Source: Centroscyllium fabricii
Lineage: Eukaryota
Length of the DNA: 64,000 nucleotides
Direction of reading: 5' to 3'
NCBI GenBank assembly: GCA_051313645.2
Contig: JBNRSN020000016.1
Location: 65,596,001 to 65,660,000, forward strand
Made by a program: the position numbers and the translations under genes. Positions 1-64,000 of this stretch are shown in pieces. Numbering within the stretch: the stretch's first letter is position 1; each line of letters opens with the position of its first letter. The notes beneath the pieces are model-generated. The model saw nothing but the letters and a program-made list of their open reading frames with translations. It was not told the DNA's origin and did not search any database.

Positions 1-305
1 CTGACCTAGCTGAATTTATAGAACTATAGATAACTTTAAAAAAAAATGATTAATAATAAAGTAATTAAATTTAACCTGAAAATTAATCATGTGATATGGG
101 AAGTTCCTGCCAGAAGTTTCCCTTGAAGAGCTCTGCCACTCTCACAGTGGCCTGGATCTTGAATTCTGCTTCATTCGGAGTTGGAAATTTCACTGGAGCC
201 TTGGGTTCCGGCAAATTTCCAGATCCTGTGGACAGATTTTGTGTGTGAGACACAGATGCATCCTAGAAGTTTTATTTCCTATTGTGCTGCCGAGAGCCTG
301 CAATA

Positions 306-647
306 CAGGTACACAATCCTTTATCCGCAGCTCCAAAAACCGAAAAGCCCTGAAAACCCGTTTTGGAGCACAAACCTAAATCTAATCGGGGCCTGAGGCC
401 TACACCGGATTTCCAGCCCACAATTCCTCCCCGAGCCCACAATCTCCTTCTGCCTCCCGGGAGCGTCTCTTCCATTTCAGAGCACGGCAATGCGCCTGCG
501 CATGTGCAGAGCGCCGTTCCACGCCTGCGCACTGGGCCGCCAACACGGCAATGCGCATGCGCACTGTGCACCATCTGAAAACCGAAAAAATCCAAAATCC
601 GAGACCCTTCCGGTCCCAAGGGTTTCGGATAAAGGATTGTGTACCTG
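306..647. mobile_element. Tc1/mariner-pogo-type MITE, family A
   Basis: TIR CAGGTACACAATCCTTTATCCG / CGGATAAAGGATTGTGTACCTG flanked by TA on both sides. Confidence 0.85.
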
Positions 648-1464
648 TACCCAGAGTGTTCCATGACGATGACCCCTGTTGCATGACCACTGACAGAAAA
701 ATTAAGGTAACAACAGTAAAATTACAGGTAACAACAGTGGTGAGGCACAAGTGGAAGGCAGCACTCTGTGGCTAGCCTGATTCAGCCTGCCAGCCCTCAC
801 CGAGTAATTGGAAATTCAGCAGTGAGGCCAAACTTCCCAGCTACACCAATTCGGCTTCAACAAAAACTGCAGGTCCATGAGAAGTAAGAAAGAAGAGAAG
901 AATATATATTTTTTCCCTCGCGTGTATGATTTATAAATGGTTCTGAGGAGGCGGGAGGGAAGGATAACCAAATAAGTGCTTTAATCTTAAACAAATATCA
1001 TAACTTCAATGTTGGGAGATGGACAACAAAGATATATTTATACAAGAGGTTTTAGGGGTGGAAGAAAAAAAGTTCTTAGTATTTATCCACTTTAGAAAAC
1101 GTGCTATTATATCTGAGCCCTGCGTCTTTGCGTATACGTAATGTATGTAATATTTATACCTTATATAAGTCGTGATATATGTTTTCTTTTAAACCCGCAC
1201 TCCAAGTGGGGAGGATGGGTAGCCAGTTGTATTGGCAGGCCACACGATCACTGAATGGAGAAGAATTCACGGGAACAGCCCTCCCATTGGCTGAGAACAT
1301 GGAACATAAAGGACAAAAGAGCACATGAACAGTCAGTCAGCCAGCCAGCTAGGTTTGGGAAGGAAGCCTGGCCTAGTGTGGAGAGACTTGTTCGTCAGAA
1401 GGCTGACTAGGAAAATGCTATGAGAGCTTGCTAATAGGGATAGTGCATTTTTATTATTTTTGTT

Positions 1465-2965
1465 CATGAGGACCGTTCATCTGGAAGGAGCCTTTATCGT
1501 GGCGGGGGACTTCAACCACACTAACCTCAAATCCGTCCTACCGAAATTTCACAAGAATGTCTCCTGCCCCACGAGGGGCGAGAGCAGCTGGACCAGGTCT
1601 ACACCAACATCGCAGAGGTTTACAAAGCCATCCTGTGCCCCCACCTCGGGAATTCCAACCACCTTTTACTGTTCCTCGCCCCAGCATACAAACCACTCAT
1701 CAAAAGGGTGAAAGCTTCAGCCAAATCAGTCAGGGTATGGCCAGAAGGGGCAGTCTCAGAGCTACAAGACTGCTTCGAACACACTGAATGGAGCATGTTC
1801 GCTCACATGGACTGTGGTAAACCACTTTGTGTATATATCCATGGCCTGTAATATTGTATATAGTTCTGTGTGTACTGTTTGTCTGGGCATGCCCATGCTA
1901 ACCCCGTCTGTGACTCCTCCTCCCAGGACCGGTATAAAGGTAACTGTCTCCCTCCCCCCGATCATTCCGGGAGCAGTCGACTAGCTGGTGCATGCCCAAC
2001 CTTTAGCGAATAAAAGCCTTTATTCACCTCGTAACTTCTCGTCTCCGAGGTCATTGACACGGTATCACGGACATCGAGGAATACGCATCCACAGTGCTTT
2101 TTTACATCAACAGCTGTGTCGAGGTGGTCACTACCCAAAAAACCATCAAGACATTCCCCAACCAGAAACCCTGGATGAACGGGGAGGTCCGCCCGCTGCT
2201 GAAGGCGCGTGACACAGCTTTCAAATCTGGGGATGTGGCGGCTTACAGCACAGCCAGGGCCAACCTAAAGAGGGGTATCCGGTCTGCCAAACGAAATCAG
2301 ACACTGAAGATAGAGGAACACTTTCACAACAACTCGGACCCTCGACGTATGTGGCAAGGCATACAGTCCATCACGGACTACAAGTGCAGAAACACCAGCC
2401 CCCCGACCAGCGATGCCTCCCTACCGGAGGAACTCAACAACTTCTACGCTCGCTTCGACAGGGACAACAGGGAGCCAGCCACCAAAGTCCTGCAATCCCC
2501 GAAAGACCAGCCATTAACACTGCCCTCCTCCGACGTAAGAGGTGCTCTACGTGGAGTGAACACACGGAAGGCCGCACGTCCTGATGGCATCCCTGGCCGG
2601 GCACTCAAAGAATGTGCCGACCAACTGGCTGAAGTCTTCACCGACATCTTCAACCTGTCACTGGCGAAGGCAGCTGTCCCTACCTGCTTGAAGACCGCCA
2701 CCATCATCCCTGTGCCCAAGAAAACGGCCGTGACGTGCCTGAACGACTACCGCCCTGTCGCACTTACACCCATTATCATGAAGTGTTTCGAGCAGCTGGT
2801 CCTGGCCCACATCAAAGCCAGCGTCCCCGCCGCCCTGGACCAATACCAGTTCGCCTACCGAGGGAACAGATCTACGGAAGATGCTATCACTACGGCTCTT
2901 CACTCTGCACTAAACCACCTGGATAGCAAAGATACGTATATCAGAATGCTGTTTATTGACTACAG
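1465..2965 (+). mobile_element. Rex1/Babar-type LINE ORF2 fragment (end of APE endonuclease plus RT N-terminal part), interrupted by a solo LTR and truncated by a hAT end
   Basis: AFIVAGDFNHTNL, FPNQKPWMN, DPRRMWQGI, LNDYRPVALTPIIMKCFE, QYQFAYR.NRSTEDAI, RMLFIDYS. Confidence 0.88.
1813..2067 (+). mobile_element. Solo LTR inserted into the Rex1 LINE
   Basis: TG...CA ends, TATAAAG and AATAAA inside, 5-bp TSD TGGAC/CGGAC; removal restores LINE frame EWSMFAH-T/M-DIEEYAST. Confidence 0.82.
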
Positions 2966-3070
2966 CAGGGGTCCCCAACCTTTTTGGCTCCGCGGCCCAT
3001 TTTGAGGTTCGCAATTTTTTCGCTGGGGGTGCTGGGGGGGCGGGGGTGCTGGCGGGCGGGGGGGGGGGGA
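2966..3070. mobile_element. One end of a hAT-type MITE (same family as 19310-19781)
   Basis: CAGGGGTCCCCAACCTTTTTGG terminus; similar to reverse complement of 19620-19781. Confidence 0.7.
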
Positions 3071-3973
3071 ATCCAGTTCAAGCAATCAAGCGGCATAACA
3101 AAATGCAATACTGTTCCAGCTCCAGCCTACTGAAATACAATCTCTTCACTCATTGAAGAGGTTCGGGTTCTAATAAGCAGCATGACCCTTCTCTCAAAAT
3201 GCTATTTACCAGTATTTGGCACAAAGGAAACACTAAAATTTGGCCTTGTTTCATGAAAGTCTTTCAGAAAGATTGGAGAAATGCTCATAAGGGCACTTAA
3301 AAGACTCAATATTCACTTCACATTGCTATTGTTGTTGTATCCCTGGGTTACATTATCATATAATTTGACAGTAAAAAAACTAAGTAGGAGTAGGAATGAG
3401 TTGCCTGTGTGAGACTGATGGGGTTGAGGGCTAGAAATGGTAAATGGGACATAATTTGGACATCCTGTTGTATATGTTTTAATTTTTCATAATAAGATCT
3501 CCAAGATACAGCAGGATTGTGCAGAGGTAATCTTAAATGAAGAATCACTGCAGATCTGGCCCACAACTCCAAGCAACTCGGTTATATTTGCATTTTATTA
3601 GTTCTGTGGGCTTTGAGGTTTGTAAAGGATTGTTCAGAGCAACTTTACCTCATTGGTGGATACATTGTCATTCACACCAAGATATTTTAGTATCAGCAAC
3701 TTGAGATATTTACAAAATAATGGTAACATTGATTTAAACTTTATATCTGGCCCGGGAGGCACCATAATATAGACACTGGCCTATAAAGGCAAAAAAACAA
3801 AGACACTCCTACTCTAGAACTTCAATGATGGCAATATTTCTTGCATTAAAATGATGTTTAGCAAAATGTTTTAGTATTAAATAGATTCATGATGTAGTAT
3901 TTTATTATACTTCAACTAGAAAATATTTGTAGACTGGTAAAATAATTTGGAAGACATTGCACTATATATCAAC

Positions 3974-4368
3974 GGGCGGCACGGTGGCGCAGTGGTTAGC
4001 ACTGTTGTCTCACAGCACTGGAGACCCGGGTTCAAATCCGGCCTCGGGTACTATCTGTGTGGAGTTTGCACATTCTCCCCGTGTCTGCGTGGGTTTCCTC
4101 CGGGTGCTCCGGTTTCCTCCCACAGTCCAAAGATGTGCGGGTTAGGTTGATTGGCCATGATAAATTGACCCTTAGTGTTAGGGGGATTAAATATGTGGGG
4201 TTATGGGGATAGGGTGTCGATGCAGGCTCGATAGGGATATGGGGAGAGGGCAGGGGCGGGGTACTGGGTTTGGATGATCAGCCATGATCTCATTGAATGG
4301 TGGAGCAGGCTCGAAGGGCCGAATGGCCTACTCCTGCTTCTAGTTTCTATGTCTATGTCTATGTCTAT
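3974..4368 (+). mobile_element. tRNA-derived V-SINE (HE1-like) with CR1-derived tail
   Basis: A box TGGCGCAGTGG, B box GGTTCAAATCC, V-domain TGTGTGGAGTTTGCACATTCTCCCCGTGTCTGCGTGGGTTTCC, tail ...GGCCTACTCCTGCT(TCTATG)n. Confidence 0.88.
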
Positions 4369-4387
4369 AGTAATGAGGTATGATACA

Positions 4388-5192
4388 GGGCTGGAGTTTG
4401 CCAGCCCCGAGGAGGCGGGACTGCCGGTAAAGTTGCAGAAAGTGGGGACGGCTGGCAAACCCGTCCCCATCCCGCCTCCAAGCCCTTTTGCCAGGAGGTG
4501 GGAAGCCACCCTGACCCGGGTCCCGTCTCATCGAGGCGGAAAAGGGATTAAATCCTTTTAACTGCCTGTTAACAGGCAGAAAAAAAGATTCGTCCCATTT
4601 TACCTTTTCAACTGCAGGCTTTTTGACCTTGGAGAACCCCTCCGGGTTGGAGGAGTCGAGTAAGGGGTCAGAGGGGTCTGAAAGTGAGATGTAGAGGTGA
4701 GTGATGGGTGCAAGTATGGAGTGCTAAGTAAGGTGAGTGTAAAGTGTTAAAAAATGTTCAATTTTTTTTTCTGCCTACAGCCTTCATCTGCTCTGGGTCG
4801 GGAGTCCTGACATCTTCCTTGTAGATTTCACAGACTGGCTGTTGTATCCTCTGAACCAACAGTCATCTGAAATCTACAAAGTAGAAAGGTTTGATGACTC
4901 CTGAACATAAGAGCTCATCAAACTACACAGAATGTCAGTGTTTGATAGCTTCACAGAGCTGTCAAACGCTGACATTTCTCCTTTCAAGAAATCTTGACAG
5001 ATGGCACGCCAGACATTGGCATGTTTTGTCAGTGCCATCCCTCTAATTGGCCTGCTGAGCCCACAGGGCGGGCTTAACAAGGTCAATCAGGGGAAAATCC
5101 CTCTGGTTGGTCAGAAGATGATGGAGGCGGGAGTGAGACCCGACAAGCAGCAGTCCTACCTCCAACTCATCTCCATTTACAAAATCCAACCC
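4388..5192. mobile_element. PIF/Harbinger-type non-autonomous element (related, in opposite orientation, to 53201-54021)
   Basis: Ends GGGCTGGAGTTTG / CAAAATCCAACCC; shared internal palindrome TGTTTGAYAGCT..AGAGCTGTCAAAC. Confidence 0.7.
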
Positions 5193-6212
5193 TATATTTC
5201 AGGATTAGTACCATGAAGCCTGCCATTGTTCTCTGCATTTGTGGCACAGATGTATTCAGGTTATACTAGCTTTGCTAGTGCTACCTCTTGAAAGAAATTA
5301 ATCCACAGCTAGAAACCAAGACTGGCTGAGATATTGGTGAGAAATTCAAATTCATTGCACCCATTTGTGGGTGTTAAATCAAAGTTGGTGGGAAGAATAC
5401 TGGATCTACCCTGGAAGTTGGTATCCGGTCAATCCTAGGCATGCAAGGCGTCCATCTGAAACCGCACTAGATGCCTTAGATATGCTAGTCGGGGTCCTAA
5501 TGCTGGTTTGGTCAGCAAATGGAAGGCGCTTGCACCACACACGCTCTTCCCGGTTCCAGTTATTGAGCCGCCTAACCAGCGGTCCTTTAAAGGCTATCTT
5601 CCCAACCCTGTTGGTTGGGTTGGGTGGTGGGGGAAGAAAAGGCCATCGCAAGCTAAGTCGGTCTGTGGGCTCGGCTGAGTTAGGTAAATAGCAAACAAGT
5701 ACTGGCAGCAAAAGTTTTAAAAAAAGTATACCAAGATAAACACCAGGGTAATGATTTGAAACACAGCAGCAGTCGGGGAGCCAATTGAGGGCTGAAGAGA
5801 AAATGTAAATATAGTTCCCACAGCATCAGGTGGGAGGAGGTGAACATCAGCCTTGGAAATACAAATTGGGGACTGGGGAGTTCAAGCAAAGATAATTTAT
5901 ATAGTGGTTTTTAGTTACGTATGGTATTGTTTCTGTGTGATGGATAGGAGAATGTGACTAGAGAAAATAATGTAATTGCTGGAAGTACAGGAAGTGTATG
6001 ATATTCAAGACCGTTAATATATTGTACAGAGACTGCGATTTATCTGTATTGTGCATAAGAGATGTACTTTGAAGAAAAACTGAAGGTTTTTTATGATTCT
6101 TGGTCTAGTTCTCCCTATATATTTGTTCTATAAATGTTCTCTTTCTATTTTGAGCTATTAAGGTTTTCTTCCCCAATACAATCGCATCATTTTCATCATC
6201 TTATTAATTTAG

Positions 6213-6332
6213 GTCTTGGTACCATGCAAAGGCAGTTTGTCACGAGGTAGCCTTGCTGCAGCCCACTTTGAGTCTTACATCTTGCAGCCTATGGATGAAA
6301 CTAGTAGTGGTTACCGAACATTAAATGGAAAG
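6213..6332 (+). CDS. ANKRD27: ANKRD27 exon ([10 protein letters not shown]...RTLNGK), GC donor
   Basis: tttAG acceptor; 120 nt; ends AAG|GCAAGT. Confidence 0.9.
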
Positions 6333-9300
6333 GCAAGTGATGCTATTAATATGCTGTACTCTCCTTTCTATCATTTTATGTTTACTTTAAATATTTTCAT
6401 CTGGAATACACAAGAGATTATTTTTTGTTTGCAATGTCTTTATTTCTCTCGTATACAAGCAGTAACAGAAAATACACCAATATTAATTTCACTGAAGAAT
6501 AATGGGGGGAAAAAATTCCCCTTGATCTGCAACTTTGATTTAGGCTTGTGATAGTAAGGTATGATAAACATGTCTGATAGTGTTTATGAATATTGTAGAT
6601 GCCTTTGGAAGTTTCCAACTTTTCATTCACTGTCGACACACAGGTTCTTTCCCCCCTCATTATAAACAATTTGCAATTCCAGGAAGTAACCATCAGAGGA
6701 AACCTAGTTAGCCTGGGCGTTGGTTTTAGCTCACCATCTGCAATACGAATCCTTTTTGAAGAAACTTTCTACAATGAGAGAGAAGAAAGTTTCAGTATAT
6801 TATGTATTGCCCAACCATTGGAAAGGAATTCCAGCCCGGGTAAGTGAATAAGGATTGGTATGCTTTGCTTGCCTTTCTTGAATTCATAAATGACAAACAT
6901 ATTGTTGTGCATGCATAAAAAGGTTGCAGTGTCTTTCATGAATGCCATTGGACAGGAAATCTTAGCAAAGGGGTTGTCATTCTATAAGAATGTAAGAACA
7001 TAAGAATTAGGAGCAGGAGGAGGCCATTCAGCCCTTCCAGCCTGTTCTACTGATCTTCGACCTCAACGCCACTTTCCCGCCTGATATCCCCATATCCCTT
7101 GATTCCCTTGGAGTCCAAAAATCTATCTATCTCAGTAGTAATTCATTTTGAACCGAGACTGTGTAATGCAGGCAAGAAATAGACTTGCATTTTATGTCTT
7201 GTTGATTCCCTCCTTTTTAAGTAGTTTGACCTGATAATCTTCAGATTTCATATGTTCTAATTTGATTTAATAAACTCACCATGCGGTATCTGTCTCATCA
7301 GTTATGGCCACCACCACAGCAGCATTTTGTTGTACAGCCTTGGCACCCCTTCACCCGCTGCCCTTTAGGCTTTGATAATTTTGCAACTGAGGAGATGAAG
7401 CCTCTGGAAAGCTACAATGTCGTTAACTTTTTTAATTAAAAATTTGAACTTGAGGTTTTTTTTAAGTTCGTTATGAGAATACTTTTTGAACAGATACTCA
7501 CGGGCAAGGTCATTGAAATTCCTTATTCACACGTGCCTTTAAAGCACCCGAGTAGTTTGACTTCTTGCTTTATCTTGTCTTCCCTCTTCCTCTGGTGCTG
7601 CCTTTTACACTATGAATTTCATACATTGATTTAGTAGTTGCCACTTTAACTAGGTAAAAATGCTAATTGATTTTCATACCCATATCTGCACAAGCTAGCT
7701 TTTGCCCTGCTCAGTTGAATGAACCAAAGTACTTTCCTGAATGATAACAGCCCTGAACATCTAAAGTTTATGTTCTTTTCATTTGTTTTTGTGATGCTGG
7801 ATGCAATGGTAAAAAGAAGCAACCTAATTGAAAACTGCCTGGCTTTTCTAGGCAGTTCTGACAGCAATGCTAATGCCACACACAAACCCTGCAGGACACA
7901 ATAGGACTTCTAAGTAACCATGTTATTACTGAAATTCTGGAATCTGCAACTTGGAGACTGGGCTGTAGAGTAAATACCTGTGTTGTAGTCCCGAATGAGT
8001 TTTGTTCTCTTCAAATCACTGCTGCTTGCTGGAGGTGAGAATTCTTCCTGTTCTTAGGACTGGTTGGTTGCAAGCAGTAAAGACAACTTGATTGACCAAT
8101 GCAACAGCATTGGCCTCCGTTCTGTGGCATTTATAATACAACGTGGAAGAACATGATGGTGAAAGTCATAGTGTAACATGAAACTCAAACTGATCAATTT
8201 GTTATGAAAGGAAATGGAGATAGGAACATTTACTTACAGATAATGTTAAATTGTAAGCTCTTAAATTATAGTATCCTATGGAATGATTGTTGGAATATGA
8301 CATTAAAATACTGTATAAAAGCTTTTGGGGGGAAAATTTCGGTTGATGAACGCCTCCCGTTTATGCCCTAAGAGGGTGCTAACAGGGCGCAAAGCAACTA
8401 GCACTTGGGCATGGCAGTGTTTGCGTCGCTTGCAAAATTGACCAGCGTTTTTGCAGCGGCGCTAAACTCTACTGCCACCATCTCCTGCGCCTGCAGATCG
8501 TGATATCAGTCAAGCGTGTAGTGCCCCGGACCGGATATTGAGTGGCACCCCCTTCCTTTCTGCCTGCCGATAGCAACGACAGGTAGAGGGGAACGTTTTG
8601 TAGTTGGGAAGGGGCTGGGGGAGCGCTATTTAAAGACTGCGTCTTCCTGCCTTTTTTTACACCACGTATTCTGAGAGAGAGACTTCTGGAGAGATTCAAT
8701 GCTGTGTGAAGTAATTTTGGCTACTGAGCAGCACTTTGCAGGTTCTTTTTGATTTGACCTTCCTTGCATCAATTTAGAAGCGACTATAGGGGCTGCTCTG
8801 ATTCGGGGCGTCGTCCTGCTCCTACAGAATCGGAGACATCAGAGACGCAGAGAGAGTGGCAAACATGGTCAGAGGGAGGAGGGCCAACAGGCCTCTGCAC
8901 AGGAGACCTTGCCCTCCCAGGGTGTTCTGGGAACAATTCCCCTACATTCATTTGTCTGAGGAGCAGTGTTTCTGAAGGCTGCACTTCAGCAAGGAGGTGG
9001 TCACTGAGCTCTGCCACCTGCTGCAACCAGATCTGCACAGGATGTCTCTGTCAGTGAATTTTTATGCCAGCGGCTCCTTTCAAGCATCTACTGGGGACAT
9101 CGCCAATATCTCCCAGTTCGCTGTCCATTGCTGTATCCATCCAGTCGCAAATACCCTCTATAAAAGGAGACACCAGTACATCTCTTTCCCGATGACCCAG
9201 GCCAAAACGCATGAACGCACATGTGGCTTTGTGAGGATAGCGGGCTTCCCCATGGTGCAGGGCACCATTGACTGCACGCATGTGGTATTGCGGGCACCGC

Positions 9301-12300
9301 ATGACAATGAGATTTTCCGAAACCGCAAGGGCTACCAGTCGGTCTGTGACCACAGACAGCTCATACTTGCCATCAATGCCCACTATCCTGGCAGCAGCCA
9401 TGATGCTTTCTTCCTGCGCCAGACTGGTGTGCCAGACCTTTTCCAGGCACCGCATCAGCCAAGTGTTTGGCTCCTCGGGGACAAGGGTTATCCACTCTGC
9501 ACCTAGCTGATGACACCACTCCGTAACCCCAACACCGCTGCTGAGCTGCAGTATAATGAGAGCCATATCTCCAGCAGGAACATAATTGAGCAGACACTCG
9601 GCGTGCTCAAGCAGTGGTTCTGCTGTCTGGACCACTCAGAGGAGCCCTGCAGTACTCGCCTGAGTGAGTCTACCTCTTCACTAGCGATTGGTGCACCACT
9701 GGACGAGGAAGAGGAGGAGGATGATCAGCAACAGCACCAATGTGGGAGGGAGGCCCACAATGTTGTCACTGCAAGGGCTGGCTGTCAAAGGCTGATAACA
9801 AGCCACTTCCCCTACTCCGAAGATGGCTTCTGGCATGGAGAACAACGTCATGGAAAGCAACCCGCAACCCCTATAGCAGGCCAAAGCAGCAATGATTCCA
9901 AAGGCTAAACATGCACATTTTGAATACAACAACTTTTTTATTTAACAAACTCTGTGTGTCATTTATTCAGGACAAACTAATAGAAACAAACACAACAAAT
10001 CATTAATTAACAGAACTGGTTCTCACAAGCTGGAGATAAACGCCAAAACACGAAACAAAAGTTATCAGATGAGCCTTGACCTTTAATGAAAACATTCCCA
10101 CCATTTATTTAGACCTCCTAATGTTTGCCCTTCGAGGGTGATTTCCATCCCTTACGCACTCCCCACCCCCTTTCCCAACCTACTGCTCTTCCATAATGGG
10201 GCTCCAATGGCTGCAGCAAGGCTGGTGGAAGGCTGCTGAATGTCTGCTGAATGTCAGATGCTGAGACTACAGATGCCCATGAAGGATGCCCTCGACCAAC
10301 TCTGGGCCTAGAGGCCCCGGCTGCAGACTGCACCAACTCTGCATGGGCTGCAGCAGTCTGGGCTGGCTGTGTTGCAGGCAGTGGCAAGTGCAATGGAGAA
10401 GTGACAGTGGTGGCAGCAGGAATGCTGTCATCCTGAGAGAGGACAGCAACTCCCTGCTCGACTGACACACTGGCACTCCCACGGAGCAGCACCTCCGCAT
10501 CCGGAGCAATCTGCTGGAGCACAGATTGCTGGCCTGCTGTGGCACTGAGAGCCCCGGGGCAATGTGGCCGAACCAGCGACAATGGCCGCAGTCAGTGCTT
10601 GCGTGACATAATTCTGAGACTGCACGAGAGCAGTCTGAGATTGGATCGCAGCAGCAAGTGCAGCACCCACCCATGGCGTTGCATCGGCCTGTGCTGCAGC
10701 AGAATGCTCCACACTCCTAGCCAGTCCATCAATGGTTTCGGGCACCCTTCCCACTGCACCCATGAGCTGAGTGTGCATGTCAACTGCCAGTGTGTTCATT
10801 TCTGCGATGAGCCACTCCTCTGCGTCCAGTGCAGCAGGACTCGCTGGCATACTCTCCCTCCGGGGAGAAGGCCTCCGAGCTGCCCTCCCCTCCAGCGAAG
10901 GTGTGGTCCCAGTGTGGGCATGGGCTCTCTCAGGAGACGCTGGCGCTGAGGCTCCGACTTCCTCTTCCCCTCGCCTGGGCCGTTGTTCCCACTGCCTGGT
11001 TAAGGGACTGGTGGTTCACTATCTGAAAGCAGGGAGGTACAAGAGTGGCTTTAGTGTCAGGACAGGGGGCAGTAAGGGAGCAAGGACTGGAGACATTTAA
11101 TAAGTTGGATTGAAAGTGTAAAAGGGCGGCACGGTGGCATAGTGGTTAGCACTGTTGCCTTACAGCACTAGAGACCCGGGTTCAAATCCGGCCTCAGGTG
11201 ACTATCTGTGTGGAGTTTGCACATTTTCCCTGTGTCTGCGTGGGTTTCCTCTGGGTGCTCCGGTTTCCTCCCACAGTCCAAAGATGTGTGGGTTAGGTTG
11301 ATTGGCCAGGATAAATTGACCCTTAGTGTTAGGGGGATTAAATATGTGGGGTTACGGGGATAGGGTGGGATATGTGTCGGTGCAGGCTCGATGGGCCGAA
11401 ATGGCCTATATCTGCACTGTAGGGATTCTATGATTCTATTCTATGAAGGTTGGTGTTGTGAGGGGCAAGTAGAATGAGAAAGGAGAGAAAACTGATGAAC
11501 TTACCATTGCTGTCCCCAAGGGGGTCGACCTCTCCAGCGGCCACGGCATCTGTCACCTAGCTGGCAATGATCCTGTGGATGCGCGCCTCCAAATCACTGA
11601 GGGTGTGCAGCTCAGCTGGCTCTCCACCTGTTGTGTGATAGCTTGGCCTGCAAGAAAAAGGACGGCGTCTGAGTAAATGTGCAACCATGTGCTTGCCTGG
11701 TGTACCTCCTATAGTTGAGATTATCCACTTTGGTGGCAAAAGCAGGAAGGCAGATTATTATCTGAACAGCAATAGATTGGGAGAAGGGGAAGTGCAATGA
11801 GACCTGGGTGTCCTTGTGCACCAGTCGCTGAAGGTAAGCATGCAGGTGCAGCAGGCAGTGAAGAAGGCAAATGGTATGTTGGCTTTCATAGCGAGAGGAT
11901 TCGAGTGCAGGAACAAGGATGTCCTGTTGCAGTTGTACAGGGCCTTGGTGAGACCACACCTTGAGTACTATGTGCAGTTTTGGTCGCCTTATCTGAGGAA
12001 GGATGTTCTTGCCATGGAGGGAGTACAAGAAGGATTCACCAGACTGATACCTGGGATGGCAGGAATGACGTATGAAGAGAGATTGGATTGATTAGGCTTA
12101 TATTCGTTAGAGTTTAGAAGAATGAGAGGCGATCTCATTGAAACTTATAAAATTCTACCAGGACTAGACAGACTAGATGCAGGAAGGATGTTCCCGATGG
12201 TGGGGAGTCCAGAACCAGGGGTCACAGTCTAAGGACAAGGGGTAAGCCATTTAGAACAGAGATGAGGAGGAATTTCTTCACCCAGAGAGTGGTGAACCTG

Positions 12301-15300
12301 TGGAATTCTCTACCACAGAAGGCAGTTGAGGCCAATTCATTAAATATATTCAAGAAGGAGTTAGATATATTTCTTGACTAAAGGGATACAGGGAGAAAGC
12401 AGGGACAGGGTACTGAGTTTGGATGATCAGCCATGATCTCATTAAATGGTGGTGCAGGCTCGAGGGGCCAAATGGCCTACTCCTGCTCCTATTTTCTATG
12501 TTGAATAGCACTTAATATATGCAGTCATGTGCTTGCCTGATGTGCCTCCCATAATTGAATAGCCCTTAATGTATGCAAGATGTGTAATGTGCGTGTATGT
12601 TTTATGAGTTGGCCATAGGTCTTGGATGAGTGTTGGGCATTTGGGGTTTTTAAAGCCTCTGGCCACAGAGTGAGGTTGAGATGGAGGGATGTAGAGGTAT
12701 TTAACAGCAGGCACTCACCCTGACCACCCGGTGAGGTTGTTGAACTTCCGGCATTGTGTGTGGGTCTTGGGCACCATGCTCCTGGAGGAGACGTGCAGAG
12801 CCACCTCCCACCACACTCTTCTATAATCACGGGGCAATGGCCTGCTGCCACTCTGTGGGTAGAATATTGATCTTCGGCGCTCCACTGCGCCAACCAGGGC
12901 TACCAAGGCCCGGTCGTTGAAGCGCTCAGCTCGTTCCCTGGGCCTCTCCATTGTTCCTTGCAGCAGATTTGAAGTTAAGATCTGTCCAGGCCGAGATTCA
13001 AGGCTGCAATGAGCAGAGTGTGGCTGGAGAGCAAGATTAACCCTCCCCTTAAGAACTATCTGGCGCCAGTGTGTCTATATTCCATTGCTAACTGATCTCA
13101 ACTGCGCTGCGCCCGCGCTCTGCGTTAGCGCCTCGCCCCTCGGCGTTAGCACCTTGAGAGGTGTGTAGTGCCTGTTTAAGCGCTCCAATCAACTCCAGGG
13201 GCGATAGAAACCAAGGGGGGGAATTTCATCTCGCAGTGAGGCGGGGTTTTGGGTGGCCGTGAGGTGAAAATCCCCAAATTTTGTTTCCCCGCCCTGAATC
13301 TTTCCCGCCGGCGTCTGGTGGGGATGGCTGTTAAGGTCATTAAGGGCCCTTAATTGCCATGTGTAATGCCATTTTAAGGGCCCTTGGCAATTTTCAGCTG
13401 TTTCCCACCCAAATGGCGCCACCCTAAACCCCGTCCGGTGAAACCTAGAGGGAACACACTCTGTTTGCTGCGCATCTGTGGCAGGTCCCTCATTGAAGGC
13501 TCACATTTAATCAGCCATCATTGGCTTTCGCAACCACATTGTTGTCTCAGTCCTGGTGATACTTGTAACAGGCTTCAGCACACCTGTGGAAGGTTGCATC
13601 CTCAAACATTTCTGCAGTGTGACCTGGGAAAGCCCTCTGACTTCGCCCCCCTCAGTCAGTGCTTCCTCAGCCGAGGCTGCCAGCACAGCCATGGGAGGCA
13701 TTTTCTTCATTCCCTTCTTGGCATTAGATGATCTCCAGCAGGAGCAGTTGCGACGACAGCAGCAACAGCAAACGCAGCAGCCAGACCAGCGGTCCTGCGG
13801 ACCCTCCGGAGGCAGCACTGGCCAGAAGGCATCAGCACATGGAAGGCCGTCGCCGTAGAAGATACCCACCAAACAGGGTCTACAGAGTCAGGGCCACCTA
13901 CCTCAACATGAGGGAGCGGCAGTGCCAAAGTCGGCTCGGACTTTCCCGAGAGGCAGTCACAGACATCTGCGCCATGCTGCAGCAATAGCTGGAGGCCAGA
14001 ACACCAAGTCACCACCACACTCAATGTTTTGGCCTCGGGCTCATTCCAGGGATCATCAGCAGACATCAGCGGAATCTCCCAGTCGGCCGCACACACTTGC
14101 ATCACGCAGGTAAGCGATGCCCTCTTTGCCCTTGCCCACAATTTCATCCATTTCACCAGGGATCGCGCAAGTGTGAAGGGGCGAGCGATTGGAATAGCTC
14201 GTCTGGCAGGCTTCCCAAGGGGGCAGGGCATCATTGACTGCACACATGTGGCCCTTAGGGCACCCACCGACAACCCAGTTGCTTTTGTCAATTGAGCTTC
14301 CATTCGCTCAATGTTCAACTGGTGTGTGACCACAAGAAGGAGATTTTGCATGTGTGTGCCAGGTACCCTGGCAGTTGCCATGACTCCTTCATCCTGCGCC
14401 ACTCAACCTTGCCTGCGCTCTTCACACCGCCAGACGAAATTCCAGGATGGCTACTTGGAGACAAGGGCTATCCCTTCAGGACTTGGCTCATGACGCCGGT
14501 CAGGAGGCCAGCCAATGAGGCTGAGATGAACTACAACTCCACACTCATCTCCACCAGATGCATTATAGAGCACACCATCGGCTTGCTCAAGATGTGTTTC
14601 AGATGCTTGGACAGATCAGGTGGAGCCCTGCAATACTCCCCAGCCAGGGTCTCCAAAATGGTAGTGGTTTGCTGTCACCTTCACAACATGGCACAGCATC
14701 GTGGCTTGCACATTCCTGAACAACACCTGGCTCCTCGCATACCATCCTCAGATGATGATGAGGAGGAAGAAGAGGAAGAGGAGGAGGATGAGGAAGAGGA
14801 CGGGGTTGCTCCAGCACGGCAGCAGCCACCGCCAGCATTACGCGAGAATATTGCTGCCCGGCAAGCAAGGAAGGAGCTCATCCTTGCAAGATTTACTTAG
14901 CCTACTCAAGGCAGCCTCTGTTACATTCACCATGTTAACTGCGCATCCTGATTGGCAAACACCATGCGCTTCCATAGCTCATACCTCCATGATCCCTACT
15001 ATTGCAGGAAGATCTGTGTGTCGGTGGGGGGGGGGGGGCGCCTTGTGGGGCTGGCAATTGCCTCTGAGTGTCTTCACCGCTCGTGCATGATCCCAGGCCC
15101 CTGAGGCACCACGCAGTACAGTAATGGTAATTTTTCCATCCATCCATCACATGCAATGGTTTAGAGCTTAGCAGCTGGAAAGCTGCTTTAAGGCCAAGGA
15201 CCAGCATCACATGCAATAATGTACACAGAAACATTGAACGTTGCCAGTGTAACATAACGTTTAATCAGGAAATAAAACAACCATGGCCAAATCAATGGTT

Positions 15301-18300
15301 GGAGTGAAGACCACCACCTATCAATCAGTCCATTCATTTGGTCCCAGCCATCACATGTAGCTACATGCAGCTTTGAAAGGTCACATAATCATTCTGAGCA
15401 ATGGAGAACTTCAGCCAGTCCAGTTTTGAAATAGCAAAATCATTTCCATTGTCCCTCAGTGTTTACCACTCTCATGTGGTGCCCCTCCCTTTTCAACTGC
15501 GCCATACATTCACAGCTAAGATCTGCTTCTGCTGTGGGGGACTCACTGACTTCATGGTTGAAGTGAAGCGGCACTTTGAAGCTACAGAACTGTGAGGTAT
15601 TCCTGAGCTGGCTGCGACATGTATCGTCAATTTATGGGAGCGCTGTCCAGGTTTTTCCTGCAAGTGGGATTGCTGTGCCTCAAGATTTCATGGAGGTGCT
15701 TCAGGGCTGCTCTTCCCAACATCCTGGAGGAAATATGGGAGACAGTAACCACAACATTTTGGTGGGCATGGAGACACCTACTTATGCCCGATCTATGAGA
15801 CGCTAGGCATGCTGGCACCATGGCTCATTTGCAATGTTCCTGAGGGTCATGTGCTGTTGGGGGCCAGCTGCCCGAAGAAAATGTTGGATGCGTGGCCACT
15901 TTGCCCAGTTGGCACAATTATTCGTTGACCACCTTCATCTGGATGCCGTTTTGCTATGTTAATCATTGAGCCCTGAGGATTATTTTATGTTCATCGTTAA
16001 TCCTCATGATGTTTATACAGTGTCAATTGTGTTGGTTCTCATGTTTGGATGGTTTCCAATGTCATCGTTCTGGTCGCTGCTGTGTCCGACCCTGCAGGTA
16101 AGTCGCATTCAATGACCTTCACCCTTCACCATGGACCTCCTGTCTGTCACTGAGCCTCATGCGTCTTGCTGCAAGTCCTTCCGGCAGCTTGCGTCTGCAT
16201 CATTGCATATCTGTGAGGGATGACCGAATGTTGGGCAGCCTGCATAAGACCTCAATGTGGAAGGGCCATTTGCAAGCTGGCAGACGTGACAACTGCATCA
16301 GGTGCCACCAGCAGTCATCTGCGCTGTTAACAACTGACTTAACCCCTAAATTATGCTTATCATATCACCCAAGTGACTACCCTTGTGCCTAAAAGTGCTT
16401 CAGTTTCCTCTTACGAGTGCTCCTACGTGGTGCTGACACTGTGGCGTCAGCAGATGTGGAGGCCCCCTGCTCAGTTCCCTGCTGCTCCTGTTTTGACACC
16501 TTGGCGGGCGTCCTCTAGGGCAGCGAGCCTGTGAGGACTCGCCACCAGTCTGCTGCTCCTGCGGCTGGGCAGGGTATGAGACTTCCATCTCAGGTGGGTT
16601 GGGACTCCGGCGGGCCTCTGACCGAGGGCTCTGCAGTGGCATGGAATTGGGAGCGCTTGGAGAGGAGCCCCCACTTCCTGAAAGAGTGTCACCTACCTCC
16701 CTCCCATGGGTGAGCTCCCCCTCAGCGCCTGCAAGTGGCTGGACAGCACCCTGCTGCACATCAGGGGGGCCATGGGGACCCGTATCTGCACTGGAACTCC
16801 TACTGCGAAGGACTTCCATGAAGGTCTGGTCCGGGCGTTCACTAGATGGCCATCGCTCCTCAAGAGATGTCAGTCTATTGTGAACACTCACCATGTTTTC
16901 AACACACTGGCGACTTATCTGCTCCATGGCCGTTGCCATCCTCTCCTCCACTGTCGCCATCCTTTCCATGGAGGTTGCCATCCTTGCCATGGTGATGATG
17001 TCATGCGCCACTGACTCCACAAAGGCTCTGCTCATGGTCGCGATGGACTCCTCCATTCGCTTGACACTTGCAGCTACCTCAGACAAAACCTGCCAGACAG
17101 GCCTGCATTTCTGTCTGGTGTCCCATCAGCTGTACTCTGCCGGATGGATCCAGAGGCACAGGGTCGACATGCAGCTGAGCTAAGCTGGCAGAGTCCTGCG
17201 CCCTCTGACTAGGACTCTGCAATGATGTCCCTGTCTCCACAATCTGCTGAGGCTCACTTATGGTTTGTGAATCACCCAGTGACAATCCTAAGCTATGTCC
17301 CGAGGGTCCCACCGAGGTGCGAGTATCTGCGCTGGTGCTGGGTGGCGTCGGTGCTGCTGACGCTGTGCCCTCAGAGGTGGGAACTTCCTCTGAGGATTCT
17401 ACGTGGCCCAGCTCTTCAGCAGAAGCACTAACCAGGTGCTCTGCCGATGGTCCTGTGGGGCAGTAAAGGAAGAAGTTACAGATATGTTACCAAGGTTACA
17501 TTCACATAGCATTTAGCAGATGAGCAGAAGTCCATCTGAAGTGCTTTTATACTCATTGTGGCAGACTCATGTGATAGAATTGTTTCAGATCTCTCTCATA
17601 GCTGTCACCAGCTTCCGAAGCTGAGCCTGCCTCTCCGTCACCCACTTCCGACGCTTCTCCATCTCCCACGATCTCCAGGACTCCCTCCTCCCAGGTGGTC
17701 AGCTGCATGATGGAGGGGGGGGCCTCCTCTGGTCCTGGCTCTCTCGTGCTTGTTGGCGGCTGTCTTTTCCTGCAATGAGGGAGAGAAGTGGAGGTTGAGT
17801 GAGCAGGAAGAAGTTTGTGCAGCGAGTGAACTGCAAAGATAGTTGGAGGGAGAGAAAGATGGAGTAAGGCTGCAAGACCAAGGGCTCCCCCTGTGTGCTG
17901 TCAGATGTGCTGCAAGCATCAGAGTGAGCGGGAGTGTGAGGGCTGCATGGGCGAAAAGGACTGCGATTGTGAACATAGAGAGAGAGGGAATGGGTAAGGG
18001 TGCATGGAGGTGATAGTGAAGTGGGATGTGGAGGAAGGGAGTGGTGAAGCTAAGTGCTGGTGAGGAAAGGTGAGGGGGATCAGATTCCGGGTGATGCAAA
18101 ATTAATACTTACTTTAGCAGTGCGGTGAAGGTCATGGATTCTCTTCCTGCACTGGAGCCAGGACCGTGCTCTTGTTCCCAAGGAGCTGACCCCCTCAGCC
18201 ACCTGCAGCCAAGCAGCCTTGGTCTGGGAGGGAGGTCTCTTCCTCCCTGAGGAGGGGAAGAGAACCTCCCTGTGGGTCCTGGTCCCCTCCACTAAGGCAT

Positions 18301-21300
18301 CCAACGATGCCTTGTCAAATTTGGCAGCGGGTCGCCTCCTGCCGCTGCCCGAAGCACCATCCTCCCACTGTGCCATTGTGCTAGGCGGTAGCAGAATGCT
18401 GAGGAGTGCGGGAGGCGAGCTGTGTTCATTAAAAGAAACGGGAATGCTGACGTCATATTGTGCGACTTTCTGACTGGAAATCCTAGATTGAGAAGGCTTC
18501 CCACAGGCAGGGATTTAATTGGGCACTTAGCCCAAAATAACGTGGGAAACGCACACACTTTAGCGGGTGACCCCCAAAACCCGCCACGCCCGAAACCCGA
18601 CAATTCCCTGCCCTTCCGGCAAAATTCTCCCCAAGTTTGCCATTGGAGGTGATAATTTGTGCCAGGTGCTAAACTTTGCACCCGACCGATAATTGTGCCC
18701 CAAACGGGGCAATACCAAAATTCCACCCCCCGCCTTAGAAACAGAACTAGCAGCTGAAAAACTTTAATTTTTTTATACATGCGAAGCAGTTTGTAAACCC
18801 AGAAGCTTCCTGCATGTGCAAGTGCAACACAGTAAACATGGTTGGGTATCTATTCATTGGTCCATTGCCAATCCTTTGCCAAATTTGCCGGTCTCAGACC
18901 AGCAGAACTATTTTGTGCTGAGCTATGATACAGAATCTCTGCCAACATAGGGGCATATCCTTCAGCAAGTATTTGGCAAGGCTTTGTATGTTTGAGCACT
19001 GATAACAGCACCACCATACAGACGACTGTCAGCATTTTAGTGTGTCGCATTTGTAAATTCATAAGAAAACAGGAGTTCCTGCCCATATTATGCAGAGGCT
19101 TCCATCTCTTCTATCAGCAGCAGCACTTGGATAGGAGTGAGGTAGAGGGAGGAGAGTGATGTAAGGAAGGGGTGTGGTGGAAATGGATGCTATTGAACAA
19201 AAGGGGACATTGCTTGTAGTGAAGGGGAATGGCAAGGGGGGAGTGGATGACAATGAAGAGTAGAGAGTGTGATGAACCATTTGGTGTGGTTCACACTGTG
19301 CTATTATTGGAGCGTTCCCCAACCGCCGGTCTGCGACCCGGTGCCGGTCCGCGGGACATTCTTACTGGGCCGTGGACGGGTCTGTGAATCGGCGCATGCG
19401 CAAATCAACTACCGACGGGCCGCGGCAGGGTCTGTGAATTGGCGCATGCGCCGATCATTCGCCGACGGTCCGCGGCAGGGTCTGTGAATCGGCGCATGCG
19501 CAGATCAATTGCCGACAGGCCGTGGCAGGGTCTGTGAATCGGCGCATGCGGCGATCATTCGCCGACGGAAGACAGCACGGAAGCTCAGTCAAAAAAGCCA
19601 GCACCCCCCCTCCCCCGGTCAGTCAAAAAATCTCCGCCAGCACCCCCCCCCCCCCCCCCCCGGGTCAGTCAAAAAATCTCCGCCAGCACCCTTTCTCCTC
19701 CCCCCCCCCCCCCCCCCCCCGGTCCGCGAGAAAATTGACAAGCCCAAATTGGGCCGCCGTCCCAAAAAGGTTGGGGACCACTATTATTGTATATAGTTTG
19801 GGTTAATATATCTGTACCTTTCTGGATTATTGTATATAGTTTGTGATAATAAAATTGTGGAGCCTCAAATCAGAGCCGACAGCTTGTTCTAACGACAGGC
19901 TTTTATTTACAAAGAACTGAACCTAGTCTGCGATAAGTCCGCCCGGAATGAGAGCCAGGTGGGCGGAGCATTCTCCTTTATACTCATACCCAGAGGCGGG
20001 GTCAGCCGGTCCAGGTCCTTACAGAAAGGTACAGATTTATTAACAGTATTTGGTGGCGTGAGAGGAAAGAAACTGCCGGAAGTAACTTGGAAGGTGTGAG
20101 TTAAAGAGAGTGCCAGCATTAACTGAGGGAGAAAGCAGCGTGCCAGCTTAAATGGGGTGGGAGGAGAGAAGAATGCCAACTTGAATTCGGGGGGGTGGGG
20201 TGGGGTGGGGTGGCGTGGGTGGGAAGAGAATATTATTGATTTTTAATGGAGTGAGGAGGAAGAATAGTGCCAACTTGAATGGGAAGTGGAAAAATACCAG
20301 CGTTAATTATGTTGGATGGGAAGAAGACTGCCAAGCTGAATTAAGGGGGGGCATTAAAAGTGCCAAGATAAACTAGGAAGGTTAGTGGAAGAGAGTGTCA
20401 CTATGAAAGGGTGGGGAGTTTGGTGTGGTACAGGTAGTGGCTTACCCCCACAATCATGATTGTGGACAAATTATTCAGGGGGTATCACTTAGCAGGTCAA
20501 TTGTTCTGCTTTCAGTTGGAGAATTTTGTGGCACTGGGAGGTATTTGTTGTGTTCATATAACTTTGCAACATACATGTTATATCTTGGTGTTGCCTCTTC
20601 TCTGTTACTATAGTGAAAAGTCTGTCGTTATAAGGTTACAACGACTATAATAAATCAAAGTTCAATGAATGTATGATGCTATTGTATTCTTCTGTATATT
20701 TGGTGCATTTTACATGTGTATTACTGTGCTGCCAATCTTTTTTTCAGATGAAAATCCTTCTGCTGTAGATTCCTACTGCCTGAAAAACTTTGAGGACGCT
20801 AAAGAGTTTTTGGGTCGACAGTTGGTCAAAGTTGATAAGTACATTGGGGCTTTCCGAAACTCCTTTAAAGAGCTTGAAATGAAAAGTCTACGGCATCATA
20901 TAGTTAGTAACTGTTATTTTCTGTTGCAATTACTCTGATGATATGGGTCTGGTTTATTTTGCAGTTACACAACAAGGGTTAATTTGAGGGGTGAAGGGAA
21001 CATTTATTTTTCTTTCTTGCATTGGGTAGAACTGTGACTGCTGCCTTAGGAATATCATAAGGTTCATCAGGGATAAATGTTGCAACTATGTACATGTGAA
21101 ACGCCACTTGACCTTTCCATTTTCTGTCCCAGAAGGTGTTATTTTGTCGCACTCGCACTTTCTATCTCTGGTATTGTGGCAGTCCCACATCTGATTGTAA
21201 ATGTCGGTATATAGAAACTCTATGTATAATCCCCATTAACATGTATGTCTCACCTCCCCTTTAAGAGCGAGGGAAAACGGACCTCGCGTGACCCAAAGTG

Positions 21301-24300
21301 GTGGCGTCATCACGCATTTCGCGAGCTTTCGAGTTCAGTGTAGTGTTGGAGTTTGTCAAGTAAAGACCTGTTTTTGAGCTGATCCTTTGTGTTGGCTCCG
21401 TTATTTGTTAGGAGATCACACTCTCCTACATTGGTGACCCCAAGTCGGTAAACGTTTTTGCCGACCTTCGCAGCATCATGGCAACCAGCGCTGTGGCCTT
21501 GAAACTGCCTTCCTTTTGGGAGCAGCAAGTGCCCGCATGGTTTGTCCATGCCGAGGCTCAGTTTTCCCTACGAGAGGTCGAGGAAGACGGCGCCAAATTT
21601 CTCCACATCGTGTCGGCCCTCGAAAGCTCCACTGCTTCTGAAATCGTGACCTCCTGGAAAATCCTCCAGCAACGGGCAAGTACGAGGCGGTTAAAGACAG
21701 ACTCCTACAGGTGTTTGGCCTCTCCAAGGAAGAGAGAGCGCCACCCAGTTAATCAGCCGAATGCTCACGCTTCTGGGGTCTGAGCCACAATGCTTCCTCT
21801 TTTGGGCATTGTTCTTCAGCCAGCTCCCCCAGCAAGTCCAAGCTGCCCTCGCCGGTTCTTCAATTACCGGCTGCGCCAAACTCTCAGCCGCAGTGGATAA
21901 AATCTTCTCGGTAACCCAGCTCGGCTGCACTGCAACGAGGTTTCCCGCCCACGTGGAACACGCCCAGCCTTGCCAGACCGCGGGCCTCTGCTATTATCAC
22001 GCCCGTTTTGGCGCGAAGGCCCACCGCTGCCACCCGCCCTGCACGTTCGCCACAAAAAAAGGGTTGCCCAGCACACCGATTCCACGACCCTAGCGGATTT
22101 CGTCTGATCGACCCCCTGCCGCAACGATGGCTGTCGGTTCTGCAGGGAAACTCCTCTATATCACTGATTCACTTTCCGGGCGGCGATTCCTCTGTGACAC
22201 AGGTGCACAGTACAGTATTCTTCCAGCTTCCACCCTCGATGTCCAGGCAGGTCAGAGCGGGCCTCCCCTCGTGGCGGCTAATGGCGCCGCCATCCACACA
22301 TATGGAAAACGTCGAGCAGAAGTCTGTTTCGATGGACAACGGTTCACATGAGACTATATCACTGCTTCGGTCTCGCAGCCCCTGCTTGGCGCGGATTTTT
22401 TGTGCGCCCACAGCCTCCTGGTCGACGTCCGCGACTGGTGCCTCATCAACGCAGCCATGTTTCGTTTCATGTTGTGCCAACGCAGCAACAGACCGGCCCT
22501 CATCGTTTCCTGTGCCGCCCCCGCACCGGATGATTATGCTCGTCTTCTAGCAGACTTCCCTGGACTGTCGCAGCCAACTTTTCCGGCCACGTCGACTAAA
22601 CACAGCATCGAACACCATATCGCCACTACAGGTCCTCTAGTTTATGCCCGAGCTCGGCGCCTTGACCCTGCCAAGATGGCAGTAGCCAAGGCACAGTTTG
22701 CGACAATGGAAAAACTAGGGATTGTTCGCCGCTCGAATAGTCCCTGGTCCTCTCTTCACATTGTCCCAAAGCTGGGCGGCGAATGGCGGCCATGCAGCGA
22801 TTACCGGAGGCTCAAGGACGCCACCGCACCCGATCGTTACCCCATACTGCATATTCAAGATTTTTCTGCACACCTGGCGGGTAAAGTCATCTTTTCCAGA
22901 GTGGATCTGGTCCGAGGTTACCATCAAGTTCCCGTTCAGCAGGCTGACGTCCAAAAAACCACGGTCATTATCCCTTTTGGCCTTTTTGAATTCTTAAGAA
23001 TGCCTTTTGGGCTGAAAAATGCCGCGCAGGCCTTCCAACGCCTCATGGACTCAGTGCTCCGGGACCCCTTTTTCTCTTTGTCTACCTCGATGACATAGAT
23101 ACATCGAAGATCGGAGCAGGAGTAGGCCATTCGGCCCCTCGAGCCTGCTCCACCATTTGATGAGATCATAGCTGATCCTCCAATCTCAGTACCCCGTACC
23201 TGCCTTCTCCCCATATCCCTTGATACCTTTAGCTCTAAGAACTATATCTAACTTCTTCTTGAATATATTTAATGACTTGGCCTCAACTACATTCTGTGGT
23301 AGAGAATTCCACAGGTTCACCACTGTCTGGGTGAAGAAATTCCTCCTCCTCTCTGTCCTGAATGACCTACCACTTATCCTTAGACTGTGCTCCCTGGTTC
23401 TGGACTCTCCGACCATCGGGAACATTCTTCCTGTGTCTAGTTTGTCCAGACCTGTCAGAATTTTATAAGGTTTGATGAGATCCCCTCTCATTCTTCTAAA
23501 CCCCAGCGGGTATAAGCCTAATCAACCCAATCTCTCCTCATACGTTATTCCTGCCATCCCAGGTATCAGCCCTGTGAATCTTCGCTGAACTCCTTCCATG
23601 GCAAGAACATCCTTCCTCAGATAAGGTGACCAAAACTGCACACAATACTCAAGGTGTGGTCTCTCACCAAGGCCCTGTGCAACTGCAGCAAGACATCCTT
23701 GTTCCTGTACTTTCACTATGAAGGCCAACATACCATTTGCCGCCTTCAGCGCCTGCTGCACCTGCATGCTTACTTCTTAAATATATTTAATGAATTAGCC
23801 TCAACTGCCTTCTGTGGTAGAGAATTTCACAGGTTCACCACTATCTGGGTGAAGAAATTCCTCCTCCTCTCAGTCCTAAAATGGCTTACCCCTTGTCGTT
23901 GGACTATGACTCCTGGTTCTGGACTCCCCGGTCATCAGGAACATCCTTCCTGCATCTAGTCTATCTCTGCCCCCCCACTCTCTCTGCCCCCCCCACTCTC
24001 TCTGCCCCCCCACTCTCTCTGCCCCCCCACTCTCTCTGCCCCCCCACTCTCTCTGCCCCCCCACTCTCTCTGCCCCCCCACTCTCTCTGCCCCCCCACTC
24101 TCTCTGCCCCCCCACTCTCTCTGCCCCCCCACTCTCTCTGCCCCCCCACTCTCTCTGCCCCCCCACTCTCTCTGCCCCCCCACTCTCTCTGCCCCCCCAC
24201 TCTCTCTGCCCCCCCACTCTCTCTGCCCCCCCACTCTCTCTGCCCCCCCACTCTCTCTGCCCCCCCACTCTCTCTGCCCCCCCACTCTCTCTGCCCCCCC

Positions 24301-27300
24301 ACTCTCTCTGCCCCCCCACTCTCTCTGCCCCCCCACTCTCTCTGCCCCCCCACTCTCTCTGCCCCCCCACTCTCTCTGCCCCCCCACTCTCTCTGCCCCC
24401 CCACTCTCTCTGCCCCCCCACTCTCTCTGCCCCCCCACTCTCTCTGCCCCCCCACTCTCTCTGCCCCCCCACTCTCTCTGCCCCCCCACTCTCTCTGCCC
24501 CCCCACTCTCTCTGCCCCCCCACTCTCTCTGCCCCCCCACTCTCTCTGCCCCCCCACTCTCTCTGCCCCCCCACTCTCTCTGCCCCCCCACTCTCTCTGC
24601 CCCCCCACTCTCTCTGCCCCCCCACTCTCTCTGCCCCCCCACTCTCTCTGCCCCCCCACTCTCTCTGCCCCCCCACTCTCTCTGCCCCCCCACTCTCTCT
24701 GCCCCCCCACTCTCTCTGCCCCCCCACTCTCTCTGCCCCCCCACTCTCTCTGCCCCCCCACTCTCTCTGCCCCCCCACTCTCTCTGCCCCCCCACTCTCT
24801 CTGCCCCCCCACTCTCTCTGCCCCCCCACTCTCTCTGCCCCCCCACTCTCTCTGCCCCCCCACTCTCTCTGCCCCCCCACTCTCTCTGCCCCCCCACTCT
24901 CTCTGCCCCCCCACTCTCTCTGCCCCCCCACTCTCTCTGCCCCCCCACTCTCTCTGCCCCCCCACTCTCTCTGCCCCCCCACTCTCTCTGCCCCCCCACT
25001 CTCTCTGCCCCCCCACTCTCTCTGCCCCCCCACTCTCTCTGCCCCCCCACTCTCTCTGCCCCCCCACTCTCTCTGCCCCCCCACTCTCTCTGCCCCCCCA
25101 CTCTCTCTGCCCCCCCACTCTCTCTGCCCCCCCACTCTCTGCCCCCCCACTCTCTGCCCCCCCACTCTCTGCCCCCCCACTCTCTGCCCCCCCACTCTCT
25201 GCCCCCCCACTCTCTCTGCCCCCCCACTCTCTCTGCCCCCCACTCTCTCTGCCCCCCCACTCTCTCTGCCCCCCCACTCTCTCTGCCCCCCCACTCGCTC
25301 TGCCCCCCCACTCGCTCTGCCCCCCCCACTCTCTCTGCCCCCCCCACTCTCTCTGCCCCCCCACTCTCTCTGCCCCCCCCACTCTCTCTCTCTCTCTCTC
25401 TTTCCCTCCCCCCCTCTCTATTCTAATTAGCTGGGACATGGAAATTGGAAGCGATTCACATGTACACATGTTTACAATCTAATTACAAAATTAATTCAAT
25501 ATTTGCACCAATATCTTGGAAACTTGCAAACCAGTGCTACCAAAACCAGGGCGCCTTCCCCCTCGCTGCTCAATGTTGTTGGGCCTGTGGCGTGGGAATC
25601 CTGTAGTTTGTTAGAACTGAGAGAACCTTAGTTTTCTATGCCTGCCTGTGTTTTTTTTCTTACCCTGTATCCTCCATGACCCTCTCTGGGAGCTTGACAT
25701 TTCTTTAGAAAATTGCTGCCAATTTTGAAATCTGTGGCTGATGCCACATTTTAAAAAAGTTATGGATGTCTCACAACTAAAATTGTAATCTTATTAAGGG
25801 GTTCAGATGACTTGGATCATAGGAGCAAAGCTAGATTAGTTCAAGTGAATCATCCAAATCTTAGATGAGATTATACCCTTAAATCACTCCATTCTGTTAT
25901 TACTTATAATGTAATCTAGTTATTTTGTTTGACCTCTTTGTTTTCATCCAGTGGCTGGAAGCTGGGTGCTAAATGTTCTGCTTTTTTTTCAATTTTTAAA
26001 ACAGTACTGATGCATTAATTGGCCCAGAATTGGGTAATAATGGCAAACTAACAGCATTCACCGTTCAGAAAACAGAGAGTTGGGATAAATGGTTCGTTCT
26101 CAGACTGGCAGTCAGTCACTAGTGGTGTTCCGCAAGGGTCGGTGCTGGGACCCCAACTCTTCACAATCTATATTAACGATTTGGAAGAAGGGACCAAGTG
26201 CAACATATCAAAGTTTGCGGATGACACAAAGATGGGAGGGAGGGTGATGAATGAGGAGGACATTTAAAAACCTGCAAAAGGACATAGATAGGCTAAGTGA
26301 GTGGGCAGAGATTTGGCAGATGGAGTATAATACTGGAAAATGTGAAGTTATGCACTTTGGCAGGAAAAATAATAGAGCAAGTTATTATATAAATGGAAAG
26401 GAACTGGAAAGTACTTCAGTGCAAAGGGATCTGGGGGTCCTGGTGCAGGAAACAGAAAAAGTTAATGCAGCAGGTGGTAAGCAAGGCCAACGGAATGTTG
26501 GCTTTTATTGCTAAGGGGATTGAGTATAAAAGCAGGGAGGTCTTGCTGCAGTTGTACAGGGTATTGGTGAGACCACACCTGGAATACTGCGTGCAGTTCT
26601 GGTATCCCTATTTAAGAAAGGACATACTTGCTCTCGAGGCAGTGCAGAGAAGGTTCACTAGGTTAATTCCGGGGATGAGAGGGCTAACATATGACGAGAG
26701 GCTGAGTAGATTGGGCCTCTACTCATTGGAGTTCAGAAGAATGAGAGGCGATCTTATTGAAACATATGAGATTGTGAGAGGGCTTGATCGGGTGGATGCG
26801 GTGAGGATGTTCCCAATGGTGGGTGAAACTAGGACTAGGGGGCATAATCTTAAAATAAGGGGCTGCCATTTCAAAACTGAGATGAGGGGGAACTTCTTTA
26901 CTCAGAGGGTGGTGGGGCTGTGGAATTTGCTGCCCCAGAGAGCTGTGGAAGCTACTACGTTGAATAAATTTAAAACTGAGATAGACAGTTTCCTGGAATT
27001 AAAGAGAATTAGGGGTTATGGTGAGCGGGCAGGTAAGTGGACGTGAGGCTAGGTTCAGATCGGCCATGTGATCTGGACCAGCTTTCGATCGCCTGGATGG
27101 GTCGGAGAGGAATTTTCCTGATTTTTTTTCTCCCAAATTGGCTATTGGGTTTTTTATCTGGTTTTTCGCCTCTCCCAGGTGATCACATGGGTCTGGACGG
27201 GGTGGAGAGTAAAAATAAAATTGAGGTTAGGATCAGATCAGCCATGATCTTGTTGAATGGCGGAGCAGGCTCGAGGGGCCGATTGGCCTACTCCTGCTCC

Positions 27301-28284
27301 TATTTCTTATGTTCTTATGTTCTTACCCCTTTGAAACAGACCGCAACTTCAGGATGTAGCACATGGATGTCTAAACGCGCAAGTCCTGAAGCTGCGGTCA
27401 GTAATTCACTGCTCTGACACTGGCTGGGTTGTGGCCCCCACCCCCATGGCCAGTAATTGGTGAAATCAGTGAAACTGATGAAAACTTGGGCTTTTCCGCA
27501 GTAATATCGCTGTTAAATACCCCATTAACTGTTAGGCCTTGTTAGATTAGGTGTAACTGGGGTTTTAACAGTGAATTGACTGCTGAACAAATGTTATGGC
27601 CCTGAAAAATGATTTTTAATTTTGTGGAGTGTCACATTTCTCCATTATGATAAAAGTTACAATTTTTAAAGGCAAGATGTCACAACACCAGGTTATAGTC
27701 CAATAGTTTTATTTTAAATCACAAGCTTTTGGAGCGCTGCTCCTTCGTCAGGTGAAAGAGAAGTTTCAGATTTAAAATAAAACTGTTGGACTATAACCTG
27801 GTGTTGTGAGACTTCTTTCATTTTTCCACTCCAGTCCAACACCGGCACCTTCACATCATTACAATTTTTAAGAAAGTTAGTTCATGAAATTTCAGGTTTT
27901 ACCTTATCCCCATGTGAGAGCCCCAGTCTTTGTTTTGCTCTCTGCAACATTTTATTAAAAAGTCAGGATAAAAGCAGCTTCTCATTTCCTGCTTCCCTGT
28001 CTCTGCGAATTTTGCAGTGTGATTGCCTGCTTAGACAGCTTGTTGACGTCACAGCAGCTCACGTTAGAGATTTTCCACTTTCTTGCATCAAAAAAGGCAA
28101 AGTTCTTGCCACAGAGATTGCGAGATCTCCATGGGCAGCTTTCTGCAGGCCCAGCGGTGGCTGCCGTTGCTTTGTTGCTGACAGCAAGTTCCAGGCCTAT
28201 GTCTTTCTCCTTGATGTTAATGGTTATCTAAGGATCGATTTTAAAATTGGTGTACTTGTTTGTGATTTCAATTTTTGCAAAGCA

Positions 28285-28331
<47 letters not shown>

Positions 28332-31300
28332 TTTTTTTAATCGAACCGCGGTTTTTGTGTAAATCACGAGCAAGATATGATGTAAAAGAAAGGGTGTTCA
28401 GGTTTCTGTGATTATTAATGTAGATTTTATAGTAAATAATCTGTAGTTCGTTGCAAGGAAATTGTACACCCAGCAATAATTTGATTAGTGTTTGACAATG
28501 CAGCATTCTTATTTGGCCAAATGCTGTTCAAAACATTGGGGCTAACCTCCAAAATGCTTAATGTACAAATCAACTGGGTTCCCGCAGCTTTTCCCCTTCA
28601 GCGTGTAAGTGGCAGTGGAGAGCTAGGGCAACAACTTCTGAAAAAATTGAAAATTAACATAACAGCATTGTTGTGCCTTAAATAGAAGTTGAAAGATGTG
28701 TTGACTAGTACAGGCACAGAATAATATTGCAGGTTGAGCACCGGTAATCCATTACCCGAAACGCCGGCAACCTCAGTGGTCCGGTATAAATCGCCCTGAC
28801 TGCCCTGCGCATGCGCAAAATGGCAGCCGCGATCGAGGCTTCGGTGAATGATCTGCGCAGGCACCGCCGGACGGCAAGCGCATGCGCAGATCATTTAAAA
28901 CGGTCGCTGGACGAGCCGGACCTTCCGTGGCGTCAGGGCGCGGCGGCTCGCGCCGCGTTTTGAATGTGCGAGTCCCGAGCGCCCGCCATGGTGAAGTGCG
29001 CGGTTCCCCGGAGCAACCTGCAGGCCGTCATCAGGAGGCACAAACCGCAGCTGAGACTCAGCAAGGACGTTCGGTGGCCATTTCCAAAGTTGTGCGCATG
29101 CGCGTGGCCATTTTGAATGGTGCGCGCATGCGCACTGACCGACTTCATTCTACCAGTTTTTTCACTTTCCCGGCACGGGCCCGGTCCCGCCCGTACCGGA
29201 TTACCGGTGTTCAACCTGTACTTGCAAATGGAGTAGCAATCGGATTTGGAGGATTGGACTGAACAACCTGCATATGTTCAACACCCCCGGTGCATTGCTG
29301 CCAGTTAATTTATTGTTACTCAAAACCGGCAACATCAAATAGACTTTGTAAACTGGACTGTAAAATTAACTTAACTTATATAATGAATTTATTATATTTT
29401 TTTAAAACAGGATGAAGTAAATGCGCTCTATATAAAATGCCTTCAGTATCTTCTGAGAGATACGCGATTGGTAAGTTATCATTCTGTCTCCTCTCCCTGC
29501 CACCACCCTAAGGTTGTATTGGGAAGGGTAAACAATGCACATATGGTGTAAACTGCTCATCAGTAACTGACCAATGTATTTTTTTTGTGGGATGACTGTT
29601 GCATTTAGAAAATCTTGATGAAGCAGGAAATGCAAATGGCATTGCTGAAACAAGCTGTTGAAGTATGTAAACAAATTCTTATTTCATTTTTAGAATCAAT
29701 TTTCATAATTTGGTAATAGTAGAATGCCGAGACTATTATTTATGTTATAATTAACCCTGCAGATGTATGTACTTCATGGTATCCATGATCAGATCTTTAA
29801 GAGTGTGGGAACTATAGAGGCCAGTCAGGTATGACCTACTCAGTTTTGTTTTTTTGACGCTATTGCAGTTTTACATGTGTAGTAGTACAACTTGATAACG
29901 TTGTTATGATCTTTATTTGGATCCAATTTTTAAAACTTCTGATGTTCTCATGTAATTGTTAAAATTTCATTGGCCCAGAAATTTGGGTCGGAGGCTTCCC
30001 GCGTGTGCAAGCCTCCAACCTGCACTTACCTAGCGCGCCGGCCGTTGAGCTGTGGGCCCGTGTGGAATTCCGATGCGGGGCCTTCCTCAACTGCCGGTGC
30101 GCCGTGCTCACGTATCCCAGCAGCGCAGATAGTGCGAGGGATCGCGTGGGATCATGTGGGCCACGGAGAGCCAATCGGAGCACAGAATGCTCCATTCAGA
30201 AATTTGACAGGAAGACCTGTCAAAAGTATGAAAACTGAAAACTACAAGCCCCAAAACATCACTAAATCTTCAAATAAATGTTTTAAAAGATCACATTTTT
30301 TAAAATAGCTTACAATTGCATTAAATAACTATTTTAAACAATAATTTCAATTTTTGAAAAAATTAATTACAGTTTTGAACGGGGCTAAAAAATAAACTTA
30401 CCTTTCTTTAAAGTATTTAAAAATAATAAACCTGTGGAAAAAATGTTTTAATTTGAATTAATTCACCACTTACCTTGTTTTAATTTGAATTAATTCACCA
30501 CTTGCCTTGTTAAAACCAATGTAAGAAGTCACACAACACCAGGTTTTATAGTCCAACAGTATTATTTGAAATCACAAGCTTTCCTTCATCAGGCACCTCC
30601 ACATCATTGTTAAAGCCAGTCTTTGCACATTAAAAAAGCAGCTGTAACTTTTTCATACTTACCCGGACACAGAATCTTACAAAAAAATCGGAAATGCATT
30701 GCGCACGCGCTGCCACTCCCATGCATGCGTTCCGACCCCTGAACCCTTCTGTCAGGGGATCGGAAGTGCCGGTTTCGCACGCATGCACTGTGCTTGCACG
30801 AAACTGGCACTTTGGATGGGCCTACGCATGAATACCCCGTCCGTCCTCACGCGTTGGGACCTGAATTTCTGGGCCAATACTTTCAGTAACTGTTGAAGGC
30901 AAAAATGTATTGACATTTTAAACTCTGACGAGCAATTTTTTTTTAGCTAAGTAAAGTTTGCACCAACTGTACTTCAGTGTTAAGAATGTTATCACCCCTT
31001 ACTGGTTTGTGCTGTCTGGTTATTTGAAGGATGCTGCTTTTAATAAAACCACCCGAGGTTTACAAGACCTTCAACTAAAAGATTTAGGAATCAAGTCACA
31101 ATTCAGGTGAGATTATTGCTGCTATAAATGTCTACTCAAAGGCTCTGAAATACGAATCTCTCCCTCAATCTTCTGTGGGTATTATTAAGGGTGCTACTGA
31201 TTAACAGCTTTTGTGTTGCATCTAATTAATTTTGTCCTTTGCTTTACTTGAATATTCAACTCTTGGTACAAATGTGTTTGCTACCTGGAAATAGAAACTA

Positions 31301-34300
31301 GCTCTTCACAGCTGTAAATAATTTTCTCAGTAACTATTAAATATGTTTTGGGGGTTTAAAAAAAATCTCATATATAGGTAGGTGTCTTTTCACCCTTGAG
31401 ACCCCACATTGAATGTGAAGGTACCTACTTTGCTGAATAGGTCTTAAGTGAAATGAGTTTGGACAGATGTGGGCTTTGTATTATAGAGTCATAGAACAGT
31501 ACAGCACAGAAAGAGGCCCTTCGGCCCATCGTGTCTGCGCCGGCCATCAAGCCCTGTCTATTCTAATCCCATTTTCCAGCACTTGGTCCGTAGCCTTGTA
31601 TGCTATGGCATTTCAAGTGCTCATCTAAATGCTTCTTTTATGTTGAGGTATTCCTGTTCTATTCTAAATAAGGTTGTAATTTCAATAAAAGTAAACATGG
31701 TGGTGTAGTGAATGGGACAGAATATTAATCAAGAAATAATAGGAGCTTACAACAAAGGTAATGCAATAATCTTGGGGGATTTAATAATGGAATGCAAGTT
31801 TATTTGCATAGCTCTCCCATACTGAGTTTTTTTAAATTTCTGATGTGCTGCCTTGAGGTGGTGCCAGTTACTAAAGACTTCAGCTGATTTTTAAGGGTGG
31901 CATTGGCAGAGGTTTAGGAGAAGGTTTCCCACCTTTTGTGGCACAAGGAAACCACAGGAGAACAAATAGCCAATGGAATTTTTTAGATTGACCAAGATAT
32001 ACTAAACAATTGCATTAAAAGTATCTCTAGTTACAGTATCAGTATGAAAGTTGTGCATATGTGTCAACAATATTAAACCTTTTTGAGGTTTTTTACCCAA
32101 AATAAGTATACATTTTCATTTCAATGTAAGAATGCAAGTAACTGATTCTGCAGATTTCTACATTTATATCATTTGTACTGTAACTCTGTAAATGTTGCAT
32201 GTTTACTGTAGTGTATTTTGAATATCCAAATTGTAAGACCGTTCGAATCCGACACAAAATATGGTTGCAACAAAAAAATGTGTTTATTGTGTTTGACCAA
32301 GTCCAGACACATGCAGTGTCTGTATTCCTCTGGGTAGACGAGTAATCGTCGTCGATCCTTGGAATCCCCAACTCGCTCCACAAATTTTAAGGAAAGCTCA
32401 AGATCTTTATAGGCCATCTCTCATGATGCTGTCATTGCTGGTTCATTATGGCATGACAAGTGTTAATGTGAACAAGACCCCCAGAAATTAGAGATTTCCT
32501 AGAGACACCGGATGCTTACTTGTTTATCATCCTGTCCTATTATCCCACTTCCTATCTCAAAACTGTCTTGGCGATCTTGTTTCTCAATGTGGCCACAAAA
32601 ATAAGTCAACAGGTAAGAATCACACATCCTGCAGAAGATAAACAGCACAGTCAACTAAATTGTACTTTGACACATTAACCTTTAAAGCATCCTGGGAATG
32701 AACAACTTTAACCATTTCATTGGGCCAGGTTTTCCTCTGTGCAGGTTAGTGCATGCGCTAGGACCCTGTGGACACCTAATCGCACGCACCAACATCGCAC
32801 AGAAGTTTCACCCTGACTTTCCTCCCCGTTCCTGCGCTGCGTGGCAGTCCAGCCACGCTAGGTGCGCAGTGTATGCCCCGCCCACAGATCCCAAATTTAA
32901 ATAAAAAACGCCCCCAGATCCCTAATTTAAATTAAAAAATGCGCATAGATCCCGAGTCGGACCTTTGTGAGAGCAGGGAAGTGCGGAGCTGCACTCACAG
33001 ACTCGGCGGGGGAGCAGCGCGGGCAGAGCAGCTTCTCAGAGGAAGAAACGGTAGGTAAGTCTACCATTTTTTCCTCTTAGATTTTTTAATAGCTAGAGAG
33101 TTAAAAATTTCAGAAATTTAACTTTAAAAATTAGCGATTTGAAACGGGTAAATTAACTTAAAATCGGATTTGTGAAATTAAAAAAAAAACTTTAACTTAA
33201 AAATTTAACACTACCGATCTGGCCACATTACTCCCAAAAACTGTAAAAAAATTAAATTAAAGTTAAAAAATTAACTTACCTGCTTTAGTAACTAAATCTT
33301 GTCCCTCACGCACGAGTTTACTACTGGTTTTTCTGGGTGCAGCTTGTGGGCCAGTTGCACACGGAATCACTCTCCAAAAATCACCCTTTTGGATTGCAAA
33401 TTCTGGGTGCAACTCACTCCTGCGTTTGATGCTGAGGGCCCTTCTCCCTCAGCAGAGGAAATTCCCGTTCGTGGGCATCCCCCGTGCTGCACACCCACGG
33501 GGCATTTCGGACCCCCCTCCGTGCGTGTGCAGCTCCTCTGGAGCAGAGGAAAACCTGGCCCACTATTTCTAGCTACAGTACAAATCAACAAGCCAGTAAA
33601 AGGAAAGCAAAAACCCGAATTATGAGATTAAACCAAATTCTAACCCTATGTATATATTTATATACAACTAGGGTATCTTACAAAAGGAAGTGTGGTATTT
33701 ACAGTTATGCTTCCCCCCCACCCCCCACCTCACCTTCACTCAATCTACACTCCAGTGTGAAGAGATCAAGATAGCTAGCAGATATTTCCATGGTTTCTGC
33801 CAGTGCTGTTGTTTGGCAGATATGAGAAGAGAAAGAATCACTCTGTTCCATAAATGATATCAATTGGTTAATGGTAACGTTAAAGTTCATGATATTTGTA
33901 TAGCATCAAGAAATTGTGAAATTAATTAAATGTTAAAATTTCCCGATTGACATGTAATTGTATTTCTGGAATATATGTCGAGAAAATAGATCTTTGTTGG
34001 AAAGAGTTGGATGAACCCATGATCTTTCTTTCATTCTTGTACTCACTTTAGCGAAACTACACAAAGTGTTCATGAATGACATTAATAGCACTAAAGATGA
34101 ATGGGGTATCTGAGAAGGTGTAAAAGGCATTACAATTGTGAAATGTGACCAAATAATACCCAAATATTAATTGTGAAATAATTGGGACATGGTATAGTTT
34201 GAAAAGAATAATGGCACGTAATTTCCGATCGGAGGCATCCTGTGTGCGGATGCCTCCTATCGTCCGGACTCTTCTGCTCCTGGGCCTCTCCTGGTGCGCA

Positions 34301-37300
34301 CGCGCAAAGGCCCAGGTATCCCAGGGGCGCAGGCCCAGGTAGACCTGTCAAAAGTATGAATGGGGACCACTGAAAAAAGACATCAAAACATTAAATACAT
34401 TTTTTTTTAAACCATTACGTTTTTAAAATGAGTTAAAATTACTTTAAATTAAATATTTTCAACAAATTTAATTTTTTGAAAAAAATAATTCAACGGGGCT
34501 AAAAATAAACTTTAAAAAAAAAGTATTTTAAAATTATAAATGAGTGGCAAACAATTTATTTTTTACTTTTTTAAACTCTTATGCTGGTAAATGCAGACCT
34601 TATGCCTGCTTTTACCAGGCGTAAGATTTCTTAAGGGATTTCAGCGGGCGGAGGTTCTGCAGAAAGCGGGACTCTCCACCCCAGAAGACCTTCGACAGGG
34701 CAGGCGTCCGATCTGTCAAGAGGATGCTTGATAGATCGCAAGTGCCGGTTTTCAGCACATGGCACTTCGCATGCCTGAAACCGGCACTTGCGAGGTCCCT
34801 ATGGGTGTGTACACAGCTCGTACACACTCGTAGGGATCAGAAATTACGGACTAATTAACTTTTCAATACAGGGCTAATGGAAATACATTGTCTGTGATCT
34901 CTGCTTGTCAAAGGGTAGCTCTTTTCCTATGAACACTTGAAATTGTGTTATACAATATTAACTTTATTATTAGTAATGAGTTGATATGAAATTCCTCCAC
35001 CATTTTAGAAACCGTTTAAAATAATGCATTGTTATTAATAACAGAATCTGATTTCAGTGGAAAAGGGTGAATTCAATTGCCTCCAGGTTTTTCTTTGCTC
35101 TTTAATTTCGGTTTTCGATGCAGAACAGCCTTTCATTGAAATTAACCTTGCATAAAAATGCTTAGTTGCATGAAATATGAAATAATCTTTGTTGTAGTAA
35201 CATTTTTTGACTTGCAAGAGCCTGCTTGAAAATGGTAAATTCACCTGCCAAGTACTATTGTCATTTTGACAGCCATGTTATTTCTCTGTATTTTCGACCC
35301 AGTAAAAAATTGCATTGGTGTAGTGAAAATATTGGGCCAGAATTTCGGGTTTGCCGGTTGGTGGGCAACTGGGACCATGCGGAGCCCTTAAGAACCGCAC
35401 CAACATCGCACTTTTTTTACTCCCAGCATTTCGGCTCGGCTCCGCCCCCTTCCTGCGCAACGTGGCAGTCCAGCCACGCTAGGAGCGCAGTGTATGCCCC
35501 GCCCACAGATCCCAAATTTAAATTAAAAAACGGCCACAGATCCCCAATTTAAATAAAAAAATGCGCACAGATCCCGAGTCGGACCTTTGAGAGAGCAGGG
35601 ACGTGAGGCGCTGCACTCACAGACTCGGCCCGTCCAGCTTTTGACCGAAGGTAAGTCAGCAATTTTTTCTCTTCGTTTTTTAACTTCACTAAATTAGTTA
35701 AAAATTTCAGAACTCTAAATTTAAAAATTAGTGATTTGGATTAGGTATAGCAATTCAAAATCGGATTTGTAAATTAAAAAAAAAAAACTTTAACATCGAA
35801 ATTTAATGATACCGATCTGGCCACATTACTCCCAAAAACTGTTAAAACTTAAAATTAAAGGTAAAAAAGTAACTTACCTTGTTTAAGAACGTTTTTCTCT
35901 CCCTCACGCACGGGTTACTGCAGCTTTTCTGAAGTGCATCTCAAGGCTCCGTTGCCCACGGAATCACGCAGCAAATTGACCCTTTTGCACCGGAAATCTT
36001 GGGTGCAACTCACTCCTGCGTTTGATGCTGAGGGCCCTTCTCCCTCAGTATCGGAACTCTCAGATCCGTGGGCATCTCCCGTGCGTTCATCGCACGGGGC
36101 ATTTCGTCCGTGGGCATCTGGTTTCAGGCACCCGAAATTCTGGCCCAATGTAAAGAAGCATAGTTCTAAGCTGATGAGTATTTGTTTAATATTTCAGTAT
36201 TAATATACCTCGTGCCAAGCGGGAGTTAAGTCAGCTGAACCGGTGTACTAGTCCACAGCACAAGTTGATCTGCTTACGAAATGTGGTACATGCGGTCATG
36301 CAGTCCCCAAGCCAAAGAGGTCAGTATTTTAGGAATGGTTTGGAAAAAAGTGGTGTTCCTGCTTTGCTTTGTAGTTTTATTTTTCTTTGTATTTGGATAA
36401 TCTTCTATAGCTATAAAAATATCTATCATTATATATAGAAACATAGAAACATAGAAACTAGGAGCAGGAGTAGGCCATTCGGCCCTTCGAGCCTGCTCCG
36501 CCATTCAATGAGATCATGGCTGATCATCCAAACCCAGTATCCCGCCCCTGCTTTCTCCCCATATCCCTCGATCCCTATCGAGCCTGCATCAACACATATC
36601 CCACCCTATCCCCGTAACCCCACATATTCAATCCCCCTAACACTAAGGGTCAATTTATCATGGCCAATCAACCTAACCCGCACATCTTTGGACATGTAGC
36701 ACAAGGACTCCAACAGTGGTCCGGAATTTCCTGCAACAACGATATTGGCGACAAACGCCATAAGTTAGACCATTGTAATTCCCGATACGCCAGTGGTGAA
36801 TTTGTGCCTTAATTTGTTGGAAAACTGATTAGAATATGCCACAGTGAATCAGAATCGGCGCAGCCAATGACTTGTATCTGCAGAGAGATGGAGACCAGGG
36901 TTTCCCACCGCATGCACTTTGTGTCGGGGGATCTGTACCTATTTTAGAGAATGAAGGTCTCCCTGCATTAATAAATGAAGCTGTCACCATTGGATCTGAA
37001 AAATGCAACTGTTTGATTGATTAGTTTGAATTTGTCCTGTCCCAATTGGAAAGTGAGAACCAAGATCTGCAAAGTAGTACAAAGTGGGGCACTATCCAAG
37101 TGACATTTAATTGAACTTATTCTACTTATACTCCATGTAGATATAAATAATAATGGACAAATACACATTTATATATAAGCACAGGCTCTGGATGGTTCAT
37201 TTTTGTGTGTGCACCAGGATGTTGAGCTACATTTGAAACTTCATGTGCTCCAGTATATTTCATGAGAATTTAATACGAGAAAAAGTTTGCACCTATCAGA

Positions 37301-40300
37301 AAATCAATCCATGAGATGAGATAACATGAGAGAAACTGCAGATTTAATAGAGATATCCTACACACATAACTTTGGTGTTTAGTCTGGTACTATAATCTGT
37401 GCAATCCGACATCAGCACTATACCCATTCCTATAATGCACCCACATTACTTCATGCATTGTCATTGGTTGTGGGCTAAAATCAATCAGTTAATGGGATAC
37501 ATGTATTTCATTGTCAAATTGGTCCTAGATGATTCAAATAAATGATAAAGAAAAGTTACAAAAGGTATGCCAGGAAGTGTGCTGTTGCTAGCATATTCGT
37601 GCCTTTCCCACCAATGGAAGTACCCTGTACTATTGTCAGTGGAACAGGAATGTTGGCAAGCATTATTTCAAAATTAATAAACTGCAGCTTTAAGGTTTAT
37701 TCTTTAGAATAGTAATAACCAAAGAGCCTTTGGTTTCCAATTATGTAATTTACTTTTATCATTATCACTGGGAGAAGTTTCTTAAAAATAATCCTAAGAT
37801 TTTTTAACGGTCTCAACTAGAGCGGCAATCACAGTAACGTAAATTCAGCAAATTCATGGTCATGATTGATTTTTAATGGGGGGCGGGGGGGAGGTGAAGC
37901 AATGATAATTAACTGTTTTGGCGAAGGGAAACTGAGGAGCAGCGCAGTAGTCCCAGGAATTTATGGTGTGATGTAAGTAATGGCGTCCGTCACTAATTTC
38001 CTGGGACTTTTGCACTGTAAAATGAGCCCTGTGATGTACATGTGCCATTACAATGGCGCGAGTCTCCAAAAATACTGGCCCAGAATTTGCTGGGACTCTG
38101 TCTGTTTGCAGTGTATTTATCAATAGAAACATAGAAGATAGGAGCAGGAGTAGGCCATTCGGCCCCTCGAGCCTGCTCTACCATTCAATGAGATCATGGC
38201 TGATCATCCAAACTCAGTACCCTGTCCCTGCCTTCTCCCTATATCGCTTACCTTTATCTCTAAGAGATATGTCTAACTCCTCCTTGAATATATTTAATGA
38301 CTTGGCCTCAACTACATTCTGTGGTAGAGAATTCCACAGGTTCACCACTCTCTGGGTGAAGAAATTCTTCCTCATCTCTGTCCTAAATGGCTTACCCCTT
38401 ATCCTTAGACTATGACCCCTGGTTCTGGACTCTCCGATCATCTGGAACATTCTTCCTGCATCTAGTTTATCCAGACCTGTCAGAATTTTATACGTTTCGA
38501 TGATATCCCCTCTCATTCTTCCAAACTCCAGCGTGTATAAGCCCAATGGACCCAATCTCTCCTCATATGTCATTCCTGCCATCCCAGGTATCGGCCTTGT
38601 GAATCTTCGCTGCACTCCTTCCATGGCAAGAACATCCTTCCTCAGATAAGGCGACCAAAACTGCACATAGTACTCAAGGTGTGGTCTCACCAAGGCCCTG
38701 TACAACTGCAGCAGGACATCCTTGTTCCTGTACTCAAACCCTTTCACTATGAAGGCCAACATGACAGTTTCTTGAAAGTAAAGGGAATTGGAGGTTACGG
38801 CGAGCGGGCAGGTAAATGGACGTGATGCTAAGTTCAGATCGGCAATGTGATCTCCTGGACAAGTTTTGATCGCCTAGATGGGTCGGAGAGGAATTTCCCA
38901 GATTTTTTCTCCCAAATTGGTCAGTGGGTTTTTGTCTGGTTTTTCGCCTCTCCCAGGAGATCACATGGATTCGGGCAGGATGGAGAGTGAAAGTAGATTT
39001 GGGGTTAGGAGCAGATCAGCCATGATCTTGTTGAATGGCGGTGCAGGCTCGAGGGGCCGATTGGCCTACTCCTGCTCCTATTTCTTATGTTCTATTTGCC
39101 TTCTTCACCGCCTGCTGCACCTGCATGCTTACCTTCAGCGACTGGTGCACAAGGACACCCAGGTCTCGTTGCACTTCCCCTTCTCCCAATCTATTGGCCT
39201 TTAGAGAATAGTCTGCCTTTCTGTTTTTGACACCAAGCTTGATTGTACAATGTTTGTCAAAAATCTGTTTTCTATTTTCAGTTAATTTACATTCTATGTC
39301 TGCTGATGATCTGCTGCCTGTTCTGCTTTATTTACTGGTCAAAACAGAAATACCTAACTGGTAAGTTTATAAATATTCAAACTAAAACAGTGATCTGTCA
39401 GTGTTAACAAGTTTGGGGAGTAAAACATTACAGATTTCCTGACCGTTTACTTAAATCCTTGTACTTAAATTTTCCATGTGTTTTCTGGAAAAATATTCTT
39501 TATTTTGCAAGTTACTTTTTTGTTGCTGCTCTGGCCTACGATGTCCCTTGCATAGTTGTACAGGTACACAATCCTTTATCCGAAAACCTCGGGACCGGAC
39601 GGTTCTCGGATTTCGGATAATTTCGGTTTTCGGAATGGGCGCAATTAACATACATATTTCTGCAGCGAATCTTGTAAATACAGGTTGAACACCGTTAGTC
39701 CGACTGCCCTGCGCATGCGCAAAATGGCCGCCACGATTGATGCTTGGTGGAGCTTGCCTGCCTATGGTCAGGTGGTGTGTGAGGTGGGCTGTGATTGGTG
39801 AGATTTGCCTGTCTGGGGGGTCAGGTGGTGTGTGAGGAGCAGCCCGGGTCTGTGATTGGTGGTCAGGTGGTGTGTGAGGCACAGCCCGGGGCTGTGAGTG
39901 GTGGTCTGGGGGTCAGGTGGTGTGTGAGGCCATGCCCGGGTCTGTGATTGGTGGTCTGGGGTCAGGTGGTGTATGAGGAGCAGCCCGGGACTGTGATTGG
40001 TGGAATCCGCCTGTCTGGGATCAGGTGGTGTGTGAGCTGGGCTGTGATTGGTGGAGCTTGCCTGTCTAGGGTCAGGTGGTGTGTGAGCCCGGGGGCTGTG
40101 ATTGGCTGCAGCCGCTGAGTTTAAACTTCCGGTGGCCATTTTGAATAGTCTGCGCATGCGCTTGCCGTGGCTTTAATCAGTCGGCATTCACAAAAGCGCG
40201 ATAAAGAACGACTATAAGCAGTTTATAAATGCTCTAATAAAGTTTATTTGTAAGGGAAACATTCAATAAAGTGCGTCGGGTCATTTTTTGCGCGCAACTT

Positions 40301-43300
40301 GGGTCATTTGAAATTTTGGTTTTCGGAGCTTTTCGGTTTTTGGATGTGCGGATAAGGGATTGTGTACCTATATCTCTAGTGGCATATGTACCTTGTTCAT
40401 TACTGATGCCTACTTGCCATATAGTGAACTGATCCCTTTGTACTGCCGAGGTATTTTTTTAATGTTTTGAATTGTGCCATTTGGGTTACCAGAAGCAAAG
40501 ACAAAACTGATATGAATCTATTATAAAATGTTTATATAAACATTTTTCTCATTACAGGATGGCCAATCTCAGTTATATCAAGAATTTTAGATTTTGCAGC
40601 GCAGTAAAGGATGAGCTGGGATATTGTCTAACTTCCTTCGAGGCCGCAGTAGAGTATATTCATCAGGGCAACCTGACTCTTGGTCAACCTGTAAGAGCCC
40701 TTCTACATTATTGAAAGATCTCTCCATGTCCATGGCTTTCATTTTTGTATTTTTCTGTTCAGGAAGTGTGCGCATCTGCAGGGTTTTATAGATTATAGAA
40801 GATAGATGTAATGTACTCCAGACAATGAACTTTCCAAAACCAGTGCTGGATTGTGCTAACGATGAATAAATGGAATGTTCAAATGATTTTGGACTTTAGA
40901 CCAATGCATTGAAAAAGGTGGTTGTTAGTTTTTACATTCAAAGGTTATTGAGCTTAATGAAATGGTCCAGAAGATAAACACCATAATTGAAAGTTTTTTT
41001 GCAGACTTTATCGGATCACCCTTTTAATCTTCCTCTCACATTGAACGCACTCTGGATCACCAATTGATTTTCCAAGTCGTGATTATCTGCTCATAGAGCC
41101 CTTATTGCTGATCCATTTTCATGAATGCTGTAGGGATAGCATAGTCACCATGGTTGCATACAAAGTTGGTGAGACCTTAATAAATTGATTTGGTCTGTCT
41201 TTGCTATGAAGCATCTATCCTTTTTGAAATATCTCTGTTAAAAGTCTTACAGAATGTGCACACCATATGCAAGAATTATGCCTATTTTGCCACACTTATT
41301 CCCCCCCCCCCCCAGCTCATCTGTCACACTAAATATTGCTACTTTCAGTGGCATTTTCAGCACTATTTCAGCTACTTACCTCTGACTGATTTATGGCATA
41401 ATCACTTCGTTTTGAGCCTCCCAGAAACATGCGTCTGATTGGCTGAGTTGACCACATGATTAGCTCCAAGTTTTGTCCTCCCCAGCCATGATGCTCAGGT
41501 CCATCGTTGCTATTAATCTATCAACTGTGGATGCCACCGCCACCCCATTTTCCCCCTGCTGCTGTCATGCATTTTTGCCGTCACCACCTGTTCTTCTCAC
41601 TGACTTTACAGACAGTCCAAGCTCACTATTGGAGAAAAATGTTTGCCAGTGGTGCTGTTGCCTCCAGAAGAGCCCAGGAAACGATTGACTACTAGCCTGG
41701 GGGCAGCAGATCTATTTCTTTTACATAATCGTGTCAATTCTTTCCCTGATATATATATTTCTGGGTTAATACGGACAGTTCAAGGTTTTATTTAGTTTTA
41801 TTAGTGAGACATGCATTTATAATAATTAACAATAAAAGTCTTGTTAGGCTGCAAACCCAGTACAAGGACACGGGTTGTATCCGCAACCAACACAACAACT
41901 ACAGGGATAATTTTACCAAATCACGCTCCTAGCACAGATCTTCTGTTGGAACGAATACCATGAAATGAGAGGGACGCTGCTCGTGATTTTCTGTCCATCA
42001 AATATTAATGGACGGAAAATTGTGGGGATAACCAATATGTGCTCTTGGCAGACGAAGCTCCATGCTAGGAACGCAAAATAAACTTGCCCCAAGCATTTCT
42101 GTTGATGTTTGACCTGCAGATTGTGGGGTGATGGGTGCAACATACAGGATTTATTATTGTAAATTTTCTCACCATATGAATTAATAGTGCAACTACAGAA
42201 ATGTTGAAAAATTAGCAACCAAATAAATGTACATTTGAATAAGTCCAACGTGATAAATGTGTGTTCGTGTGCAGCAGAAGTAAAGAGTCTGAATTTTTTT
42301 TTTTTAATGTATTTTCATTTGTCTTGATCATTTACAACTGTTAACCAAGTAAAGCTAAATTTTCAGCAGCTTAAATGCTCCTGAATAATGTATCCTGCAT
42401 GTTTTATGTAGGTTTTAAAGCAATCAAAGTAATTTTCAGTTCTAAATTTGAACACCTACCTTGCACTTTCAGGGAAAATGTAGCATAACGATGATTGAGC
42501 AGTAGGATCTGTTACCCTAATAACGCGTAATGCGAACCTTTTTACTGCGCTGTGTGGCTCGCACATTTCAGGATCTTCTGGTGTTCTCACTGGAGTTGAG
42601 ATTTGTTGTGTTGCACAGCAGGGTCCTGTCCAATTTTTAGTTTGTTCTTTGTGTTTTTTAGTTGTGTACACTATGTATTACATCTGATATGAATTACACA
42701 ACAAACAATGTCACCAATTGCATTGCTATGAAATAAACTCTTATTTTTTGATCGTCCTTTTTTATAGGGATCAGGAGAACTAAATGATAAAGTATTTTTT
42801 AGAGAGAGGATGAACTTGCTGTCCCAGCTGTCTGCAACTCCAATCGATTTCTTGTTTGAGGTAAATCTGAATGATTTCTGTACAACAACCATTTGATACA
42901 AATCAAATCTGGCAGTTGATATTAATTGGGCCCTGTTTTCCTGTGGCCCGATTGCTGCGGGTGCGAGCTCACGTGCACCCGCGGCGCACGCGCACGTAAT
43001 TTTTTTTTTTTTTCTGACGGCAATTTCCTGTGGAAAATGCCGTGTTTTTTTTCCAGCGTAGGGGTCTGATTTTTTTTGGGTGCGTGGTGCAAGCCACGCC
43101 CACTGAGGTCGGCTTTCCCCCCGCACAAAGCACAGAATCGGCCTGAGGATAAAGAATATCGGGTAGGAAGCACGTTTTTTTAAAGTTTCTAGGAAGCTGT
43201 TTTTTTTAAGTTTCTGCCTTTTCTGCTGTTAGGGTTTTTTTTGTTGCTCCAAGTGAAAAAAACACGTTTAAAGTTAAGTTCTTTTTTGATTCCTTTGCAG

Positions 43301-46300
43301 ATATTTGTCTGTGGTCTTTCAGCTTTTGAATGGTAGGGTTTTTTATTTTTTGGTGAAAGTGAAAAAAAAACGGGTTTTGATCGCGTTCAAAACCCGTTTT
43401 TTTTTCACTTTCACCAAAAAATAAAAAACCCTACCCATTTACAAGCTGAAAGACCACAGACAAATATCTGCAAAGGAATCAAAAAAAAACTTACCTTTAA
43501 ACGTGTTTTTTTCACTTCTCAAAGCTGCCTGCAGCCCTCTAAGACTGCTTTTTAAATGTGCAGCAAAAGAGAGACTTGCCCACGTGATACACACGCATTT
43601 TGAGCAGCTGCCACAGGAAATCTGCAGCTCAAAGTCTTCCTGGGTAGGAAGCTGAAGCCCCTTGCCCATCAGCACAGGAAATTCACGTTTCTGGTAATCA
43701 CCCGAGCTGCACCCCCACGAGGCATTTCTGACCCCCCTTCGTGGGGGTGCAGCTCTTCTGGAGCACAGGAAAACAGGGCCCATTGTGTTTTGGACTGTAA
43801 TTCTATTGCATCCTGTCTAATGGCTGTGTGAATAGTAATTATGAAAATTATTAAATGCATAATGTGCCAGTAACCAGGTAGCGGCATAAAAATCTTTGAT
43901 TTTGCCAGATGCTGTTTTTAAAGGTAATCAGAAATGTCCTATTCAGAATGAATCTTTTGTGGTTAAAATTAGTTGTATTGTCTGCGGTACAAAACTTAGG
44001 TATTTAAAGTCTTAACGAGAAAATTATATATTTATCTCCAAATATTATTAAAGCAGTTGAAGGAACAAATTTCCCAATTATGCATTATTATTTGTAGCAG
44101 TTTCTTGACTGACGTTTTTAAACTTGAACCCCATATGATATCTGTGTGCTTAGTGTTAAAAACATGCAGTCAAAGCTTATAATATGAAACCATTTATTTG
44201 TAAAATGGCTATTCTGTGGCGGATCGCCACGCACCGACCGGCGAATCTGCCGGACTCACAGACTCCAGGCACCGGCCTGAGACGCGCTGCTCCCTCGAGG
44301 CCGGTGCTGATACGCCGACGGCATCGCACACATGCGTGGTGACGTCAAGACATGCGCCCGATGCGCAAACGCGCACAACGCGTCGACGTCATCACGCACA
44401 TACGTGATGACGTCAAGACATCCGCAGAGGTCTTTATATTCAAGCGCAAGGGCGCGAAACGCTCTCTCAGCCATGTAAGTGAATAAACTAAGTTGTATGC
44501 GGCTACCCGGTCTCTGAAGTTCTTTCGCCCACCAGCGAACACAACAATAGTGTCATATGTTTCCTGGTAGAATAGGGAAGTGAGAATGTCACAATCAGCC
44601 TCCACCCATATTCCAGCAAACACATTTCACTATAGCTGTTAGAAGATGTGCTTTTGTTGTATAGCCATCCACAAGCTCATTAAGAATCATCCTGAATCAT
44701 CCTGTGGTGTTACTGTTCCACTGTGTTTGTGATTTTCACACATTGAGTATTTATTTTGAATGTGCCATTTGGGTAAGGTGTGGAGCAGAGGCTAGGTATT
44801 TCACTAAAGGGAGTAAGGCAGATCATGCGTCAAGTCTCCATAGCTACTCCTTCGCAGCAGTAACAACACATATAACACCTTTTTAATGTAGCAAAAATGT
44901 CCCAAGACACTTTAAAGATGTAAGGAAAAAAATGGATGCCGAGCCACAGAAGGAAATATTACAAGGCCAAGGCAGCATCTGTGGAGAGAGAAACAGAGTT
45001 AACATTTCAGGTCAAAGACCCTTCAGAACTGTTCTGACGAAGGGTCTTCGACCTGAAACGTTAACTCCATTTCTCTCTCCACCGATGCTGCCTGGCCTGC
45101 TGAGTTTTTCCAGCGTTTTCTGTTATTTTGGATTTCCAGCATCTGCAGTATTTTGCTATCGAAAGATTAGACGGGCTTGATCACAAATGAGCAAATGTCT
45201 AGAAGCAGGCTGGCTGGCTTTTTTTACACCAGAGAATGGGGTATTGCATCTCCTGGGAGGGGAGGAAGGAAAAGGAATGAGGAAATGGGAAATTTCCTCC
45301 CTCCCTCCTTCCACACCCTTTACAAAGTGTCTGATTGTGTGCTTATTTCTTGCAGCACATTGCAGCTGGTAATTGGGCAGAAGTGGAAGCATTGTTAAGT
45401 CAAGGTGAAACTGATGAAGACAGTGTTCAAAAGATGTGCCATCCCCTCTGTTTCTGTGATAGCTGTGAGAAACTTGTGTCGGGGTAAGGTGGTGATTAAA
45501 TAACGCTAGGAGCTGACTGATATTTGGTCAACATATATAATGGTATGTCTAATTGGGGAAAAAAAACTTCAATATGGTCTATAGGCTAGTATGCCATACA
45601 CTGACTGTTTTTGACACACAACTTGATACCTTACTGATGATAAAATGTCTATCAATCCTTCAGTGACCAAGGTTTTGATAAATCTAATTTGTGTGTTAAC
45701 TTCAAGAATATAATGTAAGAATACAAGGTGCCCTTTGCTTTTATAGGAAGCTTGATAGCTTGTGACCTCATTCTAAGTTGACCCATTTTGACCTTCCATT
45801 GGGGCAATCTGGGTGGGGATATCTGGGGAGAGTCTGTTGCCAGGAAAGGACTCTAGACTGCCTGGTGCTTCTGGAGCTCCTGGTGGAGTCCATAAATTAT
45901 CTGTGCAACTGGCATATATTAACAAAGTGTTTCACAGATATGTTTGTGGTGAGGATTGTAATTCACCACAGGAGAGGGGATTGCATCTTCTTGCAGCTTA
46001 TATTAACCCATGCGTTAGGGGATTAATTCTCCAAAGGTTAGGTTCTGTAGGCACAGGCGTAGAGTTGAATTGTGAATTGGGTCTCATCACTTGGCATGTG
46101 GTCACAGGATATCAAGGGTTCATTTCAGTTTCATTGGGCTGTGAAAGCATGTAGGTGGCCATATTTAGGACCCTGGAAATCTCACTGACTCAGCTGAACC
46201 TGAGGGTTGCCACCAAAGCGTGCGGTTCCTAGCCTGTGCTTACCTGTGCCAAAAACTTCAACTTGTCAATGTATTTTCCAGAAAGCACCTGCTCATGAAG

Positions 46301-49300
46301 ATGGGTTCCTTGATGGGGGGCCCTTCAGAGAATGCCAAGAAATGCACAGAGGCTTGCAGTGAGCTTTATCCAAGGGAGATTCAAGCCTGGGGTGGCGGCA
46401 GGAGGGTATGAAGACAGGAATAGTGAAGAGTTGAGGTAGAGATTCGAGGGGAGAAATGAAAGGTGGTATAACTGGGTGACAGGAAGGGGAGGAGACGGGT
46501 CGGGATTGACCAAAAGGGGATAAAAGAAGAGGGAACAAAAGAGAGTAATGGGATTGAGTCTGGAATGGCAGCGAAAATTATAGAACAGGACTATTAGTAG
46601 CTAAAAAGACAAATCTGTACTGCTGGAAGAGCCTTTCTGCTGTTAATCTTTGGGTGAAAGGAATGCTACAAATGGCTGAATTTGAAATTGGTTTAGTAAT
46701 GTTTAATGGTCAGGCAAAAGCACCAATCAAGTGATCTTTTAGAGCAATACAGCCAGAATCACGGGAGATGGCATGAGCTAGTTGTTTCAGCAGAGCTAAA
46801 ACTGAGCCACGGTATAGTCTAGTCTTCACCCTTTCCAAGGAGCAAAAAGGGAATTTGAGAGCTTAAAGCTGAGAAGTGTTTGCAGGCTGGATATACTCCG
46901 CAGACTTTAACTGTGTGCATGTGCACACACACAATTGTGAAATGTCCAGGAAGGGTAAGGACAAATTTGTTTTATTTTCTGTATATAAGCCTGTAAACTG
47001 CTGATTAAAGCTTTTGCATTAGTGAATCGGGTGTCTGACAACTTTTCTATTTTGTAGACGGATGAATGACCCATCTATTGTCACTCCATGTTCCAGAGAT
47101 GACCGGGGTTATACGCCATTGCACGTAGCTGCTTTCTGTGGTAAGCACTATATTTGTGCTGTGATCAGACTTGATGGGTAACTTGTATCTTTCTTTAAAT
47201 CCTCAGATTTGAAATAAGTCTTAATATTTTAATTTAAACATTAAATTGTGTAGTGAACTACGTAAACAGCACATTGTTAATTCGGCACTGACATACTTTT
47301 GTTAAAAAAAAATAATTCTAAATAATAATTATTTATCCTCAAGGCCAAGCATCATTGATTGACGTGTTGGTGTCAAAAGGAGGTGCAGTTAATGCTACAG
47401 ACTATCATGGGTCCACCCCACTTCACCTATCCTGTCAGAAAGGGTATCAAAATGTGACCGTAAGCAAATCAGACCAAGAGTTTCAAGACATGCCTGAAAA
47501 CTGATTACAGTCTTTCTGCTTTTTGTTTTAAGTAAATGCAGTAAAAAAAACACATTCTGTTACTTCTTGTGCATTTCTTTTAAGCTTCTGAAAGGCAAAT
47601 TAATTGGCTATGAAGCTACTGTTTGGTATTTGTGTAATACACTGAATATACATAAGGGATAATGCCACATTTACAACAGGAAGCCATACTCAGGATATGT
47701 GGGTCGGAGAATTGGTGCTACAGTGTTGTAACCCACAGACGGGAGTAAGAAATTAACCATAGAATGTTTTTGGTTGAATGACTAATTTATATTGCATTTA
47801 AAAGTAAGAATACCACATTATTGATGACATCTTAAGTGCTCATTTTAATAAATTGATTTAAGTTGCAGACCGCTTTTAATCCTCTTTTATTATATAGTTG
47901 CTTCTTCTGGATTACAAGGCCAGCACTGAAGTTCAAGATAATAATGGCAATACTCCACTTCATTTGGCTTGCATGCATGGTCATGAAGATGTAAGTTTTA
48001 ATAAAAGTTGAATTCTATTATTGAATTTGTAGTTGATTTACATAAACATGGTTACAAACTCTACTCCAGGAAATGCACTCTGCTGTTTGCCTCCACTACA
48101 GCTCCCACTCCACAGCATTCCATAGTTAGCCCCATCTCCTCCTCTGTCCTCCCTCTTCTGCCACCCCCCCTGCCAGCCCTTCCCCCCCACCCCCCCCCCC
48201 CTCGCCAGCCCTTATCAGACTCTCTTCCTCCAAGTCCTACAGTTGGCTCCCTCAACCTTCCCATCTAGTTTTTGACCTTTCAATGATCTCTCCTTAGTTT
48301 AATGCTTAACAATATCAACAACAACAAAGATTGCATTTGTATAATACTTTTAACGTAGTAAAACATCCCAAAGCATTTCACAGAGGTGAAATCTAAAAAT
48401 GGGCACTGAACCAAAGGATGGTTGACCAAAAGCTTTGTCAAAACGGGTAGGTTTTAAGGAGGGCCTGAAAGCAGAAGGGGAAGTGGATTGGCGGAACGAT
48501 TTGGGAGGGAATTCCAGAGCCATGGGACCCACGCAGCTGAAGGCACAGCTACCAATAGTGGAGCAAAGAAACATAGAAACATAGAAGATAGGACCAGGAG
48601 TCGGCCATTTGGCCCCTCGAGCCTGCTCCGCCATTCAATGAGATCATGGCTGATCATCCAAATTCAGTACCCTGTTCCTGCCTTCTCCCCATATCCCTTG
48701 ATCCCTTTAGCCTTAAGAAATATATCCAGCTCCTTCTTGAATATATTTAATGAATTGGCCTCAACTGCCTTCTGTGGTAGAGAATTCCACAGGTTCACCA
48801 CTCTCTGGGTGAAGAAATTCCTCCTCATCTCTGTCCTAAATGGCTTACCCCTTACCCTTAGACTGTGATCCCTGGTTCTGGAGTCCCCTGCCATCGGGAA
48901 CATCCTTCCTGCATCTAGTCTGTCTGGCCCTGTTAGAATTTTATAAGTTTCAATGAGATCCCCTCTCATTCTTCTAAACTCCAGCGAGCATAAGCCCAAT
49001 CGACCCAATCTCTCCTCATACGTCATTCCTGCCATCCCAGGTATCAGCCTGGTGAATCTTCGCTGCACTCCCTCCATGGCAAGAACATCCCTCCTCTGAT
49101 AAGGCGACCAAAACTGCACCCAATACTCGAGGTGTGGTCTCACCAAGGCCCTGTACAACTGCAGCGAGACATCCTTGCTTCTGTACCAGGAAAGGCAGGG
49201 AGAGGCCAGAGTCAGGGGAACGAAGATTTGGTGAGGTGGGAGATGAGTCAGAAATGGCACATCAGGTTTGATCTATGTAGTGAATTGTGTTTTTTTTCAG

Positions 49301-52300
49301 TACAGGTCCTGATCTAAAACTTTGTCAAATACAGAATATAATTGATTTGTACCAGTGCCAAAATTACAGATTAACTGGTTTTAATGAACTCAGTGGCTAT
49401 AACAGGAAAATGGTGTTTGACTGAGAAGAAAGCAGCATCTGATTGATGGAAGCAGAGCTGATCTGCCAAAGTAAAAAGCATGAAACAAAATTGCTGTTTG
49501 ACCTCTGAATTTATTATGGATTTCTACTACATTGTTAATTGTTAGTGAGGTGTTTAAAAATGTAATGTCGCACCAATAAACCTCGGTATATCTGATGTCA
49601 ATGCAAGGCTTCCTCCCCACCCACCGCCTTATTTTCTCCTCTTGTCTCTTCTCCAGAAACTGCTGCCTCTTGCTGAGGTCGGTTGGTATGTTGCCCACGT
49701 GGCCACTATTCATCTATGAGCCCAGATAGTGATCAAAAGCCGGAATTCTGGCTGATGGCATTGAGTTTCATTTTTAATTGGCACTGTCCTGGCGGAGATC
49801 TAACGCAGCACAGACCAGGGATATGGAAATTTGCTGGCTTGTGTGATTGTCTGGCGCATAGCCATTAAAGAGCTACAGTGCTAACCCAGTGAGAAGAAGT
49901 GGGAAAGAGCATCGGAATGAAAAACAAATTCAGCAGACAAAATATATGTCTCCTTACTGGTCGTCTAAGTCGTGGTGCTGTACTTCGACCAAGTCCTTAG
50001 ATAGAGATAAAACCACACAAAAAGTCATAGAGTCATAGAGTCTTACAGCACAGAAAGAGGCCCTTCGGCCCATCACGTCTATGCCGGCCATCAAGCCCTG
50101 TCTACTCTAATCCCATTTTCCTGCATTTGGTCCGTAGCCTTGTATGCTATGGCACTTCAAGTGCTCATCTAAATGCTTCTTGAATGTTATGAGGGTTCCT
50201 GCCTCCTCCACCCTTTCAGGCAGTGAGTTCCAGATTCCAACCACCCTCTGGGTAAAAAAATTCTTCCTCAAATCCCCTCTAAACCTCCCGCCCCTTACCT
50301 TGAAACTATGTTCCCTTGTTATTGACCCCTCTACCAAGGGAAAAAGTTCCTTTCTATCTACCCTATCAGTGCCCCTCATAATTTTGTACATCTCAATCAG
50401 GTCCCCCCTCAGCCTTCTCTGCTCTTAGAAAACAACCCCAGCCTGTCCAGTCTTTCTTCATAGCTGAAGCGCTCCAGCCCAGGTAACTTCCTGGTGAATC
50501 TCCTCTGCACCCTCCCCAAGGCAATCACATCCTTCCTATAGTGTGGTGACCAGAACTGCACACAGTACTCCAGCTGTGGCCTTACCAGCGTTTTGTACAG
50601 CTCCATCATAACCTCTCTGCTCTTGCCTTCATTAGCTGAGGCATAGAATATAAGTATCCCATATGCCTTTTTAACCACCTTATCTACCTGTCCTGCTGCC
50701 TTCAGGGATCTATGTACATGCACACCAAGGTCCCTCTGATCCTCTGTCTTTCCTAGGTTCTTACCATTCATTGTGTATTCCCTTGCCTTGTTATTCCTTC
50801 CAAAATGCATCACTTCACACTTTCAGGGTTAAGTTCCATTTGCCACTGCTCTGCCCATCTGACCAACCCATCTATATCGGCCTGCAGACTGAGGCTTCCC
50901 TCCTCGCTATCTACTACCCCACCAAACATCAGCAAACTTACTGATCATACCCTTTACATTCATATCCAAATCATTAATATAGACTACAAACAGCAAGGGA
51001 CCCAGCACCAATCCCTGCGGTACCCCGCTGGACACAGGCTTCCAGTCACAAAAACAACCTTCGACCATCACCCTCTGCCTTCTGCCACTAAGCCAGTTTT
51101 GGATCCACTGTGCCAAGGTGCCCTGGATCCCATGGGCTCTTACCTTCTTGACCAGTCTCCTATGCGGGACTTTATCAAAAGCCTTACTGAAATCCAAGTA
51201 TACCACATCCACTGCACTACCCTTATCCACACGCCTAGTCACCCCCTTGAAAAATTCAATCAAGTTGGTCAGACATGATCTTCCCTTGACAAAGCCATGC
51301 TGACTATCCTTGATTAATCCTTGCCTCTCCAAGTGAATACTAATTCTATCCCTCAGAATTTTTTCCAATAACTCACTGGCCTGTAATTCCCTGGTTTATC
51401 CCTACTACCCTTCTTGAACAATGGTACCACGTTAGCTGTTCTCCAGTCCTCTGGCACATCCCCTGTGGCCACAGAGGATCTGAAAATTAGTGTCCGAGCC
51501 CCGACAATCTCCTCATTTGCCTCACACAGCAGCCTGGGATACATCTCGTCCGGGCCTGGGGATTTATCCACTTTTAAGCCTGCTAAAACCGTTAGTACCT
51601 CCTCCCGCTCGATGGTAATATGTTCAAGTGCAATCATTCACTAAAGGGAATCAAACCCAATAGTTGCATAGGCCAGTGTACATTTGGTCTGTTCCTGAAA
51701 TTAGCTTTTACTTCAATTTTATTAGGTACAAAATTATAATAAGAGCATAAATTTTTTAAGTGATTTGAAATGCTATTTAAGCAGCCATATTTGGGAAACT
51801 TTCTATTTTAATACTTTACTTTCTGCCCTCTCCCATTGTTCTCTTACATAATTGTTCTCTTACAACATCGTTATCTCCCTCTTTCTATACATGTCGAGGG
51901 TCAGGGTTTGAATCTGGCCCAGAAAGATAAATTGAAGGTCTCCTCTCTAAGAAAGAAGAGAAATATAGCAGGACATCCCAAAGCACTTTGCAGCCAGTGA
52001 AGTACTTTTGAAGTATGGTCACTGTTGTAATGTAGGAAACGCAGCAGCCAATTTGAGCACAGCAAGGTCCCACAAACAGCAATGAAATAACTGACCAGAT
52101 TATCTGTTTCAGGTGTTGGTACAGGTATAAATCTTGACTGGGGGATCTCCCTTGCTCTTCTTTGAATATATGTTGCCTGAAATGGGAAAATATTTAGTCT
52201 CTTTACCATACTGATGTCTCTTATTAACTAAATTTTTGGGAGAATCTACTTGCAGCTGATTTTTCAGAATGTTCTAACTGGTAAATAAATTCAGTAACAT

Positions 52301-55300
52301 ATTGCAGTGGAGCCTTCGTGCGGGTGCAGTACCTGCTAGTTGCACTTGCACTGCCCATAATCAGGTTTGCTTTTTTGCACTGAGAAATTGCAGTTAGCCC
52401 AGCTTGTCAGAGCTCCGTGCGAGCTTCATGGGCATCTGAAGGGCGTAATTAGTGCGAGATGGCTTTTGAGACCACCTGATTTGAGACCACCTGATTGGCA
52501 GGGAGCCAATCAGTGGAACCAATTCTCCGTTCAAAACTTCGACTGAGAAATCTGTGCAAGTTCTGAAAGGAGAGATTGCCCAAAAGACATCTAAACTCAA
52601 AAATAAAAATTTAAAAACACCACATTTTTTTAACATTACCCCAACTAACACAAATAACCTATTTTAAAGAAAAAATAAAAATTTACAGAATTTTTTTTCA
52701 ACTTCCAACAGGTCTAAAAAAATACTTACCTGTCTTTAAAGTTATCAACAATTAAAAACCTGAAAAAACAACAATTAAAATCAATAAAATACACACTTAC
52801 CAGATAAAAACGGATACTTACAACTGCTTTTTCCCAGCGTAGAATATCCTGGTCTTGGTCCGTAGAATTTTTTTTTTTAAAAGCCCGAATTACTGGACGC
52901 AACCCCTAGTTCGCTGCATCCTGCGCTGGACCTCGCAGGAACTCCAACCTCCCCGCTGGCCGGCACAGGAAAACCCGAAGCAGCGCAACCGGCTGCTTCC
53001 TGTGGGTTTAAACTCTGGTGCGCTCGCAGCAGAGCTTAGACCCGATATGGGCAGACTGCAATTTCTGGCCCAATAACTATGTTTTGGAAGCTGTAACACA
53101 TAATGTAACCATAATTTATTGGTACCTCCAGCACAAGGATCTTGTGATAAGGGAAATTAATTGACAGTCAGGAAAGTTTGGTGTGATTGATTTATAAGTT
53201 GGGCTGGATTTTGATGCTGGAGGCGTATAGGAGGCGGGTCTACAACTTTTGGGGTTGTAGTCCATCGAGTTGTGGCCAACCCACTCGGTTTTCACTTGAT
53301 TGACCTTGTTGAGATTGCTCAGCGGGCCAATTAAGGGCCACCCGACAACAGGTGATGTCACAGATTGACTTTTCATCTGTCAAGAGCTTTTGACAGATGA
53401 AATATCAGCGTTTGACAGCTCTTTGAAGCTGTCAAACACTGACAATCTGTACACAAAGTTAATTCCTTCCTCTCAGGCTGATTTAGAGATCTCTCCAGAA
53501 CAGAAAGCAGAATGCTGCAACTTTTGACAGCTCACGGCCATTCTGCTTTCTGTGCCGGTGAGATGAGGGACTCCGAAGACCTGAAGGAAGGAAGGCTGTA
53601 AAGGTAAGTAAAACTTCTTAAAACACTTTATACACACACCAAACCCACTTACCTCTGCACTCATGCACCCATCACTCACCTGAACACCGGACATCTCGAA
53701 CTCTCCAAGCCCTTCAGCTCAACGGTCCACCTCGCTAACTTGGCGTGGTTTGGAGCCGTTGGGAATCCCACACTTCAGGAATAAAAATAGGGATTAGGCT
53801 AAAAACTGCCTGTTAACTAACTGTTAACAGACAGTTAATTGGCAGTAATCCCCTTCCCGCCTCGGGGAGGCGGCTCCCAGCACAGGTCGGGTATCCACCT
53901 CCTGGGAAACTGGCATGGAGGTGGGTTGGGGGCGGGATGGATTTGTGCCCCCCGATTTTGCAATTTTTAACCCCACACACGCCTCCAATCCCGCCTCCAC
54001 GACTCAATGAAAATCCTGCCCATAGTGTTTGCTCTGTTGAGTACACTTTGCTTGGTCAGTTTTAAAATTTCCTGGTGAGGTGATCTTGGATAAATATTTA
54101 GATGGGATAAAAGTTACAAGCAAAGACTTAAATACGCAATATTCTTTTAGTGAAAATTAATATTGTTTTCTTTTCATTATTTGCAGTGTGTCAAAGCTCT
54201 GGTGTATTACCATTTAAATGCCTGTAAATTAAACGTGACAAATGACAAAGGTGATACACCGCTCCACATTGCAGCTCGATGGGGTTATGATGGTATCATT
54301 CAGGTTCTGCTGGAGAACGGCGCTAATAATGAAATTCAGAACAAGATGAAAGAAACACCTTTGCAATGTGCACTCAATTCTAAGGTAGTATAGGCTATAA
54401 GATGCTTATATTGTGAGATCACGTAATTTGTATGAACAAACCAATTTAGGAGGAGCAAAGATTATTAATATAGAAAGTAATGAATGGGAAATAGCTGAAT
54501 TTTATGTACGTTTCAATGTTGAAAATTAGGTTGCAGATTCCAACTACCTTATTATTAGTACTATAGTTATTTTGGTAAAATTGTGTTTTTGTGTCTCCAA
54601 ATTCAGTCAGCCCTTCTAAAGTTCTAAAATCACACTGGTTTGCCATTAGAAAGAAATACTCCAGTAATCACTTATATATTTTGGGCACAAAAATTGACAT
54701 GTATCTAATCTAATCTCATCTCAAAGATGAAGGGATGGGATGGAATGGTTTGTATGCATTGCCTATTTAAGATATTTCTGAAAAGTTGATTCTCAAACAC
54801 TTAAGTGGGTTTTAACTAAGAAACAACCTCACTTCTTCTCATCGGGTACCAGGTTGTCTTTCAGCAGTGTATTAATTGGGGACTACATACTCGTGCGTCC
54901 AAAATGTGGGCGGCACAGTGGATAGCACTGTTGTCTCACAGCACTGGAGACCCGGGTTCAAATCCAGCCTCGGGTACTATCTGTGTGGAGTTTGCACATT
55001 CTCCCCGTGTCTGCGTGGGTTTCCTCCGGGTGCTCCGGTTTCCTCCCACAGTCCAAAGATGTGCGGGTTAGGTTGATTGGCCAGGATAAATTGACCCTTA
55101 GTGTTAGGGGGATTGAATGTGTGGGGTTACGGGGATAGGGTGGGATATGTGTCGATGCAGGCTCGATAGGGAGCGAGGGATATGGGGACAAGGCAGGGGC
55201 GGGTTACTGGGTTTGGATGATCAGCCATGATCTCGTTGAATGGCGGAGCAGGCTCGAAGGGCCGAATGGCCTACTCCTGCTCCTAGTTTCTATGTTTCTA

Positions 55301-58300
55301 AATGCTAACTTTACCAATTCAGTAACTTAATGTTTTAGATTTCTGTGGGGATATGTGAAACTTTTCTCCCTCTGATTGAGTTCTCCTCACAAATTGGCAC
55401 ACTAGTTCAATTTGATCCTTAAAGTCTTGCTGTTGTAGTAAAGTCTCTTGATAAAATGAGGTGGCATGACAGTCATCTTGTCTGACAGATCTTTAAAATA
55501 GAATCTTTAAAATTAGGTAGATAACCAGGATGTGGTACCATGTGATGGAGAGATGGAGATTTGAATTTTGTGCTCTTTGCAATTCCCAATCTGCGGGATT
55601 GTGCCAAGAGGAGGCTTGGTGTGTCCCCATGGGCTGGGAAAATAGGGAGAGTTTTCATCACGTGCCTTGTAGTTCCTTGCTAAAGGCCCTGTCACACCTT
55701 GACGTTTTAGCTTGCGTATGCAAATTTGGCCGATACGCTGGTATACGTTGGACAAGTTATGGGTACGTTATGCATACGGTAAGAGCACGTTGGCGTACGC
55801 TGACCATAAGTTGTATACGTCGTTTAAGTCGTGATTTTTTGTGCATGCACAAAAAATCACGACGTATAAATGTAACTATTTATACGTTCATCATACGCTG
55901 AACATACGTTGTAGGCACGTTAGGCGATCGTTGACACACGTTAGTCATACGTCAAAATACGTCGAGATAATGCCTATTTTTCCCGGAACTTATGTCTAAC
56001 CTATGAGTAACGTGCTTTGAACTTATGTGTAGCGTATCTCCAACGCATATTGACGTATGTAGACGTATTTGACGTCTTCCGGACGACCACAGACCTTACT
56101 GAACGTGTTTCTAACTTACAGCTAACGTATAATGGCGTACTGGCAGCGTTTAGGGAATTTGGTATATAAAAAGGGGTTTCACAGGAGGAACCAGTCAGTG
56201 TTCCAGACTCCATGGTGAGCAGATGTCCATGTAATCCAAGAGATGGAGGATCCGGCAAGACGAGAATTACTACTAGCTGTCCTCCAACATCAACAAGCAC
56301 TCATCGATTTTACACTGTACCAGAGGCGTGCCAAAAGAGCCAAGAGAAGATTAGCTGAACGGAGGAGAAGGAACTGGGTGAGACCATGGATCGGGATGCG
56401 ACGGCAGTTTGGCATGTATGACCAGCTCATGGTGGAACTCCGTAACGAGGACCATGCATCCTTCACCAACTTCCTGCGTATGCCCCCAGCGATGTTCGAC
56501 GAGCTGCTAGCCAGAGTGGGTCCAAGGATAACCAAGCAGTACACCTTCTACAGGGATCCGCTTGAGCCTGGCATGAAGCTGGCACTGACTTTGCGTCACC
56601 TTGCCTCTGGAAACAAGTATGCCTCGATGAAGTTCGCATGGAGGGTCCCTCACAACACCCAGTCCATAGTGGTCAGAGAAGTCTGTCAAGCCATTATTGA
56701 CGAATACGTGGATGAGGTGATGGTTTGCCCAAGTACTCCTGATGGTTGGCGCGCCATAGCTGACAAGTTCTTCCAACGATGGAACTTTCCCCATACATGT
56801 GGGGCACTTGACGGGAAGCACGTGGCCTGCCGCTGTCCTCCAAAGACTGGGTCACAGTACTACAATTACAAAGGATTCTACTCCATTGTTCTGATGGCGC
56901 TTGTGGATGCTGACTACAAATTTATTTGGGCAGATGTCGGCGGTACTGGATCTGCATCAGATGCGCAGATATACAATGACTCTGAGCTGAAGGAATGCGC
57001 TGAAGACGGTACCCTTGGTTTCACTGACCCTGAGCCTCTTCCCTACGACAACCAGGACGTGCCTTACTTCGTTATCGGTGACGATGCCTTCGCCTTACGA
57101 CCAACCATGATGAAGCCATTCAGCCTCCGTGGTCTGACGAATGAAGAACGCATCTTCAACTACAGGCTTAGCCGAGCAAGAAGGGTAGTAGAAAATGCAT
57201 TCGGCATCCTGGCTAACAGATTCCAGGTTCTGCTAAGTACCATGCAGCATCACCCCTCCACTGTCAAGCTCATTGTCAAAGCATGCTTGATCCTGCACAA
57301 CCTCATGAGGACCAGGTAATTCATGTTTACATAGCATATATTATACAGTATACAATGAAATTTAACTTTTAGCCTATGCTTATAAACATTATATGATTTA
57401 CCTTAAATTTTACATGTATCATTATATTACTTTTTAATGTACAGCGCATTAGAATATATGTTTTCATTATAGGTGCGCTTTATAAGTAAATAAAATCAAA
57501 TTCAAATTCCAGGTACCCAGGACTACAGAACCAGCAGCTTGACCAGGCAGAAAATGAGAACCGTGACCTTGTTCCAGGAGCATGGCGAAAGGGACATCAG
57601 TTGGAGGATACACAGACAGCTGCTGGCCCCAACACTGCCTCCAAGGACGGAAGGAAACAGAGGAATCTCCTCAAGCACTGGGTTAACTCCACAGCTGGCG
57701 CAGTTCCGTGGCAAGATAGGATGATTTAGATATTTGTATTACAGCATTGTTCAGGCAATAAAGAGACTTTCCTCCTGAAATGAACATCTTAAAGCCTTTT
57801 TTTCAATTATCCACTTTTCAATATACATGTACATTATATTATTATACCTTTTTCAAAGTGATTGAATTTATTATTGTTAATTATTGTTTATGATTTAAAT
57901 ATTAAAACAATAAAATCAGCAAACATCAAGAGTTTGCTCAACTTTTATTAAATGTGTAGTGGTATGATTTGAATCGTCCAATGGCAGCCTTTGAATAGTC
58001 TACACCACGTGATCGTCGGCGATACGCTGCCGCGCGCTATGCATACGTTAGACTATCGTTGGGCATAAGTTGTGAACGCCGACAATACGCTAAGCATTCG
58101 TTGGTATAAGTTGTTGTAAAATTATCGATACGCTCTATGTACGTTACTAATACGTTATGCATACGTCCAATACGTTATGAATACGCTACTACACAACAAA
58201 AATTGAACAGTGTCAAAAGTTCAGCGTTTTAGCCTCATTTGCATAGGCTGGCTAAAACGTCTAGGTGTGACAGGGCCTTTAGAGTGGAATTGGTGGTGGC

Positions 58301-61300
58301 AGATTGTCAGGAATACACGCTTGGCCACAGGATGTGTGCTGCTTCGGAGAGGTTATAAACACAAGGCGAGAATTGAAGGCAACATCCCTGAAATGCAAAG
58401 ATAAAAATGGTCAAATTTAAAAGAAGAAAGAAAATTAGGTGAATGGCTTGGAGGAACATAATGCAATATTGTGTGGCTGATACTTGTTCATTTTTTGACT
58501 TTTTGTGCTGTAAAATATTTTAACCTAAGCATTTATATCTACATACTAAATGAAGCAGTATTGTTAGCTGTTGATAAACTTTTGTGTAACAAAGATGTTC
58601 TCTACCCTTACAGATATTAGATTTGCTGGAAGTTACCTCCATTGGTAATGACAGACGACAGAGCATGCCAGAGGTAACTATCGTTCTCAAGTTGTCTATC
58701 TTTTTAACTTTTAAGAAAAAAAGCAAGTTTAAAGCAATTGAATATATCTTGTGGGCTAGAACATATAAAAACATATATCCACACAAATATATATATTTTA
58801 TCCTCTTTAGTTATCGTGCTTGCATTACCATTTTCTAAAGCCTTCAGTTTAAATTTCGTATCAGATTTTAGTAACTTTACAAATTATATTATTGAGTAAC
58901 TTATGCTAACTTGGTCATTGTTTTCTATAGTCTGTTGGCAGATCTCCCCAACCTTCCACTGACACTGGTAGTCAGATGTCATCTATTTCGACAATATCCT
59001 CTGTATCAGTTGCGATGAGGCATGACGAAGACAAAGGCAAATACAAAGAGGTGAAAGCTGTTTTATCACATCATTGCTGACAATTTTTCCACATATAATT
59101 TGACGTCTCTTCAGCCACCAAATCTAAAGGTCTGCTAAACAACGATCACTGCCTTGTTTTAGCAGCAAATAGGCCATATGAGAGTGAATGCTATTTTCCT
59201 TATATTTGCAAAGGAAGCAAGATGTATAATGGAGAATAATGGAATACCAAGTTTATTTGGAAATGTTCCACACAGGATTCTGAACTAATTATTCCACTGC
59301 CCTAACATGTAACCAATTTGTATTCTGCACAAATGAAATTGAATTGTTGTAAAAGTGATCAATAATCTAACAATTTGATATCTCATCTGAGAAATATTTT
59401 TATTGCCAATGATACTACCTTGTTTTCACTTTATGCTGCTATCTATTATTTTTTTAAGCCAAAACTATTTAAATTCATGGGTTTTGTTATTTCCTCTTTC
59501 CTTCATTGTATTGGATTTCTGCATCATTTGCACAAAATGTAATTTTAAAAATCTCAAATACATTGAGCAAATGCTTTACACTTGTTCTCAACATTGCAAT
59601 GTGAAGGAATAATGAGGTGAGTATTAAAGTACAGGTTGAACACCGTTAATTCGGCAGGGTCGGGACCAGCACCCTGCCGAATTGTTGAAAACGCTGAATG
59701 ATTAAAGCTTCGGCAGGGCATGCACAGACCATTCAAAATGGCCGCCGCGAAATTTAAAATGGTCTGTGCATGCACTCGCCGGTACCTGGAAGGTGGCTTT
59801 CGGCCCAAGGGTCGGGTGGAACTCAAGACGCACTCGATTCTGCTGCCCATGGTGGATCAAGGAGCGGGCTGCAAGGCTCCAGCGGGCCTGAGGCCCAATG
59901 CGCGGCTCAAGCCCAGCTCACGTGACGCCACCGCCTGCCAGCTTTGGAACGCGGTGACGTCAGCACGCAGCCAGGCAGGAGCCTCCGGCAGCGGTGCACT
60001 TATTAACTGAGCTATTAATGTGTCTGGGTTAATTTTTTTTTGATTCTTCATAATTCTAAGGACTGTTAGGTGAAAGGGAAGCCCAGCCCTGACGGTGGCC
60101 ATTTTGAATGGTCTGCGCATGCACCGGGCAGTCGGGGAAATCTATGCTGGGCGACTGAAGCTGCCGGTTTTTCGGGTAAAGGATTAACGGTGCTCAACCT
60201 GTATTTTACAAGTCTGTAATGATTCCATTAGAGTAAAATGAATTCGTTTTATTTACTATAATTCTGCTTCTTGGTCAGGTGTGTCATAGTTTTTGGGGAA
60301 CGGGACAGGGGTAGGAAGGGGAGTGGAGCATGATTCCACTTTAGGTAGTTTGCTATCCACAAGTCACTAAGCCAGTCACTCGCAGAAATATTTATCCTAT
60401 CGCTTTGTTTCCTAACCACCCCATGAATATATTTGCTATGTATGCAGCATCGCAGGTCAGCAAAGCAAATGAAAATGCTATCAAAACACAGATTTAATTC
60501 TAGGGTTATAGAATTCAAAAGTAGTGAAGCTATGTTAAAGTTGTCTAGGACCCTGGTCAGGTCATACTTGGAGTACTGTACACAGTTCTGGTCTCCAAAC
60601 CATAACAAAGACATAGAAGCACTGGAGAAAATGCAAAAAAGATTTACAAGGATGGTACCAGAATGGGGAGATTATAGCTATTGGGAAAGATTGAACTGGT
60701 ATGGGCTTTTTTTCTTTAGAAAAGAGAAGACCTGGAAGTGACCTGATAGAGGTCTTTTAAAATTATGAATGGGTTGGACAGGGTGAATGTAGAGAAAATG
60801 TTTCCACTTGTGGGAGAATCCAAAACTAGGGGGTGTAAATATAAGATAGTTACTAATAAATCAAACAGGGAAATGAGGAGAAATGTCTTTACTCGGAGAG
60901 TGGTTAGAATGTGGAACTCCCTACCACAGGAAGTGGTTGAGGCAAATAGCTTGGATGCTTTGAAAAGGAAACTAGACGAGTACATGAGAGAAAAGTGAAT
61001 AGAAAGATATGCTGAAAGGCTGAGATGAGGTAGATGGAATGGGAGGAGACTCGTGTGGAGTATAAACACCAGTACAGACCTGTTGGGCCAAATGGCCTGT
61101 TTCTGGCTGTATATTCTATGTAATTCTGTACATATATAAGTAAGTAAACATTTCTGGTTTTAATGGAGGTATGTTTTCTTCCCATTATATCATTTCAACT
61201 GCTTTTCATTTCTCTCCAAGGACAGTGACATTTAAAAAATAAATAAATCTTAAATTGGTGCTAAATATCAAATAAGAACATAAGAACATAAGAAATAGGA

Positions 61301-62888
61301 GCAGGAGTAGGCCAATCGGCCCCTCGAGCCTGCTCCGCCATTCAACAAGATCATGGCTGATCTGATCCTAACCTCAATTATATTTTTACTCTCCACCCCA
61401 CCCAGACCAATGTGATCACCTGGGAGAGGCGAAAAACCAGATTAAAAAACCAGTAGCCAATTTGGGAGAAGAAAATCAGGAAAATTCCTCTCCCACCCAT
61501 CTAGGCGATCGAAAACTGGTCCAGGAGATCACATGGCCGATCTGAACCTAGCCTCACGTCCACTTACCTGCCCGCTCACCATAACCCCTAATTCTCTTTA
61601 ATTCCAGGAAACTGTCTATCTCAGTTTTAAATTTATTCAACGTAGTAGCTTCCACAGCTCTCTGGGGCAGCAAATTCCACAGCCCCACCACCCTCTGAGT
61701 GAAGAAGTTCCTCCTCATCTCAGTTTTGAAATGGCAGCCCCTTATTTTAAGATTATGCCCCCTAGTCCTAGTTTCACCCACCATTGGGAACATCCTCACC
61801 GCATCCACCCGATCAAGCCCTCTCACAATCTTATATGTTTCAATAAGATTGCTTCTCATTCTTCTTCAAATCATGGCACTGATTTGCCCAAATTCTGCTG
61901 CCAATGACGTGGGTGAGCTGATGTGAATATTTACCCTCGCTCACCATTAACTGTAAAAATAAAAATCTTACAAATTCACTGTCTGGTGGATGGAACGAGT
62001 GTTCGCTCTCTCTTTGAGTCTATACTGCAAGCTTTAATTGTGATATTCTGAAGCACCTGAATATAGGTGATCTGTGGATCTAGATTTGTACAGCTATGAA
62101 AACTGGGGCTTATCATCTGGAACAATTGAAACACATACTGTAGAAGTAAAACTGAATTTCATTGTGGTGGGGGATTTTTGTTCCACAAGGTTAGTTTTTA
62201 CTGTTTTTATTCTGCATTTTGAATGTAGAGCATATGCAGACTTCAAGAAGCTCTTATAGCATAGGAAGTTATTAATCTATTGATAATGCAGAGTGATGCC
62301 ATTTACAAGAAAAATCAAAATGACTGATTGGAAAACTAAGCTTGTTAATTTAGACAAGGCAATTCAGCCTTCAGGAAAAAAGGACATTTAGCAATTCAAT
62401 ATCCTTTAAATATGTTTAAATGATGAGACTGACTAATGATGTAAGGTTAAGCCCTTAAGAAAACTGCAAGTATAATTTATTTTCAGGCATAATTTATTTT
62501 CAGTTTTCTGGTAAAACAATGTGGGAAATTATAGCTCGCAACACAAAGCAGGAATAATGGGTAATCTGTAATTTATTCATATTGTCAAACTTGACAGAAC
62601 TACAGATGTGAAACAGTAAAACCAATTGGTGATGAAATATCCAAAAGCAAAGCTTTCATGACAAACCTGCACATATTTAAGAAATAGATTTTTTTTAAAC
62701 CCTGAACGTGTAATTTGCTCACCTCTCTAATCCTTGCTGACCAGATTACTGAGCTGCTAAAAGGCATTGTACTAATCCAGATAATCCATTTTCATTCCTT
62801 ATTTTTAACAGAAGGAGCTTAGTTTGTTGTCATTTTATTGCAGGTGGAAAAATTATTGCGAGCTATAGCTGATGGGGATGTAGAAATG
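6213..62888 (+). CDS. ANKRD27: ANKRD27 (VARP) gene, internal part: 19 coding exons joined in frame (653 codons); 5' and 3' exons outside window
   Basis: Exon translations follow vertebrate ANKRD27 in order ([78 protein letters not shown], ankyrin TPLH repeats, [15 protein letters not shown]). All have AG acceptors and GT donors (one GC) with consistent phases. Confidence 0.97.
6683..6839 (+). CDS. ANKRD27: ANKRD27 exon (EVTIRGN...ERNSSP)
   Basis: ttccAG acceptor; G|GTAAGT donor; [21 protein letters not shown]. Confidence 0.95.
8786..9830 (+). pseudogene. Harbinger (HARBI1-like, DDE_Tnp_4) transposase pseudogene, element 1
   Basis: [52 protein letters not shown], acidic tail; frameshifts, stops and start mutated to ATA. 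Confidence 0.9.
11124..11445 (+). mobile_element. V-SINE (HE1-like) inside intron 2 of the element-1 Myb gene
   Basis: Same head and V-domain as 3974 copy; tail GATTCTAT repeats. Confidence 0.85.
11720..12499 (+). mobile_element. 5'-truncated CR1 LINE inside intron 1 of the element-1 Myb gene
   Basis: [43 protein letters not shown]; flanked by GTTGA on both sides. Confidence 0.9.
13691..14900 (+). pseudogene. Harbinger transposase pseudogene, element 2
   Basis: [66 protein letters not shown], poly-D/E tail; frameshifts. Confidence 0.92.
16389..18376 (-). pseudogene. Harbinger ORF2 Myb/SANT-like gene, element 2; 3 exons (18376-18113, 17769-17609, 17452-16389)
   Basis: [15 protein letters not shown]...AWLQVAEGV...[13 protein letters not shown]|gtaagt; [18 protein letters not shown]; MERMA coiled coil; C-terminal RRSTRKRK. 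Confidence 0.85.
19310..19781. mobile_element. hAT-type MITE with internal 50-bp tandem repeat (x4, ~19378-19570)
   Basis: Ends AGCGTTCCCCAACC / GGTTGGGGACCAC; 8-bp TSD TATTATTG on both sides. Confidence 0.82.
19844..20045 (-). mobile_element. Probable solo LTR
   Basis: TGATAATAAA.../...TTTATTAACA inverted ends; TATAAAG and AATAAA on - strand; TSD not clear. Confidence 0.5.
20748..20902 (+). CDS. ANKRD27: ANKRD27 exon (DENPSAVD...KSLRHHI)
   Basis: ttttcAG acceptor; GTTAGT donor; phase matches previous exon. Confidence 0.94.
21175..23096 (+). mobile_element. Gypsy LTR retrotransposon, CsRn1-like clade: 5' LTR (~21175-21430), PBS, gag, protease, RT truncated at YLDD
   Basis: PBS TGGTGACCCC (tRNA-Trp type) right after ...CCTACA; gag ALKLPSFW and Cx2Hx9Cx3C motif ([18 protein letters not shown]); protease FLCDTGA; [39 protein letters not shown]. 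Confidence 0.9.
23095..23962 (-). mobile_element. CR1 LINE 3' fragments (rearranged, two pieces)
   Basis: [31 protein letters not shown] on - strand; CR1 tail. Confidence 0.88.
23963..25395. repeat. 17-bp minisatellite (GCCCCCCCACTCTCTCT)n, roughly 80+ copies
   Basis: Direct inspection; translation periodicity of 17 aa = 3 units; 15-16-bp variant units at the right end. Confidence 0.97.
26066..27322 (+). mobile_element. CR1 LINE 3' part (RT C-terminus) with extended 3' UTR
   Basis: [37 protein letters not shown]; (TTCTTATG)n tail. Confidence 0.92.
27674..27860. mobile_element. Penelope-like element remnant (inverted terminal arrangement)
   Basis: CACAACACCAGGTTATAGTCCAA ... TTGGACTATAACCTGGTGTTGTG inverted; decayed hammerhead core on - strand; shorter copy at ~30521-30608. 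Confidence 0.7.
28730..29218. mobile_element. Tc1/pogo-type MITE, family B
   Basis: TIR CAGGTTGAGCACCGGTAATCC / GGATTACCGGTGTTCAACCTG; TG/TA flanks. Confidence 0.82.
29411..29470 (+). CDS. ANKRD27: ANKRD27 exon ([20 protein letters not shown])
   Basis: acAG/GTAAGT; 60 nt. Confidence 0.93.
29609..29662 (+). CDS. ANKRD27: ANKRD27 exon ([18 protein letters not shown])
   Basis: ttAG/GTATGT; 54 nt. Confidence 0.93.
29763..29828 (+). CDS. ANKRD27: ANKRD27 exon ([22 protein letters not shown])
   Basis: tgcAG/GTATGA; 66 nt. Confidence 0.93.
29972..30875. mobile_element. Harbinger-type MITE with AT-rich core
   Basis: GGCCCAGAAATT / AATTTCTGGGCC; flanks ATT/AAT. Confidence 0.78.
31030..31106 (+). 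CDS. ANKRD27: ANKRD27 exon ([25 protein letters not shown])
   Basis: gaAG/GTGAGA; 77 nt. Confidence 0.94.
32232..32597 (-). mobile_element. Solo LTR
   Basis: TGT...ACA ends; TATAAAG and AATAAA on - strand; flanks CAAAT/AAAAT. Confidence 0.68.
32722..33561. mobile_element. Harbinger-type MITE
   Basis: TIR GGGCCAGGTTTTCCTCTG / CAGAGGAAAACCTGGCCC; flanks ATT/ACT. Confidence 0.82.
34213..34852. mobile_element. Harbinger-type MITE related to 29972 copy
   Basis: GGCACGTAATTTCCGATC / GATCAGAAATTACGGACT; AAT TSD; shared GACCTGTCAAAAGTATGAA and AACGGGGCTAAAAA. Confidence 0.75.
35334..36146. mobile_element. Harbinger-type MITE related to 32722 copy
   Basis: TIR GGGCCAGAATTTCGGGT / ACCCGAAATTCTGGCCC; flanks ATT/AAT. 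Confidence 0.82.
36198..36319 (+). CDS. ANKRD27: ANKRD27 exon, VPS9 domain ([14 protein letters not shown]...QSPSQR)
   Basis: tttcAG/GTCAGT; 122 nt. Confidence 0.95.
36436..36693 (-). mobile_element. 5'-truncated V-SINE (HE1-like)
   Basis: Reverse complement of 3' half of 54908 copy; (TTCTATGT)n tail. Confidence 0.8.
38125..39236 (-). mobile_element. CR1 LINE (-) interrupted at ~38763-39093 by the 3' end of another CR1 (+)
   Basis: [31 protein letters not shown] on -; inserted piece matches 26990-27310. Confidence 0.87.
39282..39360 (+). CDS. ANKRD27: ANKRD27 exon, VPS9 domain ([25 protein letters not shown])
   Basis: ttttcAG/GTAAGT; VPS9 ADD motif. Confidence 0.95.
39561..40370. mobile_element. 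Tc1/pogo-type MITE family A carrying a family-B end and a GT-rich minisatellite
   Basis: TA-CAGGTACACAATCCTTTATCCG ... CGGATAAGGGATTGTGTACCTA-TA; TACAGGTTGAACACCG at ~39679; GGTCAGGTGGTGTGTGAG repeats 39765-40105. Confidence 0.8.
40558..40690 (+). CDS. ANKRD27: ANKRD27 exon, VPS9 domain ([12 protein letters not shown]...LGQP)
   Basis: tacAG/GTAAGA; [14 protein letters not shown]. Confidence 0.95.
42768..42860 (+). CDS. ANKRD27: ANKRD27 exon ([31 protein letters not shown])
   Basis: tatAG/GTAAAT; 93 nt. Confidence 0.92.
42928..43781. mobile_element. Harbinger-type MITE with internal long palindrome
   Basis: TIR GGGCCCTGTTTTCCTGTG / CACAGGAAAACAGGGCCC; ATT TSD on both sides. Confidence 0.85.
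44215..44546 (+). mobile_element. CpG-rich solo LTR
   Basis: TGT...ACA ends; TATA-like at ~44435, AATAAA at 44482; abrupt GC/CpG contrast; TSD not evident. Confidence 0.7.
44968..45157. mobile_element. Penelope-like element remnant with inverted repeat and minimal hammerhead
   Basis: AGGCAGCATC..GGAGAGAGAAA / TTTCTCTCC..GATGCTGCCT inverted; CTGACGA...GAAAC core. Confidence 0.75.
45031..45065 (+). ncRNA. Minimal type I hammerhead ribozyme-like motif (Penelope-associated)
   Basis: GTT-CTGACGA-A-GGGTC-TTC-GACCT-GAAAC-GTT-AAC: core boxes, stem II, palindromic stem III, short stem I. Confidence 0.6.
45356..45483 (+). CDS. ANKRD27: ANKRD27 exon with [10 protein letters not shown] zinc-fingernail (VPS29-binding motif in mammalian VARP)
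   Basis: tgcAG/GTAAGG; [16 protein letters not shown]...[17 protein letters not shown]. Confidence 0.95.
47058..47140 (+). CDS. ANKRD27: ANKRD27 exon ([27 protein letters not shown])
   Basis: tgtAG/GTAAGC; ankyrin TPLH. Confidence 0.95.
47344..47459 (+). CDS. ANKRD27: ANKRD27 exon ([38 protein letters not shown])
   Basis: caAG/GTAAGC; ankyrin repeat. Confidence 0.95.
47898..47990 (+). CDS. ANKRD27: ANKRD27 exon ([31 protein letters not shown])
   Basis: tatAG/GTAAGT; ankyrin repeat. Confidence 0.95.
48315..48567 (-). mobile_element. L2 LINE 3' end
   Basis: - strand TGTGAAATGCTTTGGGATGTTTT...(TTG)n tail; [16 protein letters not shown]. Confidence 0.72.
48568..49186 (-). mobile_element. CR1 LINE 3' fragment inserted into the L2
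   Basis: [47 protein letters not shown]. Confidence 0.9.
50022..51630 (-). mobile_element. CR1 LINE RT fragment (second family; tail also at ~31485-31645)
   Basis: [56 protein letters not shown]; (CTATGACT)n tail. Confidence 0.92.
51963..52190 (-). mobile_element. Old SINE remnant, SacSINE1/DeuSINE-like
   Basis: L2-type tail GGACATCCCAAAGCACTTT and AAGTACTTTTGAAGT..TCACTGTTGTAATGTAGG; recognised by eye. Confidence 0.55.
52310..53071. mobile_element. Harbinger-type MITE (left end decayed)
   Basis: Right end CAATTTCTGGCCC-AAT; A-rich core with TACTTACC motifs like 29972 copy. Confidence 0.6.
53201..54021. mobile_element. Harbinger-type non-autonomous element
   Basis: GGGCTGGATTTT / AAAATCCTGCCC; related to 4388-5192. 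Confidence 0.75.
54187..54384 (+). CDS. ANKRD27: ANKRD27 exon (CVKALVYY...[13 protein letters not shown]...[12 protein letters not shown])
   Basis: tgcAG/GTAGTA; 198 nt; ankyrin repeats. Confidence 0.95.
54908..55300 (+). mobile_element. V-SINE (HE1-like)
   Basis: B box, V-domain and CR1 tail as in 3974 copy. Confidence 0.87.
56163..56199 (+). promoter_or_regulatory. TATA box plus Inr core promoter of the transposase
   Basis: TATATAAAAAGGGG at 56163 and TCAGT at 56195, about 30 bp apart, 45 bp upstream of ATG. Confidence 0.6.
56243..57729 (+). CDS. Harbinger DDE transposase, two segments 56243-57315 + 57513-57729 (429 aa if the 197-nt insert is spliced)
   Basis: [80 protein letters not shown]; second segment ends [10 protein letters not shown]; no disablements apart from the insert. 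Confidence 0.92.
58614..58673 (+). CDS. ANKRD27: ANKRD27 exon ([20 protein letters not shown])
   Basis: tacAG/GTAACT; 60 nt, positional homology. Confidence 0.88.
58931..59050 (+). CDS. ANKRD27: ANKRD27 exon ([18 protein letters not shown]...KGKYKE)
   Basis: tatAG/GTGAAA; 120 nt Ser-rich linker. Confidence 0.88.
59632..60201. mobile_element. Tc1/pogo-type MITE family B
   Basis: TA-CAGGTTGAACACCGTTAAT / ATTAACGGTGCTCAACCTG-TA. Confidence 0.83.
60445..61130 (+). mobile_element. Older CR1 LINE 3' fragment
   Basis: [29 protein letters not shown]; GGGCCAAATGGCCTG tail. Confidence 0.85.
61275..61865 (-). mobile_element. CR1 LINE 3' end, same family as 26066 copy
   Basis: [30 protein letters not shown]...; extended 3' UTR; (TTCTTATG)n tail. 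Confidence 0.9.
62844..62888 (+). CDS. ANKRD27: ANKRD27 exon ([15 protein letters not shown])
   Basis: tgcAG/GTAAGT; 45 nt. Confidence 0.93.
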
Positions 62889-63449
62889 GTAAGTACAGTA
62901 CTGCCAACAGAAACGGTACCTTTAAATTATTTGGAAGGATGGATGTGGGATCTCTTTGCTAGTTTTGACTGGTTTTATTTTTGATAAAATTGCGAGTACC
63001 ATTACTTGAAAATGACTCTAGCTTTTGTGATTTCAAAGTACAGTATTACATTTTATGAATGGGACCTTAGAGTTTACCTTGTGCATGTGCAGATATTTGT
63101 CCAGTCTGAAACATCGCCCTCTAGGCTGTTAAGGAGCTGATATAAAACTTTCTTTGGAAAATAATTGAAGGGATATTTGATTTAAAAATGGTGTTTTTTA
63201 AATATTTTGATTATACACAGTGAAACCTTAGCTTAAGATCTACAACAATATAAATTAAAAACAGCCTTGAAATATTCTTGTTTTGTTTTTTGTTGATCCA
63301 AATTGCATTTTGATTCCCAAGAAGTCAGAAGCAACATTTTGAGAAATACAGTAAAAATAGATGTTTTAGGAACGTTTCATCCTACAATATTAAACTCTGG
63401 TAGTAAAAAAAAAAAAACAGTACTCTAGATTTCTATTGATTTTTTACTG

Positions 63450-64000
63450 ATATACCATTTTCGATACTGTTGAGGGGGATGACTTACATGGGGAAGGCAG
63501 CAACCGACTTCCTGGCACCAGGGGTGGTTCTGCTGCAGTGGGAGAGCTATAGTAATAGGGGATTCTGTTGTAAGGAGAATAGATAGACGTTTCTGCGTCC
63601 GCAAACGAGACTCCAGGATGGCGTGTTGCCTCCGTGGTGCAAGGGTCAAAGATGTCTCAGAATGGCTGCAGAACATTTTGGAAGGGGAGAGTGAACAGCC
63701 AGTTGTCCTGGTGCATATAGGTACCAACGATATAGGTAAAAAACGGGGTGAGGTTCTAAAAGCTGAATATAGGGAGTTAGGAGGTAAATTAAAAAATAGG
63801 ACCTCAAAGATAGTAATCTCAAGATTGCTTCCAGTGCCACATGCTAGTCAGAGTAGAAATAGAAAGATATTTCAGATGAATACGTGGCTAGAGGAATGGT
63901 GTAAGGGGGAGGGATTCAAATTCCTGGGACATTGGAAACGGTTCTGGGGAAGGTGGGACCAGTACAAACAGGAAGGTTTACATCTGGGCAGGGCTGAGAC
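63450..64000 (+). mobile_element. CR1 LINE ORF1 SGNH esterase-like domain (runs off window)
   Basis: AIVIGDSVVRRID, CCLRGARVKDV, VLVHIGTNDIG, NTWLEEWC.GEGFKFL, GLHL. Confidence 0.88.

Follow-up and report, generated by a model that had tools for sequence, protein, structure and literature searches.

Results

The Harbinger element and its interrupted transposase gene

The window analysed in this study is a stretch of 64,000 nucleotides from the genome of Centroscyllium fabricii, and it contains a DNA transposon with the features collected in Table 1. This element is a PIF/Harbinger transposon with a DDE_Tnp_4 transposase, terminal inverted repeats and a 3-bp TWA duplication. The flanks of the window copy were TAA / TTA, and identical 3-bp flanks were found in 18 of 25 family copies having both ends, 15 of these being TAA or TTA. 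Within 55684-58278 no open frame longer than 114 aa was found besides the transposase, and thus no second gene (Myb/SANT/MADF), which makes the element a solo-transposase form; yet more than 2,000 young copies are present in the genome. The copies that carry the insert described below number about 2,200 in the 7.2 Gb. Forty matches that were scored were 99-100% identical, and 29 other copies showed 4-43 substitutions over 2.2-2.6 kb.

Table 1. Features of the Harbinger element and of the insert in its transposase gene (window coordinates).
Feature	Position	Strand	Basis
PIF/Harbinger DNA transposon, transposase-only form	55684-58278	+	2,595 bp; inverted ends and breakpoints common to genomic copies
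Left terminal inverted repeat, AGGCCCTGTCACACCT	55684-55699	+	16 bp
Transposase exon 1, holding the DDE_Tnp_4 domain	56243-57315	+	Open frame and Pfam
Left CCAGGTA copy, giving the putative donor AG/GTA	57312-57318	+	Sequence
Likely phase-2 GT-AG intron, 197 nt	57316-57512	+	Sequence; joint 57311 to 57509 (cut +4) in runs of relatives
AT-rich 5' part of the insert, presumably the 3' UTR of a 5'-truncated retroposon	57319-57437	+	Sequence
L2-type two-arm stem-loop motif, sense	57438-57485	+	Motif and covariance-model comparison
Two TCAAAT units, presumed short-repeat tail, one base 5' of the right repeat	57496-57507	+	Sequence; translation NSNS again at the start of P0197
Right CCAGGTA copy, giving the putative acceptor CAG/G	57509-57515	+	Sequence
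Transposase exon 2, with the conserved C-terminus of 71 aa and the stop codon	57513-57729	+	Homologs
Right terminal inverted repeat	58263-58278	-	16 bp

The named proteins nearest to the transposase were HARBI1-like, and the Pfam domain DDE_Tnp_4 (PF13359) was matched over its full length at residues 189-353 (E 1.5e-30). The gene is interrupted by an insert of 22.8% G+C that begins with GT, ends with AG and lies in phase 2. A prior reading of the sequence without database searches (hereafter the sequence-only reading) had placed a perfect CCAGGTA repeat around this insert, the left copy supplying a GT donor and the right copy an AG acceptor, and had stated that excision of 197 nt extends the protein from 358 to 429 aa; the positions were confirmed, and so was the extension by translation. 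The seven AGs upstream within the insert would give proteins of 359-369 aa, so that the full protein is restored by the distal AG only. Judged by its GT...AG ends and by the conserved protein that its removal restores, the insert has the form of a U2 intron. Since the domain lies within residues 189-353, the 358-aa form keeps the D190, D280/281 and E317 motifs, as the same reading had claimed for the short unspliced form, and unspliced RNA would encode a putative protein of 358 aa with these DDE motifs.

From comparison with homologs, exon 2 is the normal C-terminus of the transposase family, its G-[VI]-WQ motif being kept in 85 of 95 homologs with a long tail. The dN/dS of exon 2 was 0.43, 0.30 and 0.25 against the uninterrupted relatives L031, L068 and L032, respectively, values that partly predate the gain. 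Among the genomic copies, the shared substitutions in exon 2 were 9 synonymous and 15 non-synonymous, which is a weak signal of selection.

An L2-type tail motif at the 3' end of the insert

The 3' part of the insert was compared with the two-arm motif TGTA[AC]AGCGC ... GCGCTATATAA, which we take to be an L2-type tail. This motif, named after the insert had been seen, had 5,850 matches in the genome, whereas its reversed control had none. All 30 matches examined lay at the ends of interspersed repeats with short simple repeats next to them, and most of these tails shared up to 400 bp of upstream sequence, which is probably SINE-like. Three matches of a second type were found downstream of decayed LINE coding sequence; upstream of one second-type tail (L169) there were two RVT_1 fragments, whose E values of 0.005 and 0.002 do not reach the curated cut-off.

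In the insert, the motif reads in sense, with 2 mismatches in 21. A match with 2 or fewer mismatches occurred in 0 of 5,000 dinucleotide shuffles (one shuffle had 3), and 7 introns of related transposases, used as a control, had 7-10 mismatches. With a covariance model built from 26 genomic tails without the insert, the insert ranked second in the window at 17 bits (E 0.22 per 64 kb), above all 15 control loci (best 12.8 bits), and the top match was a tail-like stretch at 48323-48394. The hairpin by itself was marginal (z -1.76 and -2.10), but its letters agree with the tail motif far better than chance would allow. Thus, by the motif comparison, the 3' end of the insert has an L2-type stem-loop motif that reads in sense and directly precedes the right repeat. 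This result agrees with the LINE-like 3' stem-loop tail of the sequence-only reading. The tail that follows consists of two TCAAAT units alone, which are kept in P0197 and decayed in the 82%-alike variant described below. The stretches at 48323-48394 and 51950-52004, both on the minus strand, are L2-type tails of ordinary retroposon copies.

A closer tail pattern that would mark the donor element had no match in this genome, and the AT-rich 5' part of the insert had no match elsewhere. As the donor was not found, the homology to a retroposon rests on about 50 bases; the absence of a donor in this genome fits an origin in another host. The Rfam search of the insert gave chance matches only (E 1.2 or worse). 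The CR1-like tails of the window were rejected as a match, being of another type unlike the insert, and a DNA-transposon (MITE) origin was rejected because the ends of the insert, compared by eye, share AATT only. Two single motif matches in viral contigs look like chance.

Fixation of the insert and its variants in this genome

The left junction of the insert had 2,274 exact matches in the genome, the right junction 2,196 and an inner 21-mer 1,843, whereas the exact empty junction had none, which answers for this genome the comparison of empty and filled copies that had been proposed from the sequence. The sole empty site found with a degenerate pattern (L114) was rejected as a pre-insertion allele, since it belongs to a distant Harbinger. 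L115-L117 are mutated copies of the family. In this genome, the listed places of the 21-mer pair with Harbinger junctions, and the two unpaired ones that were fetched were Harbinger copies, so that the insert was not found outside Harbinger.

In the 53 loci aligned, GT and AG were kept without exception and both repeats in 49, three of the other four having been fetched because they were changed. Among 20 odd-looking copies, a 91-bp deletion removing the stem-loop was common to 6 and a 14-bp deletion to 2; these copies were chosen for their look, and the deletion counts are therefore no frequencies. Both deletions lie inside the intron and spare its two ends. The 6 copies with the longer deletion (L119, L121, L128, L130, L136 and L137) form a subfamily with a 106-nt intron, in which window positions 57389-57479 were lost between short repeats. 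A joint of this intron size was present in the public run X3.

Probable splicing of the insert

A joint skipping 197 bases with GT..AG was present in all four public runs guessed to be RNA (3 studies of other organisms, seen as contigs), and two of the four runs showed the unspliced form beside the joined form. In X16, the exon contigs with depths of 49.5 and 55.4 split into a joined path of 33.2 and an intron path of 20.9, and in X15 the joined path had a depth of 35.6 and the intron path 25.4; these joints stand in contigs, with a shorter side of just 23 letters, and depth is a poor measure. The paths in X15 and X16 look like partial splicing. The 197-base joint was absent from the contigs of X1 and X3. 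In X11, a run whose kind is unstated and which is probably DNA, a joined contig about 90% alike was found beside a filled contig 97% alike, which means that intron-less sisters exist, and the joined contigs of X17 and X18 (about 90%) may be such sisters. The search for joined reads suggested by the sequence-only reading therefore gave the exact joint in all four runs guessed to be RNA, in contigs of relatives and with one probable DNA run joined too. Going by these other organisms, removal of the insert from RNA is likely.

In the predicted stem, the cryptic AG at 57443 is paired in full and the one at 57471 by half, and on this model the stem could aid the weak distal acceptor; the stem-less subfamily with the 91-bp deletion was also amplified. 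Inefficient splicing with a truncated product, as foreseen from the sequence, is plausible.

Relatives of the transposase and the gain of the intron

Among 83 related DNA loci, 67 were uninterrupted at the site, and in the remaining 16 the site was not located by the motif search; the pattern scan covered the best 80 of 434 relatives, a selection that favours uninterrupted genes. AGGT stood at the site in 8 of 48 clean cases. The locus L031, which is 86-88% alike in DNA, has an empty site with a single ATC AGG TAC. Because the relatives are mostly uninterrupted at the site, the intron represents a gain; by the outgroups, which are open in the tree, and by the empty AGGT site in L031, it is newly gained. 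The gain at an AG/GT proto-splice site, read earlier from the window, was thus borne out, and so much of the proposed "de novo intron inside a transposon" stands. Its newness to this copy or host does not, as the insert is fixed in the family and present in relatives from other hosts.

These relatives are 82-97% alike. Six proteins end at the Arg where the unspliced window gene stops: P0132 of a hagfish (95%), P0127 of a shrimp (88%), P0013 (82%) and, in the identity range of 77-79%, P0014 (78%) and P0006 (79%) together with P0137 from the cluster of P0006. P0006, P0137, P0013 and P0014 were compared as proteins alone, and their stop may reflect an intron, a parallel intron or a nonsense codon. 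P0197 starts with MNSNSR and continues with an exon 2 identical to that of the shrimp P0010 at 70 of 71 residues. NSNSR is what the window intron tail reads in that frame, which indicates that the same intron, tail included, is present in the shrimp-type lineage.

In a tree of 32 rows, the rows that stop at this Arg all fell into one clade (98/94) with uninterrupted outgroups. This clade also contains the open rows L031, P0191, P0008 and P0031, so that two changes are needed, and a single origin of the stopping rows was not rejected (p-AU 0.215). A 62-row tree in quick mode needed three changes. Since the closer relatives L031 and P0191 are open while P0006/P0137 and P0014 stop, the two to three changes mean that a loss, a gain in parallel or a nonsense mutation is also involved.

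Transposases 88-95% identical to that of the window (P0003, P0127, P0128, P0130, P0132 and P0133) occur in a shrimp (Palaemon), a snail (Littorina) and two hagfish. Such identity across a vertebrate, hagfish and crustaceans points to horizontal transfer, and the transposase has likely moved through a wide transfer network among marine animals. No relatives were found in viral contigs. In related Harbinger transposases, other introns occur near residues 103, 148 and 327 (L049/L050, L069, L073, L081, L084, L100 and L102), which suggests that introns were gained repeatedly in this family.

The weight of the 7-bp repeat

The CCAGGTA repeat could not be extended on either side. At 7 distinct introns elsewhere in related transposases, the junction repeats were 1-5 bp, with L049 and L050 counted once and with L056, L087 and L101 left out for want of a clear intron. 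Whatever intron stands here must have AG and GT, C at -3 and A at +3 are the commonest consensus bases, and only the C at -4 is free. The repeat is therefore only modestly beyond chance, and from general splice-site frequencies we estimate the chance of a 7-bp match at about 0.05-0.12. Repeats of 5 bp or more are reported to flank 26% of conserved Drosophila introns (PMC3443670). The repeat alone is therefore weak evidence, and the case rests on the tail abutting its right copy.

A variant adds to this point. In one contig of X18, the intron is 82% alike, with 39 differences in 218, and position 57313 shows C>A; at the loose end of this contig the same C>A stands in the right copy, so that both copies read CAAGGTA and the acceptor is an unusual AAG. 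It is a single contig of depth 5, and two changes are needed under any single-origin history. In another contig, the loose end at 57318 leads straight into exon 2 of this variant. A duplication would leave just such an AAG acceptor, with the letters of the exon end.

Discussion

In this study, an insert with the form of an intron was found in the transposase gene of a young Harbinger family. From 5' to 3' it consists of an AT-rich body, an L2-type stem-loop and a short repeat tail, and a copy of the 7-bp repeat stands on either side. We hold it to be probable, though well short of certain, that the insert is a spliceosomal intron which arose when a 5'-truncated L2-type retroposon inserted in sense into AG/GT, and that a likely duplication of 7 bp at the target site furnished donor and acceptor alike. 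The donor would have been an L2 LINE or an L2-dependent SINE that borrows the tail, entering the Arg-Tyr codons of the Harbinger transposase by target-primed reverse transcription; reverse transcription would have halted after about 190 bases, and 7 bp would have been duplicated. The spliceosome would then take the two copies of the repeat as donor and acceptor, and the element may have survived since splicing would restore the coding sequence exactly. The insertion presumably took place in an earlier host, probably a marine invertebrate, and later horizontal transfer between animal groups may have been followed by amplification in this genome.

Several features of L2 elements are consistent with this proposal. 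The oyster element Cgi_CORE_1 is reported to have the same tail, which its authors match to L2-52_DR, and the snail elements Pan_2 and Pan_3 to carry it followed by (CAAT)n or (CATT)n (PMC4758252). L2 proteins are described as recognising such stem-loops (PMC4176376), and insertions of ZfL2-2 are reported to lack the 5' part in most cases and to have produced a duplication at 20 of 25 places (PMC2666801). The insert resembles these L2 LINE and SINE tails, as far as those sources describe them, in its two-arm stem-loop and in its presumed tandem-repeat tail, 5' truncation and short duplication, but it is without a coding part or a family match, and its loop and tail unit differ from those of the elements of this genome.

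Alternatively, the intron could be an older one at a proto-splice site, with a repeat made up of splice consensus and Arg-Tyr codons, inside which a retroposon tail landed later. Proteins of 77-79% identity end at this very Arg, ordinary introns occur at other places in related transposases, and four of the seven repeat bases are obligatory while two more are the commonest consensus, which together with the chance estimate above would leave room for such a history; moreover, Daphnia introns have often been gained in parallel at a single position (PMC4202315). However, a single base separates the tail from the right repeat, and no native pyrimidine tract remains there, so that a later insertion would need to have struck no more than a few bases from the old acceptor; the predominance of uninterrupted loci (among the best relatives) also argues against an old intron. 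This history is therefore unlikely.

Retroposon DNA or cDNA might also have been captured during the repair of a double-strand break, the repeat being a filled-in staggered break such as a lesion made by the transposase. Short direct repeats are reported to flank 43% of gained Daphnia introns (PMC3443670), and neither a donor nor a full element was found. The captured piece, however, ends exactly at the natural 3' end of a retroposon, with stem-loop, repeat tail and duplication, which is the geometry of target-primed insertion, and we regard break repair as a rather improbable source. It is very improbable that the insert is an unspliced inactivating insertion in a family mobilised in trans, the joined contigs being intron-less sisters: the joined sister in the probable DNA run X11, the need of an element without a second gene for help in trans anyway (as described in PMC8437027) and the weak selection on exon 2 agree with this, but in X15 and X16 a joined and an unjoined path run between one and the same pair of exon contigs, this genome yielded no empty copy of the family, shrimp-type and hagfish relatives have an open, conserved exon 2, and the shared deletions spare both intron ends.

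A further suggestion, which goes beyond the insertion of a retroposon into AG/GT and which we consider improbable as a whole, is that the LINE tail serves as a regulatory intron carried across animal phyla. Its stem-loop would mask cryptic acceptors and lead to partial, host-dependent splicing, thereby switching between the 429-aa transposase and a 358-aa DDE protein that would dampen transposition, and the CAAGGTA lineage would go back to a further insertion, in which this retroposon independently hit the same codon again.

The insertion of a transposon into AGGT with a target-site duplication is a proposed route of intron gain (PMC3443670; PMC11282704). The source of most gained introns is not traceable, and this route stands so far on indirect evidence, being listed by Yenerall and Zhou in 2012 as indirectly supported only (PMC3443670). 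As outlined in that source, the route agrees with the history proposed for our case in the proto-splice insertion, in the duplicated AG/GT giving both splice sites and in the exact restoration of the coding sequence; our case differs in that the insert keeps an L2-type tail and that the recipient is itself a transposon gene. The mechanism has thus been proposed already, and the present case is a well-preserved instance inside a transposon that likely moves horizontally. In the literature searched, with Repbase, Dfam and subscription journals outside its scope, no report of a LINE-born intron in a transposase was found. On sequence grounds, introns in Harbinger transposases as such are not unusual. 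Exons are mentioned for the Harbinger partner gene as well (PMC13668399).

Introner families that co-opt both splice sites have been described (Gozashti et al. 2022, PMC9860276; 2025, PMC12130899), and non-LTR retrotransposons account for 5% of the classified families (PMC12130899; PMC9860276). In what these sources describe, introners resemble the present insert, as we read it, in their derivation from transposons, the co-option of splice sites and an aquatic setting with horizontal transfer. However, introner families make introns at many sites, whereas here one insertion was multiplied passively by Harbinger, and as the insert was seen in this genome only inside Harbinger, it does not qualify there as an introner. 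Horizontal transfer is known for other marine Harbingers (PMC8437027). Likened by description alone, Harbinger-Snek shares with our element its marine setting, patchy hosts, a vertebrate burst and solo-transposase variants, but the accessible part of that source describes no such intron (PMC8437027).

The source signature, the presumed duplication, the empty ancestral site and the descendant versions (82-100% alike) have survived because the transposon copied them thousands of times, likely between hosts. The birth and early tuning of an intron thereby become directly testable, since better splice sites, deletions within the intron and its possible loss can be arranged along a tree. The case also illustrates a route by which vertebrate genomes, in which intron gain is reportedly rare (PMC12130899), may acquire a new intron.

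Additional observations

The window contains a host-gene exon with ankyrin repeats at 54187-54318 on the plus strand, and AG/GT-bounded stretches lie near 58614-58674 and from 58931. The Harbinger appears to sit in sense within an intron of this ankyrin-repeat gene, where its splice sites could disturb the host transcript. Three copies of the family (L002, L012 and L016) are broken near the 3' end by other insertions that look LTR-like by eye. Runs X15 and X16, from two organisms, contain a form with a 980-bp internal deletion (window 56259-57240), and X17 and X18, from two other organisms, show very deep coverage of the Harbinger ends; together, these suggest abundant non-autonomous derivatives. 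Pieces of Harbinger transposases in two bacterial MAG records (L111-L113) are probably eukaryotic contamination. The distant Harbinger L114, the second in this genome, is intact and intron-less. Behind it, an open frame of at least 245 aa that matches no Pfam family lies on the other strand and is perhaps its partner gene.
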